NCBI GenBank assembly: GCA_049297675.1
Contig: JBAQUS010000004.1
Coordinates: 13,188 to 77,187 of the forward strand
Direction: 5' to 3'
DNA: 64,000 bases
DNA from: Minisyncoccia bacterium
Lineage (GTDB): Bacteria > Patescibacteriota > Minisyncoccia > Phycocordibacterales > DATDWN01
Part shown: piece by piece, positions 1 through 64,000 of the stretch
How positions within the stretch are numbered: position 1 is the first letter of the stretch
How the letters are laid out: every line of letters begins with the position of its first letter
Made by a program: the position numbers and the translations under genes
The notes under the pieces: model-generated
Database searches by the model: none
What the model saw: only the letters and a program-made list of their open reading frames with translations
What the model was told of the DNA's origin: nothing

Positions 1-813
1 AGTATATTCAACCCTGTCAACCTGTTCAGCTTTTGCTCGAGTAAGTCTCTCCAGCTGACTACTTGCATTTATCCCCTCGTCTGTAAGTCTTTGAATGATC
101 TGGATTTTTCCCTCGATTATTTTTGCTAAACTAAAGGCATCTTGGGTTTTAGTAGCTAACTGAGTTATCTCATCGTATGCCCTAAGAGCACTTGTCATAG
201 TCCTATCTATTGAATCTATTTTTTTCTTCAAAATCTCAATCTCACTTGTAAAATCCTCAACTTGCTTTTTTATTGTATATGTATTTTCTGAGAAATCTCT
301 AGGGTTAAGACTTTTTATTACCTCGACAACCTCTGGGACATTTTTGTGCAATACTTTGAACGTGTAGTTACAGCTCGTCTCAGACTCTGTGTTGTTTTCA
401 AAGACAACATAGGCTAGTGATTTGAGCTTCAAAATCTCCTGACAATCTCTCGACTTGTTTCTGGTTTCAATATTTGCGTTATAATCCGTCACTTCAAAAT
501 CTTCTGCTCCGTCACCTACCCCACCTCCACCACCGCCAACTGGTGGATATATCATGTTTCGAGTTGAAAGAGTAGGAGCGGATTTTTCATACATTTCATC
601 TGCATACGAATCATAGACAGGCATCTCAGCCATTCCACCATATCCAGGTGCTATTGAACTAACACTAGGATAACTTCCAGTAGTCAAAGTCGAAGGAAAA
701 CTAGAGTTAAAAAGATTATACGAGAAAACAATAACAAAAAGGCTTACGAACAGAACACCAAGAGCCTTAAGTACGTTTATGGGTGTGAAAGTGAAGTTTT
801 TAATGAAATCCAT
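1..813 (-). CDS. hypothetical membrane-anchored protein, partial (C-terminus lies beyond the window start)
   Basis: ATG at ~811-813 on the minus strand (MDFIKNFTFTPINVLKALGVLFVSLFVIVFS...). One N-terminal TM, a Gly-rich linker (GGGGGVGDG), then a coiled-coil-like tail. It is not in the ORF track because it runs off the window edge. I translated it by eye. Confidence 0.4.
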   Translation of the reverse strand, partial: MDFIKNFTFTPINVLKALGVLFVSLFVIVFSYNLFNSSFPSTLTTGSYPSVSSIAPGYGGMAEMPVYDSYADEMYEKSAPTLSTRNMIYPPVGGGGGGVGDGAEDFEVTDYNANIETRNKSRDCQEILKLKSLAYVVFENNTESETSCNYTFKVLHKNVPEVVEVIKSLNPRDFSENTYTIKKQVEDFTSEIEILKKKIDSIDRTMTSALRAYDEITQLATKTQDAFSLAKIIEGKIQIIQRLTDEGINASSQLERLTRAKAEQVDRVEYT

Positions 814-841
814 AGGTAATTATATTATAATTATAATATCA

Positions 842-1969
842 CTATCTCCATTCTTTGACGATCTGGTGTTTTATAGAACCTATAACACCAACTGAAAGTA
901 ACATCATAATCACCTGGAAGATAAAACCGAAGAACGGAACTAATCCCAAAACCTTAAAGACGACGACACCAATAAATATTGTTTTCAAACTGATTTCCGT
1001 TTCATCTTTTTTAAAGTAACCATAAACCAAACTTCCGACAATTATAGGTGAGATTACCCATCCAAACAAAAGTAGAGAAACGAATGCTATTATCCCCATA
1101 AGCCCAAGTGGAGCTCCTATAATAGTCATAATCAAAAGAACTGAAAGTAGTGGTAATAGAAGTAGAATAAGTAAACCTCTTCCAATCTCAAGCATTGGAC
1201 GCTCCATTGCCTTACTTACAACTTCGCTACTGTATCGTTTCAAATTTAGCCCGATTACAGAAGCGGTAACAAATAGTGCCAGGAATTTCCCAATAACCCA
1301 TAGTGACAGAACTCCCAGGAGTACATCTTTAGGAATCTGCCTTTTAGTTTGAGGCTTAAATTCAATCTCTCCTAAAACTACTGCTCCATCCTCTTTTATT
1401 AGTTCACTATTGGCCTTGTATGACAACTTGCCTTTAATAATTGCTGATTTACCTAGAGTTACAGACTCAGCCATAATACTAATCTCGCCTTCAATCGGTG
1501 AATTAATATAAACTTCTCCTCCAGCAATTTTTACTTTCCCGGAAACCGGCGCGTCAATTCTGATGCTCCCCGCACCCACAGTGACATCCCCTCCTACACC
1601 ACTTCCTCCTATGGTAACCTGGCCACCGGCTATTACAACATCCCCAGAAACTTTTCCTTGTATAACAATATTGCCACCAGCTATGCGTAAGTCATCTAAT
1701 ACATTTGAGACCACAGTCACACTACCTCCGCCAGCCAAAAGATCTGCTCCGACCGTACCACTGACCAAAACATTTCCACCACCAACTATGAGATCTCCCG
1801 TTACTTCTCCCATGCTTGTAACACTTCCCCCACCCAAATAAGCATCTCCAGTAATTTTCTCCCCCGATCCGATAGTGGGCTGTTCTCCACCTCGAAACTC
1901 AGCACTAAAGGCAAGTAAAGGGATGAAAACAAACAAAATCGACAAGAAATAAAGATATGATTTTTTCAT
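842..1969 (-). CDS. secreted/membrane protein with bactofilin-like (polymer-forming, beta-helical GGxV repeat) domain and C-terminal multi-TM region
   Basis: Signal peptide MKKSYLYFLSILFVFIPLLAFSA. Repeated xGGxVxVxGxVxGD units are typical of the bactofilin/DUF583 beta-helix. Four to five C-terminal TM helices. Confidence 0.5.
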   Translation of the reverse strand: MKKSYLYFLSILFVFIPLLAFSAEFRGGEQPTIGSGEKITGDAYLGGGSVTSMGEVTGDLIVGGGNVLVSGTVGADLLAGGGSVTVVSNVLDDLRIAGGNIVIQGKVSGDVVIAGGQVTIGGSGVGGDVTVGAGSIRIDAPVSGKVKIAGGEVYINSPIEGEISIMAESVTLGKSAIIKGKLSYKANSELIKEDGAVVLGEIEFKPQTKRQIPKDVLLGVLSLWVIGKFLALFVTASVIGLNLKRYSSEVVSKAMERPMLEIGRGLLILLLLPLLSVLLIMTIIGAPLGLMGIIAFVSLLLFGWVISPIIVGSLVYGYFKKDETEISLKTIFIGVVVFKVLGLVPFFGFIFQVIMMLLSVGVIGSIKHQIVKEWR

Positions 1970-2070
1970 GTTCTAATAGTTAATTTTAATGTTTATATTA
2001 TACACCCACATCTTTTTCATTCAAGACAAACCTAATCCCATGAATACCTGCAACAAATATGTAAAAATTC

Positions 2071-2098
2071 ATTCCAAAATTCTCAAGAATTTTGGAAT
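2071..2098. promoter_or_regulatory. 28-bp palindrome attccaaaattctcaagaattttggaat (operator-like), core AATTCTCAAGAATT
   Basis: Near-perfect inverted repeat seen in the sequence. It overlaps the 3' end of the ArsR gene, ~100 bp upstream of the 842..1969 gene start. It shares its core with the palindrome at 2471-2508. Confidence 0.5.
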
Positions 2099-2454
2099 TC
2101 AGTTAAAAATTTGACAAATCTTTCTCCGTAAGGAGTTAGAGAGTGAACAACATTATGACCTTTATAATTTTTATTTATTAGTCCTGCGCCTGAAAGCCTA
2201 CGTAAATGTTCGGATATAGTTTTAAAATTGCCTTTTAGGCTTGACGCAATATTTTCAACACTTGCTCCCTTTTCTTTTGATACTAGAAGTAAAATGGCTA
2301 TTCTCCAATGATTTGCGATTCCTTTTAAGTGCCTTTCCATTTGTTTGGCTGTTTTTGGAACACGATAAAAAGATGCTCCTCCATTAGATGATTTTTTTGA
2401 TTTACTTTTTTTGAAGGCTAATCCCGCTCCCATAGATTGACAGCATCCTAGCAC
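2083..2454 (-). CDS. ArsR/SmtB-family winged-helix transcriptional regulator
   Basis: HTH signature NFKTISEHLRRLSGAGLI, preceded by HWRIAILLL. The real start may be an internal Met (MERHLKG...). Confidence 0.7.
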   Translation of the reverse strand: MLGCCQSMGAGLAFKKSKSKKSSNGGASFYRVPKTAKQMERHLKGIANHWRIAILLLVSKEKGASVENIASSLKGNFKTISEHLRRLSGAGLINKNYKGHNVVHSLTPYGERFVKFLTEFQNS

Positions 2455-2470
2455 AATTCCATATATTGTA

Positions 2471-2508
2471 AACTTATTCTTAAATTCTCAAGAATTTAAG
2501 AATAAGTT
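2471..2508. promoter_or_regulatory. 38-bp perfect palindrome aacttattcttaaattctcaagaatttaagaataagtt (operator-like)
   Basis: Seen in the sequence, immediately upstream of the ArsR start. Same AATTCTCAAGAATT core as 2071-2098. Confidence 0.5.
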
Positions 2509-2567
2509 ATATTTGGATATTTATAATGAATAATTCTGACTACAAAAATTTCGATACTGACGTTTAC

Positions 2568-2882
2568 TCACTTAAACTCGAAAACAATTTTTTTAAAATT
2601 TATTATTTTGCCTTTTTCGACTTCTATTTTCTCTTTCTTGTACAATGCCATCCTCTCTTTTCTGTGTTTATTGTCCGTCCAGAACTTGCCGTCAGTATAA
2701 ACTATCCTATGCCATGGGATTTTATGATTGCCCTCCTGCCAAGCCTTGTACAAAATGCCTGTGATACTTCTCGAAGCCATGCTTCCCCCACCCCCTGCCT
2801 TAGCAATTTTACCGTAAGTCGTCACTCTGCCTTTTGGAATAGACATTGCCAGTTTTACAACTCTTTCTGAAAAAGTTTGCAT
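2568..2882 (-). CDS. alkyltransferase-like protein (ATL; MGMT/Ogt DNA-binding domain with Cys replaced, PWHR motif)
   Basis: IPKGRVTTYGKIAKAGG...ASR.ITGIL...IPWHRIVY is the MGMT DNA-binding domain with PWHR instead of PCHR. The + strand ORF 2526..2870 is antisense and likely spurious. Confidence 0.7.
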   Translation of the reverse strand: MQTFSERVVKLAMSIPKGRVTTYGKIAKAGGGGSMASRSITGILYKAWQEGNHKIPWHRIVYTDGKFWTDNKHRKERMALYKKEKIEVEKGKIINFKKIVFEFK

Positions 2883-2898
2883 GATATTTAAAAAAATC

Positions 2899-3768
2899 TT
2901 ATTTAACTATCATTTCTAAAAATTTAGAAAGTGAGATGAATGCTGCAGCGGCTTTTTTGTGACCATTTCCTCCCAAAATCTGAGCCAAGGTCAAGGCGTT
3001 TGGCTCATGACCATCTCTTCCTCGAAAACTTATTTTGACAGTGTTACCACTTATTCCAAATATACCTACGGTTTTGTTTTGTTGGCTAGAGAGAATATTT
3101 CCTCCAACCGATCTCAAACCAGAGTCAATGTTGTAAACTGGGACTTCAAAATCACCTATTTTTATAGTAATTGGCAGTTTCTCGAGCTCTTTAGTCAGCC
3201 TCTTGTCTTCGTATATGGATATCATTCTACCCTTATCCTTTTTTTCATCTAAATCAGAATTTATCAAACCAGCTACAGCTTTTGAATCATTTTGAAATAT
3301 TGATAAATAATTCCCCATATCTTTTGTATCATCTCTGTATTTCAACTTAAACAAGTCAGCATCTTCAACCAGTTTTATTAGTTCTGGAACTTCATCATCA
3401 GGGAAAAAATATGACCATGATAATGATGCCCCCGACTTATCATTATCAAAAATGAAAGTGAAATTTTTGTTTTCAATCGCCAACTTTTCGTATTCTTCCT
3501 TTGCACCTATATGATGATCTATTGATGTAACCTTAAAACCTAGACTCAAAATTTCCTTAACGCCCAAAACATTATCAACTGTATAGACATCTGTGCCTTC
3601 ATCAATCAAAGACAAAATATTCTCCAACTCTTCCCTCGTGTGTGAGTGAGATAGTGGAAAAACTTTTGCCTCAGGAAATTTCCTCAAAACCACCGCTCCG
3701 GCAGTTGTCCCGTCATTGCAATCCTTATGATATATGGCTATTACTTTTTTCATGATTTTTTCCTCCAT
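2899..3768 (-). CDS. DHH/DHHA1 family phosphoesterase (NrnA-like nanoRNase / pAp phosphatase)
   Basis: N-terminal DHH region (IAIYHKDCNDGTTAG ... SIDHHIG) and C-terminal DHHA1 GGNGHKKAAAA motif. Confidence 0.7.
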   Translation of the reverse strand: MEEKIMKKVIAIYHKDCNDGTTAGAVVLRKFPEAKVFPLSHSHTREELENILSLIDEGTDVYTVDNVLGVKEILSLGFKVTSIDHHIGAKEEYEKLAIENKNFTFIFDNDKSGASLSWSYFFPDDEVPELIKLVEDADLFKLKYRDDTKDMGNYLSIFQNDSKAVAGLINSDLDEKKDKGRMISIYEDKRLTKELEKLPITIKIGDFEVPVYNIDSGLRSVGGNILSSQQNKTVGIFGISGNTVKISFRGRDGHEPNALTLAQILGGNGHKKAAAAFISLSKFLEMIVK

Positions 3769-3789
3769 CTTGGAGCAAAACCTGTAGAA

Positions 3790-4083
3790 CTACCAAACCT
3801 GGAATATTTCTCTTGAGCCGGTCAGGTACATCTCAGTATAACCCTTCATTTTCTCCATAGCCTTTTTCATTTCTTTTGTCGGATTTTTGTATTTTTCCCA
3901 ACTTTTTTCATAAGCTGTCAGATCTTTATATTTTGAAACCATAATCACTCTGTTATATTGACCAGTCATGTCGGTCATTATGTTGACCAGATTCTTGTCA
4001 CTAGCCATCACCCCTTTAAATAACTTAGCCATTTTCGAAGCATTACCAGGCTTACAAACAAATACATCATGTACGATAATCAT
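3790..4083 (-). CDS. hypothetical protein (possible small alpha+beta barrel, Dabb/ABM-like)
   Basis: 97-aa ORF with no diagnostic motif. Fold guess only. Confidence 0.3.
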   Translation of the reverse strand: MIIVHDVFVCKPGNASKMAKLFKGVMASDKNLVNIMTDMTGQYNRVIMVSKYKDLTAYEKSWEKYKNPTKEMKKAMEKMKGYTEMYLTGSREIFQVW

Positions 4084-4142
4084 AATTATTTTGGTTAATG
4101 ATAATTATTTATTATACACCTTTTAGATAAATACAAAGTGAA

Positions 4143-5330
4143 CTATATAAAAGTTAGTGCCTTACCAAGCTTTCCGGCTCTCCCTGTTCGTCCTATTCTA
4201 TGTATGTAGTCTTCATGCGTGCCCGGTACATCGAAGTTAATAACGTGGCTTACATTTGGAATGTCCAAGCCTCTTGCCGCCACGTCTGTTGCAACGAGTA
4301 CTTTAGTTTTGTTTGCTTTAAAATCATTTAGAGCTCTCTGTCTTTGAGTTTGGTTTTTATTTCCATGTATTGCTGTGGAAGAGACTCCTCTTTTTGAGAG
4401 CTCATCAGATAGTTTTTGAACACCATGTTTTGTTCTAGCAAAAACCAAAACCTTCTCGAATTCATCTTTTGAGAGTAATCCGTGTAACACATCAACTTTT
4501 GGCAAATCGTTAACCCGTACAACATCTTGATGAACATTTTTTGCAGTATCACCTGTTTTAACAGAAATTCTAACAGGATTATTCAAAAATTCAGAAATAA
4601 GTTTTTCGATCTCATTTGAGAGCGTTGCTGAAAAGAAAAGGGTTTGTCTTTCTTTTGGCATTTTAGACATAACAAGTCTCATGTCGTTTATAAAACCCAT
4701 GTCTAGCATCCTATCTGCTTCATCCAAAACCACAGATCTATAATTTGAAATATTCAGAACTCCTCTTTCCATTAAATCTTTTATTCTTCCGGGTGTACCG
4801 ATTACAAATTGATTGTGAAATCGTAGCTGTCTTATTTGCCCGCCAATAGGTACTCCTCCAACAGCACAAACCGAATGAATGCCTACATTGCCAACAAATC
4901 CTTTAAGTTCATCGTTTATCTGTACTGCCAGTTCACGTGTCGGAGCTATGATAAGAACCTGCTCATTGACACCGTTGTAAACTTTATGAATAAGCGGAAT
5001 AAGAAAAGCCGCAGTTTTGCCTGTACCTGTATTTGCAATTCCAACAATATCTCTGCCAGCTAAAATCTCTGGAATGGCACCGTCTTGAATAGGTGTAGGT
5101 GTTACGTAACCTTTTTTTATAATGTTACCCTTCAAACCTTCCACAATTTTAAAGTCAGCAAAACTATGCTTAGGCACGAATGGTATTTCCTTCGCTACTT
5201 CAACTTTAGTATTTATATATCTAGAGACATCAATGCTTTTTTGTGCAAATTTTCCTCTACCTCTACCTCTTCCATTAAATCGTGGACTGGAAAAACTTCC
5301 ACGTCCAAAATTTCCATTATTTCTGTACAT
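4143..5330 (-). CDS. DEAD-box ATP-dependent RNA helicase
   Basis: Q motif/motif I (TPIQ..., ANTGTGKTAAF), PTRELA, GTPGR, VLDEADRMLDMGF, SAT, ARGLD, HRIGRTGRAG. RG-rich N-terminus. Confidence 0.9.
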   Translation of the reverse strand: MYRNNGNFGRGSFSSPRFNGRGRGRGKFAQKSIDVSRYINTKVEVAKEIPFVPKHSFADFKIVEGLKGNIIKKGYVTPTPIQDGAIPEILAGRDIVGIANTGTGKTAAFLIPLIHKVYNGVNEQVLIIAPTRELAVQINDELKGFVGNVGIHSVCAVGGVPIGGQIRQLRFHNQFVIGTPGRIKDLMERGVLNISNYRSVVLDEADRMLDMGFINDMRLVMSKMPKERQTLFFSATLSNEIEKLISEFLNNPVRISVKTGDTAKNVHQDVVRVNDLPKVDVLHGLLSKDEFEKVLVFARTKHGVQKLSDELSKRGVSSTAIHGNKNQTQRQRALNDFKANKTKVLVATDVAARGLDIPNVSHVINFDVPGTHEDYIHRIGRTGRAGKLGKALTFI

Positions 5331-5596
5331 ATTATTTAGCGAATACTCGCTATAACCCTGAGCGTTATATTAAAATCTTGCTCCGACTCAAGGGTTTTAT
5401 GAAGGTCTAGCCTTCGCAATTAGAGAGTTAAAAGTCCCTGAAACCACTGAGATATTAAGTTATCCCACCATTATAGCAAATCCACATATTTTTGTCAAAT
5501 AAGCCGAAATAAACGCTTTGTTAGTAAATAAAAATGATATAATTCTTAACATACTTTGAACTATGAAACTCGACGAAAACACATGTTTTCTGGCGT

Positions 5597-5655
5597 ATCT
5601 CGGAATGCGTGTAGCATGAGAGTTAAGGAAAATTTTCAGCAGAAAATTATTCCGG
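5597..5655. repeat. ~58-bp repeated element (atctcggaatgcgtgtagcatgagagttaaggaaaattttcagcagaaaattattccgg), copy 1
   Basis: Paralog of 26311-26368. Sits ~50 bp upstream of the acyltransferase gene. Confidence 0.55.
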
Positions 5656-5706
5656 CACCATAAAATATGTGTTGAGTAAGAGTTTCATGTTCCATAACAA
5701 AAAACA

Positions 5707-6897
5707 ATGCAATTTGGTTATACCAACATCTTTCCCTACTTTGTAATCAGTGCCTTTATGGTCGCATTTTCTATTTTTGTGTTAAAAAGAAGTAGTTTTT
5801 TTCAAAAAATAGCCGAGGCTGAAGTATCTGAGAGATACGAAGCCTTGGATGGTTTACGTGGGTTTCTAGCTATCGGGGTTTTCTTTCAGCATGCTGTACA
5901 AAATTTCTCTTTCTTTCAAACTGGTGTTTGGGTAATCACCGACTCACGGTTTTACAGATTTTTAGGGGGAGAAGCTGTTATATTATTTTTCATTACCACA
6001 AGCTTTTTATATTGGACAAAACTGGTCTTAGTAAAAAGTCACGGTGAAAATCAAATGTTTCGGTTGTATCGAAGCCGGTTACTTAGATTAGCTCCTCTTT
6101 ATCTTTTTTCGGGACTATTGGTCAGTATTATTGCCCTGTATAATGTTGACTTCAGTATTATTTCAATAAGTGGTTTTTTTAGAGATATTTTTTATTGGCT
6201 AACACTTGGACTACACACCATCCAAAGCTTTAACGGCACTGACATAATACCTATCAATGCCGGAATACACTGGACACTAAGATACGAATGGGCATTTTAT
6301 CTCTTACTACCCCTAGTAGCATTTTTGATGAAAAATTCACTTGGTAAAATTGCTTCAGTTCTTATTTTGATAGGAATATTCTCCCTTCCCGACAGAGGAT
6401 ACTGGGCAATATTTCTTTTTGGCATTCTCTCCGCCTATATTGTAAGTTACTACCCATCTATTCCATGGTTTAAGAAAAATAATTGGTCAGCTTTGGTTCC
6501 ACTCGTGGGCCTGTTTCTTGTGTACTCAATAAATTACAAACCATACTCTTATGTTCAATATTTTATCAGTATGATAGTCTTTCTGTGTTTCGTATATGGC
6601 AACAATTTATTTGGATTGTTGAAAACGCCTTTCGCAAAATTTTTGAGCACTATTAGTTACAGTGTCTATCTTTTACATGGAATAGTCCTGTATATTGTTC
6701 TAAATATTGTAAACAAGTTCTATCCCGTAGCATCTCTTAGTCCGCTTCAGTATTGGACTGTCATTCTCTTTGCTGGAATAATAGTTATTGTTGTTTCGGC
6801 TCTATCTTATAGGTTCATTGAACACAGGTTCATAGAGAAAATCAAACTTGGTAAGAAAGGGTCGTCGCCTACACCTGTAATAGAAAAAGTTATTTGA
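5707..6897 (+). CDS. acyltransferase family 3 (OafA-like) integral membrane protein
   Basis: ~10 predicted TM helices with acyltransferase_3-like spacing. ATGA-type overlap with the next gene. Confidence 0.5.
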   Translation: MQFGYTNIFPYFVISAFMVAFSIFVLKRSSFFQKIAEAEVSERYEALDGLRGFLAIGVFFQHAVQNFSFFQTGVWVITDSRFYRFLGGEAVILFFITTSFLYWTKLVLVKSHGENQMFRLYRSRLLRLAPLYLFSGLLVSIIALYNVDFSIISISGFFRDIFYWLTLGLHTIQSFNGTDIIPINAGIHWTLRYEWAFYLLLPLVAFLMKNSLGKIASVLILIGIFSLPDRGYWAIFLFGILSAYIVSYYPSIPWFKKNNWSALVPLVGLFLVYSINYKPYSYVQYFISMIVFLCFVYGNNLFGLLKTPFAKFLSTISYSVYLLHGIVLYIVLNIVNKFYPVASLSPLQYWTVILFAGIIVIVVSALSYRFIEHRFIEKIKLGKKGSSPTPVIEKVI

Positions 6898-7910
6898 TTA
6901 TGCAACACCATATTCATCACAATCATAAAAGGAAAAGGAGAAAAGTTTTTTGGCTTGTCTCACTTTTGGTTATTTCAACTATTTTGATAGCAATGTATTT
7001 TAGCAATAAGGATTCACTCGTAGTAAACGAAAAAATTGCTGTTGCCACTACAACAAAAATAACAAAACCAAAAACAACAGTTAAACCTGAAAAAATCAAA
7101 CCACAGACAAATGGCGAAATGAGTATCTCCGTTTTTCCAGATTCTATTATGCAGGGAGAACCAGCTATTATAAAAGTAAATGGATTGTCATCGACAACAA
7201 ACGTAAAGTCTTTCACGTTCGACAGTCGCCCTCTTATCTTTTTTCTCTATGAGGATGAAGTTACAGCCTTTCTCGGTGTAGATCTAAACTATGCAACCGG
7301 TACTTTTCCACTTGTACTAACCATGAAAGACGGTAAGCAAATTCGTCAAGATTTTGTCATAAAGACACGCCCCGTGGTCAGAATTCCTTTTGATATTCCT
7401 GAAAAACTCGGCGGTAATACACCGCAGAGCGTCAAAATTCTTTTCGCAACACTTGCGCAGGAGGCAAAAATTGTTAACGCCATTCCAACCGGTTACACTA
7501 GACTCTGGACAGATAAATTTAGATCGCCATTAGACACTCCTATTGTTGTAGAAGATCCTTATGGCTACACAAGAATTACCGGAAACTCCACCATGCCTCA
7601 CAAAGGTACGGATATAAGAGCACCTATCGGCACCCCCGTCTATGCTATGAATCGCGGCTTGGTTAAATTTACAGACAATCTTCGCAACTACGGTAACACA
7701 GTGGTTATAGATCATGGACTGGGATTGCAAACTGTCTATATGCATCTTTCAGAAATTAAAGTAGCCAAAGACCAGATGGTAGAAAGAGGAGACATGATTG
7801 CCCTAAGTGGTGACACTGGTTATGTTCTAAACCCACATCTTCATCTGACAGTCAGAATTTGGGATATTTCCATAGACGCCATGAAATTTTTAGAACTTTT
7901 AGGTGAGTAA
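6894..7910 (+). CDS. M23 family (LytM-like) peptidoglycan metalloendopeptidase, membrane-anchored
   Basis: HKGTDIRAPIGTPVYA ... GNTVVIDHG ... GDTGYVLNPHLHLTV (HxxxD and HxH motifs). N-terminal TM. Confidence 0.85.
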   Translation: MIMQHHIHHNHKRKRRKVFWLVSLLVISTILIAMYFSNKDSLVVNEKIAVATTTKITKPKTTVKPEKIKPQTNGEMSISVFPDSIMQGEPAIIKVNGLSSTTNVKSFTFDSRPLIFFLYEDEVTAFLGVDLNYATGTFPLVLTMKDGKQIRQDFVIKTRPVVRIPFDIPEKLGGNTPQSVKILFATLAQEAKIVNAIPTGYTRLWTDKFRSPLDTPIVVEDPYGYTRITGNSTMPHKGTDIRAPIGTPVYAMNRGLVKFTDNLRNYGNTVVIDHGLGLQTVYMHLSEIKVAKDQMVERGDMIALSGDTGYVLNPHLHLTVRIWDISIDAMKFLELLGE

Positions 7911-7928
7911 AATTATCTGAGTGTTAAT

Positions 7929-8855
7929 TTAATTCTTTTTTGACTCCATTAGGTCGTAAATCTCTCTTGAGAGTTTTTTCAGTGAAAATTCCTGCCAAGG
8001 CCACTTAGTTTTAGTAATGGTCAGAACAGCAATAGCATAATGTGAATTTTTACCTTCCACAACTCCTGCATCTCCACTATATTTAATAACAGCATAGCCT
8101 TTATTAAAAGCAGTTCTAATACCATGGTATATGTTCCATTTATATCCATTAATTACTAACCATCCTCCTTTACGGTAGTAACTCTTAAAATCTTTGAGAT
8201 TTAAACCACCCCTTCTGTCCCTGTTCCATCTTAGTAAATAGCTTTTTAATTTTTCTGATACCCACGGATTAACTAATTGTCCTTGCTCCACTTTATAGAA
8301 AAATTCAGCTAAATGACGTGCATTGGATACTGTAATCTTAGAAACACGATATTCACCTTCCTCTTTTAATCTGTCTAGGAACTTTCTAGTTACATCACTC
8401 CCATTCCATCCATTCGGTAAAATTATATTGTTATTAATATTTTCTCTATTGGCTATATCAATAAGTACATTTGAGGCGGTGTTATCACTCCTTGTAAGCA
8501 TGAGGTCTAAAAGGTAGTCTGTGGTGACTTTATCTCCTGTTTTAAGTAGAGGTCTATAATCTTTGTGGGTACATTTTGGGAAAAATCTTACGTTTTTATC
8601 AACCTCATTTACAAGAGTAATCTCTACGACATCTTCAAGTTTTCTCAAACCAGCATTTATTTGTCTCAATATTTCAGCTCCAACAAAAACCTTGTATATA
8701 CTTGCTGGGTAAATAAAGTGATCCATATTAAATCCAGCAATTTGTGCTTCAGGATTTTTTAAATCAATGATGGCCAAAGATATTTCGTTTGGTTTTGGAT
8801 GGAAATTTTCAACAATTTCTTTTATTTTTTGACTAAGTTGTAGATTTTCTTTCAT
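7929..8855 (-). CDS. serine hydrolase of the class A beta-lactamase / D-Ala-D-Ala carboxypeptidase fold
   Basis: SIYK (SxxK), TRSDNTASN (SDN) and KGG motifs. Confidence 0.55.
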   Translation of the reverse strand: MKENLQLSQKIKEIVENFHPKPNEISLAIIDLKNPEAQIAGFNMDHFIYPASIYKVFVGAEILRQINAGLRKLEDVVEITLVNEVDKNVRFFPKCTHKDYRPLLKTGDKVTTDYLLDLMLTRSDNTASNVLIDIANRENINNNIILPNGWNGSDVTRKFLDRLKEEGEYRVSKITVSNARHLAEFFYKVEQGQLVNPWVSEKLKSYLLRWNRDRRGGLNLKDFKSYYRKGGWLVINGYKWNIYHGIRTAFNKGYAVIKYSGDAGVVEGKNSHYAIAVLTITKTKWPWQEFSLKKLSREIYDLMESKKN

Positions 8856-9060
8856 GCTTTTTAATCATTTCCATTTCAGGTAATATTGCTCCACTTCTCA
8901 TCCTAAACCTTTCATCATTAAATCTTCTTCCTGTGTCTACAAAACCAAGTTTGTTGGGAGTAGTGGACACCGAGTGTCCACTATTCGACTACATTTTATG
9001 GTTATTTTAGGATTTTGAACAGTAGTAGTGGGAATCCCCTCGCTTATTCGCTTAGACTGT

Positions 9061-9552
9061 TTAGAGCTCTATACGAAAAAATACTTGTGGTCCCCATTTT
9101 GATTCCAAGGGAAAACTTTTAATAATCCTCTCCTTATAATGCCTGGATATATTTTCAGCAAAGTCATTTGCAATAAGAGCATTTCTTTCTAGATATTTAA
9201 AGCCACGAATCTTTAATTCATTTTCCAATTTATCCATAATAACCCCGAGTAGACCCTTACCCCTATAATCTTTTTTAATCACCGTGTCCCACATCCATGC
9301 AGTTTCTCCAGGTAAGGCTGGACTACCAGATGTTTCTGGTTCCATTGGTTTAGCATAAGCAAAGCCAATTATTTCTTGATTATCAAGATTTTTTAATAAT
9401 ACAATGGTATTTTCAGAATTTATAAAATCTTTCTCCAGTTCATCTTCAGTAAAAGGATGTTGTTCAAAAGCCTCATTTTCCAAAGAAATAATAGAATCTT
9501 TTGTTTCATTCCAACTAGATTGGTTACTATTAAATACCTCTGCCAAAATCAT
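9061..9552 (-). CDS. GNAT family N-acetyltransferase
   Basis: KDYRGKGLLGVIMDKLENE (acetyl-CoA binding R/Q-x-x-G-x-G/A motif). Confidence 0.6.
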   Translation of the reverse strand: MILAEVFNSNQSSWNETKDSIISLENEAFEQHPFTEDELEKDFINSENTIVLLKNLDNQEIIGFAYAKPMEPETSGSPALPGETAWMWDTVIKKDYRGKGLLGVIMDKLENELKIRGFKYLERNALIANDFAENISRHYKERIIKSFPLESKWGPQVFFRIEL

Positions 9553-9601
9553 GTATACATTATATCAGTTTTATTCTGCTAATGTTTCTGTTTCGTTTAT
9601 T

Positions 9602-10666
9602 TTAATTTTCCCTCTTAGCTTCATTATTTGCTCTTTCAACCATAAATTTCACTGATTCATTCATATTAATATCCTGTATCTGAATACTAGGTCTCTTATT
9701 TTTAAAAACTCTATAAATCTCATCTGCAAAAGCTTGTCCAACCGTAGGAACTTTATCGTAATCCATAATAATCACCTTAAATTTCTCAAGACCAGAAAGA
9801 ACTCTGCGGGCTTGTGATCGAGATATGTGTACTCCGCCCATAACATACAATCTAACTCTTATTTCAGTTTTATCAAATCCGTAGTCACTATTTTCACCTA
9901 CGTTTGTATACTTTTTAAATATATCACTCAGATGATGTCTATCACCAACATTCACACGAAAAGTAACCTTCGTGCCCTGTTTCTGACCTTTGACTTTTTT
10001 AATAAAAATATCTTTTATTACATTATTAGCAATAAATTGATAACCATAACTATTTAGTATAAACTCGTCACCAATTTTCGAAGTGAAAAAAATACCCTCA
10101 CCGGAGTGAAGCTTAGGGGCTGTTGTAGTTTTACCTTTAAGTAAATCTTGTATAGCTTCAATTTCAGAGTGTAAGTGTTTTTTTTGCATAATATTTCTAA
10201 AAGCACCAATACCAAAGTCGTCAACAATGAAAGTTAAGACATTTTTATTAAGAGAAACAAATATCTTTATTTTCTTTGAAGTTGAGTGTTCAATGGCATT
10301 ATTTAGCATTTCGGAAAACGCATATTCAAAAATACTTTTTACATTTTCAGATATTTTTAACACTGGAAGAAATTGCTTTTCAATATCATTAAAAATTTTA
10401 TGTTCTTCTAAATTTTTATTTGTTAGGATTTTTGAGTATGAGTTTGGCGCAAGTTTTGTATTCTTTTGCAAAAATTCTTCAGTAGTATAAAAGGCTGATC
10501 GTGTTGAGCCAATCTTAATAATCATGTTTTCATACACCAAACTTGATAGAAGTTTTGAAACGTACTGCCTAGACACACCAAAAGGCTCAATAAAATCCGA
10601 AGACCTTACCGTTCCCTTTTCTTTTATCTCTTGTATTATTTTTGCTTTAGTAAGCATTGTAAACAT
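9602..10666 (-). CDS. HTH + GHKL/HATPase_c-like ATP-binding domain + DUF4325 (STAS-like) protein
   Basis: N-terminal HTH (GVSRQYVSKLLSSL). N-box-like EMLNNAIEHS and FIVDDFGIGA. C-terminal ISRSQARRVLSGLEKFKVIIMDYDKVPTVGQAFADEIYRVF is the typical DUF4325. Confidence 0.5.
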   Translation of the reverse strand: MFTMLTKAKIIQEIKEKGTVRSSDFIEPFGVSRQYVSKLLSSLVYENMIIKIGSTRSAFYTTEEFLQKNTKLAPNSYSKILTNKNLEEHKIFNDIEKQFLPVLKISENVKSIFEYAFSEMLNNAIEHSTSKKIKIFVSLNKNVLTFIVDDFGIGAFRNIMQKKHLHSEIEAIQDLLKGKTTTAPKLHSGEGIFFTSKIGDEFILNSYGYQFIANNVIKDIFIKKVKGQKQGTKVTFRVNVGDRHHLSDIFKKYTNVGENSDYGFDKTEIRVRLYVMGGVHISRSQARRVLSGLEKFKVIIMDYDKVPTVGQAFADEIYRVFKNKRPSIQIQDINMNESVKFMVERANNEAKREN

Positions 10667-10725
10667 AATTGTAAACTAATGCTTTTCAATTGTCAACCAA
10701 TTGTCAACCAATTCTACATCCTCTG

Positions 10726-11328
10726 TTAAATCCAGTTATTTTCCGTTAGAAAACCCTTAACCTTCTCATATATTTTACGATGTCCTTCAGCATTGGGATG
10801 CAGACCATCATCAAAGTCCTCATTTTCAAGTAACCCTACATCTAGAAAAGGAACGTTGTTTTCTCTACAAACCTCTTCCATTATCTTGCTATATTTCTTT
10901 ATATTCTCATTTGTGTAATAAATAGGAATCCAAGGTACTGGGGTTGTTTTAGATTCATCACAGTTTTTCAAATCCATAAAAACAATTTTGTCAGTAATCT
11001 TTTTTGCTCTTTTGATTATTTCTTCAAGATTACTCCTGAATTTCTCTGGCTGAACCATAAAATTACCTGGTTTATCATAAGAAGCATCATTACCACCAGT
11101 TTGAAATATAATTGCATCAGCACCTCTTATCTTTGCTTCATTTTCAAATCTCTCCAAAATTGTCTCTGTTGTTCCTCCAGAAATACTTTGATTATATATT
11201 TCTACATAATCTTCGTCTCTTTTTGCAACATAAAACCAAAGACGATTTACCCATCCACCTTTTTCCATATCCCAAGCGCCCCAAGCTGTGCTATCTCCAA
11301 ATATACAAATAGATTCTGGCTTTTTCAT
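10726..11328 (-). CDS. SGNH/GDSL family hydrolase (lipase/esterase)
   Basis: ICIFGDSTAWGAWD (GDS), FQTGGNDAS (GGND), DGLHPN (DxxH). Confidence 0.85.
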   Translation of the reverse strand: MKKPESICIFGDSTAWGAWDMEKGGWVNRLWFYVAKRDEDYVEIYNQSISGGTTETILERFENEAKIRGADAIIFQTGGNDASYDKPGNFMVQPEKFRSNLEEIIKRAKKITDKIVFMDLKNCDESKTTPVPWIPIYYTNENIKKYSKIMEEVCRENNVPFLDVGLLENEDFDDGLHPNAEGHRKIYEKVKGFLTENNWI

Positions 11329-11413
11329 ATAGTTTCTAAAGGATAAATATCAATACCCCCGCAACATTTTCTTCAGTTTCTCCATGTCTAACTAAAAATA
11401 ATTTCATATAAAT

Positions 11414-11977
11414 TTATATATCTAAGTTAATTACTTTGTACTCATATTCCTTAAGAAATAAATTCTCTAAGTCTTGTGCTATATCTTTGAATACATCCTT
11501 ATATTCCTCTTTATAATGGGGAATGATTTTAAGAGGAAGAATACCAAGACCTTCCATTATTTGATTTGCACTTGGACTAAAGAAGAATCTACCAAATACA
11601 TTCGCACCAGCTGACTCTCCAGCTACGGTTTTTCCTTTCAATGAGTCTTTCAATTCAGGAAACTTTTTCAATGCCTCTAGTAGTTTTAGAGAAGTGCCAC
11701 CTTGAAAATATATAATATCCGCATATTTTACCTGTTCAATAAAAGACTCTTCATTCGCAACCTCAAAGTTAAGTTTCTCTTGGTGTTTATTTTGATTAAA
11801 TTCACCCTTAACTCTTTCTGTGGTGATATGTATTCGTTCAATATCTTTTGCAAAAGGAACAATCAAAACCTTTGCATTTTCAGGAGCATCTTTCAGGATT
11901 TCCTTATAGAAATCTGAATTATTCTCTTCTTGATTACCAGGAGTGAACCCCCCATGGAGAATAAACTTTGTTTTCAT
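11414..11977 (-). CDS. peptidase S51 family (dipeptidase E-like) / type-1 glutamine amidotransferase-like
   Basis: YFQGGTSLKLLEALKK ... GESAGANVFG resembles the S51 nucleophile region. Confidence 0.5.
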   Translation of the reverse strand: MKTKFILHGGFTPGNQEENNSDFYKEILKDAPENAKVLIVPFAKDIERIHITTERVKGEFNQNKHQEKLNFEVANEESFIEQVKYADIIYFQGGTSLKLLEALKKFPELKDSLKGKTVAGESAGANVFGRFFFSPSANQIMEGLGILPLKIIPHYKEEYKDVFKDIAQDLENLFLKEYEYKVINLDI

Positions 11978-12381
11978 ATAACTTTACCTAAATTACCATT
12001 CAAAATAATAGCGTCATAAGCCTGGAGTTCATCGTCAATGTATTTTTGATGTGGTAAAGAATTAAGAACAAAAATTTTCTTATCTCTATAATGAGCAAAC
12101 GCCATTTCAAGAAAAGTGCTAGCGCCAATATAATTTTCGATATCTCCTTTTGTATAATTACAGACTAATATAGCATCTGAGGCTTCAATTTTGTCTAAAT
12201 GTACTTTTGCTAAATTTAAACTTTTCTTTGCTTCCACACGACTCGAGCCATCTTCACTGAAATAATCTACATTTTCAACCTTTATTGGTCTGTACACTTC
12301 ATGACCATTGGCCTCAAGTTGTTTTTGAATTTCAATCATATTATCAAAAAACTTTATTGATCCACAAAGCGTAATTTTCAT
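11974..12381 (-). CDS. nucleoside 2-deoxyribosyltransferase-like protein
   Basis: MKITLCGSIKF... start and GASTFLEMAFAHYRDKKIFVL (conserved Glu region of NDT-like proteins). Confidence 0.45.
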   Translation of the reverse strand: MKITLCGSIKFFDNMIEIQKQLEANGHEVYRPIKVENVDYFSEDGSSRVEAKKSLNLAKVHLDKIEASDAILVCNYTKGDIENYIGASTFLEMAFAHYRDKKIFVLNSLPHQKYIDDELQAYDAIILNGNLGKVI

Positions 12382-12384
12382 AAG

Positions 12385-12945
12385 TTATGATTTTAATCCG
12401 AATAATTTTTGACCCTCATCAAACAAATCGAGCATATCCTTCGAAAGAATGAGTGGGATAAACTTTTGTCTATCTTCTGGAGTAAGATTGTTTAGAGAAT
12501 CAATCTTCCAAGCTTCAAAGCCTATCGCTTTACCGGACTCGACCTGAAGGTCGCTGACCTTACCATCAAAAAGATAAACGTATTGTGAACGAATAGTATT
12601 ATTCGTAAGTTTTGTTACTTCATCAAAACTTTTCTTAAACATCTTTTTTACTAGCTTTAATTTTGAAAGATCTACATTAATTCCAGTTTCTTCTTTACAT
12701 TCTTTAACCGCTGTCTCATCATAAGTCATTTTTGGATCAACATGCCCACCAACAGTTGCATCAAGAAGATCTGGATATGTGTCTTTATCTTTTGCTCGAT
12801 GTTGGAAAACAATCTCCCTATCTGGAGTTATAAACCAAATATGAATTTCGCGATGCAATAATCCTTTTTCATGAACAGTTTTCCTTGGTTCAAGACCAAT
12901 TATTTCATCATTTTCATTTACAACTTCAAGCATTTCTTCTTTCAT
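12385..12945 (-). CDS. NUDIX hydrolase
   Basis: Nudix box GGHVDPKMTYDETAVKECKEETGINV. Confidence 0.85.
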   Translation of the reverse strand: MKEEMLEVVNENDEIIGLEPRKTVHEKGLLHREIHIWFITPDREIVFQHRAKDKDTYPDLLDATVGGHVDPKMTYDETAVKECKEETGINVDLSKLKLVKKMFKKSFDEVTKLTNNTIRSQYVYLFDGKVSDLQVESGKAIGFEAWKIDSLNNLTPEDRQKFIPLILSKDMLDLFDEGQKLFGLKS

Positions 12946-12956
12946 ATTTAGTATAA

Positions 12957-12996
12957 TAACAAAAAATCACCGAGTTGTATCGGTGATTTTTTGTCT
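12957..12996. terminator. rho-independent terminator hairpin aaaaaatcaccgagttgtatcggtgattttttgt; conserved copy also at ~33943-33977
   Basis: Perfect stem flanked by A/T runs, downstream of the minus-strand tRNA-Gln. It could act in either direction. Confidence 0.6.
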
Positions 12997-13082
12997 TGAA
13001 TACTGCACTCAGCAGGTATGCTATGTCGGAATAGGTACTTGAGCCATTTCGACCCTCCTCGGAGTCCGAAACTATCTCAAGC

Positions 13083-13156
13083 TGGCTGGGGGGGAAGGAA
13101 TCGGACCTTCATTAGAAGCTTCAAAGGCTCCTGTCCTACCATTAGACGACCCCCCA
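13083..13156 (-). tRNA. tRNA-Gln (anticodon TTG), CCA encoded
   Basis: Manual cloverleaf: U1:A72 acceptor (as in E. coli tRNA-Gln). D stem gtc/gac. Anticodon stem ggagc/gcttc with loop CTTTGAA. T arm gaagg-tccgatt-ccttc. Confidence 0.8.
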
Positions 13157-13436
13157 AATTTCTAGAATCAGGAAATCGGTCACAAATAATTTTCTGATGA
13201 AAATTTTCGCGACCCCGCCTCCTTCGTCTTCACTCAGTCCGGCCTTGCAAAAACATAACATGTTTTCTCACCCCTCTAAAGGCTTCAAAGGCCTCTGTTC
13301 TAGCGTGGGGCGTCTCCCAATATGCAATACAGTAACACTTTTTTTTGTCATCCTCAACTATTAGTCTAATCCAATTCACAATTACATACAAATATAAATT
13401 GATTAAACTTTAACTACTAATTAATTTACTTTGCTA

Positions 13437-13472
13437 TACACTTAACTTATGCTATAGCATAAGTTAAGTGTA
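13437..13472. repeat. 36-bp perfect palindrome tacacttaacttatgctatagcataagttaagtgta
   Basis: Seen in the sequence just downstream of the PaaX-like gene. Related to the 14087-14126 palindrome (cacttaa...gctatagc...ttaagtg). Confidence 0.6.
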
Positions 13473-13498
13473 TGTAGTCTTAGTATAGTATTTTAAGT

Positions 13499-14071
13499 TC
13501 AATCGAGAGAAAGAGAAAATAATTTTCTAATTCTCTTATCACCTTCGATAGAATCTGCAATTATGTAAAGTAGATCCTTCCCTATTTTGAAATCAGCTTT
13601 CAGTAAATTAATAAAGTCCTCACAATCGTAAGGGTAAATCCAGACACTATCTTGTAATCTCAGAAAACCAACACTACTAAGAGTCAACCTGACCTTGTTT
13701 CTAAGAATTTTTCTTGTTTCGGGAATATCAAAAATGAGCATTCTCCATCTTTTATCCCATTTCTTTGGTTTGCTAATTTTCCAATCCCTTATTTCCATGC
13801 CTTCTAAATATTTTAGTCCCTTTTCAGTTATTCTTATTAACCCGTTCTCACGTCCTAAAAATCCATTTTGTAGCAATTTATCACGAGATCTAGCCATTAC
13901 TTCTCTCTGCCTCTTTATCGGCTTAAAACCTGCTTTCTCTAGATACTGAACGGCATTAGGAGCAAGCAGTGCGAGACTGACATACCCCGCTAACTTTACT
14001 GAGGTTAGTATTATTTTTTTGAGATCATTTCTTGCCTTCCTTTTTCTTGATTTATTCTCTATATCCCCCAT
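13499..14071 (-). CDS. PaaX-like transcriptional regulator (winged-helix N-terminus + PaaX_C domain)
   Basis: RWRMLIFDIPETRKILRNKVRLTLSSVGFLRLQDSVWIYPYD matches the PaaX C-terminal domain pattern. N-terminal basic/wHTH region. Confidence 0.55.
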   Translation of the reverse strand: MGDIENKSRKRKARNDLKKIILTSVKLAGYVSLALLAPNAVQYLEKAGFKPIKRQREVMARSRDKLLQNGFLGRENGLIRITEKGLKYLEGMEIRDWKISKPKKWDKRWRMLIFDIPETRKILRNKVRLTLSSVGFLRLQDSVWIYPYDCEDFINLLKADFKIGKDLLYIIADSIEGDKRIRKLFSLSLD

Positions 14072-14086
14072 TATTCGAATATATCA

Positions 14087-14126
14087 TATACACTTAACTA
14101 GTGCTATAGCACTGATTAAGTGTATA
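14087..14126. promoter_or_regulatory. 40-bp near-perfect palindrome tatacacttaactagtgctatagcactgattaagtgtata, immediately upstream of the PaaX-like gene (putative operator)
   Basis: Seen in the sequence. Only the 2-bp inner flanks break the symmetry. Same family as 13437-13472. Confidence 0.5.
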
Positions 14127-14280
14127 TGATAGTTACGTAATATGCGTTAGTGTGTCTAATTCGTGTGCTAATATGTTTGTCTAGGACTATCAATAATATA
14201 TTATGAATCTATAATCAGTTTATTTATTCTGCTATTATTACAAATGTTACTAATCCTTCGTAGAATTCAAGAAAACGATA

Positions 14281-14958
14281 ATGCAAACTAATGTGGACCA
14301 AGTAGAGAAATTAAAAAATAAATTAATTGGTAGTAGGATTTCAGGTTTAGCTCTAGACATAGATGAAACACTTGCAGATTCAAACACACATTGGTTCGAA
14401 AATATGTTTAAATTCCACGCACCAGAGGGACTGAATCTAAAGGACGTCATGAGTAAACATAAATTTGTGGAGGAGGTTCCTGAATGGTCTACTGTAGAAG
14501 CTTTTGAATTCATGCAGGAAATGCTCCATTCGGAAGAATTCAATGAGTCAGTTCCTCTAATTGAAGATTCTAACCATATTGTAAATAAAATAGACAAGCT
14601 AATTCCAATAGTTGCTTATATAACAGCAAGACCTAGCACTGTGATTAACGCCACAAATAGATGGCTAAAAAGACATGACTTTCCTGCGGTTGACTTGATA
14701 ACTCGCCCACATGACATACAAGCTACTGTAACTGATATTATAGACAGAAACAAATGGAAAGCGAAAATCCTAATTGATCTCTTTCCATATGTTTCAGGAA
14801 TTATCGATGACAACTTGCTATTAGCACAATCACTTGACGATCTAGGTTACAAAGGTACGCTCTATCTTTATGGAACCAAAACAACAAAGTTTGATCACAT
14901 GAATCATGTTATAACATGCCCTACATGGAATGATGTTTTAGATAATATAGTAAAATAA
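14281..14958 (+). CDS. HAD superfamily hydrolase-like protein
   Basis: LALDIDETLADS (DxDxT motif I). The overlapping minus ORF 14250..14597 is judged spurious. Confidence 0.5.
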   Translation: MQTNVDQVEKLKNKLIGSRISGLALDIDETLADSNTHWFENMFKFHAPEGLNLKDVMSKHKFVEEVPEWSTVEAFEFMQEMLHSEEFNESVPLIEDSNHIVNKIDKLIPIVAYITARPSTVINATNRWLKRHDFPAVDLITRPHDIQATVTDIIDRNKWKAKILIDLFPYVSGIIDDNLLLAQSLDDLGYKGTLYLYGTKTTKFDHMNHVITCPTWNDVLDNIVK

Positions 14959-15005
14959 ATAAAAAAAATAATAATTACAATTGTCTTAATTTTACTAGGA
15001 AGTGA

Positions 15006-16025
15006 CTAACTATTTATAATATTTATAAGAGCAAGTTCAAGTGGAAGAGATGGAATATATGAGGTTCCCACTCTCTCATAAGAATTTAGAAGTTCAATAA
15101 GTGTTTTGGATGAAAAATCCCCTGAAGCTTTGGCTATTTTAGATACAAACTCAAATTCCTTTTCTGATAGTTTGTTTTTGACTGAATTTTCTGTCCCAAA
15201 GCGGACAAGTAATACTGCTCTGGTAGTTTGTAGTATTAGTTTCAAAAATACAGACATATCTATGTTTTGTGATACAGCTTTTTTTACTGCATTAAGTCCA
15301 TTTTCAAGTTTCTTTTCGCTAATTGACTCAAGTATTTCATGAACTAACTCAACAGATGGTGCTCCTGTAACAAGCCGGACTTCTTCTTCTGAAATTTTTT
15401 TGTCCTTTGTATAAGACAAGACTTTTTGTAAAATTCCTTGAGTATCACGAAAAGAACCATCTCCCAAAAGTGCGATGAGCTCGGCAGAAGAATCTTCAAT
15501 CGAATACCCTTCTTTTTTGGATATATTCAATGCAACCTTTTTCAATGTTTCTTCACTTGGTTTTTTGAAAGTAAAGACTTCACAGCGTGAGAGAACAGTT
15601 TCTGGAATTTTGTGCGTTTCCGTGGTGGCTAAAATGAAAACAACATGAGAGGGTGGCTCCTCCAAAGTTTTTAGTAGTGCATTTGAAGCGGACTTTGAGA
15701 GCATGTGAACTTCATCCAAAATGTAAACTTTGTATTTTGACTCAAAAGGTAATGTAAAAACTGATTCGTTCAGTGACCTAATATCATCTACTGAAGTATT
15801 TGAAGCGGCATCAATCTCATATATATCGTTTTGAGTTGTGCCAATTTCCTTTGCAAATATTCTGGCAACCGAAGTCTTACCGGTCCCCCTAGTACCAGAA
15901 AAAAGATAGGCGTGGGAGATGTTACCTGAGCCTACTTCAGCCTCTAAAACCTTTACAACATGGTCCTGACCAATAACATCTTTAAATTTTGCTGGGCGAT
16001 ATTTACGATATAGTGACTCTGACAT
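15006..16025 (-). CDS. dnaX: DNA polymerase III subunit gamma/tau (short form)
   Basis: YRPAKFKDVIGQDHV, SGTRGTGKTSVARIFAKEIG (Walker A), YKVYILDEVHMLS, NALLKTLEEPP, SRC. Confidence 0.8.
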   Translation of the reverse strand: MSESLYRKYRPAKFKDVIGQDHVVKVLEAEVGSGNISHAYLFSGTRGTGKTSVARIFAKEIGTTQNDIYEIDAASNTSVDDIRSLNESVFTLPFESKYKVYILDEVHMLSKSASNALLKTLEEPPSHVVFILATTETHKIPETVLSRCEVFTFKKPSEETLKKVALNISKKEGYSIEDSSAELIALLGDGSFRDTQGILQKVLSYTKDKKISEEEVRLVTGAPSVELVHEILESISEKKLENGLNAVKKAVSQNIDMSVFLKLILQTTRAVLLVRFGTENSVKNKLSEKEFEFVSKIAKASGDFSSKTLIELLNSYERVGTSYIPSLPLELALINIINS

Positions 16026-16088
16026 GAAAGTAGTATAAACGAATCAGACCGCGGAGTACACACGCGGTCTGATAATCTGAATGCTGAA

Positions 16089-16271
16089 CTACATAGGCGG
16101 CTTCTTCTCTACCCTGAGACCACGAAGTGTGTGATTACGTCGGAAACGCACCATTATGACATTTCCGTTTCGTTTGATGTATCTAAATGGAATATTGCGC
16201 TTTTTTGTGAAAACATGTGCAACACAATCCATTCTGGGGAAACTGGTTTTGAACACCAAAGGTGATCTCAT
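16089..16271 (-). CDS. small basic protein, possibly ribosomal protein L28 family
   Basis: 60 aa and highly basic. Loose resemblance to L28 (..AHVFTKKRN.PF..IKRNGN..MVRFR...LRG). Weak. Confidence 0.3.
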   Translation of the reverse strand: MRSPLVFKTSFPRMDCVAHVFTKKRNIPFRYIKRNGNVIMVRFRRNHTLRGLRVEKKPPM

Positions 16272-16500
16272 GATGGCCCCCTGTTTCTAGTAGAACAGTA
16301 ACATTGTATTAAAAATAAAGTCAAACAATTTTGTGTAAAAAAACAAAGAGGTCTAGTGACCCCTTGAAACAGACAAAACAAAACTGAATAAAACGACTCG
16401 GTGCACAAAGCCCTCACCACCCCTGGTTATGGACAGCTTTGCGGAGAATCCCGCCGGACTGCCAATGCACCGAGTCAATTACACACTACTATAAAAAATA

Positions 16501-17493
16501 TTAGTCGTCAATTTTTTTAATATATTTTTCGATTACCTTTTCTACATCTAGGGAATTATTAGTTTCCATGAGTTTAATTCTTAACTCCTTTGCACTCCAT
16601 CCACTTAGATGAACATCAAAACCCGTCACATATGCTTTGAAATGTTTTTTCATAATTGAAAAATTTTTATGAGGTAGCATTTCTTCAAATAGTTTTGTGT
16701 GCTCAATCAGAATTTTCAGTTTTTCTTCTACATTAATTGGTAATTTCGATTCAGAAAAAAGCCATGGGTTTCCAAAAATAGCTCTTCCGAGCATTGCACC
16801 ATCACAACGATTCTCAAGACACTTTCTTCTAGCGTCCTCAATATCAATCAAGTCACCATTTCCAAAAATTAGAGTTTTACTTTTCTTACCATTTGAGTTT
16901 ACAAACGCATTTCGAATCTTAACAGCTCTTTTTACATGTTCCCATCTAGCTGGCACGAGTGACATCTCCTTTCGGGTACGTGCGTGAATTGTTATAACAG
17001 CAGGCTCCGCTTCAAGCAAAGTAGGTAGCCACGTTTCGAGTTCATTTTTATTGTATCCAATTCTAGTTTTGACAGAAACAGGAAGATCTCCCGCACCCCT
17101 CTTAGCTGACAAAATTAACTCTTGAGCAAGTTTTGGGTTTTTAATGAGTGCGGCACCAGCACCCTGCTTCTCAACACTTTTATCTGGACAACCAATATTT
17201 ATGTCCACTCCGTCAAAACCAAGTTCATTAGCTAATCTTCCAGCCTTCTCCATCATCTCAAGACTTGATGTAAAGAACTGAGCAACAATTGGTCTTTCAC
17301 TTTCATCAAAAGCTAAATCTTTTATTAATACATCATAGCCACCTTTAAACAAACCATCAGCAGAGACAAACTCAGTCCACATTACATCGGGTTTACCATA
17401 TTTTGCAATAATATACCTAAAGGCCGGATCAGTAACGTCCGCCATAGGTGCTAGAGTCATTATCGGTTTTTTAAGTTGATCCCAAAAACTCAT
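16501..17493 (-). CDS. tRNA-dihydrouridine synthase
   Basis: LAPMADVTDPAFR, DGVDINIGCPDKSV, FMN-binding TIM barrel. Start adjusted to the Met (MSFWDQL...) right after the folD stop. The track ORF extends to 17574 and overlaps folD. Confidence 0.8.
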   Translation of the reverse strand: MSFWDQLKKPIMTLAPMADVTDPAFRYIIAKYGKPDVMWTEFVSADGLFKGGYDVLIKDLAFDESERPIVAQFFTSSLEMMEKAGRLANELGFDGVDINIGCPDKSVEKQGAGAALIKNPKLAQELILSAKRGAGDLPVSVKTRIGYNKNELETWLPTLLEAEPAVITIHARTRKEMSLVPARWEHVKRAVKIRNAFVNSNGKKSKTLIFGNGDLIDIEDARRKCLENRCDGAMLGRAIFGNPWLFSESKLPINVEEKLKILIEHTKLFEEMLPHKNFSIMKKHFKAYVTGFDVHLSGWSAKELRIKLMETNNSLDVEKVIEKYIKKIDD

Positions 17494-18290
17494 ATGTTTA
17501 AAAACAAACAAGATAAAGTTACCGGACCAACTCCCCCAGGAACAGGAGTCACGAGTAGAGCCTTTGGAAAACAATCTGGATCAACATCACCAACAATTTT
17601 TCCCTCTGACTCACTTGTTCCTGCGTCAATTAAGATCACTCCTTCCTTTATCATGTCGGGTTTAATAAAATGAGAATCACCAGCACCAGAAATAATAATG
17701 TCAGAAGTTTTAAGTAATTCATCTTTTTTTGTTGGATCAGTATTTTTATCTATTTGAGCATAGTTTATTTTCTTCATACTAAGCATGTTTGAAACAGGCT
17801 CACCCACCAATTTTCCAGAACCAATAATCAAAATTTTTTTGTCACTTAAATCAATACCGTGATATTTTATTATTTCTTCAACGGCTCTCGAAACAGGTGG
17901 GACTTTATCTGTTTGTCCTAACTTGTATTGTCTTTTAGCATTTTCACTTAGAACATCAATATCTAAATCAACTGGAACTAGATTTAAAACTTGATCAGTG
18001 TCAAGATTTTTAGGTAATGGAAGCTGTATAACAATACCAGAATAATTTCTCAATGTAATTTCATCAATAATTCTTTTTACATCTGTAAAAGTAACGTTCT
18101 CCGGATGTTCTGAAACAATTGCTTTAATACCCAAACCTTCAGCAAAACGACATTTCATATTTATAAACTGTCTACTACCTGGATCATTTCCAAATATAAT
18201 AAAGCAAACCTTCTTTTGAGAAGCTTTTGATAGATTATTTATTATTTGCTCTTTTAACAAAGAAGCGACTTGTTTTCCGTCAGCGATCAT
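17490..18290 (-). CDS. folD: bifunctional methylenetetrahydrofolate dehydrogenase/cyclohydrolase
   Basis: DGKQVASLLKEQI, IIGSGKLVGEPVSNML, PVPGGVGPVT. Confidence 0.8.
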   Translation of the reverse strand: MIADGKQVASLLKEQIINNLSKASQKKVCFIIFGNDPGSRQFINMKCRFAEGLGIKAIVSEHPENVTFTDVKRIIDEITLRNYSGIVIQLPLPKNLDTDQVLNLVPVDLDIDVLSENAKRQYKLGQTDKVPPVSRAVEEIIKYHGIDLSDKKILIIGSGKLVGEPVSNMLSMKKINYAQIDKNTDPTKKDELLKTSDIIISGAGDSHFIKPDMIKEGVILIDAGTSESEGKIVGDVDPDCFPKALLVTPVPGGVGPVTLSCLFLNI

Positions 18291-19165
18291 TATTCTCCCT
18301 TAAGTTTATAGAACAACTTATTACCATACCTCAAATCAATGTATTGTACAGGCAAATCCCCATCATTAGTTAAATTCAGATCTGGAGTTTTTAGTAAAGC
18401 CTCGAGATTATCATAAACTTTGGTGAGCGACTCGGCTGTGTCAAAATATATCTCCGTTCCACCAGAAAGAGTTAATGTAAACTCACCATTATCATTTCCG
18501 ACTATGTATAACGGATTTAGAGATAGCTCTTTGATTTTTGAAACAAAAATGTTTATGTCCCTAAACAAAGTGCTAGATGCCATATACTCCTTTCCTAAGA
18601 TAGATTCACCTGAAATTATTCCGTAATACTTAAAATAAGCGTCCCCGGAAAAATTTGGTGCCATGGCAAAAATAGTGCTATTTTGATCAATGAAATAACA
18701 ATTCTCCAAACTAGCAACCTCACTTATCACACCTTCAATTGTAGCATTATCCCTTCCAGGAACTGTGTTGCACCAAATAGCATAGGGCTTTCTCTCTCTA
18801 ATACTGACTATAAGTGTTTTAAAACCAGTTAATGAGATATCAATTTCTTCAATCCTTTTAAATGATTCCTTTAAATGATTATTTAAACCAGTCTTTGAGT
18901 ACCAAAAAAAGTTGTCTTTTGGAAAAAGCCACAGGTATGATCCTTCCAGATATTCTTTTGATTTTTTTCCTACTTCCTCCTCTGTCACTAAAACACCCCC
19001 AGAAAGCTTGATCTTTGATATTCGAAATTCAGAACGATGAGATATGTAGGAGAAGGCAGAAATAAAAATAATGACAAGCAAAACAGAAAGTCCTAATTTT
19101 ATCTGTCTTTGTTTTCTTTTTTTTCTTAAATATTCCTCTCTGTGTGTTAAATTGCTTATTGGCAT
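18290..19165 (-). CDS. cell division protein FtsQ/DivIB-like (N-terminal TM + POTRA)
   Basis: TM LGLSVLLVIIFISAFSYIS followed by a POTRA-like ISKIKLSGGVLVTEEEV...LIVSIRERKPYAIWC. Confidence 0.5.
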   Translation of the reverse strand: MPISNLTHREEYLRKKRKQRQIKLGLSVLLVIIFISAFSYISHRSEFRISKIKLSGGVLVTEEEVGKKSKEYLEGSYLWLFPKDNFFWYSKTGLNNHLKESFKRIEEIDISLTGFKTLIVSIRERKPYAIWCNTVPGRDNATIEGVISEVASLENCYFIDQNSTIFAMAPNFSGDAYFKYYGIISGESILGKEYMASSTLFRDINIFVSKIKELSLNPLYIVGNDNGEFTLTLSGGTEIYFDTAESLTKVYDNLEALLKTPDLNLTNDGDLPVQYIDLRYGNKLFYKLKGE

Positions 19166-19230
19166 GTGACTAATTTCAAATTTTAATGAGTGTTTTTTAG
19201 AAATTAAAAATTAGAAATTAGAAATTTAGA

Positions 19231-20502
19231 TTATTTTCTTGAAATAATTTTCCTCCCTCCCATGTAAGGCACTAGTACTTCAGGAATTTTTACGGAGCCA
19301 TCTGCCTGCTGATAATTCTCAATAATCATTATGAGTGGTCTACCAGAGAGAGCAGTATTGTTTAGAGAGTGAACAAATCTCATTTTCCCGTTGTCATCTT
19401 TGTAGCGAATATTTAGTCTCCTAGTTTGAAAATCATGGAAATACGAAGCTGAACCAGTTTCTCTATATGTATTCTCACTTGGAAGCCATACCTCGATGTC
19501 ATATTTTTTTACCTGACCTAATCCCAAATCACCTCCACAATTTGCTACAACATGATAAGGAAGTCCGAGTACTTCTGTCATTTCTTCAGTATTTCTTTGA
19601 ACCTCCTCATGTAATCTTACTGACTCCTCGTGACTTGCTTCACACAAAACAACCTGCTCAAACTTGTAAAATTCATGGACTCTTAGAATTCCTTTTGTAT
19701 CTTTTCCATGACTCCCCGCTTCTCTTCTGAATGAGTCAGAAAATGACAAAAACTTCATGGGTAAACTTTTCTTGTCTATTACTTCGTCCATAAAATAACC
19801 CATTGTGGCAACCTCTGCAGTTCCTGAGAGGTATTCTCCATCTTGAGTTTTGTACAAATCCTCCTCTCCCTGTGGAATGTATCCAGTTCCTAGTAATAAT
19901 TCACGTTTTAAAAGTGAAGGAACGATCATCGGAGTAAATCCACTTTTTTTTGCAAAAAAATCTTGAACAAATCTCCACAAGGCAAACTGCAGACTTGCTC
20001 CATCGCCTTTCAAAAAATACCCTCTAAACCCAGCGATCTTTGTCCCTCTTTCCAAATCAAGCATATCTAAGTTTTGCATAATCTCAATGTGACTTTTGGG
20101 AATAAAATCAAACTTTGGAATTTCTCCCCAAACTTTAACTTCCTTATTATCTTTATCATCCAACCCTTCTGGCACAGAAATATCTGGAACGTTAGGAACT
20201 GCAATCATCAGAGTCTGCCATTCATGCATTACTGTTTTTAGTTCCTCCTCCTCTTTTTGCATTTCTTGCTTAAGTGATTGCATTTTTACAATCATCTCAT
20301 TTTTTTCATTTTCATTACTAATATTTACAATTTTTTGACTTACTTCATTTTGCTCTGAACGTTTTTTTTCAACTGAGGTAAGCAAATCCTTTCTTTTATC
20401 ATCAACTAAAATAAGTTTATCAACATCAAAATCAAGGTGTTTTTTTTTGGCACCCATAACCACTGTATCTTTATTTTCTCGAATAAATTTAATATCTAGC
20501 AT
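19231..20502 (-). CDS. serS: serine--tRNA ligase
   Basis: N-terminal coiled-coil arm. Class II core GYFLKGDGASLQFALWRF...REAGSHGKDTKGILRVHEF...GSASYFHDFQTRRLNIRY. Confidence 0.9.
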   Translation of the reverse strand: MLDIKFIRENKDTVVMGAKKKHLDFDVDKLILVDDKRKDLLTSVEKKRSEQNEVSQKIVNISNENEKNEMIVKMQSLKQEMQKEEEELKTVMHEWQTLMIAVPNVPDISVPEGLDDKDNKEVKVWGEIPKFDFIPKSHIEIMQNLDMLDLERGTKIAGFRGYFLKGDGASLQFALWRFVQDFFAKKSGFTPMIVPSLLKRELLLGTGYIPQGEEDLYKTQDGEYLSGTAEVATMGYFMDEVIDKKSLPMKFLSFSDSFRREAGSHGKDTKGILRVHEFYKFEQVVLCEASHEESVRLHEEVQRNTEEMTEVLGLPYHVVANCGGDLGLGQVKKYDIEVWLPSENTYRETGSASYFHDFQTRRLNIRYKDDNGKMRFVHSLNNTALSGRPLIMIIENYQQADGSVKIPEVLVPYMGGRKIISRK

Positions 20503-20544
20503 GATTCTATCAGTTTAACAAAATTTCACTAATATGAGAACCCC

Positions 20545-20597
20545 CGCAGAGGTTGGTAGAAAATGAACATTCTCTACCAAACTCATGCGGGGGAAAA
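20545..20597. terminator. long GC hairpin (cccccgca...tgcggggg with inner ggtaga/tctacc stem)
   Basis: Seen in the sequence. It lies between the serS start and the upstream small gene, acting as terminator for the 20583..20828 ORF. Confidence 0.5.
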
Positions 20598-20828
20598 CAA
20601 ACGAAACAAAAACAGTAGTCCACCTGAAAAAATTAACCAGACAGTAAGACCGGCCAGTAGCGAGACAACTAGGCTTATCACTACGGCCATGCAACCCATT
20701 ACAACTGCCTGATTATCTCCTCTTGACATATACTCTCGACCCTCCTCAGAGCCGATTATGTTTCGCATCGACGCCACAAAAACCAGAATCGCCACTACTG
20801 ACAGAAAAATGTAAGCCTTGGGTTCCAT
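20583..20828 (-). CDS. small membrane protein (2 TM), hypothetical
   Basis: 81-aa ORF with two hydrophobic helices. Confidence 0.35.
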   Translation of the reverse strand: MEPKAYIFLSVVAILVFVASMRNIIGSEEGREYMSRGDNQAVVMGCMAVVISLVVSLLAGLTVWLIFSGGLLFLFRLFSPA

Positions 20829-20908
20829 ACTGCCTCCTTCTATATTTCAGCAGTTTTTAGTAATAAAATCAACTTCAAAGTCTCGGGAATTTGTGTACTA
20901 TTTAGTTC

Positions 20909-21763
20909 ATGATAATTAAGAACCTACCAAGAGAAGACTTTCCGCCCTTACTCCTCCAAATCAACGACCCGCCGAAGTCCTTGAGAATCGTCGGAGAATT
21001 ACCTAAAACCGAAAAATACTTGGCAGTGGTCGGCTCAAGAAAATACAGTGAGTATGGCAAAAATGTTTGTGAAAAACTTATCGAGGGACTTTCTGGATAC
21101 TCTATTACAATAGTATCTGGCTTGGCTCTTGGTATTGATTCAATCGGACACAGGTCGGCGATAAGAGCGGGACTCCCAACAATCGCTATCCCAGGGTCAG
21201 GTTTAGCAGAAGAAGTCCTGTATCCACACAGTCATAAAAATTTAGCAAAAGAGATCGTTGAGAAAGGCGGATGTTTGCTTTCTGAATTCCCTGATACTTA
21301 TCCATCTCTACCAAAAAATTTTCCTGAAAGAAACAGGATCATTGCTGGAATGTCACATGCTACCCTGGTTATTGAAGCGGAACTACAATCAGGTACACTC
21401 ATCACATCCAAACTAGCCACAGAATATAACAGGGACGTCTTTACAGTTCCAAATTCCATTTTTTCCAAAACATCTGAAGGTCCACACATGCTCCTGCGTC
21501 TTGGTGCAACACCAATAACACAGTCAGCAGATATTGTTTCAGCACTTGGGCTAACTCCCCACGATAACTTATTTCAAAAGAGAGATTATAAAAATTGTTC
21601 ATCTGATGAACATGAAGTCATTTCACTACTTTCTGAACCGTTTTCCCGCGATGAAATAATTCGTAAACTAGAAAAGCCTGTTTACGTAACTCAGACCATA
21701 CTAGCCACAATGGAGATCAAAGGACTAATAGAGGAAACAATGGGAGAAATACACTTAAAATAA
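20909..21763 (+). CDS. dprA: DNA processing protein DprA (Smf)
   Basis: VVGSRKYSEYG...IVSGLALGIDSIGHRSAIRAG...RNRIIAGMSHATLVIEA...SGTLITS (DprA Rossmann domain). Confidence 0.85.
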   Translation: MIIKNLPREDFPPLLLQINDPPKSLRIVGELPKTEKYLAVVGSRKYSEYGKNVCEKLIEGLSGYSITIVSGLALGIDSIGHRSAIRAGLPTIAIPGSGLAEEVLYPHSHKNLAKEIVEKGGCLLSEFPDTYPSLPKNFPERNRIIAGMSHATLVIEAELQSGTLITSKLATEYNRDVFTVPNSIFSKTSEGPHMLLRLGATPITQSADIVSALGLTPHDNLFQKRDYKNCSSDEHEVISLLSEPFSRDEIIRKLEKPVYVTQTILATMEIKGLIEETMGEIHLK

Positions 21764-21803
21764 ATTTCTAATTAACATAATTTCTAATTTCTAAATAAAA
21801 ACA

Positions 21804-22154
21804 ATGAACAACAACTCAAAATATGATCTCGAAGAGAGGACTGCAAAGTTTGGAGAAAATATAATAGTATTTTGTAAAGACTTGCCTAAAAATGAAATAA
21901 CCAAACCCTTAATCAATCAACTAATAAAATGTGGCACCAGTGTTGGTGCAAATTATTGCGAAGCAGACGATGCAGAGAGTAAAGCTGATTTTAAACATAA
22001 AATTGGAATTTGTAAAAAAGAAGCAAGAGAATCAAAACATTTCTTAAGAATGGTGGTTACAGCAGCACCAGAAACTAAATCGAGTGCAACAAAACTTTGG
22101 TTAGAGGCAAAAGAAATAAACTTAATTTTTAATTCGATATACAAAAAGTGCTAA
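21804..22154 (+). CDS. four-helix-bundle protein (TIGR02436 family; often found in 23S rRNA intervening sequences)
   Basis: GTSVGANYCEADDAESKADFKHKIGICKKEARESKHFLRMV matches the family signature. Flanked by aatttctaatt / aattagaaatt repeat clusters. Confidence 0.65.
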   Translation: MNNNSKYDLEERTAKFGENIIVFCKDLPKNEITKPLINQLIKCGTSVGANYCEADDAESKADFKHKIGICKKEARESKHFLRMVVTAAPETKSSATKLWLEAKEINLIFNSIYKKC

Positions 22155-22266
22155 TTGAGTATTGTGACTTATTTAGAAATTAGGTTAATTAGAAATTAGA
22201 AATTTAAATATAAATTTGCTTTTTATAATATTTTTCTGTAATACTTAGTAAACAAAATAAAATAGT

Positions 22267-24516
22267 ATGAAATTACTTATTGTCGAATCCCCTGCCAAAG
22301 CTAAAACCATTTCAAAATATTTGGATGGCAAATATAAAGTGGTCGCATCTGTTGGTCATATTCGCGATTTGCCAAAATCAAACAAAAAAGCCATCGACAT
22401 CGAGGGTGGGTTTATTCCGCATTACGAAATATCCAAAGGTAAAGAACGTATTGTAAAAGAACTCCATGATCTTGCAGACAAAGCAGATGAGATACTTTTG
22501 GCAACTGACCCCGACCGAGAAGGCGAAGCTATCGCCTGGCATATTGCCCAAGCCACAAAGCTCAAAAATCCGAAGAGAGTAGTTTTTAACGAAATCACTA
22601 AAGAGGCAGTGACTGAAGCGGTAGAGCATCCTAGAAAGATAGATATGAATCTCAAGGAAGCACAGGAAGCAAGGAGAGTCTTAGATCGCTTAGTGGGTTA
22701 CGACCTATCCGGACTTATTTGGAAAAAGGTTCGTTACGGTCTGTCAGCTGGTAGAGTTCAATCCCCTGCTCTTCGAATAATAATGGAGCGTGAGCGTGAA
22801 ATCCGAGCTTTCAAACCTGAAGATTACTGGGTTATCTCCGCCTTAGTTTCCCCTACTTCGGATATAGGGGAAAAATTCACAACAATATGTGAGGAAGAGC
22901 CGAGAGATAAGAAGGAGTTTGAAAAAATTGTTGAGCTTACGGAAAAAGCCGGAAAGGAAAAAAGATGGAGAGTTGTAGATGTTAAAGAAACTGAAGCCAA
23001 AAAAACTCCAAAGCCTCCTTTTATTACTTCAACACTTCAGCAGTCAGCTTCTTCGAGACTAGGATTTTCTCCATCGAGAACAATGGGTATCGCTCAGAAA
23101 CTTTATGAAGCTGGATATATTACATACATGAGAACAGACTCTACAAATCTTTCAAATCAAGCTCTGGGAGATATTGGTCAAACTGTTGAGAAAAAATATG
23201 GAAAGGAGTTTTTACAAATTAGAAAATATGCAACAAAAAGTAAAAACGCACAGGAAGCCCATGAAGCTATCCGCCCAACACACTTTAGTGTAGAAAACGC
23301 CGGTCACAACGAAGAGCAGATAAAACTTTACAAACTTATATGGCAGAGGACCTTATCATCACAGATGGTTGATGCACAAATGATAAGAACAAAAATTTCA
23401 ACTAACGTTCACAATACTAATATACGAATTAATGCGAATGAAACGAATGAAAGTCAAATTCCGGACTTTTCAATAACTGGTTCGAGAGTTAAATCACCTG
23501 GGTGGCTTTTGGCAGATCCAGCCTCTCGTGGTGAAGAAGTGGAACTACCAAAAGTAGTGAAAGATGAAAAATTAGATTTAATAAAAATAAATACTGAGGA
23601 AAAACAAACCGAGCCACCAGGAAGATATTCGGAGGCTGGGCTAGTAAAGGAGCTTGAAAAAAGAGGTATCGGCAGACCTTCTACGTACGCATCAATCATT
23701 AAGACTTTGGAGGATAGAGGTTATGTTGAGAAAATAAACAAAGCTTTAGTGCCAACAGATACGGGTGATGTGGTTTCGTCTTTTCTTGAGGACAACTTCC
23801 CTACTTATATAAGTGATGATTTTACGGCACACATGGAAGATGATTTAGATGAGATAGCTCTAGGTAAGAAAGAGTACATCAAAACTCTAAGTGATTTTTA
23901 TAAACCATTTTCTAAGGAAGTTAAGAGCAAAGAAAAAATGGATAAAGTCACAAACATGGGTGATGCTGATCCGAAAATGAAATGCCCAACTTGCGGAGAC
24001 TCTATGATAATAAAACTTTCCAGAAATGGAAAATTTTTATCGTGTTCTCGATATCCTGAATGCGAGGGAGCACTGACGATGGATGGATTAGAGATAAAGA
24101 AAGATGAACCAATTGGTATCGACCCTGAGTCAGGACTGCAAGTTTTTATTCAAGTCGGGAAATATGGTCCATATGTTCAGTTGGGTGAAAGGGTGAAAGG
24201 AAAAGGAAGCAAGAAAGCATTGAAACCCAGGATGGCAAGCATCCCGAAAGAGAAACCTCTAAACGAAGTATCAATGGAAGATGCTATGAAATATCTCTCT
24301 CTTCCAAAAGTTTTAGGTTCACACCCAGAGACTGGTGAGACCATTACTGCAAATATAGGTCGCTTTGGGCCTTACATAGCTCATAATACCAAACCTAAAG
24401 CTGACTTCCGTTCGCTTAAAGTGGATGATGTTTACGAAATCGAGCTTCCTCGAGCACTAGAAATTCTGAAGGAAGAGAAAAAAAAGCGTGGATTTTTGAG
24501 AAAAAAGAAAGCTTAG
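22267..24516 (+). CDS. topA: DNA topoisomerase I
   Basis: Toprim N-terminus MKLLIVESPAKAKTISKYL...VVASVGHIRDLP. Active-site Tyr region. C-terminal zinc ribbon CPTCGDSMIIK...CSRYPEC. Confidence 0.95.
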   Translation: MKLLIVESPAKAKTISKYLDGKYKVVASVGHIRDLPKSNKKAIDIEGGFIPHYEISKGKERIVKELHDLADKADEILLATDPDREGEAIAWHIAQATKLKNPKRVVFNEITKEAVTEAVEHPRKIDMNLKEAQEARRVLDRLVGYDLSGLIWKKVRYGLSAGRVQSPALRIIMEREREIRAFKPEDYWVISALVSPTSDIGEKFTTICEEEPRDKKEFEKIVELTEKAGKEKRWRVVDVKETEAKKTPKPPFITSTLQQSASSRLGFSPSRTMGIAQKLYEAGYITYMRTDSTNLSNQALGDIGQTVEKKYGKEFLQIRKYATKSKNAQEAHEAIRPTHFSVENAGHNEEQIKLYKLIWQRTLSSQMVDAQMIRTKISTNVHNTNIRINANETNESQIPDFSITGSRVKSPGWLLADPASRGEEVELPKVVKDEKLDLIKINTEEKQTEPPGRYSEAGLVKELEKRGIGRPSTYASIIKTLEDRGYVEKINKALVPTDTGDVVSSFLEDNFPTYISDDFTAHMEDDLDEIALGKKEYIKTLSDFYKPFSKEVKSKEKMDKVTNMGDADPKMKCPTCGDSMIIKLSRNGKFLSCSRYPECEGALTMDGLEIKKDEPIGIDPESGLQVFIQVGKYGPYVQLGERVKGKGSKKALKPRMASIPKEKPLNEVSMEDAMKYLSLPKVLGSHPETGETITANIGRFGPYIAHNTKPKADFRSLKVDDVYEIELPRALEILKEEKKKRGFLRKKKA

Positions 24517-24549
24517 TAACTTTCCTTTAAAGTTATATAATTATATCTT

Positions 24550-25953
24550 GTGAATGATCTAAAAGAAATAACCTCTTTGATGCTAAATCCGACGGAGAAT
24601 GATATTTCTCTTGTCGAAAAAGCCTTTAGTTTTGCTAAAAAGGCTCATGAAGGTAGTATGAGAAAAAGTGGTGAACCTTATTTTAACCATGTTTTTGGCA
24701 CCGCGAAAAATATTGCTGAGATTGGCATGGGAGCTACCACAATAGCTTCTGGACTTTTGCATGACACTATTGAGGACACAAAAGTAACCGAGGAGGAAAT
24801 CGAGAGAGAATTCGGAAGTGAGATATTGTTCCTAGTTGAAGGTGTAACCAAGCTCGGTAAATTGAAATATCACGGTACTGAGAGATATAACGAGAGTCTA
24901 AGAAAGCTTTTTGTGGCAACTTCAAAAGATATTAGGGTTCTTATCATAAAACTCTGTGACAGGCTTAATAATATGCAAACTCTTTCTGCCATTCCGAAGG
25001 AGAAACAAATTCGTATTGCTAAAGAAACTCTTGAGATATATGCACCTATCGCCTACCGGCTGGGCATAAAGAAACTCCAGAGAGATCTAGAGGACACTTC
25101 TTTCGGCTACGTATATCCAAAAGAATATGAGGAAATAAAAAAGATTTTGAATGTAAAGAAGAACGAAGTCGAGAAACATCTTGATAAATTTCAAAAGTCA
25201 TTAAAAAAGGAGTTGGCAAAAAACGATATTACAGATTTTAAGATTGATTACAGAGTAAAAAGCCTATACTCACTTTATAAAAAATTACAAAAATACAAAT
25301 GGAATGTTGAATCAGTTTACGATATTTCAGCCATTCGCATAACTGTTCCAGAGATTTCCGATTGTTATAGAGTTTTAGGAGTAGTTCACGGATCATGGAG
25401 ACCACTTCCTGAGAGAATAAAAGACTACATTGCATCCCCTAAGCTAAACGGGTATAGATCGATACACACGACTATTTTCACAGGAGATGGTGGAATTATA
25501 GAGGTCCAGATCCGAACTGAGGAGATGCATAAGGAAGCGGAGTACGGTATCGCTTCTCATTTATCGTACAAGCAAGGAGGAAAATCCGCCACTGGCTGGA
25601 TAAAAGACTTGATAGAATATCAAAAAGAAGCTGGCGACGAATTCATTGAAAACATAAAGACTGACTTTTTCGAGGAGAGAATTTTTATTTTCACCCCCAT
25701 AGGAGACGTCATGGACCTACCCAAAGGCTCATCAGTTATAGACTTTGCCTATGCTGTTCACACTGATATTGGAGACCACATGTCGGGGGCAAAAATAAAC
25801 GGTAAATTTGTGGCAATCACTACCACGCTTCAAAACGGCGACAGGGTTGAGATAGAAACCAAAAAATCCGCCAAGCCAAGCTCCAAGTGGCTAGAGTTCT
25901 GCAAGACTACCGTTGCCCGTCGAAAAATCCAACATTCACTCGAGAGAAAATAA
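24550..25953 (+). CDS. bifunctional (p)ppGpp synthetase/hydrolase, Rel/SpoT family (HD + synthetase + TGS; no ACT domain)
   Basis: HD motif LLHDTIEDT, synthetase motif YRSIHTTI, TGS-like C-terminus. GTG start per the ORF track. Confidence 0.85.
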   Translation: MNDLKEITSLMLNPTENDISLVEKAFSFAKKAHEGSMRKSGEPYFNHVFGTAKNIAEIGMGATTIASGLLHDTIEDTKVTEEEIEREFGSEILFLVEGVTKLGKLKYHGTERYNESLRKLFVATSKDIRVLIIKLCDRLNNMQTLSAIPKEKQIRIAKETLEIYAPIAYRLGIKKLQRDLEDTSFGYVYPKEYEEIKKILNVKKNEVEKHLDKFQKSLKKELAKNDITDFKIDYRVKSLYSLYKKLQKYKWNVESVYDISAIRITVPEISDCYRVLGVVHGSWRPLPERIKDYIASPKLNGYRSIHTTIFTGDGGIIEVQIRTEEMHKEAEYGIASHLSYKQGGKSATGWIKDLIEYQKEAGDEFIENIKTDFFEERIFIFTPIGDVMDLPKGSSVIDFAYAVHTDIGDHMSGAKINGKFVAITTTLQNGDRVEIETKKSAKPSSKWLEFCKTTVARRKIQHSLERK

Positions 25954-25961
25954 TCACTACA

Positions 25962-26043
25962 CAAAATTTCTTTCTCACTATTTATTTTTCCAGACCGCAT
26001 AAATCCTTGGTAGGATTTTGCTTAGCCTCGGCACTCTAAGAGA
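25962..26043. repeat. ~80-bp conserved intergenic element (caaaatttctttctcac...tttttccagaccgcataaa...ttgcttagcctcg...tctaaga), copy 1
   Basis: ~80% identical to 63919-64000. Both copies sit immediately downstream of a + strand gene stop. Confidence 0.6.
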
Positions 26044-26310
26044 CTCATCAAAGGATTACCTTTGTGATTCTCTAAAGTGCCTGCGGAGTCTTCCGAAGAG
26101 TTCACACTGACTACTGCGTCGGATATAAGACTTCGCATGCTAAACCTCCCTGTTCTTGCAAAAGGATACCAATCAAATCTAGTTTTGTCAAAAAATATTT
26201 TACAAATAAATAAACGAAGACTCCCATCGCTTGTTCACAATTGTGGCAAAAAATTCTCACAATGAGAACATGATGAATAAAATCTCGTTGACTTGTAATT
26301 TTTTCAGAAT

Positions 26311-26368
26311 ATGTCGGAAGCCGAAGAGACCGAGACTTAAAGGAAAATTTCAGCAGAAATTTATCATG
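26311..26368. repeat. ~58-bp repeated element (atgtcggaag...cttaaaggaaaattttcagcagaaatttatcatgg), second copy of the 5597-5655 element
   Basis: The 3' ~30 nt (ttaaRggaaaattttcagcagaaaWtta) are nearly identical between copies. Confidence 0.55.
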
Positions 26369-26414
26369 GTTCTGAAAAAATTATAAGGAAAAAGAGATTT
26401 TGTAATTGAAGTTT

Positions 26415-27461
26415 TTATATGCTGAAGTTTTTGATGGAGTATAATTCTTCATCACTGCTATTTTCATCTCGAGACTTCTCTAGAGGTGTTCGGTCGTCCA
26501 TTTCCTTTAGGTCGCTTATAGTAAGGTCAACTGCAGTTGAGTCGTTAATATAGTTTGGAACATTTTCGTTTTTTGGGGGAATGGGATTTTCTACAATATG
26601 TTTATCTAACATTTCTGTGCCAGTCATTTTTTGATTGGATTTTATAAGTTCGAGAATTTGATGGAGGTCTTCGTTTGAGAAATAATCTATAAGAATTTTC
26701 CCGCCATTTTCTCTTTTCTCGATCGAAACCCTTGTTCCTAGTGTCTCTGTTAGTCTCTCTTCCATCTCCTGCGTTTCAGGATCTAGTGTAGCTCCCTTCT
26801 TTTTTATTTTGTCATAGGCAATCCTCCTACCAATTGCTTCGGTTTCCCTAACGGTCAATTTTTTATACATTATTTCCTTAAACAGTGTTTGTTGTTCGTC
26901 TGGTCTGTCACCCAGCATCATGAGGGGTCTTGCATGACCCTCTGTGATCTTGCCTTGAGAGATAGCATCTAGAATCTCCTTGGGAAGGGCTAAGAGCCTT
27001 ACGGAGTTTGAAACATATTCACGGCTCTTTCCAACTTTCTTGCCAATCTCATGGTGTTTAAAACCAAACTCATCAATAAGTCTTTGAAAAGCTCTGGCTC
27101 TATCAACAGGATTTAGATCCTCTCTTTGGATATTTTCTATTATTGCTAACTCAAGCTTCAATAAATCATTTTCTTCATCCCCTACTTTTATAAGTGCAGG
27201 CACTTGAGAAAGCCCGGCTATCTTCGATGCTCGAAGTCGTCTTTCGCCCGCTATGAGTTCATACTGAACATCGAGTCCTCCATCTTCTTTTTGAATCTCC
27301 TTTCGAGTGACAACGAGTGCTTGCAAAACTCCGTACTGCCTTATTGAATCTGCAAGAGACTGGAGTTCAGCTTCGTTAAATTCCCTTCTAGGTTGAAAGG
27401 GGTTAGGAATTATTTTGTCTACATCTATCCAGAAAATTGAATCCTTATAAAACTGGGACAT
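26415..27461 (-). CDS. parB: ParB/Spo0J family chromosome partitioning protein
   Basis: ParB box LIAGERRLRASKIAG, HTH HHEIGKKVGKSREYVSNSVRLL, C-terminal extension. Confidence 0.85.
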   Translation of the reverse strand: MSQFYKDSIFWIDVDKIIPNPFQPRREFNEAELQSLADSIRQYGVLQALVVTRKEIQKEDGGLDVQYELIAGERRLRASKIAGLSQVPALIKVGDEENDLLKLELAIIENIQREDLNPVDRARAFQRLIDEFGFKHHEIGKKVGKSREYVSNSVRLLALPKEILDAISQGKITEGHARPLMMLGDRPDEQQTLFKEIMYKKLTVRETEAIGRRIAYDKIKKKGATLDPETQEMEERLTETLGTRVSIEKRENGGKILIDYFSNEDLHQILELIKSNQKMTGTEMLDKHIVENPIPPKNENVPNYINDSTAVDLTISDLKEMDDRTPLEKSRDENSSDEELYSIKNFSI

Positions 27462-27535
27462 AAAATAGTTAAAGTTTGTAAAGTTATAAAGTTTGTAAAG
27501 TTATGAGATCATTTTATCACATAAGAAAATCTGGC

Positions 27536-28672
27536 TCAATCAAAATCTCCGACTAGTTCTGGCTCTATCCTAAGCCTTATTCCAAATTCTTTATACACTT
27601 TTTCTGACACCTCTTTTGAAAGATTGTAAATATCCTTGGCCTTAGCACGACCAGTAAAGTTATTTATTACCCCAGCATGACTCTCTAAAATCTTTGCACC
27701 CCCTCTGGATTTTCCTCTGTAGCCAAGTATCTCCACAAACAATCCTGGTGTAACTTTCATACCCTGCTTAACCCTAAATACACTTTTTTTGTCTACCATT
27801 TCTTGTGCCTTTTTATTGTGACCCATCTTTCTTAATTTATGAATTATTGAATCGAATGTTTTTGAATTTACGGATTTGGCATTCCAGAAACTGCCGACAG
27901 AACCATTCTTAGGACTGCCGGGAAATGGAAATTTGTTATCTCTTACTGAAATAATTGCCATCCTCAATGTTTTTAAACTAGGAATAATTTTAGGATGATT
28001 CTCAAAGTACTTCTTTAGATCGTTGTATTCAAAATTTAGTTTTCCTTTTTTCCATAATCGAAAGACTATACTTGTTACAACATATTTATTTTTATATTTT
28101 CTAGGATCATTTAAACAACTTTTTCTATAAGAAAATTTTATTTCTTTTCTGGATAAGATTTTCTCTTTTAGGGTTTTTCTATTTATTACTTTCACAAAAA
28201 CAACACTACTTGAAACTTCCTGACCGTATGCGCCTATATTCTGGACAACTGAAGCACCAACAGTTCCAGGAATATGTGAGAGATTTTCAACTCCATATAG
28301 TTTCTGATTTACTGAAAACTTAGCAAAATCATCCCAAATTTCACCGGAAAAAACCTCATAATCCCTATACTTACTACTCTCTCTCACAACCTTCACACCT
28401 CTCAAATTTACTTTTATAACTAATCCAGAAAAACCACTATCTGAAACAATAATATTACTTCCTCCCCCAAGAATAAAAACTGGAACTCTTTTTTCTTTTG
28501 CAAAAATTAAAGCCATTTTTAGTTCAGCGAGACTAGATACTGATGCAAAAAACCTTGCTTTACCTCCTACATGCATGCTTGTTAGAGGTTTAAGACTATG
28601 ATTTTCTTTAATCTTCATATTCAGCCCAAATATACCATATATGATATAATCGCCAACGTGGAAAAAACTCAA
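27536..28672 (-). CDS. murB: UDP-N-acetylenolpyruvoylglucosamine reductase
   Basis: FAD-binding PCMH N-terminus (HVGGKARFF...ILGGGSNIIV) and MurB C-terminal domain. Confidence 0.85.
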   Translation of the reverse strand: MSFFHVGDYIIYGIFGLNMKIKENHSLKPLTSMHVGGKARFFASVSSLAELKMALIFAKEKRVPVFILGGGSNIIVSDSGFSGLVIKVNLRGVKVVRESSKYRDYEVFSGEIWDDFAKFSVNQKLYGVENLSHIPGTVGASVVQNIGAYGQEVSSSVVFVKVINRKTLKEKILSRKEIKFSYRKSCLNDPRKYKNKYVVTSIVFRLWKKGKLNFEYNDLKKYFENHPKIIPSLKTLRMAIISVRDNKFPFPGSPKNGSVGSFWNAKSVNSKTFDSIIHKLRKMGHNKKAQEMVDKKSVFRVKQGMKVTPGLFVEILGYRGKSRGGAKILESHAGVINNFTGRAKAKDIYNLSKEVSEKVYKEFGIRLRIEPELVGDFD

Positions 28673-29980
28673 AAAAACACAGACGATTTTGAGATAGAGG
28701 GCGGGAGAAAACTTTCTGGAACAATAAAAACTAACTACTCCAAAAACGGTGCAATGGGTCTTTTTTGCGCATCTCTTTTAAACAAAAGTACTACTATTCT
28801 TCATGGAATTCCTAGGATAGAGGAAATCGCTAGAGCAATGGAGATATTTGAAAGCATTGGGGTAAAAACCGAATGGATAGCAAAAAATTCTGTAAAAATC
28901 ACACCGCCGAAAAGATTTAAACTCCACAATATAAATATGAAATCTGCTGGGAGAATACGATCGGTGCTTATGATGATCGGTTCACTTATCCATTCTGAAA
29001 AAAAATTTAAAATTCCTCATGAAGGTGGATGCAAAATGGGTCAGAGAACAATCGCTGCGCACAGGTTCGGACTAGAATCCCTCGGAGTAAAAATTGTTAC
29101 CAAAGAATCATATTATGAGATAAGTCGTGGAAACCTTAAACCTGGAGAGATAGTGATGTATGAAGCTAGCGACACAGCTACAGAAAACTTGCTTATGGCA
29201 TCTTCACTTATACCAGGTAAAACCACTATAAAGTTTTGCCCATCAAACTATCAGGTTCAGGAGATTTGTTTTTTTCTGGAAAAATGTGGAGTAAAGATAG
29301 AAGGTATCGGAACAACCACACTAACAGTTCACGGCATAAAAAGAATAAACAAAAAAATCGAGTATCACAATAGTGAAGACCCTATTGAATCCATGATGTT
29401 TATTTCCTCCGCTATCGTTACAAAATCAAAACTAAAAATAACACGATGTCCTATTGATTTTCTTTCTCTAGAACTCCTGAAGTTAGAAAAAATGGGTTTA
29501 AAATTTTTAAAATCAAAGGAATACACTTCAGAAAATGGAAGAACCAAACTTGTCGATATTACAGTTTACCCATCAAAGCTTAAGGCTTTGTATGACAAAA
29601 TTCACGCCTCAGCCTACCCAGGAATAAATTCAGACAATCTTCCTTTCTTTGTGCCTATCGCCACACAAGCTAAGGGAACGACTCTTATTCACGATTGGAT
29701 GTGGGAAAACCGAGCTATATACTTTACAGAACTGAATCGCCTCGGAGCCAATATTGTCTTAGCCGATCAGCATAGGGTTTTTGTAAACGGCCCGACGGAA
29801 CTCAAAGCTAATCAGGTTATTTGTCCACCAGCCCTCAGGCCTGCCATGATAGTTTTCGTAGCAATGCTAGGAGCAAAGGGCACATCAATTCTAAGAAATG
29901 TATACTCTATAAAGCGCGGATACGAGAACGTAGCAGAGAGACTAAATGTAATCGGCGCAAAAATAAAACTATTGGAGTAA
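28598..29980 (+). CDS. murA: UDP-N-acetylglucosamine 1-carboxyvinyltransferase
   Basis: DDFEIEGGRKLSGTIKTNYSKNGAMGLFCASLL aligns to the MurA N-terminus. The true start is probably downstream (e.g. GTG ~28658), since the track ORF overlaps the divergent murB start. Confidence 0.8.
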   Translation: MIFFNLHIQPKYTIYDIIANVEKTQKNTDDFEIEGGRKLSGTIKTNYSKNGAMGLFCASLLNKSTTILHGIPRIEEIARAMEIFESIGVKTEWIAKNSVKITPPKRFKLHNINMKSAGRIRSVLMMIGSLIHSEKKFKIPHEGGCKMGQRTIAAHRFGLESLGVKIVTKESYYEISRGNLKPGEIVMYEASDTATENLLMASSLIPGKTTIKFCPSNYQVQEICFFLEKCGVKIEGIGTTTLTVHGIKRINKKIEYHNSEDPIESMMFISSAIVTKSKLKITRCPIDFLSLELLKLEKMGLKFLKSKEYTSENGRTKLVDITVYPSKLKALYDKIHASAYPGINSDNLPFFVPIATQAKGTTLIHDWMWENRAIYFTELNRLGANIVLADQHRVFVNGPTELKANQVICPPALRPAMIVFVAMLGAKGTSILRNVYSIKRGYENVAERLNVIGAKIKLLE

Positions 29981-29985
29981 AAGCA

Positions 29986-30273
29986 CTATTTTATTTCATC
30001 TTTTTTCACAATACCAGCCTCCCTAAGTGTGTCGATTTCCGCAGAAACAGTGGTATCATACACTGATTCATCGTTAGCTTTTTTTTTAACTGTAGCAGAC
30101 AAACTATCTTCTGACACGTATAAATAGTACAAGTTTGGTTCGTATATAAGATGTTTTATTGCAGAACTAAATGCACCTAAAATACTCTCTTCTGACTCCA
30201 TTGGACCTTCAAGTTCAGACTGGATTTGATCTGGTTTCAATTCCTCTATATTCCTTATTTGTTCATTATTCAT
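29986..30273 (-). CDS. hypothetical acidic protein
   Basis: 95-aa ORF with no recognisable motif. Confidence 0.3.
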   Translation of the reverse strand: MNNEQIRNIEELKPDQIQSELEGPMESEESILGAFSSAIKHLIYEPNLYYLYVSEDSLSATVKKKANDESVYDTTVSAEIDTLREAGIVKKDEIK

Positions 30274-30298
30274 ATCTTTCTATTTTAACATAAAAACT

Positions 30299-30384
30299 TG
30301 GTGCCGGGAGAGAGAATCGAACTCTCAATGGATTGCTCCGCACGATTTTGAGTCGTGTGCGTCTACCAATTCCGCCATCCCGGC
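30299..30384 (-). tRNA. tRNA-Leu (anticodon CAA), type II with long variable arm, CCA encoded
   Basis: Manual fold: acceptor gccggga/tcccggc, anticodon stem cacga/tcgtg with loop CTCAAAA, T arm gagag-ttcgatt-ctctc. Confidence 0.8.
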
Positions 30385-30464
30385 ATTTGTAAAATAAATA
30401 TATCACAAGTCTTAAAAAAGTTCAGGGTCAGCTCTCGCTAACCCTTAAACATCTTATAATTATC

Positions 30465-30887
30465 TCACTCTTTCCTTCTTCTCCGCAATTTCTTGTTGAG
30501 TGAATTGATCTCAGAAACTATCTCGGGCTTCATGCAATTGATCGAAGAGACTCTCAAGACAAGGCCACGAATTCCAGGACCAGCATTTGACGTCCCCTTT
30601 TGCTCTTGATTCCAGCTAAAGATCATGCCCACTTGAGCATGTGGACCCCTTTGCTTTAACATTATCCCACTAACAACTATTACCGCTTGACGTGATGCAT
30701 CCTCAAGTCTTTTGAGACTGGGAAGATTAAGTAGTGGACTTTCAATTCTTTCCTCAAAGATTCGAACTACAGCCACTTTCTGCCCCCTCCTACTTCCTAT
30801 CCAAACTGCATTGAGCAGTTTAGTTAGAATCGACTTGTTCAAAACATCCTGTGACTCAATTTTCTTGATCATTTTTCCTCCAATCAA
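30465..30887 (-). CDS. hypothetical protein
   Basis: 140-aa ORF ending in a basic tail (KKLRRRRKE). No motif recognised. Confidence 0.3.
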   Translation of the reverse strand: MIGGKMIKKIESQDVLNKSILTKLLNAVWIGSRRGQKVAVVRIFEERIESPLLNLPSLKRLEDASRQAVIVVSGIMLKQRGPHAQVGMIFSWNQEQKGTSNAGPGIRGLVLRVSSINCMKPEIVSEINSLNKKLRRRRKE

Positions 30888-30930
30888 CGTTGCGGGAATC
30901 TACAATCCATTGTAAAGTATCTCTTAATTT

Positions 30931-31845
30931 ATGAAAAAATCAAGTGTTAAAAATGGACTTCCGAAAGTCCTTGTTATTCTCGGACCAACTTCAATGGGAA
31001 AAAGTGACCTAGCTGTTAGGCTTGCAAAAAAATTTAATGGTGAAATTATTTCCGCTGACTCAAGACAGGTTTATAAAGGACTAAACATTGGCACTGGAAA
31101 AATCACAGAAAAGGAAATGCTAGGTGTCCCCCATCATCTCCTGGACGTGGTTTCTCCTAAAAAAATTTTTTCTGTGTCAGATTTTCAAAAAATAGCAATC
31201 GAGAGAATCGAGAATATTTTATCAAGAGGTAAACTGCCCATAATCTGTGGCGGTACTGGATTTTATATCGACTCAATCGTCCACGGCATAGTTTTACCAG
31301 AAGTTCCACCAAATCCTAAATTGAGAAAAATCTTAGAGAAAAAAAGTCTGGAGGAATTAGTAAAAATATTAAAAAAATTAGACAAAAATAGACTGGAAAA
31401 TATTGATCAAAAAAACAAAGTCAGGTTAATCCGTGCTATTGAGATAGCAAAAAGTCTTGGTAAAGTACCAAAAGTTAAAAAGGAGGAAAGTAAGTATGAT
31501 TTTTGCCAAATAGGACTGAGGATTGATGACTATAATTTGAAAAAAAAGATTCGTAACAGGCTATTTTTGAGAATAAAAAAAGGAATGATAAAAGAAGCTG
31601 AAAATATTCACAAAAATGGGCTCACATACAAGCGAATGAAAGAGCTCGGTCTTGAATATAGGTTTTTAACTGACTTTTTAGAGAAGAAAATTACAAAAGT
31701 GGAATTGTTTAAAAAAATTATGGATGGAAATTGGAACTATGCCAAGAGACAAGTAACTTGGTTTAAAAGAGATGAAAAAATAAAGTGGTTCAAACCCACA
31801 GAGGAAAACTCAATTAAAAGAACTGTGGAAAAATTTTTGACATAA
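30931..31845 (+). CDS. miaA: tRNA dimethylallyltransferase
   Basis: VLVILGPTSMGKSDLAVRLA...ISADSRQVYKGLNIGTGKIT...GVPHHLLDV. Confidence 0.9.
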   Translation: MKKSSVKNGLPKVLVILGPTSMGKSDLAVRLAKKFNGEIISADSRQVYKGLNIGTGKITEKEMLGVPHHLLDVVSPKKIFSVSDFQKIAIERIENILSRGKLPIICGGTGFYIDSIVHGIVLPEVPPNPKLRKILEKKSLEELVKILKKLDKNRLENIDQKNKVRLIRAIEIAKSLGKVPKVKKEESKYDFCQIGLRIDDYNLKKKIRNRLFLRIKKGMIKEAENIHKNGLTYKRMKELGLEYRFLTDFLEKKITKVELFKKIMDGNWNYAKRQVTWFKRDEKIKWFKPTEENSIKRTVEKFLT

Positions 31846-31884
31846 ATTCGTAACACATATAAAATCAAAAAGGAGGTCTTCAGA

Positions 31885-32433
31885 ATGAAGTTGCCGACTG
31901 TATCAGCGAATACTATCGTCCGAAGTTGGGATGGTAGACTAGTCATTGTCAAACACAAACAGAAAGCCTACGACATTAGGCTCGAATGTCCGTGGGGTCT
32001 GCCAGGAGGTGGACTTGAAGACGGTGAAACTCCAATCGAAAATGCGATAAGAGAAACGAGACAAGAGATTGGAGTGGATATCAAAGCTCCAAAACTCATC
32101 GGAACGTTCATCCAGAGAGTTAGGGATGACGAAGCTCCGGGTGGCTTCGTCAGTGGCGTACTCCACCTTTTTGTATCAATTGAGTCAGATTTGGAAGGAA
32201 GGATCAGATGGGAAGGATGTGACGAAATAGAGGAGATTGCCCTTCTTGCACCCAAATCCATCTGCGAAAAACGACAGGAGATCGGACTCGGCTACTTTCG
32301 CATGATTCTCAAGTACATGAGATGCATCGACGGTGCTGACAGGTACGGATTCCAAAACCTCCGACTGTCCTTACCTGTTGAGTATCCACGATTCGGACTA
32401 AAAGACAAAGACCAACTTGTTCTTCAGACTTAA
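31885..32433 (+). CDS. NUDIX hydrolase
   Basis: Nudix box GGGLEDGETPIENAIRETRQEIGVD. Strong SD aaaggagg upstream. Confidence 0.75.
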   Translation: MKLPTVSANTIVRSWDGRLVIVKHKQKAYDIRLECPWGLPGGGLEDGETPIENAIRETRQEIGVDIKAPKLIGTFIQRVRDDEAPGGFVSGVLHLFVSIESDLEGRIRWEGCDEIEEIALLAPKSICEKRQEIGLGYFRMILKYMRCIDGADRYGFQNLRLSLPVEYPRFGLKDKDQLVLQT

Positions 32434-32617
32434 GGGGTGTGCCAGTAATCTCGGCACGCCCCTTAAAATTTTACATGAAATTTAATATGAATTAGTGTAG
32501 ATTAATATATATGAATCCCGTTAGAAGTTGTAATATAAAACAATTCTTGAGAAATAATTATCAACTAGATTTAATTTTTGTACCAAAGAGTTAACAGCTA
32601 CTGGTACTTCTAACGGG

Positions 32618-33295
32618 ATGAAATCTGTGATACTTTGTGCAGGCGAAGGAACGAGAATGAGACCACTTACCTTTACTTTGCCTAAACCACTCATTGACGT
32701 ATCTGGCAAAACAATAATTGAAAGAATTTTAGAGTCTCTTCCAGAGGAAATCGATGAAGTTATTTTGGTTGTGGATTATTTGAGAGAGAAAATCATATCT
32801 CATCTTGTAGAAAACTTTTTAGGAAGAAAAATAAGCTATGCCATTCAAGGAGAAAAAAGGGGTACATTTGGTGCACTACTTAGTGCAAAAAATTTTATAG
32901 AGGAAAATGAAAGATTTCTTGTTCTAAATGGTGATGACATACATGATAAGTTTGAGTTAAGAGAATATTTAAAACACCCAAGAAGTTTCGGTATACAGAA
33001 AATGATAATGCCAAACTATTATAGTGTTTCAGTGGATGAGAACAAACATGTTATTGGTTTTGCCAAACAAACAGATAAGGAAAAACTATATGGAACCTTT
33101 GTCGCAACTGGAGCTTATGTTTTGGATTCAAATATATTTAAACATCCTGGAGTGATAGTTTTTGGCGGAGAATTAGGGCTTCCTCAAACTATTCTTGCCC
33201 AAAAAGACTACCCTATCAATGCAGTAGTCACAGAAAGGTGGGTACCTATAAACTCGTTTGAGGATCTAGAAAAAGCTAAAAAAATATTTTCTTAA
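32618..33295 (+). CDS. sugar-phosphate nucleotidyltransferase (GlmU/RmlA N-terminal domain-like)
   Basis: MKSVILCAGEGTRMRPLTFTLPKPL (GxGTRxxPxT). Confidence 0.8.
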   Translation: MKSVILCAGEGTRMRPLTFTLPKPLIDVSGKTIIERILESLPEEIDEVILVVDYLREKIISHLVENFLGRKISYAIQGEKRGTFGALLSAKNFIEENERFLVLNGDDIHDKFELREYLKHPRSFGIQKMIMPNYYSVSVDENKHVIGFAKQTDKEKLYGTFVATGAYVLDSNIFKHPGVIVFGGELGLPQTILAQKDYPINAVVTERWVPINSFEDLEKAKKIFS

Positions 33296-33401
33296 TTTAC
33301 AGACGATCTTGTCCTGTGTGAATCCACTCTTTTCTGGATCATGAGTTTCCTAAATAGCACTATCTCCAAATATGCAAATTCATTCTGGTTTTTTCATACT
33401 T

Positions 33402-33926
33402 TCATTTTAAGATCTTGTAATGTAGCTGGATCGTATCCTCATTAAGTTTGTTAACTTCCATAAGTTTTAGATCGTATTCAAAATCAGCCTCAGAAAAAAC
33501 TTTTATTCCTTTTCCAAATATCAATGGTTCAACATCTAAATAAATCTCATCTATTAAGTTTTCTTTAAGAAAAGAACTATTTAATTGACCTCCTCCAGCC
33601 ACAAACGCTGTTTTAAAGTTTTTTGTTTCTAATAAATTCAATATATCTTTTGGTGACTTTTTTGTAATCAAAACATTGTCACCCCATTTATTTTCTATCT
33701 CCTGGTTAGATACTACAATATTCAAAGCATCTGGAAATGGAAAATATCCATACTTAGAAGTTTCTATATATGTATTTTTACCCATTATTGTATTTCCTGC
33801 TGATTTACTATGTTCGTAAAATCCTTTCAAGTCTTCTTCTTAAGTAAACTCTGAATTACCATTTTCTCTAGCAATATAACCATTAGCAGATATTCCCATA
33901 TAGATAATTGTCTTCATAATCATCAT
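33402..33926 (-). pseudogene. dihydrofolate reductase-like (RibD C-terminal / DHFR family) gene interrupted by an in-frame TAA (~33840-33842)
   Basis: Minus-strand translation reads MMIMKTIIYMGISANGYIARENGNSEFT-[TAA]-EEDLKGFYEHSKSAGNTIMGKNTYE..., continuing into track ORF 33402..33830. Both halves match the RibD_C/DHFR consensus contiguously. Confidence 0.6.
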
Positions 33927-33942
33927 AATAACAAAAAATCAC

Positions 33943-33977
33943 TGATTTGTATCGGTGATTTTTTGTCTCAAATATTG
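33943..33977. terminator. terminator hairpin aaaaaatcactgatttgtatcggtgattttttgt (paralog of the 12957-12996 terminator)
   Basis: Seen in the sequence downstream of minus-strand tRNA-Trp. Near-identical to the hairpin after tRNA-Gln. Confidence 0.6.
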
Positions 33978-34030
33978 CTTTACTTTCTCGCAAAAACGTC
34001 ACATTGACGCGTCTCGTGCGACGCTCGACT

Positions 34031-34104
34031 TGGCGGGGGGTGGAAGAATCGAACTCCCGACAACGGTTTTGGAGACCGTAGTTATACCACTTAACTAACC
34101 CCCC
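34031..34104 (-). tRNA. tRNA-Trp (anticodon CCA), CCA encoded
   Basis: Manual fold: acceptor ggggggt/acccccc, anticodon stem acggt/accgt with loop CTCCAAA, T arm gggag-ttcgatt-cttcc. Confidence 0.8.
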
Positions 34105-34162
34105 AGATTTACAAAATATAGCAAAAAAACGCCTGATTGGCGAATAAAAAAACAAAATATAG

Positions 34163-35296
34163 CTAAATAACTATCCTCTCTATTAGTGGATTAAGTCGAG
34201 TAACAAATTCATAGTTTGTAGTTCCAGATACTTCTGCTAATTCATTTACTAAAACAGACAAACTGCCGGATCTACCCAAGAGAATAACTTCATCAAAAAT
34301 TTTTGCATTTTTTACATCTGTAACATCTACAACTATCATATCCATTGAAACTCTCCCTAAAACTTTGCAAAATTTATTTCCTATTATTACAACCCCTTTG
34401 CTTGAAAGACTTCTGGAATATCCATGCCAGTAACCAATAGGAATAATAGCAATTTTGGAGTCTCTTTTTAATTTTTCGGTTAGATCATATCCGACGCCAC
34501 TACCTTTTGGAACGTTTTTTATCTGGGAAATAATACTTTTCCAAGTTAACACAGGTTTAAGTATTACTTTATTTTTGTAATATTCTTCGATTTTTTTCGA
34601 TGGCCACAAACCGTAAATACCGATACCAATTCTAAGCATATCCATTTTATTACTTATAAGTATCGCTCCGCTTGTGGATTGACTATGAGTAATAAAATTT
34701 TTAAACCTAGCTTCTTTAAAAAAGTCGACGGCTATTTGGAATTTTTTTACCTGCAGCTCCGTCTGAGTTTTATCATCAGGATCTTTGGCTGAGGAAAAAT
34801 GCGTGTAAATCCCTTCTAACTTTATATTTTTTGATACTTTAATTAGCTCAATTACTTTTGGAATTTCCTCTAGAAAAAAACCTTGTCTGTGCATGCCTGT
34901 ATCAACTTTGACGTGAACGTTAATTTTTTCCTTAGACTTTCTAAGTTTATTTAAAGATTCGAAATCAGAAACGGTAATAGAAACACGATTCTTTATGGCC
35001 TCCTTAACTCTATCCGGAAGTGTAAAACCTAAAACAAGTATTGGTTTTCTTATCCCATTTTCTCTCAAAGCACTTGCTTCAACAATAGAATCCACTCCTA
35101 AAAAATCCACAGCAAGGTTTTGAAGTATACTAGAAATTGTGAGAAGTCCGTGACCATAAGCGTTTGATTTAACCACTCCCATGAGTTTCATTCCTTTAGC
35201 AATTTTTCTAAAAGTTTTGTAGTTACTTTTTATCGCCTTTTCGTCAATTTCAATCCAAGTTCTTAGCTTTTTTTTAATATTTACTGATTTAATCAT
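34163..35296 (-). CDS. alr: alanine racemase
   Basis: PLP-lysine motif VVKSNAYGHGL. Two-domain length. C-terminal beta domain. Confidence 0.9.
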   Translation of the reverse strand: MIKSVNIKKKLRTWIEIDEKAIKSNYKTFRKIAKGMKLMGVVKSNAYGHGLLTISSILQNLAVDFLGVDSIVEASALRENGIRKPILVLGFTLPDRVKEAIKNRVSITVSDFESLNKLRKSKEKINVHVKVDTGMHRQGFFLEEIPKVIELIKVSKNIKLEGIYTHFSSAKDPDDKTQTELQVKKFQIAVDFFKEARFKNFITHSQSTSGAILISNKMDMLRIGIGIYGLWPSKKIEEYYKNKVILKPVLTWKSIISQIKNVPKGSGVGYDLTEKLKRDSKIAIIPIGYWHGYSRSLSSKGVVIIGNKFCKVLGRVSMDMIVVDVTDVKNAKIFDEVILLGRSGSLSVLVNELAEVSGTTNYEFVTRLNPLIERIVI

Positions 35297-35338
35297 TTAA
35301 TATTATGTTGAAAGTAAAAAAACGCTATTAAGCGTTTT

Positions 35339-35494
35339 TTACTTTTTTGCCTCTTTGAAAGCAACTCTCTTACGGAGTTTTTTGCTGTACTTTTTGAGTT
35401 CGATTTTTCTCTCGACTTTTTTCTTGTTTTTCCTGGTCCAGTATACTTCCCCAGATTCTTTATTTCGAAGTGGTATTAATCTATCTTGTGACAT
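35339..35494 (-). CDS. rpmG: 50S ribosomal protein L33
   Basis: 51-aa ORF not in the track: MSQDRLIPLRNKESGEVYWTRKNKKKVERKIELKKYSKKLRKRVAFKEAKK matches the L33 consensus (...GHFYTTTKNKR..PEKLELKKFDP.VR.HV.YKEAK). Followed by terminator aaaaaacgctattaagcgtttttt. Confidence 0.8.
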   Translation of the reverse strand: MSQDRLIPLRNKESGEVYWTRKNKKKVERKIELKKYSKKLRKRVAFKEAKK

Positions 35495-35699
35495 AGTACC
35501 TTGAGATTAATATAAAATTAGAGAAAATGCAAGGAGACCAACCCGTTCGGATTGGCCTCTAGAAATCACAAACCATCGTCTGGAAAAACTCCTGGCAGTA
35601 TGAGCTGAATACTTCTGACAAATTTCTCGTACTCAGTAATGAATACATAGGAAATTCCTATGTAAGTGCCGTACGAAAAAATCCCAAGCAGTTGGGATT

Positions 35700-35725
35700 T
35701 GTTTCGTCGTGTGCGCCGGGTTGGA
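35700..35725 (-). repeat. partial duplicate of the tRNA-Tyr 3' end (discriminator + acceptor 3' strand + T-stem) with its own terminator hairpin (~35678-35700)
   Basis: gtcgtgtgcgccgggttgga here matches 35885-35905, but the T-loop is replaced (ggaatttctcc instead of ggattcgaacc). The upstream aaaaaatccc..gggattt hairpin parallels the one at 35866-35886. Confidence 0.6.
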
Positions 35726-35889
35726 ATTTCTCCCTCGCCTCTCAAGTTTGCCGTCGCAAACTCTCGGGCTGGTCACCGACTCGCGTTCGGCTTTTACTAA
35801 AGCCGAAATCGCTCCGTCGTTCGAATCCAACACGCAAAGCATGCTTTGCTCCGGCACACACGAAAAAATCCCTTGCGGGATTTGTCGTG

Positions 35890-35972
35890 TGCGCCGGGTT
35901 GGATTCGAACCAACGAAGCCCGAGGGCGACAGATTTACAGTCTGTTGTGATAGACCACTCCACCACCGACGC
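35890..35972 (-). tRNA. tRNA-Tyr (anticodon GTA), type II long variable arm
   Basis: Manual fold: acceptor gcgtcgg/ccggcgc (one G-U), anticodon stem acaga/tctgt with loop CTGTAAA, T arm gttgg-ttcgaat-ccaac. Terminator aaatcccgcaagggatttttt downstream on the minus strand. Confidence 0.8.
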
Positions 35973-36027
35973 AACAGTTAGAGAATATCATAAAGCAACA
36001 CAATTTCAAATTTTTATATTCACAAAC

Positions 36028-38712
36028 TTACGCCATAGTAGATTCTGGAATGAAGCTTTCTGAAACAAATGAGCCGTTTCTTCCCTTCTTTACGTTGAAA
36101 TTAAACTCACCTCCCTTTAAATCAACATGAATTGTTCCGCCTTTTGAAATGCCTTTGCTGACCATGAGGGATGCAATGGGTGTTAGAATTTTGGACTGAA
36201 TCAGACGCTTCAGAGGTCTCGCCCCATATTGTGGGTTATAACCCTCTTTTGCTAGATGCTCTATAACGGAATTTGAAAACACCAGCTTTATTTCTTTTTG
36301 CAAGAGTCTATCTTTGACTTGTTCTACCTGAATATTAACAATTTCTGCTATGGCTTCTTTGGATAAAATATCAAATATTATTATCTCATCCAATCTGTTT
36401 AAAAATTCTGGTCTAAAGTGATCCTTAAGAGCTGACATGACATTAGTTTTGGCATTTTCATAATTTGCCTTCTCTCCACTACCAGAGGCAAAACCGATTT
36501 TCTCCATTTTGTCTATGAATCTCGAGCCAATATTTGATGTCAAAATAATAACTGTATTTCTAAAGTTTACCACCCTGCCCTTTGAGTCTGTTAGTTTGCC
36601 ATTATCAAGCACCTGAAGCAGAATATTGAAAACCTCTGGATGAGCCTTTTCTATCTCGTCGAAAAGAATAACCGAATATGGTCTGTGTCGAACCATTTCC
36701 GTAATGGTTCCTCCTTCATCATGACCTACATAACCTGGTGGAGCACCTATAATTTTTGAAACTGAGTGCTTTTCCATAAACTCCGACATATCGATACGTA
36801 TAAGAGCTTTGTCGTCGTCGAACATAAATTGGGCAAGAGCTTTAGTAAGCTCGGTCTTTCCAACCCCTGTTGGACCAAGAAAAAGAAAAGATCCTATTGG
36901 TCTGTTGGGGTCAGAAATCCCAACCCTACTTCTCTTTATAGTATCCGAAATCTTCTGCACTGGTTCGTTTTGACCGACTATTCTTTTCGTTAAGACTTCT
37001 TCCATTCTGCCAAGCTTTTCTGCCTCTTCCTCTAGCATTCTAGTAACTGGAATTCCTGTCCATTTTGAAACTATAGTTGCAATATCGTTTTCAGTTATTT
37101 CTTCTTTCAAAATTCTTCTTGACGATTGAAGTTTTTTTAATCGCTTTAACTTGCCATCTAGTTCTTTCTCAAGCGCCGGAATTTTACCATAGCGAATCTC
37201 AGCAGCACGTGAAAGGTCCGTTCTAGCCTCTGCGCTATCTGCCTCTAACCTCAAACTCTCAAGTTGTTTCTTTATTGATTTAATATCATTAACTGTTTCT
37301 TTCTCGTTATTCCATTTGAGCTCTATCTCACTAATGTCTTCCTTCAAATCGGCAACACTTTTTTCTATCTCCTTTAATCGTGTCTTTGATTTTGTGTCAG
37401 TCTCTTTTTTTAAGGCTTCTTGCTCGATCTGGAGCTTGACGATTTTTGAGTGAGCAGTCTGCAGAACTGGAGGTTTGTTCTCTAGTGCTATTTTTAAGTA
37501 GGATGAAGCTTCATCAATAAGATCGACTGCCTTGTCCGGTAAAAATCTATCAGAAATATATCTTGCTGAAAGATTTACAGCAGAAACTATTGCCTCGTCT
37601 GTGATATGAACTCCATGATACAGTTCATACTTCTCCTTAAGCCCTCGTAAAATAGTTACAGCATCATCGATAGAAGGTTCATTTACGTAAACTGGCTGGA
37701 AACGTCTTGTCAGAGCTGGATCTTTCTCGATATGCTTTTGGTACTCCTTAAGTGTCGTAGCTCCAATTGCTCTTAACTCTCCACGAGCCAAAGCAGGCTT
37801 CAGCATGTTTGAGGCATCAAGCGACCCTTCAGCCGCACCTGCTCCGACAATAGTATGAATTTCATCAACAAAAAGAACTATTTTGCCGTCAGCTCTCTCG
37901 ACTTCTTTCAAAATATTTTTAAGTCTTTCCTCAAACTCACCTCTATATTTTGTTCCAGCAATAAGAAGTCCTAGATCAAGTGAAACTAGCTCTTTATCCC
38001 TCAAAGATTCTGGCACTTCCCCCATAGACATTCTTGTAGCCAGTCCTTCAACAATGGCAGTCTTTCCCACACCAGCTTCGCCAATAAGTATCGGATTATT
38101 TTTTGTTCTTCGAGAGAGAATTTGTATTATCCTACCTATTTCATCATCTCTTCCTATAACAGGATCAAGTTTGTTTTGTTGGGCAAGTTTAGTAAGTGAC
38201 CTAGTATACTTTGAAAGAGCCTTAAATTTTTTCGGAGCCTCACTTTCAACAGTTTTAGCACTTCGAATATCTTCTAAAACCTTCAAAACCGCATCCTTGT
38301 TTATTTTAAATTTCAAAAGTAAATCTCTTGCTGAACTTTGAACTTCCGTAAGTGAAAGAAAAAGGTGTTCTGTCGATACAAACTCATCTTTCAGGCTAGA
38401 TGCTTCTTTTGCTGAAATTTCTATGGTCTGTGCCAAATCAGGTGTGAGATAAATCTGATACGAAGCAGATAAGGTTTGTCCGGCCTCAGTACCTTCTATG
38501 AGCTCAAGAAGTGAGTCCGTCAGTAATATTGTATCAATCTCCATTCTGTCCAATATAGAGGCGACTATACTCTCTTCCTGAAGAATAAGCGCTGTCAAAA
38601 GATGGTTGGTATTAACATGATTTTGACCACGTTCAATAGCCAGCTCATGAGCCTTTCTTATAGCTTCTTTAGCCTTTGTGGTAAATTTCCCAAATGGTGG
38701 CATGCTGTTCAT
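36028..38712 (-). CDS. clpB: ATP-dependent chaperone ClpB (Clp_N, AAA+ D1, coiled-coil M-domain, AAA+ D2)
   Basis: 894 aa. Two Walker A motifs ([16 protein letters not shown]), long coiled-coil middle domain, ClpB C-terminal domain. Confidence 0.9.
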
Positions 38713-38750
38713 TACACCACTATATCAGAAATTATTGCAAAATCAAAAAT

Positions 38751-39599
38751 TTATTGAGTTACAGTTTTCTTTTCGGATACTGTCTCAGTAAGACTATTTA
38801 GCTCATTTTTTAATACTGAAATTGGTGTAAAAATCCTAGTTTCGTTGTTTGAAAGTTTTATCCCAACAACATCACCAGAGAGATTAAATATCGGACTACC
38901 AGATACCATATCCCTTGAAGTAATATCAGTATTTATACTTGATATAACTTTTACTGTTGAAGTCCCAACACCAGAATCTTTGGTTGAAAGTGATGTAACT
39001 CTGCCTACTGTGACCGAGTTATCCGAAGTACCACCAAGACCTATAAGAGTCTGCCCGAGCTTAACTTCTGCTTCTGATATTACACTCGGCTCTAGATTTA
39101 TTTCCGATTTCTCAGGTAGGTTAGCTAGAAATAAAATAAAGTTTGTCTGTTTATCAATACCTTGGGGAATAATTTCAACAACTTCCCCATCGCTTAGTTC
39201 CGCAGAATATTTGTTTGTCTTCAAAACAGTTTTTCTGTCAGTAGCTATGCCCCCTCCGCCAATTATTATTCCTATCCCGTAAAAACTAGCCTCTTCTGTG
39301 AAAGGATTTCTCTCCCTTATCCTGACAACACTTTTTAAATTTTTGTTGATCGAATCTATTATTCTGTCTTCTTCCTTAACTACAACAGTAGTTATCTCCT
39401 TTTGGTTCGACTGAATGATGGACGGCGTTGCTGGCACGATCGTCTCAACAGTCTTTTCCACAATACTGTTTATGTTTCGTGTTATTTCTATCGGAGCCTC
39501 TTGAAGAAGAGCATTAGTCATTATTCCTGTGGCAATCGAGGTGACAAAACTAACAAGAAGTGTCAGCAGTACAATCTGATTTTTGTTAAGGTCCTCCAT
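38751..39599 (-). CDS. membrane-anchored trypsin-like (HtrA/S1C-like) serine protease homologue without PDZ; catalytic His not evident
   Basis: N-terminal TM. GxSGxP-like VSGSPIFN and a Gly-rich beta-barrel region. The expected TNxHV His region reads TDRKTV, so it may be non-catalytic. Confidence 0.45.
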   Translation of the reverse strand: MEDLNKNQIVLLTLLVSFVTSIATGIMTNALLQEAPIEITRNINSIVEKTVETIVPATPSIIQSNQKEITTVVVKEEDRIIDSINKNLKSVVRIRERNPFTEEASFYGIGIIIGGGGIATDRKTVLKTNKYSAELSDGEVVEIIPQGIDKQTNFILFLANLPEKSEINLEPSVISEAEVKLGQTLIGLGGTSDNSVTVGRVTSLSTKDSGVGTSTVKVISSINTDITSRDMVSGSPIFNLSGDVVGIKLSNNETRIFTPISVLKNELNSLTETVSEKKTVTQ

Positions 39600-39629
39600 A
39601 TATGCTGCATAATATCATTTCTTTTTATA

Positions 39630-40778
39630 ATGGTAAACGACTACATTTATGATAGTATAAAATGTATGAGTTTTGAATTACATACAATTGAAAATCCGAG
39701 TAGTCGAGATGACCAAGGTCACTTAAGTAGAAAGTTGGAAAAAATTAATCCTGGGAGAGACAGGGTTGAGGCTTTTAGAGTAGCCCGAGAAAGAATTCTC
39801 GGTAACCCTGATCTATACGAGAAATTTATAAAAGGCTTCATAAAAAGCAGTGATTCAATCCCTGTTGAGCTTGCCAGTGTACAAAATGAATTTCTATCAA
39901 ACTGTGTTGAATTATCTGATCAAGAGATAGACTCTCTGGTTAGACAATTCAACAAGGGATTAGCAGATTATCTAATAAAAAATTATGCAAAATTAGGAAT
40001 AGACTCGCAAAGAAAGGAGCATCTACTTTCTTCTCTTGATAGCCTTGGGATGAATTCAGTAGGAATAATTAGTGCAGTTGAATACATTAGGTCCAGAAAA
40101 AAACTATTCGAATTGGGTCCTGAACAGGATTATGGTTTTTATTTCGAGGATAGTCTAGATGCTAGATATAAAATTGATCTAATTGAAGTTTTATATTTGG
40201 ACGGGAAAGTAAATTCAATGAATTTAGTACAAATTAAATCGCGTAAACCCGATGACAACGAGATAGAAAAAATATTAGATGACCATAGGAGTTGGGTAGC
40301 AAGTTCTATGATGGATTTAGAGACTTTTGAGAGAGAATACACTGACGGTATTCCTGATAATTTGACTATAGAAATCATGTTAGAAAATGCTCAAGATGTC
40401 GAGGATTTACTTGTGGATGTCTGTACTGATCCAGACGGATTTAAACCTGATAAATTCATTGAAAAATTAGATCTGGGAAATCTAAATAACAAACAAAAAG
40501 CGTGGTTGCTACTTAAATACGGAAAAATCATGATTGAAAAAATTGCTAGTGCTGTCAAAAACCAAGTTCTTGATGCTAATCAAGCTGAAGAAATACTAGG
40601 AGCACTTAGCAAACTAACAAATAAAGTTATTGCAAAAGCAAAACTTCCAAAAAATTTTTCAACAGTAAGAAATATAAACTCAGTAATTGCTGTTGGTCCT
40701 GAGATTATTCGTGAAGAAAGAATACATGGAGATAGTATTTCAGACATACATAAAAAAGTTGTCGGTCTAAGTAATTGA
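39630..40778 (+). CDS. hypothetical protein
   Basis: Start set at MVNDYIYDSIKCMSFEL (ATG ~39630). The track ORF starts at 39402 but overlaps the convergent upstream gene. No recognisable motif. Confidence 0.4.
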   Translation: MVNDYIYDSIKCMSFELHTIENPSSRDDQGHLSRKLEKINPGRDRVEAFRVARERILGNPDLYEKFIKGFIKSSDSIPVELASVQNEFLSNCVELSDQEIDSLVRQFNKGLADYLIKNYAKLGIDSQRKEHLLSSLDSLGMNSVGIISAVEYIRSRKKLFELGPEQDYGFYFEDSLDARYKIDLIEVLYLDGKVNSMNLVQIKSRKPDDNEIEKILDDHRSWVASSMMDLETFEREYTDGIPDNLTIEIMLENAQDVEDLLVDVCTDPDGFKPDKFIEKLDLGNLNNKQKAWLLLKYGKIMIEKIASAVKNQVLDANQAEEILGALSKLTNKVIAKAKLPKNFSTVRNINSVIAVGPEIIREERIHGDSISDIHKKVVGLSN

Positions 40779-40819
40779 TAAATAGACCAAATAATGATAT
40801 AAAATAAGTGGAGTCAGAC

Positions 40820-40969
40820 ATGAAAAAATCATCCTTACCTGGTCTTAAATCAATATCAGTGAATAATAAACCCACGGATAGAGGAGTGGCTAAGGTCAGG
40901 CTTGAAAAGGCGCGTGCTGAGTTCGAACGTCGCTTAGATCGTGTATTGAACGAAGGTAAGAAAAAGTGA
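40820..40969 (+). CDS. possible small basic protein (49 aa), hypothetical
   Basis: ATG..TGA ORF MKKSSLPGLKSISVNNKPTDRGVAKVRLEKARAEFERRLDRVLNEGKKK in an otherwise empty 230-bp gap. Below the track's size cutoff. Confidence 0.25.
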   Translation: MKKSSLPGLKSISVNNKPTDRGVAKVRLEKARAEFERRLDRVLNEGKKK

Positions 40970-41008
40970 GGGTTACTACCAGTATGCCTTGGTGGTAGCC
41001 CTTTTCGT

Positions 41009-42217
41009 TTATTTAAAAATCTTTTTCAAGACAGAAACAAGCTCATCAATATCCCTCTTTGTGCTTTCCCTTCCTAGAGTAAACCGAAGAGAAGACATTT
41101 TGCATTCCTCCTTTCCGAGAGCCTCAACCACATACGAAGATGAATCCTCTTTTAGTGTTCGACAAGACGATGAGTATGAAGCTGAAATCCCTGCGACATC
41201 TAGTGAGATGACCCCAAACTCTGCATCCAAACCCGGAAAACAAATATTAATGTTGTTTGGAAGTCTTTCCTCCTTTGAGCCATTTAGACTAGTCTTCGGA
41301 AAGGTATTGAGAATTTTCTCAATTTCATAATCTCTAATTTCTTTAAGTCTAGTGGATTCGCTTTCTTTCATTTTTTCTGCAATTTCCAATGCCTTAGCAA
41401 ATCCTATTGCACTTGAAACGTTCTCCGTGCCACTCCTAAGCCCTCCCTCTTGTCCTCCGCCGAAAATAATAGGTGATATTTCTACTCCATTCTTTACAAA
41501 CAGAACTCCAGTGCTTCTCGGACCATAAATTTTAATGCCATCAAGTGTCATCATATCCACACCAAGTTTCAAAACGTTTACATCGAGATAAAGTGGTGCT
41601 TGGCAGGCATCTGTATGAAAATAAGGATACTCGGTGTTGTTCTTTATCCTAAAATCCTTAATCACTTTGCTGATTTCCTTTATTGGTTGGATTGTTCCAA
41701 TCTCATTGTTTGCGTACATTATTGAAACCAGAACAGTCTCTTTTTTTATTGCATCTCTTATGTCCTTAATTGAAACTAATCCCTCGGAATTTACTGAAAG
41801 TTTTGTCACCTCTCCTCCTCTTTTTTCTATTTCACTAAAAACTTCCAGGACAGACGGATGCTCGATTTGTGAAGTAATGAAATGTGGTCTAGAAATAAAA
41901 CTTTTGCTTTTTTCAAAAACTCCTAAAATAGTCATATTGTTTCCCTCAGTCCCACCACTGGTGAAATAAATAGATTTACTTTGAGTGCTTAGAATTTCTG
42001 CAACCTTTCTTCTAGCTTTTTCAAGATTTTCCTTTGCCGTAATTGCCTGACTGTAAAGTGCAGAAGGGTTAGCAAAAATTTTCTCTTCATATTCACGCAT
42101 TACTCTCACTACTTCCTTGTCTATGGGAGTGGTCGATGCATAATCTAAAAAAATCCTCTCTTTTTTACCTAATAAATTAAATAAATTCATGATTTTATGA
42201 TACAGATTATTTTGCAA
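41009..42217 (-). CDS. cysteine desulfurase (class V aminotransferase, NifS/IscS-like)
   Basis: DYASTTPIDKEV...SGGTEGNN...HTDACQAP...PLP-Lys region. C-terminal Cys loop SSSCRTLKEDSSYV. Confidence 0.85.
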   Translation of the reverse strand: MQNNLYHKIMNLFNLLGKKERIFLDYASTTPIDKEVVRVMREYEEKIFANPSALYSQAITAKENLEKARRKVAEILSTQSKSIYFTSGGTEGNNMTILGVFEKSKSFISRPHFITSQIEHPSVLEVFSEIEKRGGEVTKLSVNSEGLVSIKDIRDAIKKETVLVSIMYANNEIGTIQPIKEISKVIKDFRIKNNTEYPYFHTDACQAPLYLDVNVLKLGVDMMTLDGIKIYGPRSTGVLFVKNGVEISPIIFGGGQEGGLRSGTENVSSAIGFAKALEIAEKMKESESTRLKEIRDYEIEKILNTFPKTSLNGSKEERLPNNINICFPGLDAEFGVISLDVAGISASYSSSCRTLKEDSSSYVVEALGKEECKMSSLRFTLGRESTKRDIDELVSVLKKIFK

Positions 42218-42240
42218 ATGACAACAAATTATGACATACT

Positions 42241-42717
42241 ATGGAAATGTCATTTGATCTACTAACTATAATTTATATTACTTTAGTAATACTTGTAGTT
42301 TTAGTTGGATGGATTATAAGACTTGAAATAAAGTTAGGAAGGCTACTTTTGGGTAAAAATGCCAAAACGCTTGAAGACAGCATCTTTTTTGCCAAGGATA
42401 ATCTTGAAAAACTTAACAATTTCGAGAAGAAAACTTTGGAAAATTTCTCCCAAATGGAGAAGAAACTTAAAAGAAGCGTGCAGGCTGTTGAAACAATCCG
42501 TTTTAATCCCTTTAAAGGAAATGGGGATGGTGGAAGTCAGAGTTTTTCCACTTCTTTTTTATCTGAAGACGGAAACGGAGTGGTCATTTCCAGTCTATAT
42601 TCAAGAGATAGGGTCAGTATTTTTTCGAAACCACTTCAAAAGTTTGAGAGTAGTTTCGAACTAACGGGTGAAGAAAAAGAAGTGGTAGAAAATTCTAAGA
42701 AAGTTTTAGTAAATTAA
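42241..42717 (+). CDS. hypothetical membrane-anchored protein (DUF4446-like)
   Basis: N-terminal TM LLTIIYITLVILVVLVGWII, then a coiled-coil and a C-terminal domain. Confidence 0.35.
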   Translation: MEMSFDLLTIIYITLVILVVLVGWIIRLEIKLGRLLLGKNAKTLEDSIFFAKDNLEKLNNFEKKTLENFSQMEKKLKRSVQAVETIRFNPFKGNGDGGSQSFSTSFLSEDGNGVVISSLYSRDRVSIFSKPLQKFESSFELTGEEKEVVENSKKVLVN

Positions 42718-42751
42718 TGCCAGATGGTCATGAACCAGCCCAAACACTGCT

Positions 42752-44257
42752 ATGAAAACAGAAAATCAAAATTCAGAAAAGCGTGGTCCTATCGTGGCTG
42801 TAATGGGTCATATTGATCATGGCAAGTCAACTCTCCTCTCTTTCATAAGAAAAAGTACTAAGCCTCTAGATGAAGCCGGAGGTATCACTCAACACATTTC
42901 TGCCTATGAAGTCCCCCACACAGACAAGGAGGGAAAAACAAGGAATATAACTTTTCTCGATACTCCTGGTCACGAGGCGTTTTCGGGAATAAGAAAAAGA
43001 GGGGCAAAAGTGGCTGATATAGCTGTTCTTGTTGTATCTGCAGAAGATGGAGTGAAACCTCAAACAAAAGAGGCACTGGAATCCATAAAGAACAGCAAAA
43101 CTCCATTCATTGTTGCTATAAATAAAATAGACAAGCCAGATGCAAACATAGAGAGAACTAAACAAAGTCTGGCAGAAAATGAAATTTATATTGAGGGATA
43201 TGGAGGAGATGTTCCATGTGTAAACATTTCAGCGAAGAACGGTGATGGCGTTGAAGATCTATTGGATATGATTATTCTAATTTCTGAACTTGAAAATCTT
43301 TCAGGAAACCCAGATGAAAACGCAGAAGGAATAGTAATAGAAAGTAATAGAGACTCCAAAAAAGGAATCTCTTCGACTTGTATAATAATTGATGGCAAAA
43401 TTCAAAAAGGAATGTATATTACTTCAGGAACCTCGAGTTCACCGGTTAGGATTATTGAAAACTTTCTTGGAAAACAAGTTGAATCAGCTCAATTTCCAAG
43501 CCCAGTAAAAATTATCGGTTGGGATTCGCTTCCAGAGGTTGGCGATAGTTTCCATGTTTGGAAAACAAGGGAAGAAGCAAGAGAAGCTGTACAGAAAGAG
43601 GTGGAAAATAAAAGCTCTAAGTCAATAAGTGGTGAGGACCTCAAATGTGAAAATTCCATAGCAATTGTAGTCAAGGCGGATACGGGTAGCAGTCTTGAAG
43701 CTATGATTGGTGAAATAAATAAACTTAGGCTTGAAAAAATATGTCCGGAAATTATTGCCTCAGGAATAGGAAATATTTCTGAAAATGATGTGAGACTTGC
43801 CGATGGTGGAAATAAAAAGGCTATTGTTGTTGGTTTCAATGTTGATACCGATTCTCTAGCAAAAAACTTATCGGAAAGAAACGGAACTCAAATAAAAACT
43901 TTCAACATTATTTATAAAATGAGTGAATGGTTAAGTAAGCTACTTATTGAAAACACGCCAAAGGAAAAAGTCTCTGAGAGCGTTGGTGTGGCTAAAATTT
44001 TGAAGATTTTTAGTAAAGTTCGTGACAAACAGATTGTCGGTGGGAAGGTTGAGAAAGGTAAAATCGATCTTGGCTCTCAAGTAAAAATTTTAAGGAGAGA
44101 GGCTGAAATTGCAGAAGGCAAAATAAGAGAGCTTCAAAGCCAGAAAAATCAAGTCAGTGAAGTCGTTGAGGGTAAAGAATTTGGAGCAATGATAGAATCA
44201 AAAATCGAAATAGTGCCGGGAGATAGGATTGAATGTTTTATTATTGTTGAAAAATAA
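42752..44257 (+). CDS. infB: translation initiation factor IF-2 (short form lacking the N-terminal extension)
   Basis: G domain VAVMGHIDHGKSTLL, DTPGHEAF, NKID, SAK. Followed by rbfA with a 1-nt overlap. Confidence 0.85.
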   Translation: MKTENQNSEKRGPIVAVMGHIDHGKSTLLSFIRKSTKPLDEAGGITQHISAYEVPHTDKEGKTRNITFLDTPGHEAFSGIRKRGAKVADIAVLVVSAEDGVKPQTKEALESIKNSKTPFIVAINKIDKPDANIERTKQSLAENEIYIEGYGGDVPCVNISAKNGDGVEDLLDMIILISELENLSGNPDENAEGIVIESNRDSKKGISSTCIIIDGKIQKGMYITSGTSSSPVRIIENFLGKQVESAQFPSPVKIIGWDSLPEVGDSFHVWKTREEAREAVQKEVENKSSKSISGEDLKCENSIAIVVKADTGSSLEAMIGEINKLRLEKICPEIIASGIGNISENDVRLADGGNKKAIVVGFNVDTDSLAKNLSERNGTQIKTFNIIYKMSEWLSKLLIENTPKEKVSESVGVAKILKIFSKVRDKQIVGGKVEKGKIDLGSQVKILRREAEIAEGKIRELQSQKNQVSEVVEGKEFGAMIESKIEIVPGDRIECFIIVEK

Positions 44258-44580
44258 TGAGTAACAGAAATCAAAGACTAAGTGAAATTCTAAGAGATTT
44301 AGGTGCCCGTTTTCTGCTTCTTAATGGAAACAAATCCTCGCTTTTAACCGTGACAAAATTGGAATTAACAAGGGATGGAAAAAATGCTACTATTTTCTTT
44401 ACGGTTTTTCCAAATAGTTTTGAAAAAACTGCTCTTGAGTTTGCCAAGAGAAAAAGAAGTGATTTTAGAGAATTCGTTAAGGAAAATTCAAAACTAGGAC
44501 ACCTCCCCCAGTTTGATTTTGAAATTGATCTAGGAGAGAAAAACCGTCAAAAAATTGACGGATTATTAAATGAAAAATGA
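44257..44580 (+). CDS. rbfA: ribosome-binding factor A
   Basis: Position directly after infB. RbfA-like N-terminus (NQRLSEILRDLGARFLLL) and length. Confidence 0.65.
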   Translation: MSNRNQRLSEILRDLGARFLLLNGNKSSLLTVTKLELTRDGKNATIFFTVFPNSFEKTALEFAKRKRSDFREFVKENSKLGHLPQFDFEIDLGEKNRQKIDGLLNEK

Positions 44581-44650
44581 CCTAGTCGCCAAGTGGTAAG
44601 GCAAAGCTCTGCAAAAGCTTTATACGGCGGTTCGATTCCGCCCTAGGTCT
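44579..44650 (+). tRNA. tRNA-Cys (anticodon GCA)
   Basis: Manual fold: acceptor gacctag/ctaggtc, anticodon stem aagct/agctt with loop CTGCAAA, T arm ggcgg-ttcgatt-ccgcc. Starts 2 nt inside the rbfA stop codon. Confidence 0.75.
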
Positions 44651-44719
44651 CCCTAAAACATTTACACAGTAAGTGTTTGGGTGAACAATTCATCCAGAGA
44701 GTTGTTGTAACCAAATTTT

Positions 44720-44801
44720 GCTCGGGTGGCGGAACTGGTATACGCGTTCGACTTAAAATCGAATCCCGAAAGGGGTATGGGTTCGATTCCCATCCCGAGC
44801 A
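44720..44801 (+). tRNA. tRNA-Leu (anticodon TAA), type II
   Basis: Acceptor gctcggg/cccgagc, anticodon stem ttcga/tcgaa with loop CTTAAAA, long variable arm, T arm atggg-ttcgatt-cccat. Confidence 0.8.
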
Positions 44802-44850
44802 CAAAATTGAAATAAACTAAAATTAATGTTATAAATTTAAAGTAAAATTT

Positions 44851-44923
44851 GCGCCTATAGCTCAGCTGGTAGAGCAGATCCCTCTTAAGGATAAGGTCCC
44901 AGGTTCGATCCCTGGTGGGCGCA
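44851..44923 (+). tRNA. tRNA-Lys (anticodon CTT)
   Basis: Acceptor gcgccta/tgggcgc (one G-U), D arm gctc-agctggta-gagc, anticodon loop CTCTTAA, T arm ccagg-ttcgatc-cctgg. Confidence 0.75.
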
Positions 44924-45119
44924 CAAGCCGAAATAATCTAAACTGCTTTAGATTATTTCGGACTTGTGCGCAACCAGAATATACCTTTAGGTGATTCTGG
45001 TTGAGGTTTCGGGCTTGTGCGTTATTAAAACATGTTTACTAAATAGTTTGAATCGTGGTTTCAAATTTGTGTGTGAAAGTAAGATAGCAATATAATGTTT
45101 TAGTTTCAAGTTAACAATT

Positions 45120-45203
45120 GGGCGAGTGGCGTAACAGTAGCCGCGCCAGTCTTAGGAACTGGTCCCGTAAGGGGTGGAGGTGCGATTCCTCTCTCGCCCA
45201 CCA
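45120..45203 (+). tRNA. tRNA-Leu (anticodon TAG), type II, CCA encoded
   Basis: Acceptor gggcgag/ctcgccc, anticodon stem ccagt/actgg with loop CTTAGGA, long variable arm, T arm ggagg-tgcgatt-cctct, then ACCA. Confidence 0.8.
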
Positions 45204-45490
45204 ATAAGGAACTAAAGGGTTCTGAATGCGAACCCAAGCGGAACGCCCGAAGGGCGTGCCAAGGATTTTCGCCTGATTCTGCAAGAGAATTCGGGAATTT
45301 TGGTGTGCAAGCGTGCAAGGTTTTTTCGTCGAGACGCAGGTTCGAGCCAAAGATTTCTTTGGCATAGACCTTTTTAGTAAAAAGATCTGAATCAGAAGCG
45401 ATTCTGTCCAATGATTCCGCGTCTTTTAGCCATTGTTGGAAAGGTGCGAGCCAATCATTCTACTTGTGTGAAAGAGAGGTCATTTCTCAT

Positions 45491-45515
45491 CTGTCAAACA
45501 TCCGATGTTTGACAG
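45491..45515. repeat. REP-like palindrome ctgtcaaacatcCgatgtttgacag (copy 1 of 3 around RAYT-1)
   Basis: Palindrome tgtcaaacatc-N-gatgtttgaca, also seen at ~46022-46046 and ~46241-46277. Confidence 0.65.
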
Positions 45516-45555
45516 TAAGTTAGGGGTAGATTATTACCGAAAATGTTAAAACTTT

Positions 45556-46215
45556 TTATACTTCAAAAGTTTTGGTGTCAGCTTTTACCCCGCTATTTTT
45601 TACAAATTTATAATATTCATATTTATCCTCAAATTGGTCTAATACTACTTCCCTTTTTAATATTTCCTTCCAACGATTTTCTGTAACGTAATCCTGATAG
45701 CTAGACCACTCATATTTTTCTGGATTATTACTCCAATGTGAAAGCTCTTTTGGATTTAAATGAACATACGCAGATAAATGTAGTAGTTGTTCATTACTTT
45801 CAACATGAACTGCTTTATACGGACCTTCAAAAAGATGCCCCGAAATTTTATATTTAGTATTGAAGTATTTTGTATACGAGTTAAGTACACGTTGCATATA
45901 TTTCCCAGTTCCACCTTCTTCATTTTCACGAACTATTAGATGAAAATGGTTAGTCATCATCGCAAAAGAAACTAGGTCAACGTATCTTTTCGAAATTATC
46001 TTTTCGTAATCATCACTGTTAATGTCAAACATCCGATGTTTGACATAATTCGAGATCATTCTTGAAACTTGAGGAAAAATAACATTTGCTTGAAAGTATA
46101 AAATGAGAAATAAAAATCTAATTCTATCTCTATCATCCTTGAAGATGATTTTCTTCCCAACTCCCCGATTATATATATGATAGTGTTCCCCAATTTCAAT
46201 ATTATCTCTTCTCAT
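45556..46215 (-). mobile_element. REP-associated tyrosine transposase (RAYT; IS200/IS605 TnpA-like HUH Y1 transposase)
   Basis: HYHIYNRGVGKKIIF, HUH motif MMTNHFHLIV, GHLFEGPYKAVHVESNEQLLHLSAYVHLNP (catalytic Tyr region). Flanked by, and containing, cognate REP palindromes. Confidence 0.8.
46022..46046. repeat. REP-like palindrome atgtcaaacatcCgatgtttgacat located inside the RAYT-1 coding sequence
   Basis: 25-bp perfect palindrome (single central base) seen in the sequence. Confidence 0.6.
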
Positions 46216-46240
46216 AACCTCTCATCCTACATGGACAACT

Positions 46241-46277
46241 ATCCATCTGTCAAACATCGGATGTTTGACAGATGGAT
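46241..46277. repeat. 37-bp REP palindrome atccatctgtcaaacatcGgatgtttgacagatggat, upstream of RAYT-1
   Basis: Perfect palindrome. Central base G versus C in the other copies, i.e. the opposite orientation. Confidence 0.65.
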
Positions 46278-46372
46278 AAGATCGATTATTAGAAAGGCTT
46301 GTGATTTTTTTAAAATCGATCTTGTTGCAAATAACGGCTTAATGGTGGGGGTTTTTTGACGACACCCTTGAC

Positions 46373-46401
46373 TTGACTTTTGGATTTAATTGTGATAGAA
46401 T
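46373..46401 (+). promoter_or_regulatory. near-consensus sigma70-type promoter (TTGACT - 17 bp - TGaTAGAAT extended -10) for the GC-rich SPFH-like gene
   Basis: ttgacttttggatttaattgtgatagaat seen in the sequence. Inference only. Confidence 0.4.
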
Positions 46402-46499
46402 GGTGAGCAGAACGGGAGCGGCAATTCTTGCCCCTTTCGTCGCTCCTTGACACTCTAGTTTTTAGTTTACAAGCGCTTAAATGCGCAGAAGAGGTTAGC

Positions 46500-48038
46500 A
46501 TGTTTTACACTATCGCAATTTCCGTTCTCGTTGCAGTGACAATCTCGGTCCTGATCGTCGTCGGTTGGCTTATCTTCCGTGTCGTACAGACACGGAGGAG
46601 GACACCAGTCATTCATGATTGGGCGCGGAGGGATGATAGTCGCGAGACGACACCCTCCCCGACTCCTACCACGACATCCGGAATTGATGTCGACCTCACA
46701 CTGAATCCTCCCCGCCATACTCCGAAAGGAAATAGCGGAAGAGAACCCGAACCGTTGCCTCCATGTAAATGGAAAAAAGGCACGTTTCGTATCATCTACT
46801 GGGCGGTAATAATTCCGCTCGGAATGATATCTGTCTTCGTTCTGGAGTGGGGTATCCTATCGGGTCTGCCACTCACGTGGAATACCCTGTTGGAATTCAA
46901 CGCAACTTCAGTTGGGCTGACCCTTGTTGTTCTCTGGGTAGCCTACTTCTTGGACACATTCAAGATCGTCAAGTTCAATGAACTCGGCGGTCGTGTGGTA
47001 CTTGGTAGTTTCGAGTCCTACTCTGACGGGATAACTCTCGCACCGAGATGGATTACCGATCTGGTCAAGGTAACGAGAGCAACTGAAGAACTTGATCAAC
47101 CTCACAGTGACCCGTCAAAAATTTTCTGGGGAGACCTAAGCAAACTTCCAGACGGGAAAATCCCGGACGGTATGGTACTACCAATTCGTGTGCCATTCCT
47201 CCAGAGGTCAAGCGATGAAGACTTCGAAGTTCGCTGGCCACTTGAAACAGGAGAGGTCAAAACCAGAATTACAAAGGGCTATGACCTTCTTAGTGCAACG
47301 GATGCTCCTGTCGAGTATTCGATCGGAATCAGATTCATCGACATCCAACGTGTTATCGTTCGACTCAGGTCACTCAAAGCAGCCTACGACTTGGCAACAG
47401 ACTATGCAGAGACGCTCATAACGGGCACTTTGCAGAAAATGTCCGCTGCCGAAGCCCAAGTACTGAAACAGGAAATTTCAGTACATCTTGAGGAACAGAC
47501 GGACAACCGTGTTTTCCAATCGTACGGCTTCGTGATCGACTTCGTGACTTTGAAGTCAATCGGGACTTCGCACACAATCGCGGAATCGCGAGCGCAGGCG
47601 GCAGCAGCTGTCAACCTTGCGAATAAAACGGTTAGAGACGCAAAAGCTACAGCTAAGGCAACCGAACTTCAAGGTGCTTCTGTGGCTGGAGCTGAATTGG
47701 CACTACTCAACGCGAGGTCAGTAGGACTACGCAACATCGTCGACGCTGCGACTTCACGGTCAGGGGGAGTTGAACTCGCCAAAGCTATGGAAGCGGCACG
47801 CGCTATTCAGTTTGGCGCAGATTCGACAGTTGTTGTCCCAGGTGGAAACACTGGGGACGGTCTCGGACTCTTTGGCGCAGCGGTCGGTACAGCAATTAGT
47901 GCTTCGGCCGCACTTGGGAGAAAACCAGCTGGTGAAAAAGCTCTAACAGAGACCCAACCAGCACAACCAACAACTACTACAACACCCCCTGCACGTGGCG
48001 ACAGACGTGGCCATAAGAAAGGGGGTAAGAGGAGTTAG
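46500..48038 (+). CDS. GC-rich membrane protein with SPFH/band-7 (stomatin/flotillin-like) core and Ala-rich C-terminal tail
   Basis: Start taken at MFYTIAISVLVAV (TM). FKIVKFNELGGRVVLGSF...ITLAPRW resembles the SPFH start. AESRAQAAAAVNLANKTVRDAKATAKATELQGAS is an Ala-rich coiled region typical of HflK/flotillin tails. ~50-55% GC against a ~35% background. Confidence 0.4.
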   Translation: MFYTIAISVLVAVTISVLIVVGWLIFRVVQTRRRTPVIHDWARRDDSRETTPSPTPTTTSGIDVDLTLNPPRHTPKGNSGREPEPLPPCKWKKGTFRIIYWAVIIPLGMISVFVLEWGILSGLPLTWNTLLEFNATSVGLTLVVLWVAYFLDTFKIVKFNELGGRVVLGSFESYSDGITLAPRWITDLVKVTRATEELDQPHSDPSKIFWGDLSKLPDGKIPDGMVLPIRVPFLQRSSDEDFEVRWPLETGEVKTRITKGYDLLSATDAPVEYSIGIRFIDIQRVIVRLRSLKAAYDLATDYAETLITGTLQKMSAAEAQVLKQEISVHLEEQTDNRVFQSYGFVIDFVTLKSIGTSHTIAESRAQAAAAVNLANKTVRDAKATAKATELQGASVAGAELALLNARSVGLRNIVDAATSRSGGVELAKAMEAARAIQFGADSTVVVPGGNTGDGLGLFGAAVGTAISASAALGRKPAGEKALTETQPAQPTTTTTPPARGDRRGHKKGGKRS

Positions 48039-48040
48039 TC

Positions 48041-49396
48041 ATGCCTATCGTCGCAATCGTTATCGTACTCCTCTTTCTCGTCTTCGGACGAAGGAAAGGA
48101 AACGATAGCAAATACATTCGAGAGTCAGAGGTCGTTGATACCAAGCCAAATGGTAAAACAGAGACGGAAAAACACACTCTGTGGTGGCACGTCGGCCACT
48201 ACAAACTCGTGTGGCTACAGCACTGGAGGAGGTCAACAACCCTCCGTGTCTCCGCCGGACTGCTTGCTTTCGGGCTGGGAGTCTGGATCTTCCCTCTAAC
48301 GAGGGAATGGTGGAGTTCGCAGTGGGTTAGCTTCGGCCTTTACCTAATTGCCGCTCTGGCCATTATCTGCCTTGGGTTCATGTTGGGCCCGGCGCAGAAA
48401 GTGCCGTTCGAGTACAGGCTCCGGCCTTTATTGCTCATCATTGGAATTGCGATCGCAGTCTACGGACTCGGTGCGAACACCAAGTTCGGTCAGAGCACCT
48501 GGTCGTGGATCGCCTCTCACTTCGGGAGAACAGATGGAAACATCGGTCTAACTCCAGAGGAGACAGCTGACCTACCGGACGGGTTCGTCGAGAGCGACAA
48601 TCCGAACCACTGGTCAAACCACGTCACCGATGAAAATCGTGATGTGGTCAACATGGTCCGGGCTGCCGTCCAGAGCGAACTTGTCCCAACCCATTGGGAC
48701 CTCGCCATGCAGATCTGCGGTATGGAATCGGCATGGTTTCGTCAGTTCGATGAGGACGGTAATGTTCTCAGAAACGTCAAAAACAATGACGGGTCAATCG
48801 ACTACGGAGTCTGTCAGATCAACTCCATATGGATGAAAAAGTCCAAGGAGTTGGGAGATGGTTTCCGGATCGACGGGCCGGCTGACGAAAACATTCGAAT
48901 GGCCATGTGGATCTGGACGAATCCAGAAACACGTGGGCCACGCGAGTGGACCGGTACGTACAACACAGCTCTTGCTGTTGTCCGCAATGCGCGGACAACG
49001 CCAGAGACTGTGAACGCACGTCGAACTCCAGAGAGGTCACCGGCTGAACAGGAGACTGTTCAGGCTGGGATCGCACTGGTCTCACAAACTGAGCCAATTC
49101 ACCAGCAACGCAACCCACAAAGAGAGGTGTCTGTCACAGCCATGTTTCCAGGATGGGTCACCGACAAGTCCTCCATGACCTGCGACCTCGAAGAGGACGC
49201 AGAAATCGAGGCGGTCGGTGAGCCTGGAATATTTTACTGGAGTGACACAAACTTCAGTACGAACATCCTAAAGCCTGGAGAAACTGCTTCACTTGCTGGA
49301 TTCAAATGCGTTGCAGTCAGATACTTTTCCCCAACGTTTGGGGGAAAACTGACTGAGGGTCAGAGCCCTTACGCAATCGTGAGACGATACAAATAA
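48041..49396 (+). CDS. GC-rich polytopic membrane protein (4 TM) with C-terminal lysozyme-like / lytic-transglycosylase-like domain
   Basis: ICGMESAWFRQF...NNDGSIDYGVCQINSIWM. The catalytic E-S plus the DG-S-x-DYG-x-x-QIN-S motif is very close to the C-type lysozyme signature (FESNFNT...NTDGSTDYGIFQINSRWW) and compatible with the SLT E-S...GLMQ pattern. Confidence 0.55.
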   Translation: MPIVAIVIVLLFLVFGRRKGNDSKYIRESEVVDTKPNGKTETEKHTLWWHVGHYKLVWLQHWRRSTTLRVSAGLLAFGLGVWIFPLTREWWSSQWVSFGLYLIAALAIICLGFMLGPAQKVPFEYRLRPLLLIIGIAIAVYGLGANTKFGQSTWSWIASHFGRTDGNIGLTPEETADLPDGFVESDNPNHWSNHVTDENRDVVNMVRAAVQSELVPTHWDLAMQICGMESAWFRQFDEDGNVLRNVKNNDGSIDYGVCQINSIWMKKSKELGDGFRIDGPADENIRMAMWIWTNPETRGPREWTGTYNTALAVVRNARTTPETVNARRTPERSPAEQETVQAGIALVSQTEPIHQQRNPQREVSVTAMFPGWVTDKSSMTCDLEEDAEIEAVGEPGIFYWSDTNFSTNILKPGETASLAGFKCVAVRYFSPTFGGKLTEGQSPYAIVRRYK

Positions 49397-49431
49397 ACTA
49401 GAGTTAGAGAGGAGTACACATGTTCGCATGA

Positions 49432-49460
49432 GGCCGTTACCCGATAAGGGAACGGCCTCT
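49432..49460 (+). terminator. rho-independent terminator gaggccgttacccgataagggaacggcctc + T-run
   Basis: 9-bp GC stem followed by ttttta. Ends the GC-rich two-gene module. Confidence 0.7.
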
Positions 49461-49495
49461 TTTTATGCATGATGATATATAAAATTTCTCTACAG

Positions 49496-49526
49496 AAAAC
49501 CGCTCAAGTTGTGAGCGGTTTTCTGT
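49496..49526 (-). terminator. terminator hairpin agaaaaccgctcaagttgtgagcggttttct for the minus-strand pilin-like array
   Basis: Stem aaaaccgctca/tgagcggtttt, convergent with the 49432 terminator. Confidence 0.65.
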
Positions 49527-49536
49527 GACTAACTTG

Positions 49537-49827
49537 TTAATAGTTTCGTATTATAGCGTTGACTGCTGCGTTATTAGGTGCCACCCCGAAAGTGTTAAGG
49601 ACGAAGTGAACCAACCCATAAACCGAAAACATTATGACCATTCCCACTATTCCCCAGACCATGGAATCTCTGGACTCCTTTCTGGTATTTCCTTTATCGT
49701 CTGCATCAGAAGATAAAAACTTGATGGCCCCCCATACAAAGTACAGAAAGGCTATAGCAAACATGAGGAAAATCAATGGATTCAGTATAACGTTTGCTAC
49801 ATTACGTAGAAAAGGAACAATAGTCAT
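49537..49827 (-). CDS. TrbC/VirB2-like 'T4SS pilin' family paralog, N-terminally short (no signal peptide)
   Basis: Core motif PLIFLMFAIAFLYFVWGAIKFLSS..DDKG..RKESRDSMVWGIVGMVIMFSVYGLV is shared with the six upstream paralogs. Confidence 0.5.
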   Translation of the reverse strand: MTIVPFLRNVANVILNPLIFLMFAIAFLYFVWGAIKFLSSDADDKGNTRKESRDSMVWGIVGMVIMFSVYGLVHFVLNTFGVAPNNAAVNAIIRNY

Positions 49828-49852
49828 GTACTAGTTTCGTTAACTAGACTGA

Positions 49853-50206
49853 TTACAGACCTGTAACTGTTGGAACTGTACCAGTTGTGATGTTTTGAAC
49901 ACCAAATGTAGATTGTAACCATGCAACCAATCCGTAGATTGAGATCATGACTGCTATTGCAATCACACCCCAAATCATCTGGTTTCTACCTGCCTCCTGT
50001 GCCTTAGGATCCCCAGCTGAACGTAGGAATGTAACCAAGCCCCAGAAGAAGAACACTATCGCTAGACCGAAAACTATAGGGATAAGTGTTCTAACTGTTG
50101 TTGCAATGAAAGTAAGAAGTGCTTGCAAACCTGTTAAGTTTGGAGTCTGGGCGAAAGCCAAGACTGGAGCAAGAAAAGATCCTACTGAAATGACAATTTT
50201 TTTCAT
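49853..50206 (-). CDS. secreted two-TM TrbC/VirB2-like 'T4SS pilin' family protein (paralog 1)
   Basis: Signal peptide ending AFAQ. LIPIVFGLAIVFFFWGLVTFLRSAGDPKAQEAGRNQMIWGVIAIAVMISIYGLVAW. Confidence 0.6.
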   Translation of the reverse strand: MKKIVISVGSFLAPVLAFAQTPNLTGLQALLTFIATTVRTLIPIVFGLAIVFFFWGLVTFLRSAGDPKAQEAGRNQMIWGVIAIAVMISIYGLVAWLQSTFGVQNITTGTVPTVTGL

Positions 50207-50311
50207 TTTTTTGTTAATATTACGATTAATAATGCTATTATAGTACTTTTTAAAAATAATGCAAGTCCTCGGTCAAATAGACTCTGTGGATTAGTTTACT
50301 TCCAGTTATAC

Positions 50312-50689
50312 TTAGTTTGGACTAAAACATGTTTCAAAGTTAGTACAAGACTCAATACTAAAGACATTTCCAAGAAATGCCACTATTCCAAATAATGATA
50401 GAATGATGAACATGCCTATAATACCCCATAACATCCTTTGTTTTCCTTCCTCACGGGATTTAGAATCACCAGAATTTAGTACAAATTGTGCCACACCCCA
50501 TATAAAGAAAAGCAAAGCAACACTGCCTAGGATTGGTACTAATATATCAACTAAATCCTTAAATTCCTGAGCAAAAGTCTGAATAGTTTGAGCCGAAAGA
50601 ATGGTTGGAAAAATAGACCAAGACAAAGACACTACAAAAAATATTCTGCTGGTGTAACCATGAGAAAATATAAATTTTCTTACCATCAA
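50312..50689 (-). CDS. secreted two-TM TrbC/VirB2-like 'T4SS pilin' family protein (paralog 2)
   Basis: Signal peptide ..LSAQ. LVPILGSVALLFFIWGVAQFVLNSGDSKSREEGKQRMLWGIIGMFIILSLFGIVAF. Confidence 0.6.
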   Translation of the reverse strand: MMVRKFIFSHGYTSRIFFVVSLSWSIFPTILSAQTIQTFAQEFKDLVDILVPILGSVALLFFIWGVAQFVLNSGDSKSREEGKQRMLWGIIGMFIILSLFGIVAFLGNVFSIESCTNFETCFSPN

Positions 50690-50711
50690 AATAGTTAATG
50701 TTACAAAATTA

Positions 50712-51071
50712 TTATAAAGAAGTACAGATCATTGACCCGATTGGACACCCTGTTTGTGGTATCCCTAGAGCAGTATTTATAAATGCCACTATTCCGAATA
50801 TAGACATTATTACGAACATACCAACTACACCCCATATCATCCTTTGTTTTCCCTCTTCTCTCAGTTTGGTATCGCCAGCATTTAGAATAAATGTAGCTAC
50901 ACCCCACATAAAGAACATAAAAGCCAAACCGAAGACGATGGGTATAAGAAGTCGAACTATATTTCCGAATTCAGTCACTAGTGTTCTTACCACGGCTAGA
51001 CTCTGGGCAAAAATAAAAACAGGAAATAAAAGTTGTGGTGCATAAATTAAAAATTTTAGATTTTTCTTCAT
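50712..51071 (-). CDS. secreted two-TM TrbC/VirB2-like 'T4SS pilin' family protein (paralog 3)
   Basis: Signal peptide ..IFAQ. LIPIVFGLAFMFFMWGVATFILNAGDTKLREEGKQRMIWGVVGMFVIMSIFGIVAF. Confidence 0.6.
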   Translation of the reverse strand: MKKNLKFLIYAPQLLFPVFIFAQSLAVVRTLVTEFGNIVRLLIPIVFGLAFMFFMWGVATFILNAGDTKLREEGKQRMIWGVVGMFVIMSIFGIVAFINTALGIPQTGCPIGSMICTSL

Positions 51072-51140
51072 ATTTTTTATTTATTTCTATTTATTACTAT
51101 CAGTTATGCATTATAATACATACAACACAAAAGTACAAGG

Positions 51141-51524
51141 CTAAAATCTAATGAAAACAAAGGCAGGATCAGCATCAGTAGAGCCATTCAACCCTACAGC
51201 GTTTATAACAACACCAATGATTGCTCTTACAGATAGTAGGACAAATAAAGCAATTGTTCCCCAAAGCATATATTTTCTTCCATTTTCTATTTCCGTTTTA
51301 TTTCCAGATCGAATAAAAAATTTAGAAAGACCCCAAATAAATACTAAAACAGCTAAAGAAAGAAAGGCTGGCAGGATTGTGTTGTAAATAAGTTCTCCTG
51401 TGGTGAAGGCGGCATCTCCAAATGTGCCACCCGGAGGTATAAGTTGGGCATAAGCAATAATCGGAAAAACACTGACAACAAGGTTTGAAATGAACCTGTA
51501 GTGCTTTAAAAAAAAAGTTTTCAT
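51141..51524 (-). CDS. secreted two-TM TrbC/VirB2-like 'T4SS pilin' family protein (paralog 4)
   Basis: Signal peptide ..AYAQ. ILPAFLSLAVLVFIWGLSKFFIRSGNKTEIENGRKYMLWGTIALFVLLSV. Confidence 0.55.
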   Translation of the reverse strand: MKTFFLKHYRFISNLVVSVFPIIAYAQLIPPGGTFGDAAFTTGELIYNTILPAFLSLAVLVFIWGLSKFFIRSGNKTEIENGRKYMLWGTIALFVLLSVRAIIGVVINAVGLNGSTDADPAFVFIRF

Positions 51525-51536
51525 TATTGATAAATT

Positions 51537-51899
51537 TTAACCAACAGTGATTAGTTGACTAACCGTATTTCTAACCAGCTCTGATATGGCCACAGCTCCG
51601 AGGAGAATTCCTCCGCCTATGAGAGCCCAGAGAAGTCTCTGTTTTGCCTCGCCAAGTTTTTTCTCATTACCTTGGGCAGTTACAAAAGTAAAGCCTGCAT
51701 AAATAATGTACATTACAACCACCACGGCTCCTATAGGCAAAACCACGTTGTTAAGGAGTGCAGTTAAAATATCAATGAGATTGCTTCCTGCTTTGGTGGC
51801 CGGATTGGTAATGGTAATATTTTGAGCGAACAAAACTACTGGCAAAATAATATTAGCGAGTATCAGAAGAATTTTTGTGTATTTTTTATATATTTTCAT
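51537..51899 (-). CDS. secreted two-TM pilin-like protein (divergent paralog 5)
   Basis: Signal peptide ..LFAQ. VLPIGAVVVVMYIIYAGFTFVTAQGNEKKLGEAKQRLLWALIGGGILLGAVAI has the same architecture with a weaker motif. Confidence 0.45.
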   Translation of the reverse strand: MKIYKKYTKILLILANIILPVVLFAQNITITNPATKAGSNLIDILTALLNNVVLPIGAVVVVMYIIYAGFTFVTAQGNEKKLGEAKQRLLWALIGGGILLGAVAISELVRNTVSQLITVG

Positions 51900-51903
51900 A
51901 TTA

Positions 51904-52314
51904 TTAACCTAGAAAAGTTGGAATATTATCATCTAATAATGCTGTGGTGATAAGTCTAACTAACACCCAGGCGATTATTATAATAGCAATACCCTGTACA
52001 ACTTTAAGAAGCATACCCGCGGCTTTTGCCCGCTCCGAAGCACTCTCTCCACCCATCATAAACCTAAAGCCAGCCCAAGCGATAACTATAACAGAAAAAC
52101 CTAGGGCAAACTTAGTTCCTTCGTTTGTCACTCGTCTTACGGCTCTTATCAGGTCATCAAATGTACACTCTCCTGCTATCCCACCAACTCCGGGACACTC
52201 GTAAACAAACTGGGCATGGCTTACTAGTGGTGTAAAAAGAAAAAGAAAAACAAGAAACAGGAGAATTTTTGATGCCAAATTATTTAAAAATGTACTTCTC
52301 ATTTTGTTAAACAT
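51904..52314 (-). CDS. secreted two-TM pilin-like protein (divergent paralog 6, Cys-containing mature N-terminus)
   Basis: Signal peptide ..SHAQ. ...FSVIVIAWAGFRFMMGGESASERAKAAGMLLKVVQGIAIIIIAWVLV. Confidence 0.45.
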   Translation of the reverse strand: MFNKMRSTFLNNLASKILLFLVFLFLFTPLVSHAQFVYECPGVGGIAGECTFDDLIRAVRRVTNEGTKFALGFSVIVIAWAGFRFMMGGESASERAKAAGMLLKVVQGIAIIIIAWVLVRLITTALLDDNIPTFLG

Positions 52315-53603
52315 TATGATTTGATTAGAGCAGTCAGTTCTGTTTCCGCTCTGTTTAAGGCATCAGATGCTCTAGACCTTCCACTAGTTATGCTCTCAAT
52401 CATATCACGAAACAGATTTGAAGTTGCCTGTGGTTCAGGATCAATCCACGACCTGGAGATTAAGGCAGAATCATAGAATACTTGCATGTGAGCCTCTGGA
52501 GGCTTCACAGAAAGCATGTCTCTTCTTACAGGAGGTAGGTTTGTAATGCCACCTATTCCCTTTATAGCTTCGACCTCTGTCAGAGCGTTTAGGGCTATAA
52601 AGGAGGCCTGGATATTTTTGGATTGCTTTACAATGGATATACCGTAGAGATGTCCGAAAACTACTTTCTTTTTGCTATCTCTTATTTGTGGAACCGAAGT
52701 GACACCGTAATTTAGATTTGGATTTTTTTGTTGAATACCAACTAGCTCACTAGCAAAACCAAAATAAATAGCCAAATTTCCGGAGAGAAAGAAGTTGGAT
52801 GAAGATGGAAGGGACCTATTCCAGGAATATGAGACAAGGTTTGGATTAGAAAATTGGATGTAAAAATCTGTTGCTGACTGGCTCGGAGTCCTAGGATATC
52901 CGAACTGAAGGTTAAGCACTGTATCAAGCCCATTTTCCTCCCTCTGTATTATTGGTGTTCCAGCTTGGAGCATGAGCATTATGAGTAACTCCTTGGCACT
53001 TGTGATATTTCTCCATTCACCGAAAGCTATAGTTGATTGAGAAATATTGGCCTGACCGTCTTTTTTGGTGATCTTTGGAACCAAGTCTGGAATCTCGTCC
53101 CAGTATTTAGGAGGGGACGCAATAAAGTTGCTGGAGAATAAGTCTCTATTCCAATACATAACCATGGGATCAATAATGAATGGCAAAGCTAATATGCCTT
53201 CTGGAGTAAGAAACAATTCCCCTTCTTCTATAAACCTGTCCTTGAAATCCCTCTCTGGATAAAATTCCGATGGTATTGGATAAAGTTTATTTCTATTTTT
53301 GTAAACCAAATCCTCTCTAAGAATAACTATGTCTGGCCCTCTACCTTCTGCCAGAGCCTCGACAAAGTCTCTATCAAAATCTGATGGGTCCTTTCTGACA
53401 TACATCACTCTTATGTTTTTATTTCCAGAAAGTGACGAAGCTATATAAGCATTTGTAAATGCATCGTCCGAAATAGTTCCCCATGCGACTAGACCAGCAG
53501 ATACATTTGCTGTACCGGTATTTTTACTCAAGGCAAAAACCATAATACCTGCAACTATGGCCACAGAGAAGACGGCTATGACAGCTATTTTAAACGTACT
53601 CAT
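52314..53603 (-). CDS. membrane-anchored extracellular solute-binding-protein-like protein (family 1 SBP fold)
   Basis: N-terminal TM, then LVAWGTISDDAFTNAYIASS...FVEALAEGRGPDIVIL resembles SBP_bac_1 N-lobe. No adjacent permease or ATPase genes. Confidence 0.4.
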   Translation of the reverse strand: MSTFKIAVIAVFSVAIVAGIMVFALSKNTGTANVSAGLVAWGTISDDAFTNAYIASSLSGNKNIRVMYVRKDPSDFDRDFVEALAEGRGPDIVILREDLVYKNRNKLYPIPSEFYPERDFKDRFIEEGELFLTPEGILALPFIIDPMVMYWNRDLFSSNFIASPPKYWDEIPDLVPKITKKDGQANISQSTIAFGEWRNITSAKELLIMLMLQAGTPIIQREENGLDTVLNLQFGYPRTPSQSATDFYIQFSNPNLVSYSWNRSLPSSSNFFLSGNLAIYFGFASELVGIQQKNPNLNYGVTSVPQIRDSKKKVVFGHLYGISIVKQSKNIQASFIALNALTEVEAIKGIGGITNLPPVRRDMLSVKPPEAHMQVFYDSALISRSWIDPEPQATSNLFRDMIESITSGRSRASDALNRAETELTALIKS

Positions 53604-53640
53604 ATTCGCTGATTATAACAAGAAATCATTTTTTCTAAAA

Positions 53641-54168
53641 TTACATCTTCTTAAAGATTAATCCGTAGTGATGTGCTCCGGCGGAAATTTCCCTGTCTAT
53701 ACTAAAGCCCTGCTTTTCAAAAAGCTCTTTGGCTTTTGGTTTTTTAACAACATCGATCGGTTTTGGACCAATTCCACCGAATGAATCTGACCAGTCTATT
53801 ACCAATACCCTTCCCCCGGGTTTTAAAATTCTTTTGGCCTCTTTTATTGCCCCGACTTTATCATCTAGCTGAAAAAGAAGATTGCAAATAAAAACCAGAT
53901 CAACAGAAGAATCCCTAAGTTTTGCTCCATTTGGCTTTTCGACATTACCCCATACTACTTCTATGTTATAAAGGCCTTCTTTTGTTGAGTTATTTTTCAA
54001 TCTGGTCAGTAGCTCTTTATCTACGTCAATAGCGTAAACCCTACCAGTTGAAATGAGCGCCCTTGAAGCAGCCATGGAGTAATGTCCCGAGCCAGAACCA
54101 AAATCTGCAATATCCATCCCGGCCTGTATTCCACACTGCTCTATGTTTTTTATTGGATCGGAGAACAT
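53641..54168 (-). CDS. class I SAM-dependent methyltransferase
   Basis: Motif I IADFGSGSGHYS, motif II VDLVFICNLL, LKPGGRVLVIDW. Confidence 0.8.
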   Translation of the reverse strand: MFSDPIKNIEQCGIQAGMDIADFGSGSGHYSMAASRALISTGRVYAIDVDKELLTRLKNNSTKEGLYNIEVVWGNVEKPNGAKLRDSSVDLVFICNLLFQLDDKVGAIKEAKRILKPGGRVLVIDWSDSFGGIGPKPIDVVKKPKAKELFEKQGFSIDREISAGAHHYGLIFKKM

Positions 54169-54341
54169 TGGCTAGTTATGAAGTTGAAAGTAAAAAGTTA
54201 GAAGTAATACAAACAGTATACTAACAAAATTACGTGCTATTTATTATACAACCAAAAAACCAAATCAACACTATAGTTGTTCACAAATTAGAGTTTAAAT
54301 TTTGTTAATTTTATATAAGGACTCAATATAAAAAACCTGTT

Positions 54342-54362
54342 TTACTAGGGTAACCCTAGTAA
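54342..54362. repeat. REP-like palindrome ttactagggtaaccctagtaa (downstream flank of RAYT-2), followed by ttactagtaa
   Basis: Perfect 21-bp palindrome with core ctagggtAaccctag. A cognate copy lies at 55051-55073. Confidence 0.65.
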
Positions 54363-54365
54363 TTA

Positions 54366-55043
54366 CTAGTAACTATCTTTATATTCTAACCAATCAGTTA
54401 TATTATCATTAAAATCAAAGATACTTGAAAAATACTCAGGGAAATTAGTTTTGTCTAAAATCATACCCGCTTCCCTCTTTTGTCCGACATAATCTAAATA
54501 ACTAGAACAATCATAATTCGATAGAAATTTTTTAGCTTTACTAATGTTTTTTATTCCAGATTCTTTCCAGTCATATTCAATTAATTTAACTGGATTAAGA
54601 TGAATGTAAGAAAATAAATATTTCAAATATTCATCAGAGTCAGCATGTTCTGCTTTATATGTACCCTGAAACAACGAACCCACTCTATCATTTAATTTAT
54701 TAAAGTAGGTAGAATAGCCCGTAGTCAATTTTTCCATAAACATAGCTGTACCGCCCTCAACAATTTCTCTAACAAGAATATGAAAATGATTTGGCATTAA
54801 AACCCATGCTCCTATTGCAACGAGTTGCTCGCCCCTGTTAATATCTTTCAATGGTAAGTCTATTGTTGTGCTGTACCTATAAGGAAGAGTATTGTTTGCA
54901 AGATATAAGAGTCTAATAAATCTCTTATAATCATTCTGTGAAATAAAAATATCGCGCTTTTCAACTCCTCGATTATATATATGGTAAAACTCGCCTTCAG
55001 ATATGACTATTTTTCTTTGCATAGAAGCACTATATACTAACAA
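54366..55043 (-). mobile_element. REP-associated tyrosine transposase (RAYT; IS200/IS605 TnpA-like), second paralog
   Basis: FYHIYNRGVEKRDIF, HUH LMPNHFHILV, GSLFQGTYKAEHADSDEYLKYLFSYIHLNP. Flanked on both sides by ctagggtaaccctag REP palindromes. Confidence 0.8.
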
Positions 55044-55050
55044 CTCTCAT

Positions 55051-55073
55051 CTTACTAGGGTAACCCTAGTAAG
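55051..55073. repeat. REP-like palindrome cttactagggtaaccctagtaag (upstream flank of RAYT-2)
   Basis: Perfect 23-bp palindrome seen in the sequence. Confidence 0.65.
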
Positions 55074-55133
55074 ATGAAATTTTGATACCATGAAGCCCTG
55101 AGACTTCATGGTCCCAGGGCTGTTACCTGCTTT

Positions 55134-55382
55134 TTATTCTTCCTTCTCAGGTTTTTGTGGTGTGAAAGTGACAGAACCTGGGAGTTGACCTGAGGCACGT
55201 CTTTGCTGACGCACGGCTTCTTTGTAAAGTAGACATTGACGGTCAGCCTCAGCAGCATCACCACGTTCCCGTGCTTCTGACGCTCTGCACATACGAGTGA
55301 GCCACTCTGGGTTTGGTTCTGGATCAGTACCACGATTCGCCATGATTAACCTCCTCAAATTTTCCACATACATTATAAACAA
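55134..55382 (-). CDS. small GC-rich hypothetical protein (likely start [10 protein letters not shown]..., ~55343)
   Basis: ~50% GC ORF between gyrA and RAYT-2. Its 5' end overlaps the gyrA stop in the track. Preceded by hairpin ccatgaagccctgagacttcatgg at 55089-55112. No motif recognised. Confidence 0.35.
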
Positions 55383-57841
55383 ATAAGTGAGGCAATACTA
55401 TCTCCTTCGCGGAGTTTCATGATACGGACACCTTGAGTTTGACGACCAAGAACTGGGATTTCTTTGCTGTCCACTCGGATGACTTGTGATTTTTTAGATA
55501 TTGCCACAATTTCACCTTCAACACTAGCAAAAACTTTAGCGGAAATCAGACTACCTGTTTTTGGAGTAACTTTGGCAGTTTTTATTCCCGAGCCACCGCG
55601 GTTTTGGATTTTGTATTCATCAATATCTGTGCACTTGCCATACCCGTTTGCAGAGATGACCATAACGTTTGCATTGTCTAGATCATTTGGAACTGTCTCA
55701 GCAGAAATAATCTCATCACCCTTTTTTAGTTTAATAGCCCGCACTCCCATAGCGGTTCTTCCCATCTCACGAATATCTGATTCTTTGAAATGAATGGCCT
55801 GTCCCTTGCTTGTTACAACGATAACTGTATCTTTTTTTCTAGTAAATGAAGCTGAGATGAGTGCGTCACCGTCATCTAGCTTTATTGCAATAATACCCGA
55901 AATTCGTACATCGTGAAAACTAGCAGTGGCTACTTTTTTTACTGAGCCTTGTTTAGTAACCATCATTGTTGAAGACTCTTCGCCCTTAACTTTCTTTGGC
56001 ATTGGCAAAATAGAAGTGATTTTCTCACCTTCTGAAAGTGGTAAAAAGTTCATGATTGATTTCCCACGAGTAGCCCTGCGTCCCTCTGGAATGTCATACA
56101 TTTTTGTCTGATAAACTTTTCCTCTGTTAGTAAAGAAAAGCAAATCGGAGTGAGTAGAAGTTATGAGTAGATTTGTAACAAAGTCTTCTTCTTTTGTGTC
56201 CAGGTCAATCACCCCGACTCCCCCACGTTTTTGTTTTCTAAACTCATCTGGATTGGTTCGCTTTATGTATCCACCAGCGGTCAATACTAGCGCGTTTTCC
56301 TCATCAGGAACGAGATCTTCGACGGAAAGTACTTGTGCTCCACCCTTTATTATTTTTGTGCGCCTCTCGTCACCATATTTTTCCTTAATATCTTCCGACT
56401 CTTTTTTTATTATTAAAATAACTTTCTTTGGAGAGTTTAATATGGACTTTAGTTCCTCAATCATAATCTGCACTGCCTTGAGTTCATCCTCTATCTTCTT
56501 TCTCTCAAGTCCGGCCAAACGTGAAAGCTTCATTTCCAAAATAGCATTGGCTTGAATTGACGAGAATTTAAACTCTTTCATCAATCTCATGTGAGCCTCG
56601 GGAGTATCTTTGGAAGATTTGATGAGTTTAATAATGGCATCAATATGATCGAGTGCTTTTTTCAATCCCAAAAGAATATGCTCTCTTTCCAGTGCTTTTT
56701 TGAGATCAAACTCTGTTCGTCTTTTTATTACTGTTACTCTGTGAGAAATAAATTCCTCCAAAATATCTTTTAGGGAGACTGTCTCTGGTATCCCTTTTAC
56801 GAGACCAACCATATTGTAATGAAAAGTGTCTTCGAGTTGAGTATGTTTATATAAATAATTCAGAACTGTTTGAGGATGAGCTGTACCTTTTAACTCAATA
56901 ACTATTCTTATATCTTTTGCAGACTCATCACGAATGTCTTTTATTCCCTCGACTTTTTTCTCCTTGTGAAGATCAACTATTTTTAATATTAGGTCAGCCT
57001 TGTTTACTCTAAATGGTAGCGAAGTAATAACGATTTGATACTGTCCAGATTTTGTCTCAACAACTTCTGCCATACCACGCACAACTACACCACCTTTTCC
57101 TGAAGAATAAGCATGATGCATGTCCTTAGCTCCAAAAGCTATTGCTCCTATCGGAAAATCTGGACCTTTGACGAACTGCAGAAGATCCTCTGTTGTAGCA
57201 TCTTTATTATCTGCCAAATGGATAACCGCATCCATCACTTCGTTTAGGTTATGAGGCGGAATATTTGTTGCCATTCCAACGGCAATACCTAGTGTGCCGT
57301 TTAGAAGCAAGTTAGGTACAGCGGTTGGCAAAACTTTCGGCTCCTTTTTTGTGCCGTCGTAATTTGGCACAAAATCAACAGTTTCTTTTTCAATATCGTG
57401 CAGAAGTTCGGATGCCAATTTAGTCATTTTTGCCTCCGTATAACGCATGGCTGCCGCATTGTCTCCATCAATCGAACCAAAATTTCCCTGACCTAATATG
57501 AGAGGGTAACGCATAGTAAAATCCTGCGCCATCTTAACCATTGAATCATAAACTGCTACATCACCATGCGGGTGATAATTTCCCAAAACTTCTCCGACTA
57601 CCGCAGCAGATTTTCTGGATTTGGCACCAGATGTCAATCCGAGTTCTGACATAGCAAAAAGAATTCTCCTATGCACAGGTTTTAGTCCATCACGAACATC
57701 TGGTAATGCACGATCGGTAATAACAGACATTGCATAATCTATAAAAGATGTCTTCATCTCAGAAGTTATTTCCTGCGAGATAACATTTTTTACAGCTAAA
57801 GCCGAATTGGTCTCTTCTGGATTATTTTTTTTACCTGACAT
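55373..57841 (-). CDS. gyrA: DNA gyrase subunit A
   Basis: [31 protein letters not shown], active-site Tyr region, C-terminal beta-pinwheel repeats. Confidence 0.95.
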
Positions 57842-57905
57842 TTAGGTGGTAAGTTAAATTAATCAGTGGATTATAGCACAACAAAAAGGCAAATTCAAAG
57901 CTTTT

Positions 57906-58274
57906 TTAATCGGAGGAAGGATTATTTTCTATTAGTAAATCTGAGGTACTAGAGGTATTTTTTGGAATATTTTCTGAATTGTTTTGAACGTAAGTCTCAG
58001 AACCAGACAAACCACCTAGAGAATTTTTAAAATTTGCCACCTCTCCTCCAAATGTCAAAAGGGATGAATAAACCAAATCAGAAAATGCCGATAAAGGACT
58101 TGGTTCACTATTTATGGCCTCAATGTCTCTTTTCTCTTGTTCCCTAAAACTGGGATATATAACAATTGCCCACATAAGCAAGATTATCCCAGAAAAAGTA
58201 ACAGCAATAAGTAAAGCAATTTTTTTTCTTATTTTATGGGGTTTTTCTCTTAATCTCTCAATGAGGTTGAGCAT
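57906..58274 (-). CDS. hypothetical membrane protein
   Basis: One TM (IALLIAVTFSGIILLMWAIVIY) and a Ser/Asn-rich tail. Confidence 0.3.
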   Translation of the reverse strand: MLNLIERLREKPHKIRKKIALLIAVTFSGIILLMWAIVIYPSFREQEKRDIEAINSEPSPLSAFSDLVYSSLLTFGGEVANFKNSLGGLSGSETYVQNNSENIPKNTSSTSDLLIENNPSSD

Positions 58275-58322
58275 TTAATAGTTATAAAGTTTAAAGTAGA
58301 AAGTTATAAAGTTGGTATTAAA

Positions 58323-58958
58323 TCAGATGGATTCGAGGACTAGTACGTCGCCTTCCTTGCCTTCTAGATCTTTTCTTTTGACAGTCAGTTTGTCGACAGG
58401 TTTTATTCCTTCCTCACCAGACTCCTTTAGAAATTTTTTCAATGAATCTTTTTCACCTACTTCCTCAAAATGACTAGGAATTATTATTTTTGGTTCAAAC
58501 TGCACAGCCACCTTGTGAGCTACAGCGGGATCTAAGACATCTCCACCACCTATTGGCACAAAAAGAATATCCACGCCGTCGATTCCCTCCTTTGTCTCAG
58601 AGGATAATTCCTTCTCTGAAAGTGCTCCAAGAAAACAAAGACTTATTCCCTCAAGTGAGACAGTATATATCGTGTTAATCCTTTCCTTGCCTCCGTAGTT
58701 GGACTTTGATAAAAAACCTTTTATGAAAACGCCAGAGACTTCATACTCACCCGGACCGTTTATAAGAAATGATTCCTTTTCTCCACGAGAAGTTGAGTCA
58801 GAGCCGTTGTGCTCCGGAGAATTGAGGGAAACAAGAGTAATGTCGCTTCCAAAACTCTTGCCTTTTATTTCGGAGTCCTTGGAAATTGGATTAACAGCAA
58901 TGGTGGTCTCACCAAAAGAAACCTTAAAAAAATCCGCTCCGTGGTATGTGATTATCAT
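58323..58958 (-). CDS. metallo-beta-lactamase-fold metal-dependent hydrolase (UPF0173-like)
   Basis: MIITYHGADFFKV...IAVNP start and ...IPSHFE C-terminus, typical of this MBL subgroup. Confidence 0.5.
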   Translation of the reverse strand: MIITYHGADFFKVSFGETTIAVNPISKDSEIKGKSFGSDITLVSLNSPEHNGSDSTSRGEKESFLINGPGEYEVSGVFIKGFLSKSNYGGKERINTIYTVSLEGISLCFLGALSEKELSSETKEGIDGVDILFVPIGGGDVLDPAVAHKVAVQFEPKIIIPSHFEEVGEKDSLKKFLKESGEEGIKPVDKLTVKRKDLEGKEGDVLVLESI

Positions 58959-59023
58959 AACGTTAGTCTAACAGAAAAATTTATTTTTTCAAACTGAGAA
59001 ATTTCAAAATTAAATTTCTTAAC

Positions 59024-59055
59024 AGGTACTTGGCGGTTTAACCGCCAAGTACCTA
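59024..59055. terminator. bidirectional terminator hairpin aggtacttggcggtttaaccgccaagtacct
   Basis: 14-bp perfect stem seen in the sequence. Confidence 0.6.
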
Positions 59056-59220
59056 AGAATTTTGAAAGTTATTTATTTGACTACTCAGTTGTAGAAATCA
59101 GTCGTAGAAAATAAAGCGAGGACTCCCCTCGCTTACTCGCTTAAAATACTTAGAGAAACAGAAAACCCGCCGACCGATGCCGACGGGTTTCATAATCGTC
59201 GCTTGAGGTGATTTCCATTG

Positions 59221-59472
59221 TCAGTACGAATCGCTCATTGTTTTCCACCCGCAATATGTACAAGTTGAGTAGACAAACGTGTACATCTTGTCTTCAGTAT
59301 TACGTGCCTCCTGGCTAATCTTTCTAGAAAAGCACTCAGGGCACGACTTGATTTTGAGGGACGGGGGAACTCCAATCCCAAGACCCTTCGACAAATCTTC
59401 GATCAAATCTCTGACGATGCTCATGGTTGAAACCTCCGCAACCATTATACACCCAAACACAACGCTTGTCAA
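59221..59472 (-). CDS. hypothetical zinc-ribbon protein
   Basis: CPECF...CTYCGWK Cys pairs. 83 aa. Confidence 0.3.
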   Translation of the reverse strand: MTSVVFGCIMVAEVSTMSIVRDLIEDLSKGLGIGVPPSLKIKSCPECFSRKISQEARNTEDKMYTFVYSTCTYCGWKTMSDSY

Positions 59473-59543
59473 GATGGTAAAAATGTGTTACTTCTGTATA
59501 CTGTTTGGGTATTTTACAAGCAGAGTCTAAAAGGAGTTAAACC

Positions 59544-59590
59544 ATCACATTTGTGTAATCCCCTAGGTGTCACCTAGGGGAAAATGTGAT
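59544..59590 (+). promoter_or_regulatory. structured leader upstream of rpsA: nested palindrome atcacattt..cccctaggtg-t-cacctagggg..aaatgtgat
   Basis: Seen in the sequence ~100 nt upstream of the rpsA ATG. rpsA is classically autoregulated through 5'-leader structure, so a regulatory role is inferred. Confidence 0.35.
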
Positions 59591-59696
59591 AGCCTCCTCT
59601 CTAAAATACTCAAGAATACTAATGTCAAGAAAAATAAAGGAGGAAGTTAAGAGCGAAGCGCTTGAAAAAGAAGCCAAGCAAAAGGAGGAGGGGGTA

Positions 59697-60740
59697 ATGT
59701 CAAAAATGCTAAACGACGACATGATCCCCCCGGGAATTGATGATGTTGTCGAAGGAAAAGTCATAGGAATTGAAAAATCAAAAGTTTACATAGATATTCC
59801 CCCATTCGGTACGGGAATCATTTTCGGTAAGGAATATATAAACGCAAGAGACATTATAAAAAAAATAAATGTTGGTGATTCTGTTGCTGGAAAAGTAATA
59901 TCACTTGGAAACACGGAAGGCTACATTGAAATTTCCCTTAAGGAAGCTCGTCAGGCACTTATATGGTCTGAAGCAGAAGATGCAATAAGGGATAAGAAAG
60001 TTTTTGAACTCTCAGTCACAGAAGCAAATAAGGGTGGTCTTATACTTTCATGGCAAGGTATTTCAGGATTTCTACCAGCCTCACAACTGAAAACCGAACA
60101 CTACCCAAGAGTTTCCGATGGCGATAAAGACAGAATCCTAGAGGAGCTTAAGAAACTTGTTGGTCAGAGAATTTCCGTAACCATAATCGGAGCCAGTCCA
60201 AAAGAGGGAAAACTTATTTTCTCTGAAAAAAGTCCGGAGCAGAAAAATAAAGACTACATTATCGGAAAGTACGAGCTTGGTGAGGAAGTTGCTGGAGAAG
60301 TAACTGGTATGGTTGACTTCGGAGTTTTCGTAAAGCTTGAGGAGGGACTGGAAGGTTTGGTACACATATCAGAAATTGATTGGGCGCTAGTAGAGAATCC
60401 GAAGCTTATGTTTCATATTGGCGAAAAAGTCAGAGTAAAAATAATTGAAATAAAGGATGGGAAGATTTCCCTTTCAATAAAGGCTCTCAAAGAAAATCCT
60501 TGGAAAGATGCAGAAAAGAAATACAAAAAAGACGACATTGTGGATGGTGTGGTTATTAAGTTCAATAAACACGGAGCTCTAGCATCCATAGAAGAAGGCA
60601 TTGCAGGCTTGGTTCATATTTCAGAGTTCGGAAGTGACCAAACACTACATGAAAAACTTGAGCTAGGTAAGAACTACAAGTTCAAGATTAGTATGTTCGA
60701 CTCAAAGGAACAGAAAATGACATTAAATTTTGTAGGATAA
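59697..60740 (+). CDS. rpsA: 30S ribosomal protein S1 (four S1 domains)
   Basis: Repeated S1 domains (GKVIGIEKSKVYIDI, GKVISLGNTEGYIEISLKEA, GEVTGMVDFGVFVKL, GVVIKFNKHGALASI). Start set at the ATG preceded by a strong SD aaaggaggaggggg. The track ORF starts at 59586. Confidence 0.8.
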   Translation: MSKMLNDDMIPPGIDDVVEGKVIGIEKSKVYIDIPPFGTGIIFGKEYINARDIIKKINVGDSVAGKVISLGNTEGYIEISLKEARQALIWSEAEDAIRDKKVFELSVTEANKGGLILSWQGISGFLPASQLKTEHYPRVSDGDKDRILEELKKLVGQRISVTIIGASPKEGKLIFSEKSPEQKNKDYIIGKYELGEEVAGEVTGMVDFGVFVKLEEGLEGLVHISEIDWALVENPKLMFHIGEKVRVKIIEIKDGKISLSIKALKENPWKDAEKKYKKDDIVDGVVIKFNKHGALASIEEGIAGLVHISEFGSDQTLHEKLELGKNYKFKISMFDSKEQKMTLNFVG

Positions 60741-60799
60741 TCTCCACTCTACTAGTGGCATGAAGGGCGACCTTGTGGGTCGCCCTTTGGCACGAATAC

Positions 60800-60988
60800 T
60801 TACTTCGTCCTGATAACTGCCTCTAGAATTTTTACGAGAGATTGCTTGGCAGTAGAAATGACTTCGGCAGCTTCGTTGCTTGTGACCTGATCCGACCTTC
60901 GCCAGGTTGGAGGGTGAGACAAGAGAGACTTGGATGATTCTTGTGAACTACCTCTCCTCCACATTTTTTCGATTTCTTGATGTGACAT
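60800..60988 (-). CDS. hypothetical small protein
   Basis: 62-aa ORF, slightly GC-enriched. No motif. Confidence 0.25.
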   Translation of the reverse strand: MSHQEIEKMWRRGSSQESSKSLLSHPPTWRRSDQVTSNEAAEVISTAKQSLVKILEAVIRTK

Positions 60989-60996
60989 ATTTCCCC

Positions 60997-61272
60997 CTAT
61001 CTTTCCTCAACTCCAAAACGTCTCAGGACTATACCATGGAAATTTTCTATTCTCCCCCATGATTTAGGGTCAAGTGTGAGAGTAGTCAAGAATGCCATCT
61101 CATACGAGGAAAAGCCAATTTCTACTACTTTCCACTCGCCTACAGACGATCTAGGGTCAGGAATGTAGTAAAAGAGTATTACTGGATCACTCTGAGACTC
61201 ACTAGAACGAGAATTCATACACATTTTCACCCTCCTCAGGATGAAGTTCTGACATAGACTATGCCACAACAT
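60997..61272 (-). CDS. hypothetical small protein
   Basis: 91-aa ORF, slightly GC-enriched. No motif. Confidence 0.25.
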   Translation of the reverse strand: MLWHSLCQNFILRRVKMCMNSRSSESQSDPVILFYYIPDPRSSVGEWKVVEIGFSSYEMAFLTTLTLDPKSWGRIENFHGIVLRRFGVEER

Positions 61273-61306
61273 AACACCAAAAACAAGGGAGTCTAACGAT
61301 TTAGAT

Positions 61307-61894
61307 TCAATTAAACCCTGTCATGGTTTTCTCCAGTCCCATAGTGACGAAAGTCTCTAATGACTCGTTTACTTTCTTTGATAACTTTTTCAGTTCCTTA
61401 ATTTCCTCGTCCTTAAACTTTCCTAATATAACTTTTGTTACAGCTTCATCACCACTTGGTTTTTTGATTTTTCCGCTAGAGGTCACAGGCGAAATCCCAA
61501 CACGAATACGTGCAAATTTTTCTGTTTTGACAGCCTTTATTATTGATTCCAGTCCCTTGTGTCCGCCGGAAGATTTGTTAAAGGAAATTTTAGATTTTCC
61601 AAAAGATAAATCGAGATCATCGTATATCACAACCATTTTTTCTGCTCCCTTAATACTAGATACAAGATTCTTTATGCTACTCCCTGATTTATTCATGAAA
61701 GTTTCTGGCAAAACAAGAGTCACAGGTGATTTACCCACTTTTACCTTAGCCAATGTAGCATTCTGCTTTTTATCAAAATTCCACTCTGCATCAAGGGTCT
61801 TTCCAAACCATGTGAGGAGCATCCGTCCAGTGTTATGACGAGTGTCTTTGTATTCTTCTCCCGGATTACCAAGACCTACAAAAATATATGACAT
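61307..61894 (-). CDS. pth: peptidyl-tRNA hydrolase
   Basis: MSYIFVGLGNPGEEYKDTRHNTGRMLL, conserved His/Asp region. Confidence 0.9.
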   Translation of the reverse strand: MSYIFVGLGNPGEEYKDTRHNTGRMLLTWFGKTLDAEWNFDKKQNATLAKVKVGKSPVTLVLPETFMNKSGSSIKNLVSSIKGAEKMVVIYDDLDLSFGKSKISFNKSSGGHKGLESIIKAVKTEKFARIRVGISPVTSSGKIKKPSGDEAVTKVILGKFKDEEIKELKKLSKKVNESLETFVTMGLEKTMTGFN

Positions 61895-62052
61895 TTGATT
61901 ATCTTAGCATAAGATAATCAAAAATTTCCAATTACTAATTTCTAATTGCTAATTACTAAAATTACGTGTCTAAGTTTAAAAATTATAAATTTGAAATTAA
62001 AAATTAACTTTTTCTATTGTGTCAAACGAGCTTTGCTTGTATACTTCTTTTT

Positions 62053-62652
62053 ATGAATTCTGAAAATCCAGATAAAATTGTTGTTGAAAAAAATCAGGAA
62101 AAGAAAAGTACTTGGAAAGACATTGTCAAAGAAATAGTTATTTTTGTAATCATTGCTTTTGGTATTGTCTTACCTTTTAGAATGTATGTGGCTGAGCCGT
62201 ATTTAGTTGATGGCAGGTCAATGGATCCGACATTTAAAACAGGAGACTATCTGATAGTCAACAAAATACTTTACAGATACAAGACTCCAGAAAGAAATAC
62301 AGTTCTAGTCTTCAAATACCCAAACGATCCCAAAAAAAGCTTTATAAAAAGAGTGATTGGGCTTCCTGGTGAGACTGTAGAAATCAAGGGCAACACTGTC
62401 ACAATAAAAAACAAGGAAAATCCAGAGGGTTTGGTTTTAGACCAATCTTATGTTATACATACCTCTCAACAGGATATTAAGAGGGTGCTCTCCGAAGATG
62501 AATATTTTGTTATGGGAGATAATAGAACTGAAAGCTTTGACTCGAGAGCTTGGGGTCCGCTTAACAAAAAATACGTATCTGGTGAGCCACTTATTAGGCT
62601 TTGGCCACTAAATAAAATTGAACTTTTGCCAGGCATTTTGCAAGTTAAGTAA
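62053..62652 (+). CDS. lepB: signal peptidase I
   Basis: VDGRSMDPTFKTGDYLIV (catalytic Ser box), GDNRTESFDSRAWG (box E), catalytic Lys region KRVIGLPGE. Start at MNSENPD. The track begins 36 nt upstream. Confidence 0.85.
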   Translation: MNSENPDKIVVEKNQEKKSTWKDIVKEIVIFVIIAFGIVLPFRMYVAEPYLVDGRSMDPTFKTGDYLIVNKILYRYKTPERNTVLVFKYPNDPKKSFIKRVIGLPGETVEIKGNTVTIKNKENPEGLVLDQSYVIHTSQQDIKRVLSEDEYFVMGDNRTESFDSRAWGPLNKKYVSGEPLIRLWPLNKIELLPGILQVK

Positions 62653-62674
62653 TTAGGCAAGTAATTAGAAAAAG

Positions 62675-63910
62675 ATGACAAAAAAATTAGGAAAAAACTC
62701 CGGTGAAAAGCAGTCTAAATCGCACTTAGAGAGTGTTACTGATAAGGTTGGTGAAACAGCAATTCACTATGGATTTACGGTTGTCAGACCTCCCCAAATA
62801 ACATCTGATGATATTTCAAAGTATAAACAATTCAAAGAATCCGATCACTACGGTGACGCACTAGAAAAAATAGCTTTGACTCGCTGGTATATAGAAAACA
62901 GACTTGAAACAGAAGCCCAACCTATTACAATTCATTATAAACGGCCTCTTCTGGGAGGACACTTAAAGAAAAAACCAAACATTGAGATGTATGGCTTTGA
63001 AGTAATGGGTAACACCAAAGCTACTTCTGAAGCTCTGATTTTAAAAACCATTTTGGCAGTTTTAGACGATTTGGGATATAGGGATTTGTATTTAGACATA
63101 AATAGTATAGGTGACAGAGAATCTATTTCAAGATTTGAAAGAGAGCTTCAGTCATACTTTAGAAAAAATCAACACATACTACCAGCCAAACTACGTAATG
63201 ATTTTAAAAAGAATCATTACTCTTTTGTCATAGAAAACCACCCTGAATCAAAAGAGTTTTTAAAAAATGCTCCACAAACCGTCGGCACTCTCTCTGAAGC
63301 AGGCCGTCTTCACTTTAAAGAAGTTTTAGAGTCAATTGAAGCTTTTGACGTGTCCTACAAAATTAAGCCACACGCAATAGCAAGCAAACATTATGCTTCC
63401 TATACAATATTTGAAGTTAGACAAATTTCAGAGAAAAAAGAGGAGGATGGAATCCTTTTGGCTTACGGTTACAGATACAACCACTTGGCCAAGAAAATAG
63501 GAGGAAAAAAGGATATATCAAGTGTCGGTGGCACAATCCTTGTAAAAAAGCACCCCTCATTTACAAAAAAAGTAGCTATAAAAAATATAAAGAAACCAAG
63601 ATTTTACTTGGTTCAGCTAGGCTCCATTGCTAAACTAAAAGTTCTAAACGTTGTTGAAATGCTTCGTAAAAATAAAATCGGCGTTTATCACTCTATAACT
63701 AAAGACAAAATCACGGGACAACTAAATGGGGCTGAATACATGAAAGCCTCTCACGTTCTCATAATGGGTCAGAAGGAAGCCATAGAAAACAGTATCGTTG
63801 TCAGAAACCTAATAAACCGAGAACAAGAAACTGTCTCACTTGAGAAACTACCTGAGTTTTTAAAAAGTTTGGATAAAGATGAGGTAAAGAAGAAAAAGAT
63901 GAAGAAATAG
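62675..63910 (+). CDS. histidine--tRNA ligase-like class II aaRS (divergent HisRS / HisZ-like)
   Basis: Motif-2 region MYGFEVMGNTKATSEALILK...LYLDINSIGDRES matches HisRS FHQFGVEVFG...LELNSIG. Motif-3-like YGYRYNHLAKKIGGKKDISSVGGTI. C-terminal class II anticodon-binding domain. Confidence 0.6.
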   Translation: MTKKLGKNSGEKQSKSHLESVTDKVGETAIHYGFTVVRPPQITSDDISKYKQFKESDHYGDALEKIALTRWYIENRLETEAQPITIHYKRPLLGGHLKKKPNIEMYGFEVMGNTKATSEALILKTILAVLDDLGYRDLYLDINSIGDRESISRFERELQSYFRKNQHILPAKLRNDFKKNHYSFVIENHPESKEFLKNAPQTVGTLSEAGRLHFKEVLESIEAFDVSYKIKPHAIASKHYASYTIFEVRQISEKKEEDGILLAYGYRYNHLAKKIGGKKDISSVGGTILVKKHPSFTKKVAIKNIKKPRFYLVQLGSIAKLKVLNVVEMLRKNKIGVYHSITKDKITGQLNGAEYMKASHVLIMGQKEAIENSIVVRNLINREQETVSLEKLPEFLKSLDKDEVKKKKMKK

Positions 63911-63918
63911 TTGATTTT

Positions 63919-64000
63919 CAAAATTTCTTTCTCACCAAATCTTTTTCCAGACCGCATAAAAGTTTGCTAACTTTTTGCTTAGCCTCGAAAATCTAAGAAA
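63919..64000. repeat. ~80-bp conserved intergenic element, copy 2 (truncated by the window end)
   Basis: caaaatttctttctcaccaaatctttttccagaccgcataaaagtttgctaactttttgcttagcctcgaaaatctaagaaa is ~80% identical to 25962-26043. Confidence 0.6.

What the first reader, a model, noticed from the sequence alone, without database searches (positions are those of the whole stretch)
45488..46280. RAYT-1 with cognate REP palindromes, one embedded inside its own coding sequence
The IS200-like HUH transposase has the HFHLIV motif and a conserved Tyr region. It is accompanied by three copies of tgtcaaacatc-[C/G]-gatgtttgaca: downstream at ~45491-45515, inside the ORF at ~46022-46046, and a 37-bp extended perfect copy upstream at ~46241-46277. 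This is the classical REP/RAYT association. An intragenic REP copy is unusual and may mark a recent REP insertion or a regulatory or recoding structure.
Basis: seen in the sequence. Interest (0 to 1): 0.55.

Follow-up and report, generated by a model that had tools for sequence, protein, structure and literature searches.

The report
Transposase-like gene carrying its own hairpin
A single-copy HUH (RAYT-type) transposase-like gene in a Patescibacteria genome is bracketed by two copies of a DNA hairpin and carries a third copy inside its reading frame; hundreds of relatives share this layout with compensating base changes that dictate the encoded amino acids, so it is an old built-in feature, not a recent insertion.

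Summary
Three exact copies of TGTCAAACATC-S-GATGTTTGACA lie downstream of, inside and upstream of a 219-aa Y1/HUH gene (45556-46215, minus strand). None occurs elsewhere in the 64 kb.

The REP/RAYT reading is largely right, with caveats. The protein's best structural match is the E. coli RAYT-REP complex. Each of two paralogous genes in the window has its own flanking palindrome. In related Patescibacteria genomes the same palindrome also occurs as scattered solitary copies, many in frame inside housekeeping genes such as UvrC, LigA, MnmA and Tgt. However, copy number is low, there is no GTAG tag, and NCBI's RAYT model is not passed.

The "recent insertion" idea is wrong. In 57 of 79 homologous genes sampled without reference to the palindrome, a hairpin sits at the same codons (58-64). 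It shows many compensatory changes, so paired amino acids co-vary (V/D, V/N, I/N, K/F, E/F, Q/L, H/V, S/A, P/G). Synonymous codon choice there is atypical. The 3-nt loop has flipped repeatedly (CGA/TCG = Arg/Ser). Each locus's flanking copies match its own internal variant.

The upstream copy supplies the promoter -35 box, which suggests autoregulation (inferred). In-frame REPs in RAYT genes have been reported before, so this is a new variant of a known kind.

The parts
45491..45515 (.). Downstream cognate hairpin (12+1+12 palindrome), 41 nt after the stop codon. With 45488-45490 it forms the left arm of a perfect 28-nt inverted repeat.
45556..46215 (-). RAYT-like Y1/HUH transposase-family gene, 219 aa. 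HFH is at 45940-45948 and the catalytic-type Tyr (YVHLNP) at 45766-45768.
46022..46046 (.). Intragenic hairpin (11-bp stem, 3-nt loop). It encodes residues 58-64 (VKHRMFD), which lie in a low-confidence surface loop between helix A and helix B of the predicted structure.
46240..46278 (.). Upstream cognate hairpin, a 39-nt perfect palindrome (19+1+19), inverted relative to the other two copies. Its gene-proximal arm contains the -35 hexamer.
46224..46253 (-). Promoter-like site: TTGACA (46253-46248, inside the upstream hairpin), 18 nt, TAGGAT (46229-46224), then 8 nt to the ATG.
   Evidence: the same arrangement in homologs

Best explanation
This is a REPtron/TIRtron-like unit. A single-copy, vertically inherited RAYT-type Y1 HUH nuclease gene sits together with its cognate DNA hairpin, here called PAL (11-bp stem, 3-nt loop).

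Shown by the data:
- Two PALs bracket the gene as an inverted repeat.
- A third PAL lies in frame at codons 58-64, in a surface loop.
- This three-site layout is ancestral to a large Patescibacteria family.
- The three copies of each locus co-evolve.
- The internal copy is held as a hairpin by DNA-level constraint strong enough to fix codon choice, make paired amino acids co-vary and flip the loop codon (Arg/Ser, Arg/Pro, Leu/Gln).

Inferred mechanism:
- The protein binds PAL when it is extruded as a hairpin on single-stranded DNA, as E. coli RAYT and IS608 TnpA do, and perhaps nicks or rejoins it.
- The upstream PAL contains the -35 hexamer of the gene's promoter, so binding or cruciform formation there would repress the gene's own transcription.
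- The internal PAL began as an old in-frame REP insertion into a tolerant loop. It is kept as a further cis site for the same protein, and as a copy of the hairpin that cannot be separated from the gene.
- Rare RAYT-dependent events seed or maintain solitary PALs elsewhere, including in frame within housekeeping genes.
For: Protein:
- Y1_Tnp is above its cut-off. HUH and Y---NP motifs are present.
- The AlphaFold model (pLDDT 75.8) is closest to 4ER8, the E. coli RAYT bound to a REP hairpin (E 9.8e-5), followed by IS608 and ISDra2 TnpA.

Architecture:
- The same three copies are seen in L001 and L004.
- In 79 complete homologs fetched by peptide patterns far from the motif, 57 keep a hairpin of at least 9 bp at nt ~170.
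- An upstream copy within 3 mismatches of the locus's own internal variant is present in 50 of 55 loci, and a downstream copy in 37 of 54.
- The mean is 2.5 mismatches to the locus's own flanks against 6.6 to other loci's flanks.

Hairpin constraint:
- Internal copy: 83.8% of cells are paired against at most 48% when the partners are slid. There are 66 double-change cells against 20.2 +/- 3.6 in shuffles (0/500).
- Flanking copies: 84.6% paired, 13 of 14 pairs compensatory, 185 double-change cells against 77 (0/500).
- Codon use is atypical: V58 uses only GTC or GTT, V62 is GTG in 48 of 52, and K59 is AAA in 55 of 55. The synonymous third base of codon 58 pairs with the first base of codon 64 (C-G 19, T-A 46, other 9).
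- The loop is CGA in 26 and TCG in 22, and 16 of 48 nearest-neighbour pairs are discordant.

Promoter:
- TTGACA-18-TAGGAT lies in the upstream PAL.
- In homologs the PAL ends 25-31 nt or 15-18 nt before the ATG, with a TATAAT-like box in between.

Cognate specificity:
- A second paralog (54366-55022, 38% identical) is flanked by its own palindrome, ACTAGGGT-A-ACCCTAGT.

Dispersal:
- The scan found 71 genome stretches, nearly all Patescibacteria. About 50 are solitary copies with unrelated flanks.
- 22 solitary copies lie inside ORFs of at least 200 aa. All ten of these tested are real housekeeping genes.
- There are 13 extra copies in 246 kb around homologous loci, and they share the locus-specific variant.

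Not an active insertion sequence:
- Relatives 85-91% identical in nucleotide sequence are syntenic.
Against: - No biochemical or expression data exist. Binding and cleavage of PAL by this protein are inferred from fold and arrangement only.
- PAL is a near-perfect palindrome, so symmetric changes would also fit a dimeric double-strand-binding factor.
- No solitary copy is present in this 64-kb window, and this genome was not in the scanned genome collection, so dispersal is shown only in relatives.
- About 28% of homologs have lost the internal hairpin while mostly keeping the flanking ones, so the internal site is dispensable.
- The canonical GTAG guide is absent and the NCBIfam RAYT equivalog cut-off is not reached.
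- Covariation counts are not corrected for phylogeny.
Confidence: 0.68

Rival explanations
1. PAL is an operator or promoter element for a dimeric double-strand DNA-binding regulator, or a conserved host factor. The transposase-like gene is merely one regulated target, with three operators as in lac O1-O3. Hairpin formation and HUH chemistry play no part.
For: - PAL is a near-perfect palindrome that contains TTGACA on both strands.
- The upstream copy overlaps the promoter.
- Solitary copies at orthologous sites in UvrC, PyrF and RibF are 23/23 identical although their flanks are only 30-80% identical, as expected for a site under host-level selection.
- Symmetric changes fit a coevolving dimer as well as a stem.
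Against: - Many solitary copies lie deep inside housekeeping coding regions, where an operator makes little sense.
- Stems of the flanking copies extend beyond the conserved core with locus-specific complementary bases (pairs 1-4). That is a property of a stem, not of a fixed protein site.
- Shared non-Watson-Crick positions (T·G, A·C) are copied in all three sites of a locus.
- The loop flips repeatedly.
- Every gene of two paralogous families has its own palindrome, and the fold is that of hairpin-binding nucleases.
Confidence: 0.13
2. The cassette (hairpin, gene, hairpin; about 790 bp) is an autonomous IS200-like insertion sequence. The flanking hairpins are its left and right ends, and the internal copy is an alternative or abortive end.
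For: - The size is compact and the hairpins are subterminal.
- Sequence similarity between distant homolog loci starts and stops at the hairpins.
- The genomic neighbourhood differs between distant relatives.
- Indels lie directly next to the hairpins in L053 compared with L085.
Against: - There is one copy of this gene in the window, and no identical copies in different contexts among about 100 loci.
- Relatives 85-91% identical are syntenic.
- The tyrosine motif is Y---NP, the RAYT class, not the IS200 type Y---Q. The protein is 219 aa rather than about 150.
- The ends are in inverted rather than direct orientation.
Confidence: 0.07
3. The conserved structure acts in the mRNA. The internal and downstream hairpins would control translation or pausing, RNase processing or 3'-end stability, as proposed for transcribed REPs.
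For: - Both the internal and downstream copies are transcribed if the predicted promoter is used.
- The downstream copy lies 0-40 nt after the stop codon in homologs, which is the typical position of mRNA-stabilising REPs (PMC3733652).
- The CAT/GTG variant gives a U·G wobble on the sense strand.
Against: - The upstream copy lies at or upstream of the -35 box and would not be transcribed, yet it is the best conserved of the three (50 of 55).
- Non-canonical cells are not biased towards the sense strand. There are about 29 G·U-type cells against about 41 A·C-type cells.
- Loop orientation is not conserved.
- No intrinsic-terminator T-run is present.
Confidence: 0.08
4. The intragenic copy is a recent, accidental REP insertion, or a chance similarity, specific to this genome.
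For: It is identical to the flanking copies in the window.
Against: - It sits at the same position in 57 of 79 homologs that are 52-71% identical.
- Zero chance matches are expected.
- The protein length is unchanged relative to homologs.
Confidence: 0.01

Closest known systems
REPtron: E. coli TnpA-REP (RAYT) with flanking REP/BIME (Nunvar 2010; Ton-Hoang 2012; structure 4ER8)
   Same: - It is a single-copy Y1 HUH gene with the Y---NP motif.
- It is flanked by inverted copies of a short hairpin that also occurs elsewhere in the genome.
- 4ER8 is the best structural match.
   Different: - There is no GTAG foot.
- There are a few copies rather than hundreds.
- The stem is a near-perfect palindrome without a bulge.
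- The protein is 219 aa with an extra loop and a C-terminal extension.
- NCBIfam scores 27.8 bits against a cut-off of 80.
- A third copy is fixed inside the gene.
TnpAY1 subclass 2.1 / Bertels group 1 RAYTs and TIRYT/TIRtrons (PMC6006769, PMC5581495, PMC3733652)
   Same: - The motif signature NH[YF]H, FQ, Y[IV]HLNP and a length of about 220-240 aa match Table 1 of PMC6006769.
- The flanking repeats are low in copy number. Group 1 flanking 16-mers occur about 12 times per replicon.
- The flanks form a terminal inverted repeat, 28 nt here.
   Different: - Subclass 2.1 was reported to have no REP-like hairpins, and its TIRs share GGGGWSAS, which is absent here.
- Here the repeats are self-complementary hairpins.
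- Membership rests on motif comparison only, because no subclass model was available.
TnpAY1 subclass 2.4 RAYTs with in-frame REP insertions in their own gene (PMC6006769)
   Same: - REP copies lie inside the tnpA-REP reading frame without disrupting it.
- They sit in a peripheral loop.
   Different: [quoted passage not shown]
- Here there is one hairpin upstream of the HuH motif at a fixed codon position across the family, with compensatory evolution and loop flips.
Intragenic REPs / Rickettsia palindromic elements in host genes (PMC3733652; Ogata 2000, from my own knowledge)
   Same: Solitary PALs are translated in frame within housekeeping genes, notably repair and tRNA-modification genes (UvrC, LigA, MnmA, Tgt). 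Di Nocera reported the same bias.
   Different: - PAL adds only about 8 residues (VKHxxFD or SNxxCLT).
- It is 23/23 identical at orthologous sites in genomes whose flanks have diverged to 30-80% identity.
IS200/IS608 TnpA with subterminal hairpins
   Same: - The fold is the HUH/Y1 fold.
- Hairpins lie at both ends of a unit of about 0.8 kb.
   Different: - The tyrosine motif, protein length and copy number differ.
- The hairpins are in inverted orientation.
- Close relatives are syntenic.

Membership tests
Y1 HUH transposase superfamily (Pfam PF01797) | Pfam Y1_Tnp score above the gathering cut-off | tested here: met
   30.1 bits against a cut-off of 23.
Y1 HUH transposase superfamily (Pfam PF01797) | HUH motif and a catalytic Tyr on a following helix; the fold of IS608 TnpA / RAYT | tested here: met
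   - HFH lies at residues 90-92 and Y150 lies in helix 141-153.
- The top Foldseek hits are 4ER8, 2VJV and 2XM3.
RAYT / TnpA-REP (class 2 of PMC6006769) | Tyrosine motif Y---NP rather than Y---Q | tested here: met
   YVHLNP is present. Y150 and N154 are invariant in A1.
RAYT / TnpA-REP | Gene flanked by cognate palindromic repeats in inverted orientation | tested here: met
   - The window has a perfect 28-nt inverted repeat.
- Flanking copies are present in most of 55 evaluable homolog loci.
- The paralog has its own pair.
RAYT / TnpA-REP | The same repeat is dispersed in many copies through the host genome | tested here: inconclusive
   - None lies outside the cassette in this 64 kb.
- This genome is not in the scanned collection.
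- Related MAGs carry about 2-5 solitary exact copies.
- 13 copies were found in 246 kb near homologous loci.
- The repeat is dispersed, but at very low copy number.
RAYT / TnpA-REP | GT[AG]G guide tetranucleotide at the 5' foot of the hairpin | tested here: not met
   The flanks of the copies show no GTAG or other conserved tag.
RAYT / TnpA-REP | Low copy number and vertical inheritance, i.e. housekeeping-like behaviour | tested here: met
   - There is one gene of this family in the window, plus one 38%-identical paralog.
- Relatives 85-91% identical are syntenic.
RAYT equivalog (NCBIfam NF047646 REP_Tyr_transpos) | Score above the curated cut-off | tested here: not met
   27.8 bits against a cut-off of 80.
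IS200 (subclass 1.1) | About 150 aa, Y---Q motif, several near-identical copies per genome | tested here: not met
   - The protein is 219 aa with YVHLNP.
- There are no identical copies in different contexts.
TIRYT / subclass 2.1 (Bertels group 1) | Motifs NH[YF]H, FQ, Y[IV]HLNP; about 238 aa with a C-terminal tail | tested here: inconclusive
   The motifs NHFH, LF[EQ]G and Y[VI]H[LR]NP and the length of 219 aa agree with Table 1. No subclass HMM or reference sequence was available to score against.
TIRYT / subclass 2.1 | Flanking TIRs with the GGGGWSAS motif; no REP-like hairpins | tested here: not met
   The flanks are self-complementary hairpins without GGGGWSAS.
Subclass 2.4 RAYTs with internal REPs | [quoted passage not shown] | tested here: not met
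   The internal hairpin lies at codons 58-64, upstream of HuH (residues 90-92), and has no GTAG.

The most novel reading that the evidence does not exclude
The embedded hairpin is not a tolerated passenger but a functional cis element. Under this reading the gene writes its own DNA substrate into its reading frame, so that nucleic-acid pairing rules dictate seven codons and loop inversions toggle an amino acid.

PAL would then be a conserved chromosomal signal across the phylum, since it is 23/23 identical at orthologous sites in housekeeping genes. It would be serviced by a domesticated RAYT for a host function, for example processing hairpins on single-stranded DNA at replication forks. The internal copy would guarantee that nuclease and substrate are inherited together.
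Probability: 0.3. Interest if true: 0.8.

Novelty: new variant of a known kind. Interest (0 to 1): 0.6.

Why it matters
What RAYTs do, and how REPs are copied and kept uniform, is still unsettled.

This family offers a compact natural experiment: three cognate sites in cis, one of them locked into a reading frame. DNA-level selection or homogenisation can be read directly from codon choice, co-varying amino acids and loop flips.

It also extends REP/RAYT-type systems to the reduced genomes of Patescibacteria. It shows that these short hairpins live largely inside genes there, adding stereotyped 8-residue peptides to housekeeping proteins.

For annotation, genes named 'transposase' in these genomes are probably domesticated single-copy genes. 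The conserved peptide VKHRVFD should not be read as a protein functional motif.

Tried and rejected
- Rfam at gathering threshold found only tRNAs in the window.
- A PDB sequence search with the family profile gave only a marginal ISDra2 hit, E 0.11. Fold comparison was needed.
- Literature searches found no description of this system. I searched for the palindrome, the peptide, and RAYT plus Patescibacteria.
- A test for strand bias of wobble against A·C mismatches, meant to separate an RNA role from a DNA role, was inconclusive.
- I looked in the window for PAL-free orthologs of the PAL-bearing housekeeping genes, in order to define an empty site. There were none.
- Comparison among fetched loci showed PAL-coded segments in variable loops. 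Some add 5-8 aa and some leave the length unchanged, so no target site could be defined.
- No conserved flanking tag is visible around the solitary copies.
- An ungapped flank comparison first suggested different contexts for near-identical genes. BLAST then showed synteny with indels, so I dropped the mobility claim.
- The intrinsic-terminator scan found none.
- Recoding was considered and rejected, because the frame is open and collinear with homologs.
Full report
**1. Observation**

The 23-mer TGTCAAACATC-S-GATGTTTGACA occurs exactly three times in the window: at 45492-45514, 46023-46045 and 46248-46270. There is no further match with up to three mismatches, and none is expected by chance.

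The full palindromes are:
- 45491-45515 (12+1+12), downstream;
- 46022-46046 (11-bp stem, 3-nt loop), intragenic;
- 46240-46278 (19+1+19), upstream.

The two outer copies form a perfect 28-nt inverted repeat. As single-stranded DNA all three fold into hairpins of -9.3 to -18.2 kcal/mol, and no shuffle folds as well.

They surround and enter a 219-aa ORF on the minus strand, 45556-46215. The ORF has HFH at residues 90-92 and YVHLNP at Y150. It passes Pfam Y1_Tnp with 30.1 bits against a cut-off of 23. It does not pass NCBI's RAYT equivalog, scoring 27.8 bits against 80. The upstream palindrome is 39 nt, slightly longer than stated.

**2. The protein and its family**

The protein is 100% identical to a protein named 'transposase' from a Minisyncoccia (Patescibacteria) MAG. 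It has more than 1,200 detectable relatives, almost all from Patescibacteria groups.

An AlphaFold model (mean pLDDT 75.8) has these elements:
- strand 11-18;
- helix A 28-40;
- a long poorly defined loop, 41-66;
- helix B 67-75;
- the HUH strands;
- the Tyr helix 141-153.

Its best PDB match is 4ER8, the E. coli RAYT bound to a REP hairpin (E 9.8e-5). IS608 and ISDra2 TnpA follow. Sequence-only comparison with PDB was marginal.

The motifs NHFH, LF[EQ]G and Y[VI]H[LR]NP and the length agree with subclass 2.1 of the TnpAY1 classification, which corresponds to Bertels group 1. I could compare only with the published table, not with a model.

**3. The intragenic copy is old and conserved as a hairpin**

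It encodes V58-K-H-R-M-F-D64. VKHR[V/M]F[D/N] is conserved in the family alignment, and the protein is collinear with its homologs. So it is not a recent insertion.

Two homolog loci (69% and 67% identical) show the same three copies. Each locus has its own variant of the palindrome in all three places.

For an unbiased sample I fetched 80 metagenomic loci using peptide patterns that lie far from the motif. Results:
- Of 79 complete genes, 57 have a palindrome of at least 9 bp at the same offset, nt ~170.
- The variants differ by compensatory changes, so the paired amino acids co-vary:

| Paired codons | Amino acids |
|---|---|
| GTC/GAC | V..D |
| GTT/AAC | V..N |
| ATT/AAT | I..N |
| ATC/GAT | I..D |
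| ACC/GGT | T..G |
| AAA/TTT | K..F |
| GAA/TTC | E..F |
| CAA/TTG | Q..L |
| CAC/GTG | H..V |
| CAT/ATG | H..M |
| AAC/GTT | N..V |
| AGC/GCT | S..A |
| CCC/GGG | P..G |

- On 70 distinct sequences, 83.8% of cells pair, against at most 48% when partners are slid. Seven of 11 pairs show double changes. There are 66 double-change cells against 20.2 +/- 3.6 in shuffles, 0 of 500.
- Synonymous codon use at the motif is unlike the rest of the gene. V58 uses only GTC or GTT (0 of 56 GTA or GTG). V62 is GTG in 48 of 52. K59 is AAA in 55 of 55. H60 and N64 prefer the C-ending codons that are in the minority elsewhere.
- The synonymous third base of codon 58 pairs with the first base of codon 64: C-G 19, T-A 46, other 9. 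Selection on the protein cannot explain this.
- In the window itself, M62 (ATG) replaces the family's usual V (GTG). This is exactly the change that restores a Watson-Crick pair with H60 = CAT.

**4. Loop flips**

The central codon is CGA in 26 sequences, TCG in 22 and CGG in 8. CGA and TCG are reverse complements, as are CGG/CCG and CTG/CAG, which are seen in other homologs. The resulting amino-acid alternations are Arg/Ser, Arg/Pro and Leu/Gln.

Sixteen of 48 nearest-neighbour pairs differ in loop state, including proteins 82-84% identical, and intermediates are almost absent. The loop, or the whole palindrome, has therefore been inverted or overwritten repeatedly. This indicates DNA-level dynamics at a hairpin inside a gene.

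**5. Flanking copies**

- An upstream copy within 3 mismatches of the locus's own internal variant is present in 50 of 55 evaluable loci.
- A downstream copy is present in 37 of 54.
- The mean is 2.5 mismatches to the locus's own flanks against 6.6 to other loci's flanks.
- Shared imperfections (T·G in the CAT/GTG type, A·C in the AAC/GCT type) recur in all three copies of a locus.
- Among 93 flanking copies, 84.6% of cells pair and 13 of 14 pairs carry compensatory changes, with 185 double-change cells against 77 in shuffles. This includes locus-specific extensions beyond the conserved core.
- Where the flanks acquired changes incompatible with the codons (for example TGTTGGACAC..GTGTCCAACA), the internal copy lags behind.
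- In the 22 genes without a good internal hairpin, most still have flanking hairpins.

The flanking pair is therefore the general feature. The internal copy is ancestral to this subfamily but dispensable.

In more distant representatives of the superfamily the loop segment is degenerate or absent. This fits an ancient in-frame insertion into the helix A-helix B loop.

**6. Promoter overlap**

- On the gene strand the upstream palindrome provides TTGACA, followed by 18 nt, TAGGAT and 8 nt to the ATG.
- In homologs the palindrome ends either 25-31 nt or 15-18 nt before the ATG, with a TATAAT-like box just upstream of the start.
- Anything that binds or extrudes this palindrome would therefore interfere with transcription initiation. 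This is an inference from position only.
- The downstream copy lies 0-40 nt after the stop codon.
- In some homologs the third reading frame of the palindrome supplies the C-terminus and the stop codon (…CQTSGV*).

**7. Is it a dispersed repeat?**

A scan of one genome per species for TGTCAAACAYCNGRTGTTTGACA found 71 stretches, nearly all in Patescibacteria MAGs. About 19 are at homologs of this gene. About 50 are solitary copies on other contigs of the same MAGs, with unrelated flanks.

Of the solitary copies, 31 lie within ORFs of at least 80 aa and 22 within ORFs of at least 200 aa. They are read in the two open frames, as VKH[RPQL][VM]FD or SN[TI][GR]CLT. Ten of these ORFs were scanned against Pfam and all are real housekeeping genes: UvrC, PyrF, two MnmA, RibF, PurL, LigA, two Tgt and RsmA.

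At orthologous sites in UvrC (three genomes), PyrF (two) and RibF (two) the palindrome is 23/23 identical, while the adjacent 120 nt are only 30-80% identical.

Around homolog loci, 13 more copies occur in 246 kb. They carry the locus-specific variant, and one locus has a cluster of six.

In this window there is no solitary copy, and this genome was not in the scanned collection. Dispersal is therefore shown only for relatives, and at very low copy number.

**8. Cognate specificity within the window**

A second Y1 gene lies at 54366-55022 on the minus strand (38% identical; Y1_Tnp 23.9 bits). It is flanked by two copies of a different palindrome, ACTAGGGT-A-ACCCTAGT, at 54344-54360 and 55054-55070. 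It has no internal copy. Each gene has its own hairpin, as described for REPtrons.

**9. Not an active insertion sequence**

Loci with identical genes have identical flanks, so they are the same genomes sampled repeatedly. Loci 85-91% identical in the gene are syntenic at 78-84% identity, with indels, some directly next to the hairpins. This is the housekeeping-like behaviour described for RAYTs.

**10. Comparison with what is known**

- REPtrons and TIRtrons, meaning RAYT or TIRYT genes flanked by cognate repeats, are established.
- REPs translated inside host genes are documented, with a bias to excision-repair, ligase and tRNA enzymes.
- In-frame REPs inside RAYT genes themselves were reported for subclass 2.4. 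[quoted passage not shown]

What I did not find described:
- a family-wide hairpin fixed at one codon position upstream of HuH;
- its co-evolution with the flanking copies;
- codon-level covariation and loop-flip amino-acid polymorphism;
- any such system in Patescibacteria.

The element also fails two features of canonical REP/RAYT: the GTAG foot and high copy number.

**11. Verdict**

The REP/RAYT interpretation is supported in kind, though not as 'classical'. The 'recent insertion' idea is refuted.

Best explanation, confidence about 0.68: this is a domesticated RAYT-type nuclease with three cognate hairpin sites in cis. The upstream site overlaps its promoter. The internal site is an ancient in-frame copy held by DNA-level constraint.

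Binding and cleavage of the hairpin by the protein, autoregulation, and RAYT-dependent seeding of solitary copies are all inferred, not shown.

Noticed in passing
window 54344-55070: A second RAYT-like Y1 gene lies at 54366-55022 on the minus strand (38% identical to the first; Y1_Tnp 23.9 bits). It is flanked by two exact copies of a different palindrome, ACTAGGGT-A-ACCCTAGT, at 54344-54360 and 55054-55070. The upstream copy extends to a 29-nt palindrome. There is no internal copy.
   Followed up: partly
window 46428-49396: Two ORFs (536 aa and 451 aa) have 51-53% GC in a genome of about 36% GC. They lie directly next to the upstream hairpin and opposite a cluster of four tRNA genes (44579-45203). 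There is no Pfam family apart from a weak MFS hit. This may be a foreign island.
   Followed up: partly
L023 3932-4013 and L034 ~450-536: A type III hammerhead-like motif (RF00008, 41.3 bits, below the gathering score of 48.5, E 8e-8) ends 4 nt before a solitary copy of the palindrome. It occurs in two different MAGs, with compensatory changes in a stem and a conserved ~35-nt block after the palindrome.
   Followed up: partly
L099 ~4039-4946: Six variant copies of the locus-specific hairpin are clustered within 1.2 kb downstream of the homologous gene, in a BIME-like array.
   Followed up: no
L040 4435-4457, L073 7344-7366 (proteins P0006, P0007): In some homologs the downstream hairpin is read in its third frame. 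It supplies the C-terminal residues CQTSGV and the TGA stop codon.
   Followed up: no
L020 7319-7460: There are two solitary hairpins 95 nt apart. The second is followed by a near copy of the homolog's promoter and ATG (attttgcgataaaagaaatataatatatgttATG) but no gene, so this may be a remnant or a solo end.
   Followed up: no
L012 7371, L021 323, L049 6051, L048 99: Solitary hairpins in four contigs share a longer conserved, partly palindromic context: gccacagcttcaaagaaacacc-PAL-cttttatttacttgaagctatggc.
   Followed up: no
L053 vs L085: Between syntenic relatives, indels of about 500-660 bp lie immediately outside the upstream and downstream hairpins. The hairpins may be hot spots for rearrangement.
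   Followed up: no
L062 4905, L066 5724: Hairpin copies abut tRNA genes, within about 5-20 nt of a tRNA end.
   Followed up: no

Follow-up and report, generated by a model that had tools for sequence, protein, structure and literature searches.

Patescibacteria have been reported to carry 441 VirB2 arrays, and most VirB2-bearing genomes are without a recognisable VirB1, for which other glycosidases may substitute (PMC12102498). Epibiotic growth of Southlakia epibionticum depends on essential genes for lysozyme and peptidases in the vicinity of virB4 (PMC12102498). The Borrelia vls cassettes are a maintained GC-rich gene-conversion locus, with 49% vs 28.6% GC (PMC11499132), and across bacteria gene GC is positively linked to recombination, independent of codon selection (PMC4450053).

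The locus described here occupies ~3 kb (46373-49460) of a 64,000 nt stretch of a Minisyncoccia contig (the window) and comprises two genes, geneA and geneB (the A-B operon). It is an old, native, vertically inherited and fast-evolving operon of this Minisyncoccia (CPR) lineage. Like Borrelia vls, the operon lies ~15-20 GC points above its genome, does so across lineages, and is hypervariable with evidence of segmental exchange. Unlike vls, it shows no GC skew (~0) and has no silent cassettes within the 64-kb window, its variation is seen between lineages, and it encodes a predicted scaffold and enzyme instead of a surface lipoprotein.

Composition and control elements of the A-B operon

The GC content of the segment at 46373-49460 is 51.7% compared to 36.5% across the remaining window (z = 8.9), the maximum among other 3088-nt windows being 40.4%, and a 100-200-nt profile places sharp GC steps at ~46400 and ~49400. 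GC3 is 0.48 for geneA and 0.60 for geneB against ~0.27, third positions are ~55-60% GC, and four-fold GC3 is 0.42-0.58 vs 0.17-0.30, with G-ending codons raised as well. An earlier note on this DNA had described a GC-rich ~3 kb in a low-GC genome, with Pro/Thr/Ala-rich linkers in its products; both observations held, the linkers being visible in the translations. The deviant codon usage reported in the same note was borne out in part, since usage does differ, with enrichment of CTC and CGC though not of GCC (0.17 vs 0.19). NNC codons gain the most, at the expense of NNT (0.69 vs ~0.28), as seen for TTC (0.22 to 0.73), TAC (0.36 to 0.85) and ATC (0.14 to 0.60). Usage of AAA, GCA, GGA and CCA remains host-like.

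The near-consensus promoter and strong GC-stem terminator that had been ascribed to the operon were both recovered. A consensus scan located the sigma-70-type promoter TTGACT-17-(TG)aTAGAAT at 46373-46401 on the forward strand, with 10/12 consensus matches and an extended -10 (upstream TG). The CTTGACTTTT...TGATAGAAT box upstream of geneA is also found in eight other lineages, the L014 box being a degenerate version. The promoter and 5´ leader (46402-46499) are conserved across nine lineages, and positions 46350-46461 are 78.8% identical to L004 by blastn. Within the leader, RNAalifold analysis of nine leaders predicted a conserved hairpin (46413-46449, forward strand) of 12 pairs, seven with compensatory changes; the sequence of its 3´ arm, GCUCCUUG, is similar to an anti-Shine-Dalgarno sequence. 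For this hairpin, 85% of cells were paired compared to 72% in shuffles (0/500 reached 85%) and 35-53% in slid controls, and no match was found in Rfam. We infer a putative regulatory role for the hairpin. At the other end of the operon, folding predicted an intrinsic terminator at 49430-49464 (forward strand), consisting of a hairpin (GAGGCCGUU.CCC...GGGAACGGCCUC, 49430-49459) followed by UUUUU (T-run 49460-49464). The 74-nt segment at 49397-49470 folds with a dG of -25.7 kcal/mol (z = -4.5), and 0/200 shuffles fold as well. A second intrinsic terminator, predicted at 49480-49536 on the reverse strand for the convergent pilin operon, has a perfect 17-bp stem (dG -27.5 kcal/mol, z = -8.3).

The encoded proteins and their known counterparts

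GeneA (46500-48038, forward strand) encodes a predicted SPFH/Band-7 membrane scaffold of 512 aa. The ATG at 46500 is preceded by an AGAGG Shine-Dalgarno sequence, and an alternative longer start, TTG at 46428, falls within the conserved leader. Hydropathy places an N-terminal TM at residues 7-25 and a hydrophobic hairpin at residues ~98-153, with a K/R- and P/T-rich loop after the TM; the predicted SPFH domain (residues ~154-354, nt 46959-47561) is followed by a long coiled coil (residues 358-438) and a P/T-rich basic tail. The window protein by itself scores below the Pfam cut-off (11.9 bits). A phmmer search found 92 relatives, PF01145 is matched by 33/35 homologues, and the family profile matches the PDB entries for QmcA, stomatin and HflK at ~1e-17 (E 2e-17). 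The AF2 model (pLDDT 78.8) matched prohibitin, HflK/C, stomatin, erlin and QmcA in Foldseek at probability 1.0 and E 1e-10. These profile and model comparisons assign geneA to the SPFH/Band-7 family, in agreement with the earlier note.

GeneB (48041-49396, forward strand; 451 aa) begins after a 2-nt gap, with its Shine-Dalgarno sequence AAGAGGAG inside the geneA tail, an arrangement that predicts translational coupling to geneA. Four TM segments were identified in 19-residue hydropathy windows (residues 1-19, 68-86, 96-114 and 127-145), and the C-terminal domain is variable and beta-rich. The AF2 model has a pLDDT of 41, too low for use, and four relatives were found among 5.8e9 protein clusters; partner genes downstream of geneA homologues were found in L009-L017. 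Profile comparison maps a lysozyme-like catalytic domain to 48608-48985 (forward strand), with the motif ...MQICGMES...NNDGSIDYGVCQINS..., Glu229 at nt 48725-48727 and Asp254 at nt 48800-48802. The family profile matches C-type lysozymes in PDB at E 3e-6, and the single domain matches HEWL at E 0.003. In an hhalign comparison with HEWL (probability 95.2%, E 2.5e-8), E35 and D52 align to E229 and D254. Pfam SLT is matched by 4/10 family members and Lys by 2/10; the orthologue P0004 passes SLT at 24.3 bits vs a cut-off of 21.3, and the window protein is below the cut-off for Lys. The lysozyme-like domain proposed in the earlier note is thus upheld by profile alignment, which predicts that both C-type catalytic residues are kept. 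For geneA and geneB alike, no match was found in PADLOC, PHROG or NCBIfam. In three lineages the enzyme is altered: the lysozyme domain is missing from geneB of L017, the Glu from that of L016 and the Asp from that of L015. This suggests that enzyme activity is not indispensable to the A-B pair.

By its predicted SPFH fold, membrane anchor, C-terminal coiled coil and tail, geneA resembles HflK/C-FtsH, QmcA-YbbJ (SPFH-NfeD), stomatin and prohibitin, and, as in the cage-forming SPFH pairs, its partner is a polytopic membrane protein from the same predicted transcript, with coupled translation. Unlike in HflK/C-FtsH and QmcA-YbbJ, this partner is a four-TM lysozyme-like protein without an NfeD Pfam match and is not a protease. 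GeneA also differs from known SPFH proteins in its extra N-terminal TM and its P/T-rich loop; its SPFH domain carries an insertion, and its divergence is so extreme that it falls below the Pfam cut-off. GeneB shares with VirB1 and with TraG/PrgK/TgaA of monoderm T4SS a lysozyme/SLT-superfamily domain (ES...D-x-G-x-x-Q-I-N motif), and like VirB1-type enzymes it is encoded beside VirB2-like pilin genes (PMC12102498). It is, however, neither secreted nor bitopic but anchored by four TM helices, and a second domain of the CHAP or M23 kind is absent. It does not lie beside virB4, and its partner is an SPFH protein. GeneB was not retrieved by the VirB1-type models tried; its scores are higher for GH22 C-type lysozymes than for SLT, and the equivalent of Asp52 is retained. 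The likeness to C-type lysozyme (NNDGSIDYGVCQINS vs NTDGSTDYGILQINS, with both catalytic residues aligned) extends over ~42-70 residues of geneB; the disulfide cysteines are absent, and the domain is otherwise different, as is the architecture as a whole.

An old, native operon at a conserved site

The A-B operon is convergent with an array of seven VirB2-like T4SS_pilin (PF18895) genes at 49537-52314 on the reverse strand. Next to these, also on the reverse strand, are a gene at 52314-53603 for a homologue of MalE-like solute-binding proteins (SBP) and one at 53641-54168 for a class I methyltransferase (MTase), both co-oriented with the pilins and syntenic in relatives. The link to the pilin array that the earlier note had pointed to recurs in relatives: every related locus that reaches far enough has 5-7 T4SS_pilin genes running toward A-B (L004, L005, L009, L010, L015, L016, L017 and the 80-kb P0013 contig). 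Within the window we found no VirB4 or VirD4, the ORFs of at least 600 aa being topA, clpB and gyrA only. The A-B and pilin site is kept in nine related Minisyncoccia lineages (L004, L005, L008-L010, L015-L017 and P0013, with L008 counted for geneB and pilin); in a tenth, L013, the short contig shows the A-B pair alone. The conserved core neighbourhood runs from IF2-RbfA-tRNAs through A-B to pilins-SBP-MTase-gyrA. L017 has synteny on both sides, with ClpB-Trypsin-Aminotransferase-DUF4446-IF2-RbfA to the left and pilins-SBP-MTase-gyrA-Lactamase_B to the right, its flank proteins being 60-85% identical to those of the window and its geneA 26%.

Relatives are also GC-rich at this locus, and five with low-GC flanks carry the operon at 49-56% GC. 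The module vs flank values are 0.52 vs 0.37 (L004), 0.55 vs 0.35 (L005), 0.50 vs 0.35 (L013), 0.49-0.55 vs 0.40-0.45 (L009) and 0.545 vs 0.44 (L008), followed by 0.45 vs 0.375 (L016), 0.48-0.50 vs 0.44 (L017), 0.48 vs 0.43 (L015), 0.43 vs 0.39 (L010) and 0.47 vs 0.465 (L014). Between these lineages, change at synonymous sites has reached saturation: at four-fold sites, identity is 31% for the SBP gene of the window and L004 (chance 30%) and 23-37% for geneB pairs (chance 25%), with 46% for the window-L004 geneB pair, which contains a recombinant tract.

These data bear on the proposal in the earlier note that the two-gene island was recently transferred from a high-GC donor, an actinobacterial host or its phage, and has not yet ameliorated. 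The strongly atypical composition with sharp boundaries, the tRNA cluster and IS200-like transposase directly upstream, and the presence of the operon's own promoter and terminator all favour such a transfer, and atypical GC and codon usage near a tRNA cluster and a transposase are shared with classical genomic islands. The operon, however, occupies the same syntenic site in nine lineages, was co-inherited with its promoter and leader, and is equally GC-rich in relatives despite saturated synonymous sites; the note itself had named such relatives as evidence against transfer. The transposase was found at this position in no other lineage examined, including L017, and is a lineage-specific insertion. 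No integrase was found at the locus, and direct repeats were not noted. Actinobacterial third positions are roughly 80-90% GC, far above the values in the operon, where GC3 is merely 0.48-0.67 and part of the codon usage is host-like. The homology search suggested for the donor lineage found no donor homologue in 5.8e9 protein clusters, GTDB species genomes, JGI metagenomes, IMG/VR, phage records or plasmid records, nor any homologue outside this operon context. We therefore reject import from a high-GC donor, which we consider very improbable. The sharp GC step, together with an NCBI MAG contig that stops 23 nt past the geneB stop, could also be taken to indicate an assembly chimera or a contaminant joined to a CPR contig. 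Chimerism, which the note had wanted checked, is excluded at both island junctions by three independent assemblies, L001 (from a Logan run), L002 (the NCBI MAG) and L003 (from another run), which match the window at 100% identity and jointly span both junctions. Other lineages have these junctions as well. We give an artefact next to no probability.

Variability, maintenance of GC and proposed function

The operon is hypervariable and mosaic and evolves far faster than its flanks, as identity is 74-95% for flanks and 43% for geneB, with geneA unalignable. GeneA exists as two unalignable, deeply divergent allelic types (I and II) that are discordant with the flank phylogeny, the window and L004 being close by flanks yet carrying types I and II. 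Sliding identity and codon alignment revealed a mosaic tract of 132 nt (48884-49015, forward strand) that is 90% identical to L004, in surroundings that are unalignable or roughly 50-70% identical; 29/34 conserved degenerate codons in the tract are identical with L004 vs 10/25 with L008. In this alignment the tract stands out as a recent recombination. Pilin 2 is 84-93% identical to L004 at the DNA level, yet its four-fold GC3 is 0.16-0.21; recombination, if behind this similarity, did not raise GC in pilin 2.

The GC excess splits into an amino-acid-composition part of +3 to +6 points, present in all lineages, and a synonymous part of +9 to +14 points, confined to one subclade (the window, L004, L005, L008, L009 and L013), with little or no synonymous shift in the more distant L010, L014 and L015. 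Given that the synonymous excess persists despite saturated synonymous sites, something actively maintains it, and the cause may be biased gene conversion, selection or the repeated import of alleles. We consider most likely that alleles recombine frequently with one another and that GC-biased gene conversion would thereby sustain the GC-rich state, though this is the weakest step in our account; high expression may contribute through selection for codons ending in C. The third-position effect of +30 points speaks against GC-biased gene conversion, the known effects of which in bacteria are smaller than that.

The GC content could instead reflect donor composition rather than an in-situ force, if alleles were repeatedly replaced, recently in each lineage, from an unsampled related CPR pool of ~50-55% GC; the conserved promoter/leader and the pilin side would be the anchors for homologous recombination. 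The two geneA types that contradict flank relatedness, the recent exchange tract, the coincidence of the GC boundaries with the variable coding block, and the existence of higher-GC relatives with the locus (L014, L015 and L017) are all consistent with such replacement. However, the members of the GC-rich geneB subclade with visible neighbours adjoin low-GC genes, none being in a high-GC genome, the alleles of the higher-GC relatives are distant (short geneB BLASTP matches, 22-45% over 40-328 aa), and four independent collections gave no other source, making this explanation unlikely. We assign a similarly low probability to selection on transcript or translation, by which very high expression would favour codons that end in C (matched by G34-tRNAs) and an mRNA that is GC-rich and stable, recombination being incidental. 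The near-consensus, extended -10 promoter conserved across lineages, the strong Shine-Dalgarno sequences and an NNC shift shared, more weakly, by S1 (0.45; the sole codon reference for ribosomal proteins) and the most conserved pilin (0.65) argue for it. Raised four-fold GC3 and G-ending codons are not predicted by codon optimisation, though, pilin 2 combines high NNC with a four-fold GC3 of only 0.15, and L010 and L015 share the promoter without the synonymous shift. As a whole, a native operon encoding an SPFH-restrained wall hydrolase and kept GC-rich by recombination with biased gene conversion is the explanation that we regard as reasonably probable.

By analogy to HflK/C-FtsH and QmcA-YbbJ, geneA would probably assemble into a ring or cage in the membrane, which would confine geneB and hold it in check. 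The positive-inside rule predicts that the SPFH domain is inside and the lysozyme-like domain extracytoplasmic, such that any A-B contact would be via membrane parts. GeneB would cut peptidoglycan locally, either in the cell's own wall, letting a VirB2-like pilus apparatus pass (a VirB1-like role), or in the wall of an attached host cell, with binding specificity supplied by its variable C-terminal domain. The pair might alternatively be an offensive or competitive module, with a surface muramidase directed against host or rivals and an SPFH protein as membrane-protective or immunity partner, or serve in defence or abortive lysis. Such a role, which we consider possible but rather doubtful, would fit the hypervariability of the exposed parts and C-terminal domain of geneB, the existence of allelic types, the retention of both true-lysozyme catalytic residues, and the episymbiotic life of CPR bacteria together with the essential S. 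epibionticum genes (PMC12102498). It is at odds with the lack of PADLOC, PHROG or NCBIfam matches for either protein and with the loss of enzyme domain or residues in lineages where the pair and the pilin linkage persist. We regard a wall hydrolase, organised by the SPFH protein and serving the pilus or host contact, as the likely function of the A-B operon, and the hypervariability suggests an arms-race or host-specificity role.

A GC-rich operon in a conserved position

The segment 46373-49460 has a GC content of 51.7%, versus 36.5% for the remaining window, with abrupt steps in fine profiles at ~46400 and ~49400; the highest value among the other 3,088-nt windows is 40.4% (z = 8.9 for 46373-49460). 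It carries geneA (46500-48038; 512 aa from an ATG with AGAGG in front) and geneB (48041-49396; 451 aa), referred to here as the A-B operon. geneB starts 2 nt past the geneA stop codon, with its Shine-Dalgarno sequence (AAGAGGAG) embedded in the geneA tail, and GC3 is 0.48 for geneA and 0.60 for geneB compared with ~0.27 for host genes. A consensus scan placed a promoter at 46373-46401 (TTGACT-17-TAGAAT, with TG upstream), and a terminator hairpin at 49430-49459 is followed by a T-run (-25.7 kcal/mol for the folded 74-nt segment, z = -4.5 versus shuffles). A second, stronger terminator hairpin (z = -8.3) ends the pilin operon on the opposite strand. The compositional description in the earlier note, a GC step with its own promoter and terminator, two ORFs and shifted codon usage, is thus confirmed. 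Exact database matches to both proteins are hypothetical proteins of a Minisyncoccia (CPR/Patescibacteria) MAG, and outside the operon the window carries ordinary core-chromosome genes (topA, dprA, relA/spoT, parB, murB, murA, miaA, clpB, infB, rbfA, gyrA, rpsA). The second most GC-rich gene in the window encodes a NUDIX hydrolase (31885-32433; 46.8% GC, NNC fraction 0.64).

An assembly chimera is excluded, since two SRA-run assemblies and the NCBI MAG, all three independent, are 100% identical to the window and jointly cover both GC boundaries. The NCBI MAG contig (JBAQRY010000020.1) ends at window position 49419, 23 nt past the geneB stop codon; two terminator hairpins, back to back, and the fall in GC come just after. 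The contig end more likely reflects a break in assembly than a biological boundary.

In every related contig reaching far enough, the A-B operon lies tail-to-tail with five to seven T4SS_pilin (PF18895) genes, followed by genes for a MalE-like solute-binding protein (SBP) and a methyltransferase (MTase). The operon and the pilin array were seen together in the related loci L004, L005, L009, L010, L015, L016 and L017 and in the 80-kb contig encoding the homologue P0013, while geneB and one pilin gene were seen in L008. The association with a pilin array proposed from the sequence therefore holds up, the operon adjoining VirB2-like pilins in all sufficiently long loci. Gene order in L017 matches that of the window on both sides (ClpB-Trypsin-Aminotransferase-DUF4446-IF2-RbfA, A-B, pilins-SBP-MTase-gyrA-Lactamase_B), with flank proteins 60-85% identical and geneA only 26% identical. 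The window methyltransferase gene (53641-54168, co-oriented with the pilins) matched the PADLOC model 'mad2' (E 1e-21) over the SAM-binding region, which probably reflects generic class I methyltransferase similarity. No PADLOC defence-system model matched geneA, geneB or the L004 pair.

In nine lineages the promoter box can be recognised, together with a leader of 70-105 nt. The leader (46402-46499) is conserved and contains a covarying hairpin, with counterparts in L004, L005, L009, L010, L012, L013, L015 and L016; 85% of cells are paired, versus 72% in shuffles (0/500 reach 85%) and 35-53% in slid controls. The 3´ arm of the hairpin (GCUCCUUG) resembles an anti-Shine-Dalgarno sequence and lies upstream of a GAAAGGA Shine-Dalgarno sequence, and the hairpin may be a translational switch. 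An Rfam search gave no family for the leader and, in the tRNA-to-transposase spacer, only the tRNA. The database gene calls for two geneA homologues, P0006 (L009, position 142) and P0007 (L010, position 4203), begin within the conserved promoter; the true starts are probably the downstream ATGs behind GAAAGGA (MSYFEAI... and MDHPIRF..., respectively).

Upstream of the operon, four tRNA genes (Cys-GCA, Leu-TAA, Lys-CTT and Leu-TAG; 44579-45203) directly follow rbfA, and the stretch from tRNA-Leu to the A-B promoter contains an IS200/RAYT-like Y1 transposase gene (minus strand, 45556-46215). The transposase gene is flanked by a perfect palindrome, CTGTCAAACATC.GATGTTTGACAG, at 45491-45515 and 46247-46271 (element 45491-46271), with a third near-copy inside the transposase coding sequence (46022-46046), and is missing at that site in every other lineage examined. 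The insertion, which has palindromes of its own, is specific to this lineage. A composite transposon with this gene at one end and a second Y1_Tnp paralogue (54366-55043) at the other was rejected: the two copies are just 38% identical, and relatives lack them at these positions. Also rejected was tRNA-targeted integration: L004, L014, L015 and L016 likewise carry tRNA-Leu(TAG) upstream of the operon, so that it appears to be ordinary synteny, not an integration target.

The earlier note had read the segment as a likely recent acquisition from a high-GC donor, such as an actinobacterial host or its phage. This is unsupported: the operon has the same position and neighbours in relatives, no donor homologue was detected, and third positions in the GC-rich subclade are nearly flat (A 0.20-0.25, C 0.29-0.34, G 0.23-0.33, T 0.17-0.24), not extreme. 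No homologue of either gene outside this CPR context was found in any collection searched; tblastn of both proteins against phage and plasmid records returned nothing, and a scan of GTDB species genomes, JGI metagenomes and IMG/VR with the geneB alignment gave pattern matches and zero confirmed relatives. As for a genomic island, the operon is neither absent nor displaced in relatives, and neither composition nor homologues indicate a donor lineage.

The GC excess is moreover common to relatives with low-GC flanks. Module and flank GC fractions are 0.52 and 0.37 in L004, 0.55 and 0.35 in L005, 0.49-0.55 and 0.40-0.45 in L009, 0.50 and 0.35 in L013, 0.545 and 0.44 in L008, 0.45 and 0.375 in L016, 0.48-0.50 and 0.44 in L017, 0.48 and 0.43 in L015, 0.43 and 0.39 in L010, and 0.47 and 0.465 in L014. 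This holds despite saturated neutral sites. Identity at four-fold sites of conserved residues in the flanking SBP gene is 31% between the window and L004, against 30% expected by chance, and most geneB pairs are also at chance (23-37% versus 25%). Neutral sites have therefore fully turned over while the GC excess lasted in each lineage, an outcome that the earlier note had itself specified as counting against recent transfer.

An SPFH protein and a partner with a lysozyme-like domain

Taken alone, neither window protein gave a significant match in Pfam, NCBIfam, PHROGs or PADLOC (geneA scored 11.9 bits against PF01145, E 0.23, with a cut-off of 23.6), and assigning both to families required homologue profiles. 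A word-seeded search left geneA an orphan, whereas exhaustive phmmer, the only search to detect the family, found 92 relatives. PF01145 (Band_7) is matched by 33 of the 35 best of these (best 2e-17), which phmmer links to geneA at E 1e-50 to 1e-10, and the family profile matches QmcA, stomatin and HflK/C at about 1e-17 (2e-17 for QmcA, stomatin and HflK). Foldseek against the PDB with the AF2 model (pLDDT 78.8, core >90) returned prohibitin, HflK/C, stomatin, erlin, QmcA and flotillin at probability 1.0, with E down to 1.4e-10 over ~330 aligned columns. geneA has hydrophobic segments at 7-25 and ~98-153, and the order along the protein is a TM segment, a K/R- and P/T-rich loop, a hydrophobic hairpin, the SPFH domain, a long coiled coil and a P/T-rich basic tail. 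The predicted order thus runs from a membrane anchor through an SPFH alpha/beta fold to a long coiled-coil helix.

In geneB, four hydrophobic segments precede a large C-terminal part, predicted to be extracellular by the positive-inside rule. The family comprised four clusters among 5.8e9, and 10 sequences once the partners adjoining geneA homologues were added. The geneB orthologue P0004 exceeded the Pfam SLT cut-off (24.3 versus 21.3 bits); SLT was matched in 4/10 members and Lys in 2/10 at E up to 0.1. The family profile matched C-type lysozymes of the PDB at 3e-6, and hhalign against hen lysozyme (HEWL) gave 95% probability. E229-S230 aligns with HEWL E35-S36 (an E-S motif at a helix end) and D254 with HEWL D52 (a D-Y-G-x-x-Q-I-N strand), the Glu and the Asp each being kept in nine of 10 members. 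geneB thus shares both catalytic carboxylates with C-type lysozyme (GH22) but lacks full-length similarity to it, the alignments spanning only 42-70 residues and the Pfam Lys score falling under the cut-off, and its sequence lacks the conserved cysteines of the disulfide framework. Because the AF2 model of geneB, made from a 4-sequence alignment, was unusable (pLDDT 41), we infer the lysozyme fold from sequence only. Both domain guesses made from the DNA are therefore supported: SPFH/band-7 for geneA by homologue profile, AF2 model and Foldseek, and lysozyme-like for geneB by family profile, hhalign with both catalytic residues and an orthologue over the SLT cut-off.

The geneB partner is modular across lineages (L017, 11228-11959; L015, 11749-12993; L016, 9362-10465). 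The L017 version (243 aa) consists of a TM block and a C-terminal beta domain and is without the lysozyme-like domain, the catalytic Glu is replaced by Lys in L016, and L015 is without the catalytic Asp.

Hypervariability and the origin of the GC excess

Flank proteins of the window share 74-95% identity with those of L004, while geneB is 43% identical over 297 aa and BLASTP yields no match for geneA. The SPFH protein occurs as two unalignable types, type I in the window (46500-48038), L009, L010 and L012-L017 and type II in L004 (4323-5495) and L005 (4360-5760). Their distribution conflicts both with flank relatedness, the window and L004 being close by flanks and different in type, and with the geneB grouping. 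geneB also contains a tract of 132 nt (48884-49015) with 90% identity to L004, in surroundings that are ~50-70% identical or unalignable; conserved degenerate codons in the tract are identical at 29/34 with L004 versus 10/25 with L008. The tract is direct evidence that a segment was recently exchanged. We also noted that pilin 2 (49853-50206) reaches 95% protein and 84-93% DNA identity with its L004 counterpart (7344-7697), compared with ~74% for its neighbours, with high NNC usage (0.65) and very low four-fold GC3 (0.15). It is either a strongly constrained major pilin or the product of recent exchange.

To split the GC excess in two, each module was re-encoded with host codon usage. The amino-acid component is +3.4 to +6.4 points everywhere, because Ala, Thr, Pro, Gly, Arg and Trp are frequent in the A-B proteins. 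Codon choice adds +8.6 in the window, +10.8 in L004 and +14.1 in L005, and only +3.2 in L016, +0.2 in L015 and +0.7 in L010. That such an anomaly persists is unusual.

GC-biased gene conversion (gBGC) at a recombination-prone, highly polymorphic locus fits these observations. The GC-rich block coincides with the hypervariable block, geneB contains a mosaic tract, gene GC and recombination are generally linked (PMC4450053), and the Borrelia vls locus provides a precedent for a conversion locus kept GC-rich (PMC11499132). However, the effect is very large and GC skew is nil, blastn and tblastx revealed neither silent cassettes nor partial operon copies within the window, and pilin 2, though very similar to L004, is AT-rich at four-fold sites. 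Selection tied to high expression may also contribute, in line with the strong, conserved promoter and with an NNC preference that runs in the same direction in rpsA and pilin 2. This leaves three things unaccounted for, namely higher GC at four-fold sites, more frequent G-ending codons and the lack of a shift in L010 and L015, and pure codon optimisation was rejected as the sole cause because four-fold GC3 also rises. Alleles may instead have been imported repeatedly from unsampled higher-GC relatives, but no such allele pool was found. Its synonymous sites having stayed at ~55-60% GC throughout a saturating divergence, in genomes whose GC is 35-38%, the locus offers a clean natural test case for gBGC versus selection on base composition in bacteria. 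It is also a caution for compositional scans: a textbook foreign-island signature (GC step, codon shift, adjoining tRNA and transposase) here marks an ancient resident operon.

A possible wall-breaching role beside the pilin array

The tight translational coupling and universal co-occurrence of geneA and geneB argue that the two proteins act together. On the model of HflK/C-FtsH and QmcA-YbbJ, geneA would form an SPFH ring that corrals the four-TM enzyme and limits the place and time of peptidoglycan cutting by its external lysozyme-like domain. A caveat is that the SPFH domain is probably cytoplasmic and the enzyme domain of geneB external. The arrangement differs from the SPFH-NfeD operon, in which the partner is an NfeD-domain protein; no NfeD domain was detected in geneB or nine homologues (Pfam, E up to 0.1).

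A wall-breaching (VirB1-like) role, or one in attacking the host wall, is suggested by the invariable linkage to a VirB2-like pilin array and by a T4SS survey of Patescibacteria in which recognisable VirB1 is missing from most genomes with VirB2-like pilins (PMC12102498). VirB1-type T4SS hydrolases are encoded within or next to T4SS genes; geneB adjoins VirB2-like pilin arrays in all sufficiently long loci, and the 64-kb window contains no virB4 and no VirB4/VirD4-sized ORF. An enzymatic role must also accommodate L017, without the enzyme domain, and L015 and L016, each without one catalytic residue. Among known kinds, the A-B operon would fall under SPFH-client operons and pilus-associated specialised muramidases.

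A more far-reaching reading, which we consider rather unlikely, makes the A-B operon a cassette by which CPR episymbionts diversify through recombination. Host or pilus specificity would be set by a hypervariable surface muramidase in an SPFH cage, its alleles shuffled between lineages by short gene-conversion tracts, with GC-biased conversion keeping the locus 15-20 GC points above the genome. If true, it would be a bacterial counterpart of recombination-hotspot GC enrichment and would also give the VirB2-like pili of Patescibacteria their missing means of breaching the wall.

A muramidase as the client of an SPFH cage would be a class of client new to this protein family. The membrane-anchored lysozyme-like enzyme and its SPFH scaffold, genetically locked to a pilin array in many lineages, are a concrete candidate for filling the VirB1 gap in Patescibacteria.

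Follow-up and report, generated by a model that had tools for sequence, protein, structure and literature searches.

A polytopic protein with a lysozyme-superfamily domain, encoded beside VirB2-like pilin genes in a Patescibacterium, is a candidate pilus-associated peptidoglycan glycosidase

WAX44_00835 is a polytopic membrane protein of a Minisyncoccia bacterium carrying a domain whose membership in the lysozyme superfamily is supported by profile comparisons and a structural model. Sequence, modeling, and analogy with known systems lead us to favor, with moderate confidence, the view that it is a pilus-associated extracytoplasmic peptidoglycan glycosidase that opens the producer's own wall locally, as a functional counterpart of VirB1 and EtgA. 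The organism belongs to the Patescibacteria (CPR), a large, mostly uncultured bacterial branch living attached to other microbes. The stretch of DNA that was analyzed (64 kb, referred to here as the window) encodes a MurA-like protein, MurB, and alanine racemase, and the organism therefore makes peptidoglycan.

The gene (positions 48041..49396, + strand) has an ATG start, with AGGAG 7 nt 5′ of it, and encodes 451 aa. Its product is identical to the NCBI entry [quoted passage not shown], which is found on 5 contigs. A Kyte–Doolittle scan revealed four hydrophobic segments (aa 1–21, 68–86, 92–123, and 125–149, or, with narrower limits, about aa 2–16, 68–86, 97–117, and 128–148) in the N-terminal membrane region (48041..48487, +). 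By the positive-inside rule, an extracytoplasmic position of the enzyme domain is predicted from the K/R-rich loops at aa 17–67 and 118–127. The catalytic domain (48563..49000, +; aa 175–320), as identified by AlphaFold2, Foldseek, hhalign, and profile search, begins about 25 residues past the fourth membrane segment and contains the active-site block (48716..48841, +; residues 226–267), which is the peptide CGMESAWFRQFDEDGNVLRNVKNNDGSIDYGVCQINSIWMKK singled out in the original prediction. It is followed by a linker rich in P, T, R, E, and Q (49001..49126, +; about aa 321–362), which has pLDDT values below 50–60 in a 302-residue model and can be aligned in part inside the tight family, and by a variable, β-rich C-terminal domain (49127..49393, +; aa 363–451) modeled as low-confidence β-strands. 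This layout agrees with the earlier description of a domain behind four hydrophobic segments, followed by a linker and an uncharacterized C-terminal domain.

The C-terminal domains of WAX44_00835 and nine relatives gave no Pfam match at E-values up to 10, and the versions encoded in the window and in the related locus L001 could not be aligned. The idea that this domain is an SPFH partner of the NfeD type was unsupported, as the same ten C-terminal pieces gave no NfeD signal, even at E-values up to 10. A Foldseek search of the PDB with the 302-residue extracellular model returned cupin-like and Ena1C matches (E ∼0.01) on the low-confidence C-terminal part, and these were dismissed as unreliable.

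Structure prediction bears out the lysozyme-like character of the catalytic domain. The AlphaFold2 model (mean pLDDT 94.5) has a lysozyme-type fold, and its top PDB matches by Foldseek are C-type lysozymes and EtgA. The match of the best quality is EtgA (4xp8), with a target TM score of 0.68, an RMSD of 2.6 Å over 91 columns, a probability of 1.00, and an E-value of 0.027, compared with TM scores of just 0.45–0.5 and approximately 20% identity for the lysozymes. The Foldseek E-values are weak, with no match at 1e-3 or below, and this counts against the proposed role in wall opening. Canonical Slt structures were not found among the best 50 Foldseek matches of the domain model, and the best viral structural matches were SLT-domain proteins of phages. 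At the sequence level, hen lysozyme (HEWL) is the best PDB match of the single sequence, with marginal E-values of 0.018–0.04. A profile of 119 relatives matched C-type lysozymes with an E-value of 1.4e-6 and EtgA with an E-value of 2.8e-6, with the Glu and the Asp aligned, and hhalign of the WAX44_00835 family against hen lysozyme gave 94.8% probability and an E-value of 5.5e-8. The lysozyme resemblance of the domain is beyond chance.

The candidate catalytic Glu, E229 (codon 48725–48727), lies at the C-terminal end of a helix (model helix 47–60, which ends at E60, i.e., E229), and the candidate Asp, D254 (codon 48800–48802), lies on a strand (model residues 85–86, D254–Y255) just before the hairpin turn G256–Q259. 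The active-site block also holds N248, Q259, and N261. In the hhalign alignment, E229–S230 align to HEWL E35–S36 and W303 to W108, and N248, D254, Y255, G256, Q259, I260, N261, S262, and W264 correspond to HEWL N46, D52, Y53, G54, Q57, I58, N59, S60, and W62, respectively. The GH22c signature, D-Y-G-x-x-Q-I-N-S-x-W-W-C, spans HEWL residues 52–64 (PMC2976769). The stretch D254-Y-G-V-C-Q-I-N-S-I-W-M-K shows eight identities to these 13 residues, with V257 opposite I55 in addition, and it lacks Cys64. Glu and Asp are 25 residues apart, as against 17 in lysozyme, since eight extra residues are inserted behind the Glu; owing to this insertion, an ungapped single-sequence alignment by HMMER put D237, instead of E229, below HEWL E35. 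The claim that the GH22 hallmark is reproduced almost position for position thus holds for the hairpin, where N248–W264 matches HEWL N46–W62, and fails for the Glu, which is displaced by the insertion. In the retaining geometry of GH22 enzymes, the carboxylates of the Glu and the Asp are approximately 5.8 Å apart (PMC2976769).

Conservation of the putative catalytic residues is as expected from the original prediction of a Glu-Ser pair and a conserved Asp. Within a set of 149 relatives, E229 is kept in 148, S230 in 142, D254 in 146, G256 in 147, Q259 in 140, and N261 in 137. The catalytic domain has two cysteines only, C226 and C258, neither of which aligns to a lysozyme cysteine, and none of the four lysozyme disulfides (6–127, 30–115, 64–80, and 76–94) is present in it. 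In the wider family, most relatives have one Cys pair that is distinct from the lysozyme pairs and absent from the WAX44_00835 subfamily.

An exhaustive profile search yielded at least 455 relatives at E-values of 1e-3 or better, all from uncultured bacteria or metagenomes, and the distribution of the family is purely bacterial. The catalytic domain is the best-conserved part of the protein, with 62–65% identity among relatives, and the anchor and the C terminus vary. The polytopic, pilin-adjacent form constitutes a distinct long class within the family, and N-terminal hydrophobic segments (2–6) were also found in 22 of 27 long-class relatives. Small paralogues of the broad family lie among housekeeping and wall genes (MurG, FtsW, Peptidase_M23, and DsbB). 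Existing domain models capture the family poorly, with 112 of 115 relatives receiving no domain call at Pfam cut-offs. The WAX44_00835 domain scores 14.5 bits against Pfam Lys (PF00062; cut-off 27), and the highest score among ten relatives scored one by one is 26.2 bits; the best E-value among 80 relatives is 1.6e-6. No match to Pfam SLT (PF01464) was obtained for WAX44_00835 at E-values up to 1 (full length) or 10 (domain). One homologue, P0003, passes with 24.3 bits (cut-off 21.3), other relatives score 17.7–21.0 bits, and 19 of the 80 relatives match SLT at an E-value below 0.01. The NCBIfam IagB model gave 14.3 bits for WAX44_00835, against an equivalog cut-off of 208. The looser SLT/GH23 fit suggested earlier is thus corroborated by P0003. 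Membership of GH22 is contradicted by the lack of the four disulfides, the score below the Pfam Lys cut-off, the insertion, and the purely bacterial distribution. A reading of low probability is that, among prokaryotes, this large, unannotated bacterial family is the one nearest to the C-type lysozymes of animals.

A scan of genome and metagenome contig collections with the tight-family alignment returned no confirmed relative (the alignment of the broader family contains no stretch of sufficient conservation for such a scan), a tblastn search of plasmids and phages with the domain gave nothing at an E-value of 0.01 or better, and there were no matches to PHROGs or to PADLOC defence systems. 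Given the null tblastn, PHROGs, and PADLOC results, an origin from a prophage, a plasmid, or a defence island is unsupported. Literature searches on the Pfam SLT_3 family and on the architecture of WAX44_00835 found nothing specific.

The arrangement of a Glu followed by N-x5-D-x-G-x-x-Q-I-N has been documented in EtgA, IagB, and IpgF, which are lysozyme/lytic transglycosylase hybrids of secretion systems (PMC10880428), and the hallmark is therefore not specific to animal lysozymes. These type III system proteins (PDB 4XP8 and 8URN) and WAX44_00835 have in common a Glu-Ser pair that closes a helix and a D52-like Asp carried by a hairpin. Residues E229, N248, D254, Q259, and N261 correspond to EtgA E42, N54, D60, Q65, and N67, with identical spacing in the hairpin, and, like EtgA, WAX44_00835 may be genetically tied to a filament-building surface machine. 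EtgA D60 is the equivalent of lysozyme D52, and the D60N substitution reduces both activity and secretion; EtgA has been called a muramidase/lytic transglycosylase hybrid, for which either chemistry is possible (PMC10880428). In other respects, the two differ. EtgA-type enzymes, which occur in diderms, are soluble in the periplasm, about 150 aa long, and equipped with a signal peptide and a disulfide, whereas WAX44_00835 comprises 451 aa with four membrane segments, a linker, and an extra C-terminal domain, lacks the disulfide, has a 5–8 residue insertion after the Glu, and comes from a monoderm-like Patescibacterium. The neighboring genes encode VirB2-like pilins in the case of WAX44_00835 and a T3SS rod in the case of EtgA-type genes.

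WAX44_00835 can also be compared with two classical families. Its active-site residues align with those of the GH22 C-type lysozymes, and it is set apart from these by the 8-residue insertion, the lack of disulfides, and the membrane anchor. It belongs to the same superfamily as the GH23 family-1 lytic transglycosylases (SLT PF01464, including VirB1) and, like them, has an E-S motif and a G-x-x-Q hairpin, but it departs from them in keeping the D52-like Asp, such that the lone catalytic Glu typical of lytic transglycosylases is not what is seen here. The products of lytic transglycosylases end in 1,6-anhydroMurNAc. In Slt70, the lysozyme D52 position is occupied by Ala (PMC10880428). The D52-like Asp suggests that the chemistry of WAX44_00835 may be hydrolytic, i.e., that of a muramidase, with lytic transglycosylation as the alternative.

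The genomic context suggests a link between the protein and pili. Seven VirB2-like pilin genes (T4SS_pilin, PF18895; assigned by Pfam matches) occupy 49537..52314 on the − strand, convergent to the WAX44_00835 gene. The window and the other loci examined, nine in all, each have the polytopic form convergent to a VirB2-like (T4SS_pilin) array, and pilin-like ORFs lie directly downstream of the long-class gene in the window, L001, L002–L004, L005, L006, L007, L008, and the P0006 contig. No pilin arrays were found near the small paralogues in L009–L015. This conserved place beside the pilins fits an earlier guess that the protein is a pilus-biogenesis enzyme. The convergent orientation means that the gene and the array are not cotranscribed, which counts against a role in wall opening. 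Beyond the pilins, which are one-to-one orthologous between the window and L001 (48–95% identity), lie genes for a solute-binding protein (SBP; 52314..53603, −; 59–84% identity between loci and 84% between the window and L001) and a methyltransferase (MTase; 53641..54168, −; 71% identity between loci). These conserved frame genes are syntenic in all long loci. The syntenic neighborhood runs from IF-2 and RbfA to SBP, MTase, and GyrA. The large ORFs of the 64-kb window include neither VirB4 nor any other ATPase of type IV secretion, unlike what would be expected near a VirB1, and any link to a secretion machine would therefore come from the pilin genes.

Immediately upstream of WAX44_00835 lies the gene for WAX44_00830 (46500..48038, +), a 512-aa orphan membrane protein, the stop codon of which (48036–48038) is 2 nt before the WAX44_00835 ATG. 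It occupies the position held in four related lineages (L001, L002, L007, and L008) by an SPFH/stomatin gene just upstream of the lysozyme-like gene. Two of these four partners pass the Pfam cut-off of 23.6 bits for Band_7 (PF01145; L001, 45.5 bits; L007, 27.7 bits) and two are just below it (L002, 21.4 bits; L008, 19.8 bits), with E-values from 1.1e-11 to 8.6e-4, and a joint profile of the four matched stomatin PH1511 with an E-value of 1.9e-11. For WAX44_00830 itself, the Band_7 match is below threshold (11.9 bits, E 0.23), and comparison with the SPFH partners elsewhere demonstrated no homology (BLASTP E 0.42; hhalign probability 0.2%). The protein had no PDB match, and its sole database match was itself. 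It resembles the SPFH partners just in a short G-T-x-V-x-G-G stretch and a basic tail rich in P and T. SPFH operons (stomatin PH1511, QmcA, and HflK/C) usually pair the SPFH gene with a polytopic membrane partner, and the four related loci, in which the two genes are translationally close, resemble this pairing; the partner is commonly NfeD or the protease FtsH, whereas in these loci it is a lysozyme-like protein.

The two genes form a cassette with a composition of its own. A promoter-like site (TTGACT-17-TAGAAT with TG; 46373..46401, +), which was found by consensus scan only and matches at 10 of 12 positions, coincides with a jump in GC content upstream of the cassette. The cassette ends at a hairpin, GAGGCCGTT..AACGGCCTC, that resembles a terminator and has a T run behind it (49431..49470, +); it was read from the sequence and was not called by the consensus scan. 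At every locus, GC3 is 0.43–0.67 in the cassette versus 0.17–0.40 in the flanks. The GC3 of WAX44_00835 (0.60) is the highest among the 48 window ORFs of at least 150 aa, and that of WAX44_00830 is 0.48, compared with a window median of 0.30. In every locus, the cassette has also diverged far more than the sequences on either side. The window and L001 versions of the lysozyme-like protein share 43% identity, and the partner genes of these two loci have no detectable similarity. This cassette recurs, together with its composition bias, in lineages that are only about 30–40% identical. Such fast divergence and foreign composition would suit a role in host interaction as well as one in housekeeping assembly.

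Membrane-anchored SLT-type hydrolases are standard in Gram-positive type IV secretion systems (PrgK and TraG of pIP501), and the anchoring of WAX44_00835 is therefore less unusual than the original prediction held. PrgK, TraG, and CwlT carry an N-terminal membrane anchor, as does WAX44_00835. Further parallels would be a lysozyme/SLT-like domain facing the wall and service to a type IV–related machine in a monoderm envelope (PMC12102498). The three proteins have a single anchor and an added CHAP or LytM peptidase domain, and their genes are inside the T4SS operon, whereas WAX44_00835 has four segments, no peptidase domain, a C-terminal domain without a Pfam match, and, in related loci, an SPFH-type neighbor. 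Patescibacterial VirB2 arrays are known, and in the latest survey, which covers 3,035 patescibacterial genomes and 441 VirB2 arrays, VirB1 went undetected in most of the genomes with VirB2; the authors conclude that a homologue of VirB1 may be dispensable for making the pilus, and allow that other glycosidases may take over its role (PMC12102498). Going by that statement on the absence of VirB1, WAX44_00835 would be missed by the VirB1 profiles applied to Patescibacteria.

In the mechanism that we propose, the four-helix anchor would hold the predicted extracytoplasmic glycosidase at the producer's own membrane, where it would cut the MurNAc–GlcNAc backbone of the producer's own wall locally. 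The cut would let the VirB2-like filament or its secretion apparatus cross the wall, a local breach of the kind that VirB1 makes for type IV and EtgA for type III machines. The membrane anchor and the upstream membrane protein may confine or regulate this dangerous activity, and the variable C-terminal domain, on its flexible linker, may bind components of the wall or the pilus.

The enzyme could instead be directed at the host, cutting the wall of the host bacterium at pilus contact, with an arms race driving the exchange or diversification of the cassette as a determinant of host range. We consider this unlikely, although several observations point toward it: the cassette (43% identity, with none detectable for the partner) is far more diverged between the window and L001 than the pilins and SBP, its synonymous-site composition is foreign at every locus, and the C-terminal domain, at the end of a flexible linker, is variable. 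Patescibacteria are epibionts, and in the one system tested, the T4SS of Southlakia, the pilin series is essential to epibiotic growth (PMC10633639). Against host targeting, the catalytic domain follows the fourth segment so closely that it would be kept near the membrane of the producer, no signal for cleavage or release is apparent in WAX44_00835, and it is the anchor and the C terminus that vary, not the catalytic domain. Moreover, some relatives in this class parasitize archaea, which lack peptidoglycan. A broader version is, in our judgment, quite unlikely: the cassette would be a mobile or fast-diversifying host-specificity module of the VirB2-like pilus, with a retaining, hen-lysozyme-like Glu/Asp enzyme that opens peptidoglycan at the contact between epibiont and host and with the persistent GC3 richness and the replacement of the cassette in close relatives reflecting repeated exchange among lineages.

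It seems improbable that WAX44_00835 is an ordinary lytic transglycosylase of the SLT type (GH23) that serves cell division or wall turnover in general, with adjacency to the pilins as conserved gene order without a functional link. The Pfam SLT match of P0003 and those of 19 of 80 relatives, the SLT-domain phage proteins among the structural matches, and the small paralogues among housekeeping and wall genes are in line with this alternative, and gene order would be conserved anyway because the whole neighborhood, from IF-2 and RbfA to GyrA, is syntenic. However, the Asp at the D52 position is retained in nearly all relatives (Slt70 has Ala), canonical Slt is missing from the best 50 Foldseek matches, the pilin-adjacent form is a distinct long class, and the cassette varies strongly within a conserved frame that does not. 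It is highly improbable that the domain is inactive, as α-lactalbumin is, and serves as a scaffold or wall-binding module that anchors the pilus base or an SPFH assembly to peptidoglycan. The absence from the WAX44_00835 subfamily of the Cys pair of most relatives and the large noncatalytic parts of the protein would fit such a module, but there is almost no variation in the Glu-Ser, in the Asp, or in the substrate-contacting Q259 and N261, and inactive lysozyme relatives replace the Glu (PMC7511926). Finally, we reject the transfer of a true GH22 C-type lysozyme gene from an animal to a bacterium, which has next to no probability even though animal C-type lysozymes head the PDB matches in both sequence and fold and the composition of WAX44_00835 is foreign to the genome. 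The many bacterial and metagenomic relatives have conserved features of their own together with the insertion, the disulfides are absent, the tested members score below the Pfam Lys cut-off, identity to lysozymes is low, and the cassette recurs with the same bias in distant lineages.

Under the preferred reading of local opening of the producer's own wall, the WAX44_00835 family is a concrete candidate for the missing VirB1-like enzyme: its architecture is defined, it has a conserved partner gene, and candidate catalytic residues can be named. With this large family from uncultured bacteria, the "lysozyme/lytic-transglycosylase hybrid" active site of EtgA reaches beyond the type III systems of proteobacteria, which bears on the relationship between C-type lysozymes and transglycosylases. 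The GC3-rich, fast-diverging cassette may, in addition, mark a host-interaction locus.

The lysozyme-like gene is an open reading frame on the plus strand (48041–49396) with an AGGAG motif 7 nt 5' of its ATG; the gene before it has a stop codon that ends 2 nt ahead of this ATG. On the 3' side of the lysozyme-like gene comes a hairpin (49431–49470) that is rich in GC and carries a T run. The product of 451 residues is a 100% match to the NCBI entry [quoted passage not shown] NCBI currently classifies the Minisyncoccia as a class of the Minisyncoccota, a phylum that corresponds to the Patescibacteria/CPR. The four transmembrane helices originally placed before the lysozyme domain were recovered as hydrophobic segments within residues 1–149 (1–21, 68–86, 92–123, and 125–149). 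Lysine and arginine are enriched in the loops at 17–67 and 118–127, from which the positive-inside rule predicts an extracytoplasmic location for the remainder of the protein. The linker and the C-terminal domain gave a low-confidence model, and no family match was found for them.

The original prediction described residues 226–267 (bases 48716–48841) as a C-type lysozyme (GH22) signature in a bacterial polytopic membrane protein. On its own, the sequence gives marginal scores: hen lysozyme is the top match in a single-sequence search of the PDB (E = 0.018–0.04), the catalytic domain alone scores 14.5 bits against Pfam Lys, and the protein scores 14.3 bits against NCBIfam IagB; Pfam SLT gave no match with either the full-length protein or the domain alone. 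When the family profile was run exhaustively against 1.84 billion representative proteins, it retrieved 455 relatives with E ≤1e-3, of which only five clusters form a tight subfamily (E <1e-48), the others being secreted or singly anchored proteins of 120–170 residues and polytopic proteins of ~300–560 residues. Two to six N-terminal hydrophobic segments occur in 22 of 27 long-class (polytopic) relatives. The relatives share the consensus IAxCESxxxQFxxxGxVL...DxGxxQINxxWxxKAxELGxDI...GNxxMAxWIY...GxxxW, and the family profile matches C-type lysozymes (E = 1.4e-6) and EtgA (E = 2.8e-6). The resemblance to lysozyme is real, becoming clear once family information is added.

Alignment of the family with hen lysozyme by hhalign (probability 94.8%, E = 5.5e-8) pairs E229 with E35, D254 with D52, Q259 with Q57, N261 with N59, and W303 with W108. 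Both catalytic acids are conserved among 149 relatives (E229 in 148, D254 in 146), as are S230 (142), G256 (147), Q259 (140), and N261 (137). The match was said to hold almost position for position, which is true of the hairpin but not of the Glu, since an 8-residue insertion makes the Glu–Asp spacing 25 residues, compared with 17 in lysozyme.

An AlphaFold2 model of residues 170–325, based on an alignment of 149 sequences, has a mean pLDDT of 94.5 and places E229 at the end of a long helix and D254 on the strand preceding the G256..Q259 turn, as D52 in lysozyme. C-type lysozymes account for 49 of the best 50 Foldseek matches in the PDB (E = 4e-3 to 5.5e-2, TM 0.26–0.52, mostly 0.45–0.5, ~20% identity); the remaining one is EtgA (4xp8), which gives the best superposition (TM 0.68, rmsd 2.6 Å), and none of the 50 is a canonical Slt structure. 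A search of viral models gave phage SLT-domain proteins as best matches, weakly. The Foldseek results therefore place the modeled domain in the lysozyme superfamily, where EtgA is its nearest neighbor and GH22 and GH23 are about equally distant.

The protein belongs neither to GH22 nor cleanly to GH23/SLT. GH22 was rejected because the lysozyme disulfides are absent, Pfam Lys stays below its cut-off of 27 bits (as in 10/10 individually scored relatives, maximum 26.2), and all family members are of bacterial or metagenomic origin. Clean GH23/SLT membership was rejected because the D52-like Asp is conserved, though one homologue passes the SLT cut-off; Slt70 has Ala at this position (PMC10880428). 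Among 80 relatives, weak Pfam matches are mixed (SLT 19, SLT_3 18, Lys 14, Rpf-type model 4), and 112 of the 115 relatives in the word-index search set have no precomputed Pfam domain. The family is thus a branch of the lysozyme clan that has gone without annotation. The known precedent is the type III secretion enzymes EtgA, IagB, and IpgF, with a lysozyme-like hairpin. In EtgA, D60 is the D52 equivalent and matters for activity; its authors call it a muramidase/LT hybrid, of unknown product chemistry (PMC10880428). A second acid on strand β2 accompanies retaining hydrolysis (PMC7511926, PMC2976769), so that the D52-like Asp points towards muramidase chemistry, without proving it.

Convergent to the lysozyme-like gene lie seven VirB2-like pilin genes (49537–52314; Pfam T4SS_pilin), followed by solute-binding protein (SBP), methyltransferase, and GyrA genes. 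The order upstream membrane protein, polytopic lysozyme-like protein, convergent pilin array, SBP, methyltransferase recurs at loci L001 (GCA_021733565.1), L002–L004, L007, and L008 and on the P0006 contig (GCA_015689235.1), and pilin-like ORFs also lie directly 3' of the lysozyme-like gene on the short contigs L005 and L006. A pilin HMM found none near the small paralogues at L009–L015, whose neighbors are housekeeping, wall-synthesis, or disulfide-formation genes or a compact small-gene operon. At L012 (4190–8483), a ~150-residue paralogue with a conserved Cys pair lies beside DsbD-, thioredoxin-, and DsbB-like genes; at L009 and L010, a similar Cys-pair paralogue (~150 residues) belongs to a tight operon whose very small genes all share one strand and which resembles a mobile element or phage. 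No VirB4-like gene was found within the window. A perfect 15-nt inverted repeat (ACAGAAAACCGCTCA / TGAGCGGTTTTCTGT) at 49492–49526, immediately 3' of the first pilin gene, is probably the terminator of that gene, distinct from the cassette hairpin.

The window pilins share 11–31% identity with the first gene of the array. Because each of these divergent paralogues keeps a one-to-one L001 orthologue (48–95% identity), the array is old and stable, unlike the adjoining two-gene cassette. The cassette has diverged far more than the pilin, SBP, and methyltransferase genes around it: when the window is compared with L001, the SBP is 84% identical, the lysozyme-like protein shows 43% identity across 65% of its length, and the upstream genes have no detectable similarity. 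At L001, L002, L007, and L008, the upstream gene encodes an SPFH/stomatin protein (Band_7 E = 1.1e-11 to 8.6e-4), and a joint profile of these proteins matches stomatin PH1511 (E = 1.9e-11), then HflK, QmcA, and prohibitin. In the window, this slot is held by a 512-residue orphan membrane protein (46500–48038), which found only itself among 5.8 billion clustered proteins and has no detectable homology to the SPFH partners. What the orphan has in common with these partners is limited to a G-T-x-V-x-G-G stretch and a basic tail rich in P and T.

The cassette is also compositionally foreign at synonymous sites (window 46428–49396; L001 4323–6943; L002 4360–7477; L007 6733–9138; L008 3672–5914). 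Among 48 window ORFs of at least 150 residues, the lysozyme-like and upstream genes rank first and second as GC3 outliers (0.60 and 0.48, median 0.30), and in L001, L002, L007, and L008 the pair likewise has GC3 0.43–0.67 compared with 0.17–0.40 for its neighbors. Repeated replacement out of a GC-richer pool could account for this pattern of composition and divergence, as could a recombination hot spot with GC-biased conversion; codon selection is a third possibility. The third GC3 outlier of the window is a NUDIX hydrolase gene (31885–32433; GC3 0.45, GC 0.47). Three copies of a 28-nt palindromic repeat, CATCTGTCAAACATCCGATGTTTGACAG, are found within and next to the gene of an IS200-like Y1 transposase (45488–46274; gene 45556–46215, minus strand), resembling REP/RAYT elements. 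With a second Y1 paralogue (54366–55043, 38% identity), this transposase flanks the cassette, pilin array, SBP, and methyltransferase genes. Four tRNA genes (Cys-GCA, Leu-TAA, Lys-CTT, and Leu-TAG; 44579–45203) lie directly past rbfA and shortly before the transposase and cassette; ORFs called at 45106–45411, overlapping the last tRNA, are probably spurious.

The best-supported reading is that the protein is a membrane-tethered peptidoglycan glycosidase that would open the producer's own wall so that a VirB2-like filament can pass, in a role corresponding to that of VirB1 and EtgA, with the upstream membrane protein confining or regulating it. Of this reading, the fold class, the conserved catalytic residues, the architecture, and the synteny are shown; the topology, the substrate, the connection to the pilus, and what the upstream protein does are inferred. 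VirB2 arrays of 2–11 genes are known from Patescibacteria, and the survey describing them reported few VirB1 homologues (PMC12102498). For Southlakia, the T4SS-cluster pilin series is reported as essential to epibiotic growth (PMC10633639). The window carries MurA-like, MurB, and alanine racemase genes, so the organism makes peptidoglycan. A host-directed enzyme, which the original prediction had considered, is a rival reading.

An ordinary housekeeping transglycosylase is another rival; the settings of the small paralogues speak for it, the distinct pilin-adjacent long class and the D52-like Asp against it. An inactive scaffold would have to be reconciled with the retention of both acids, and a GH22 gene of animal origin is effectively excluded. 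The observation behind the original prediction stands, its interpretation in part only. We found no description of the polytopic family or its SPFH pairing in the literature. The hybrid type itself is known; what is new is an EtgA-like lysozyme/LT hybrid, putatively secretion- or pilus-associated, with a new architecture and in a new lineage.
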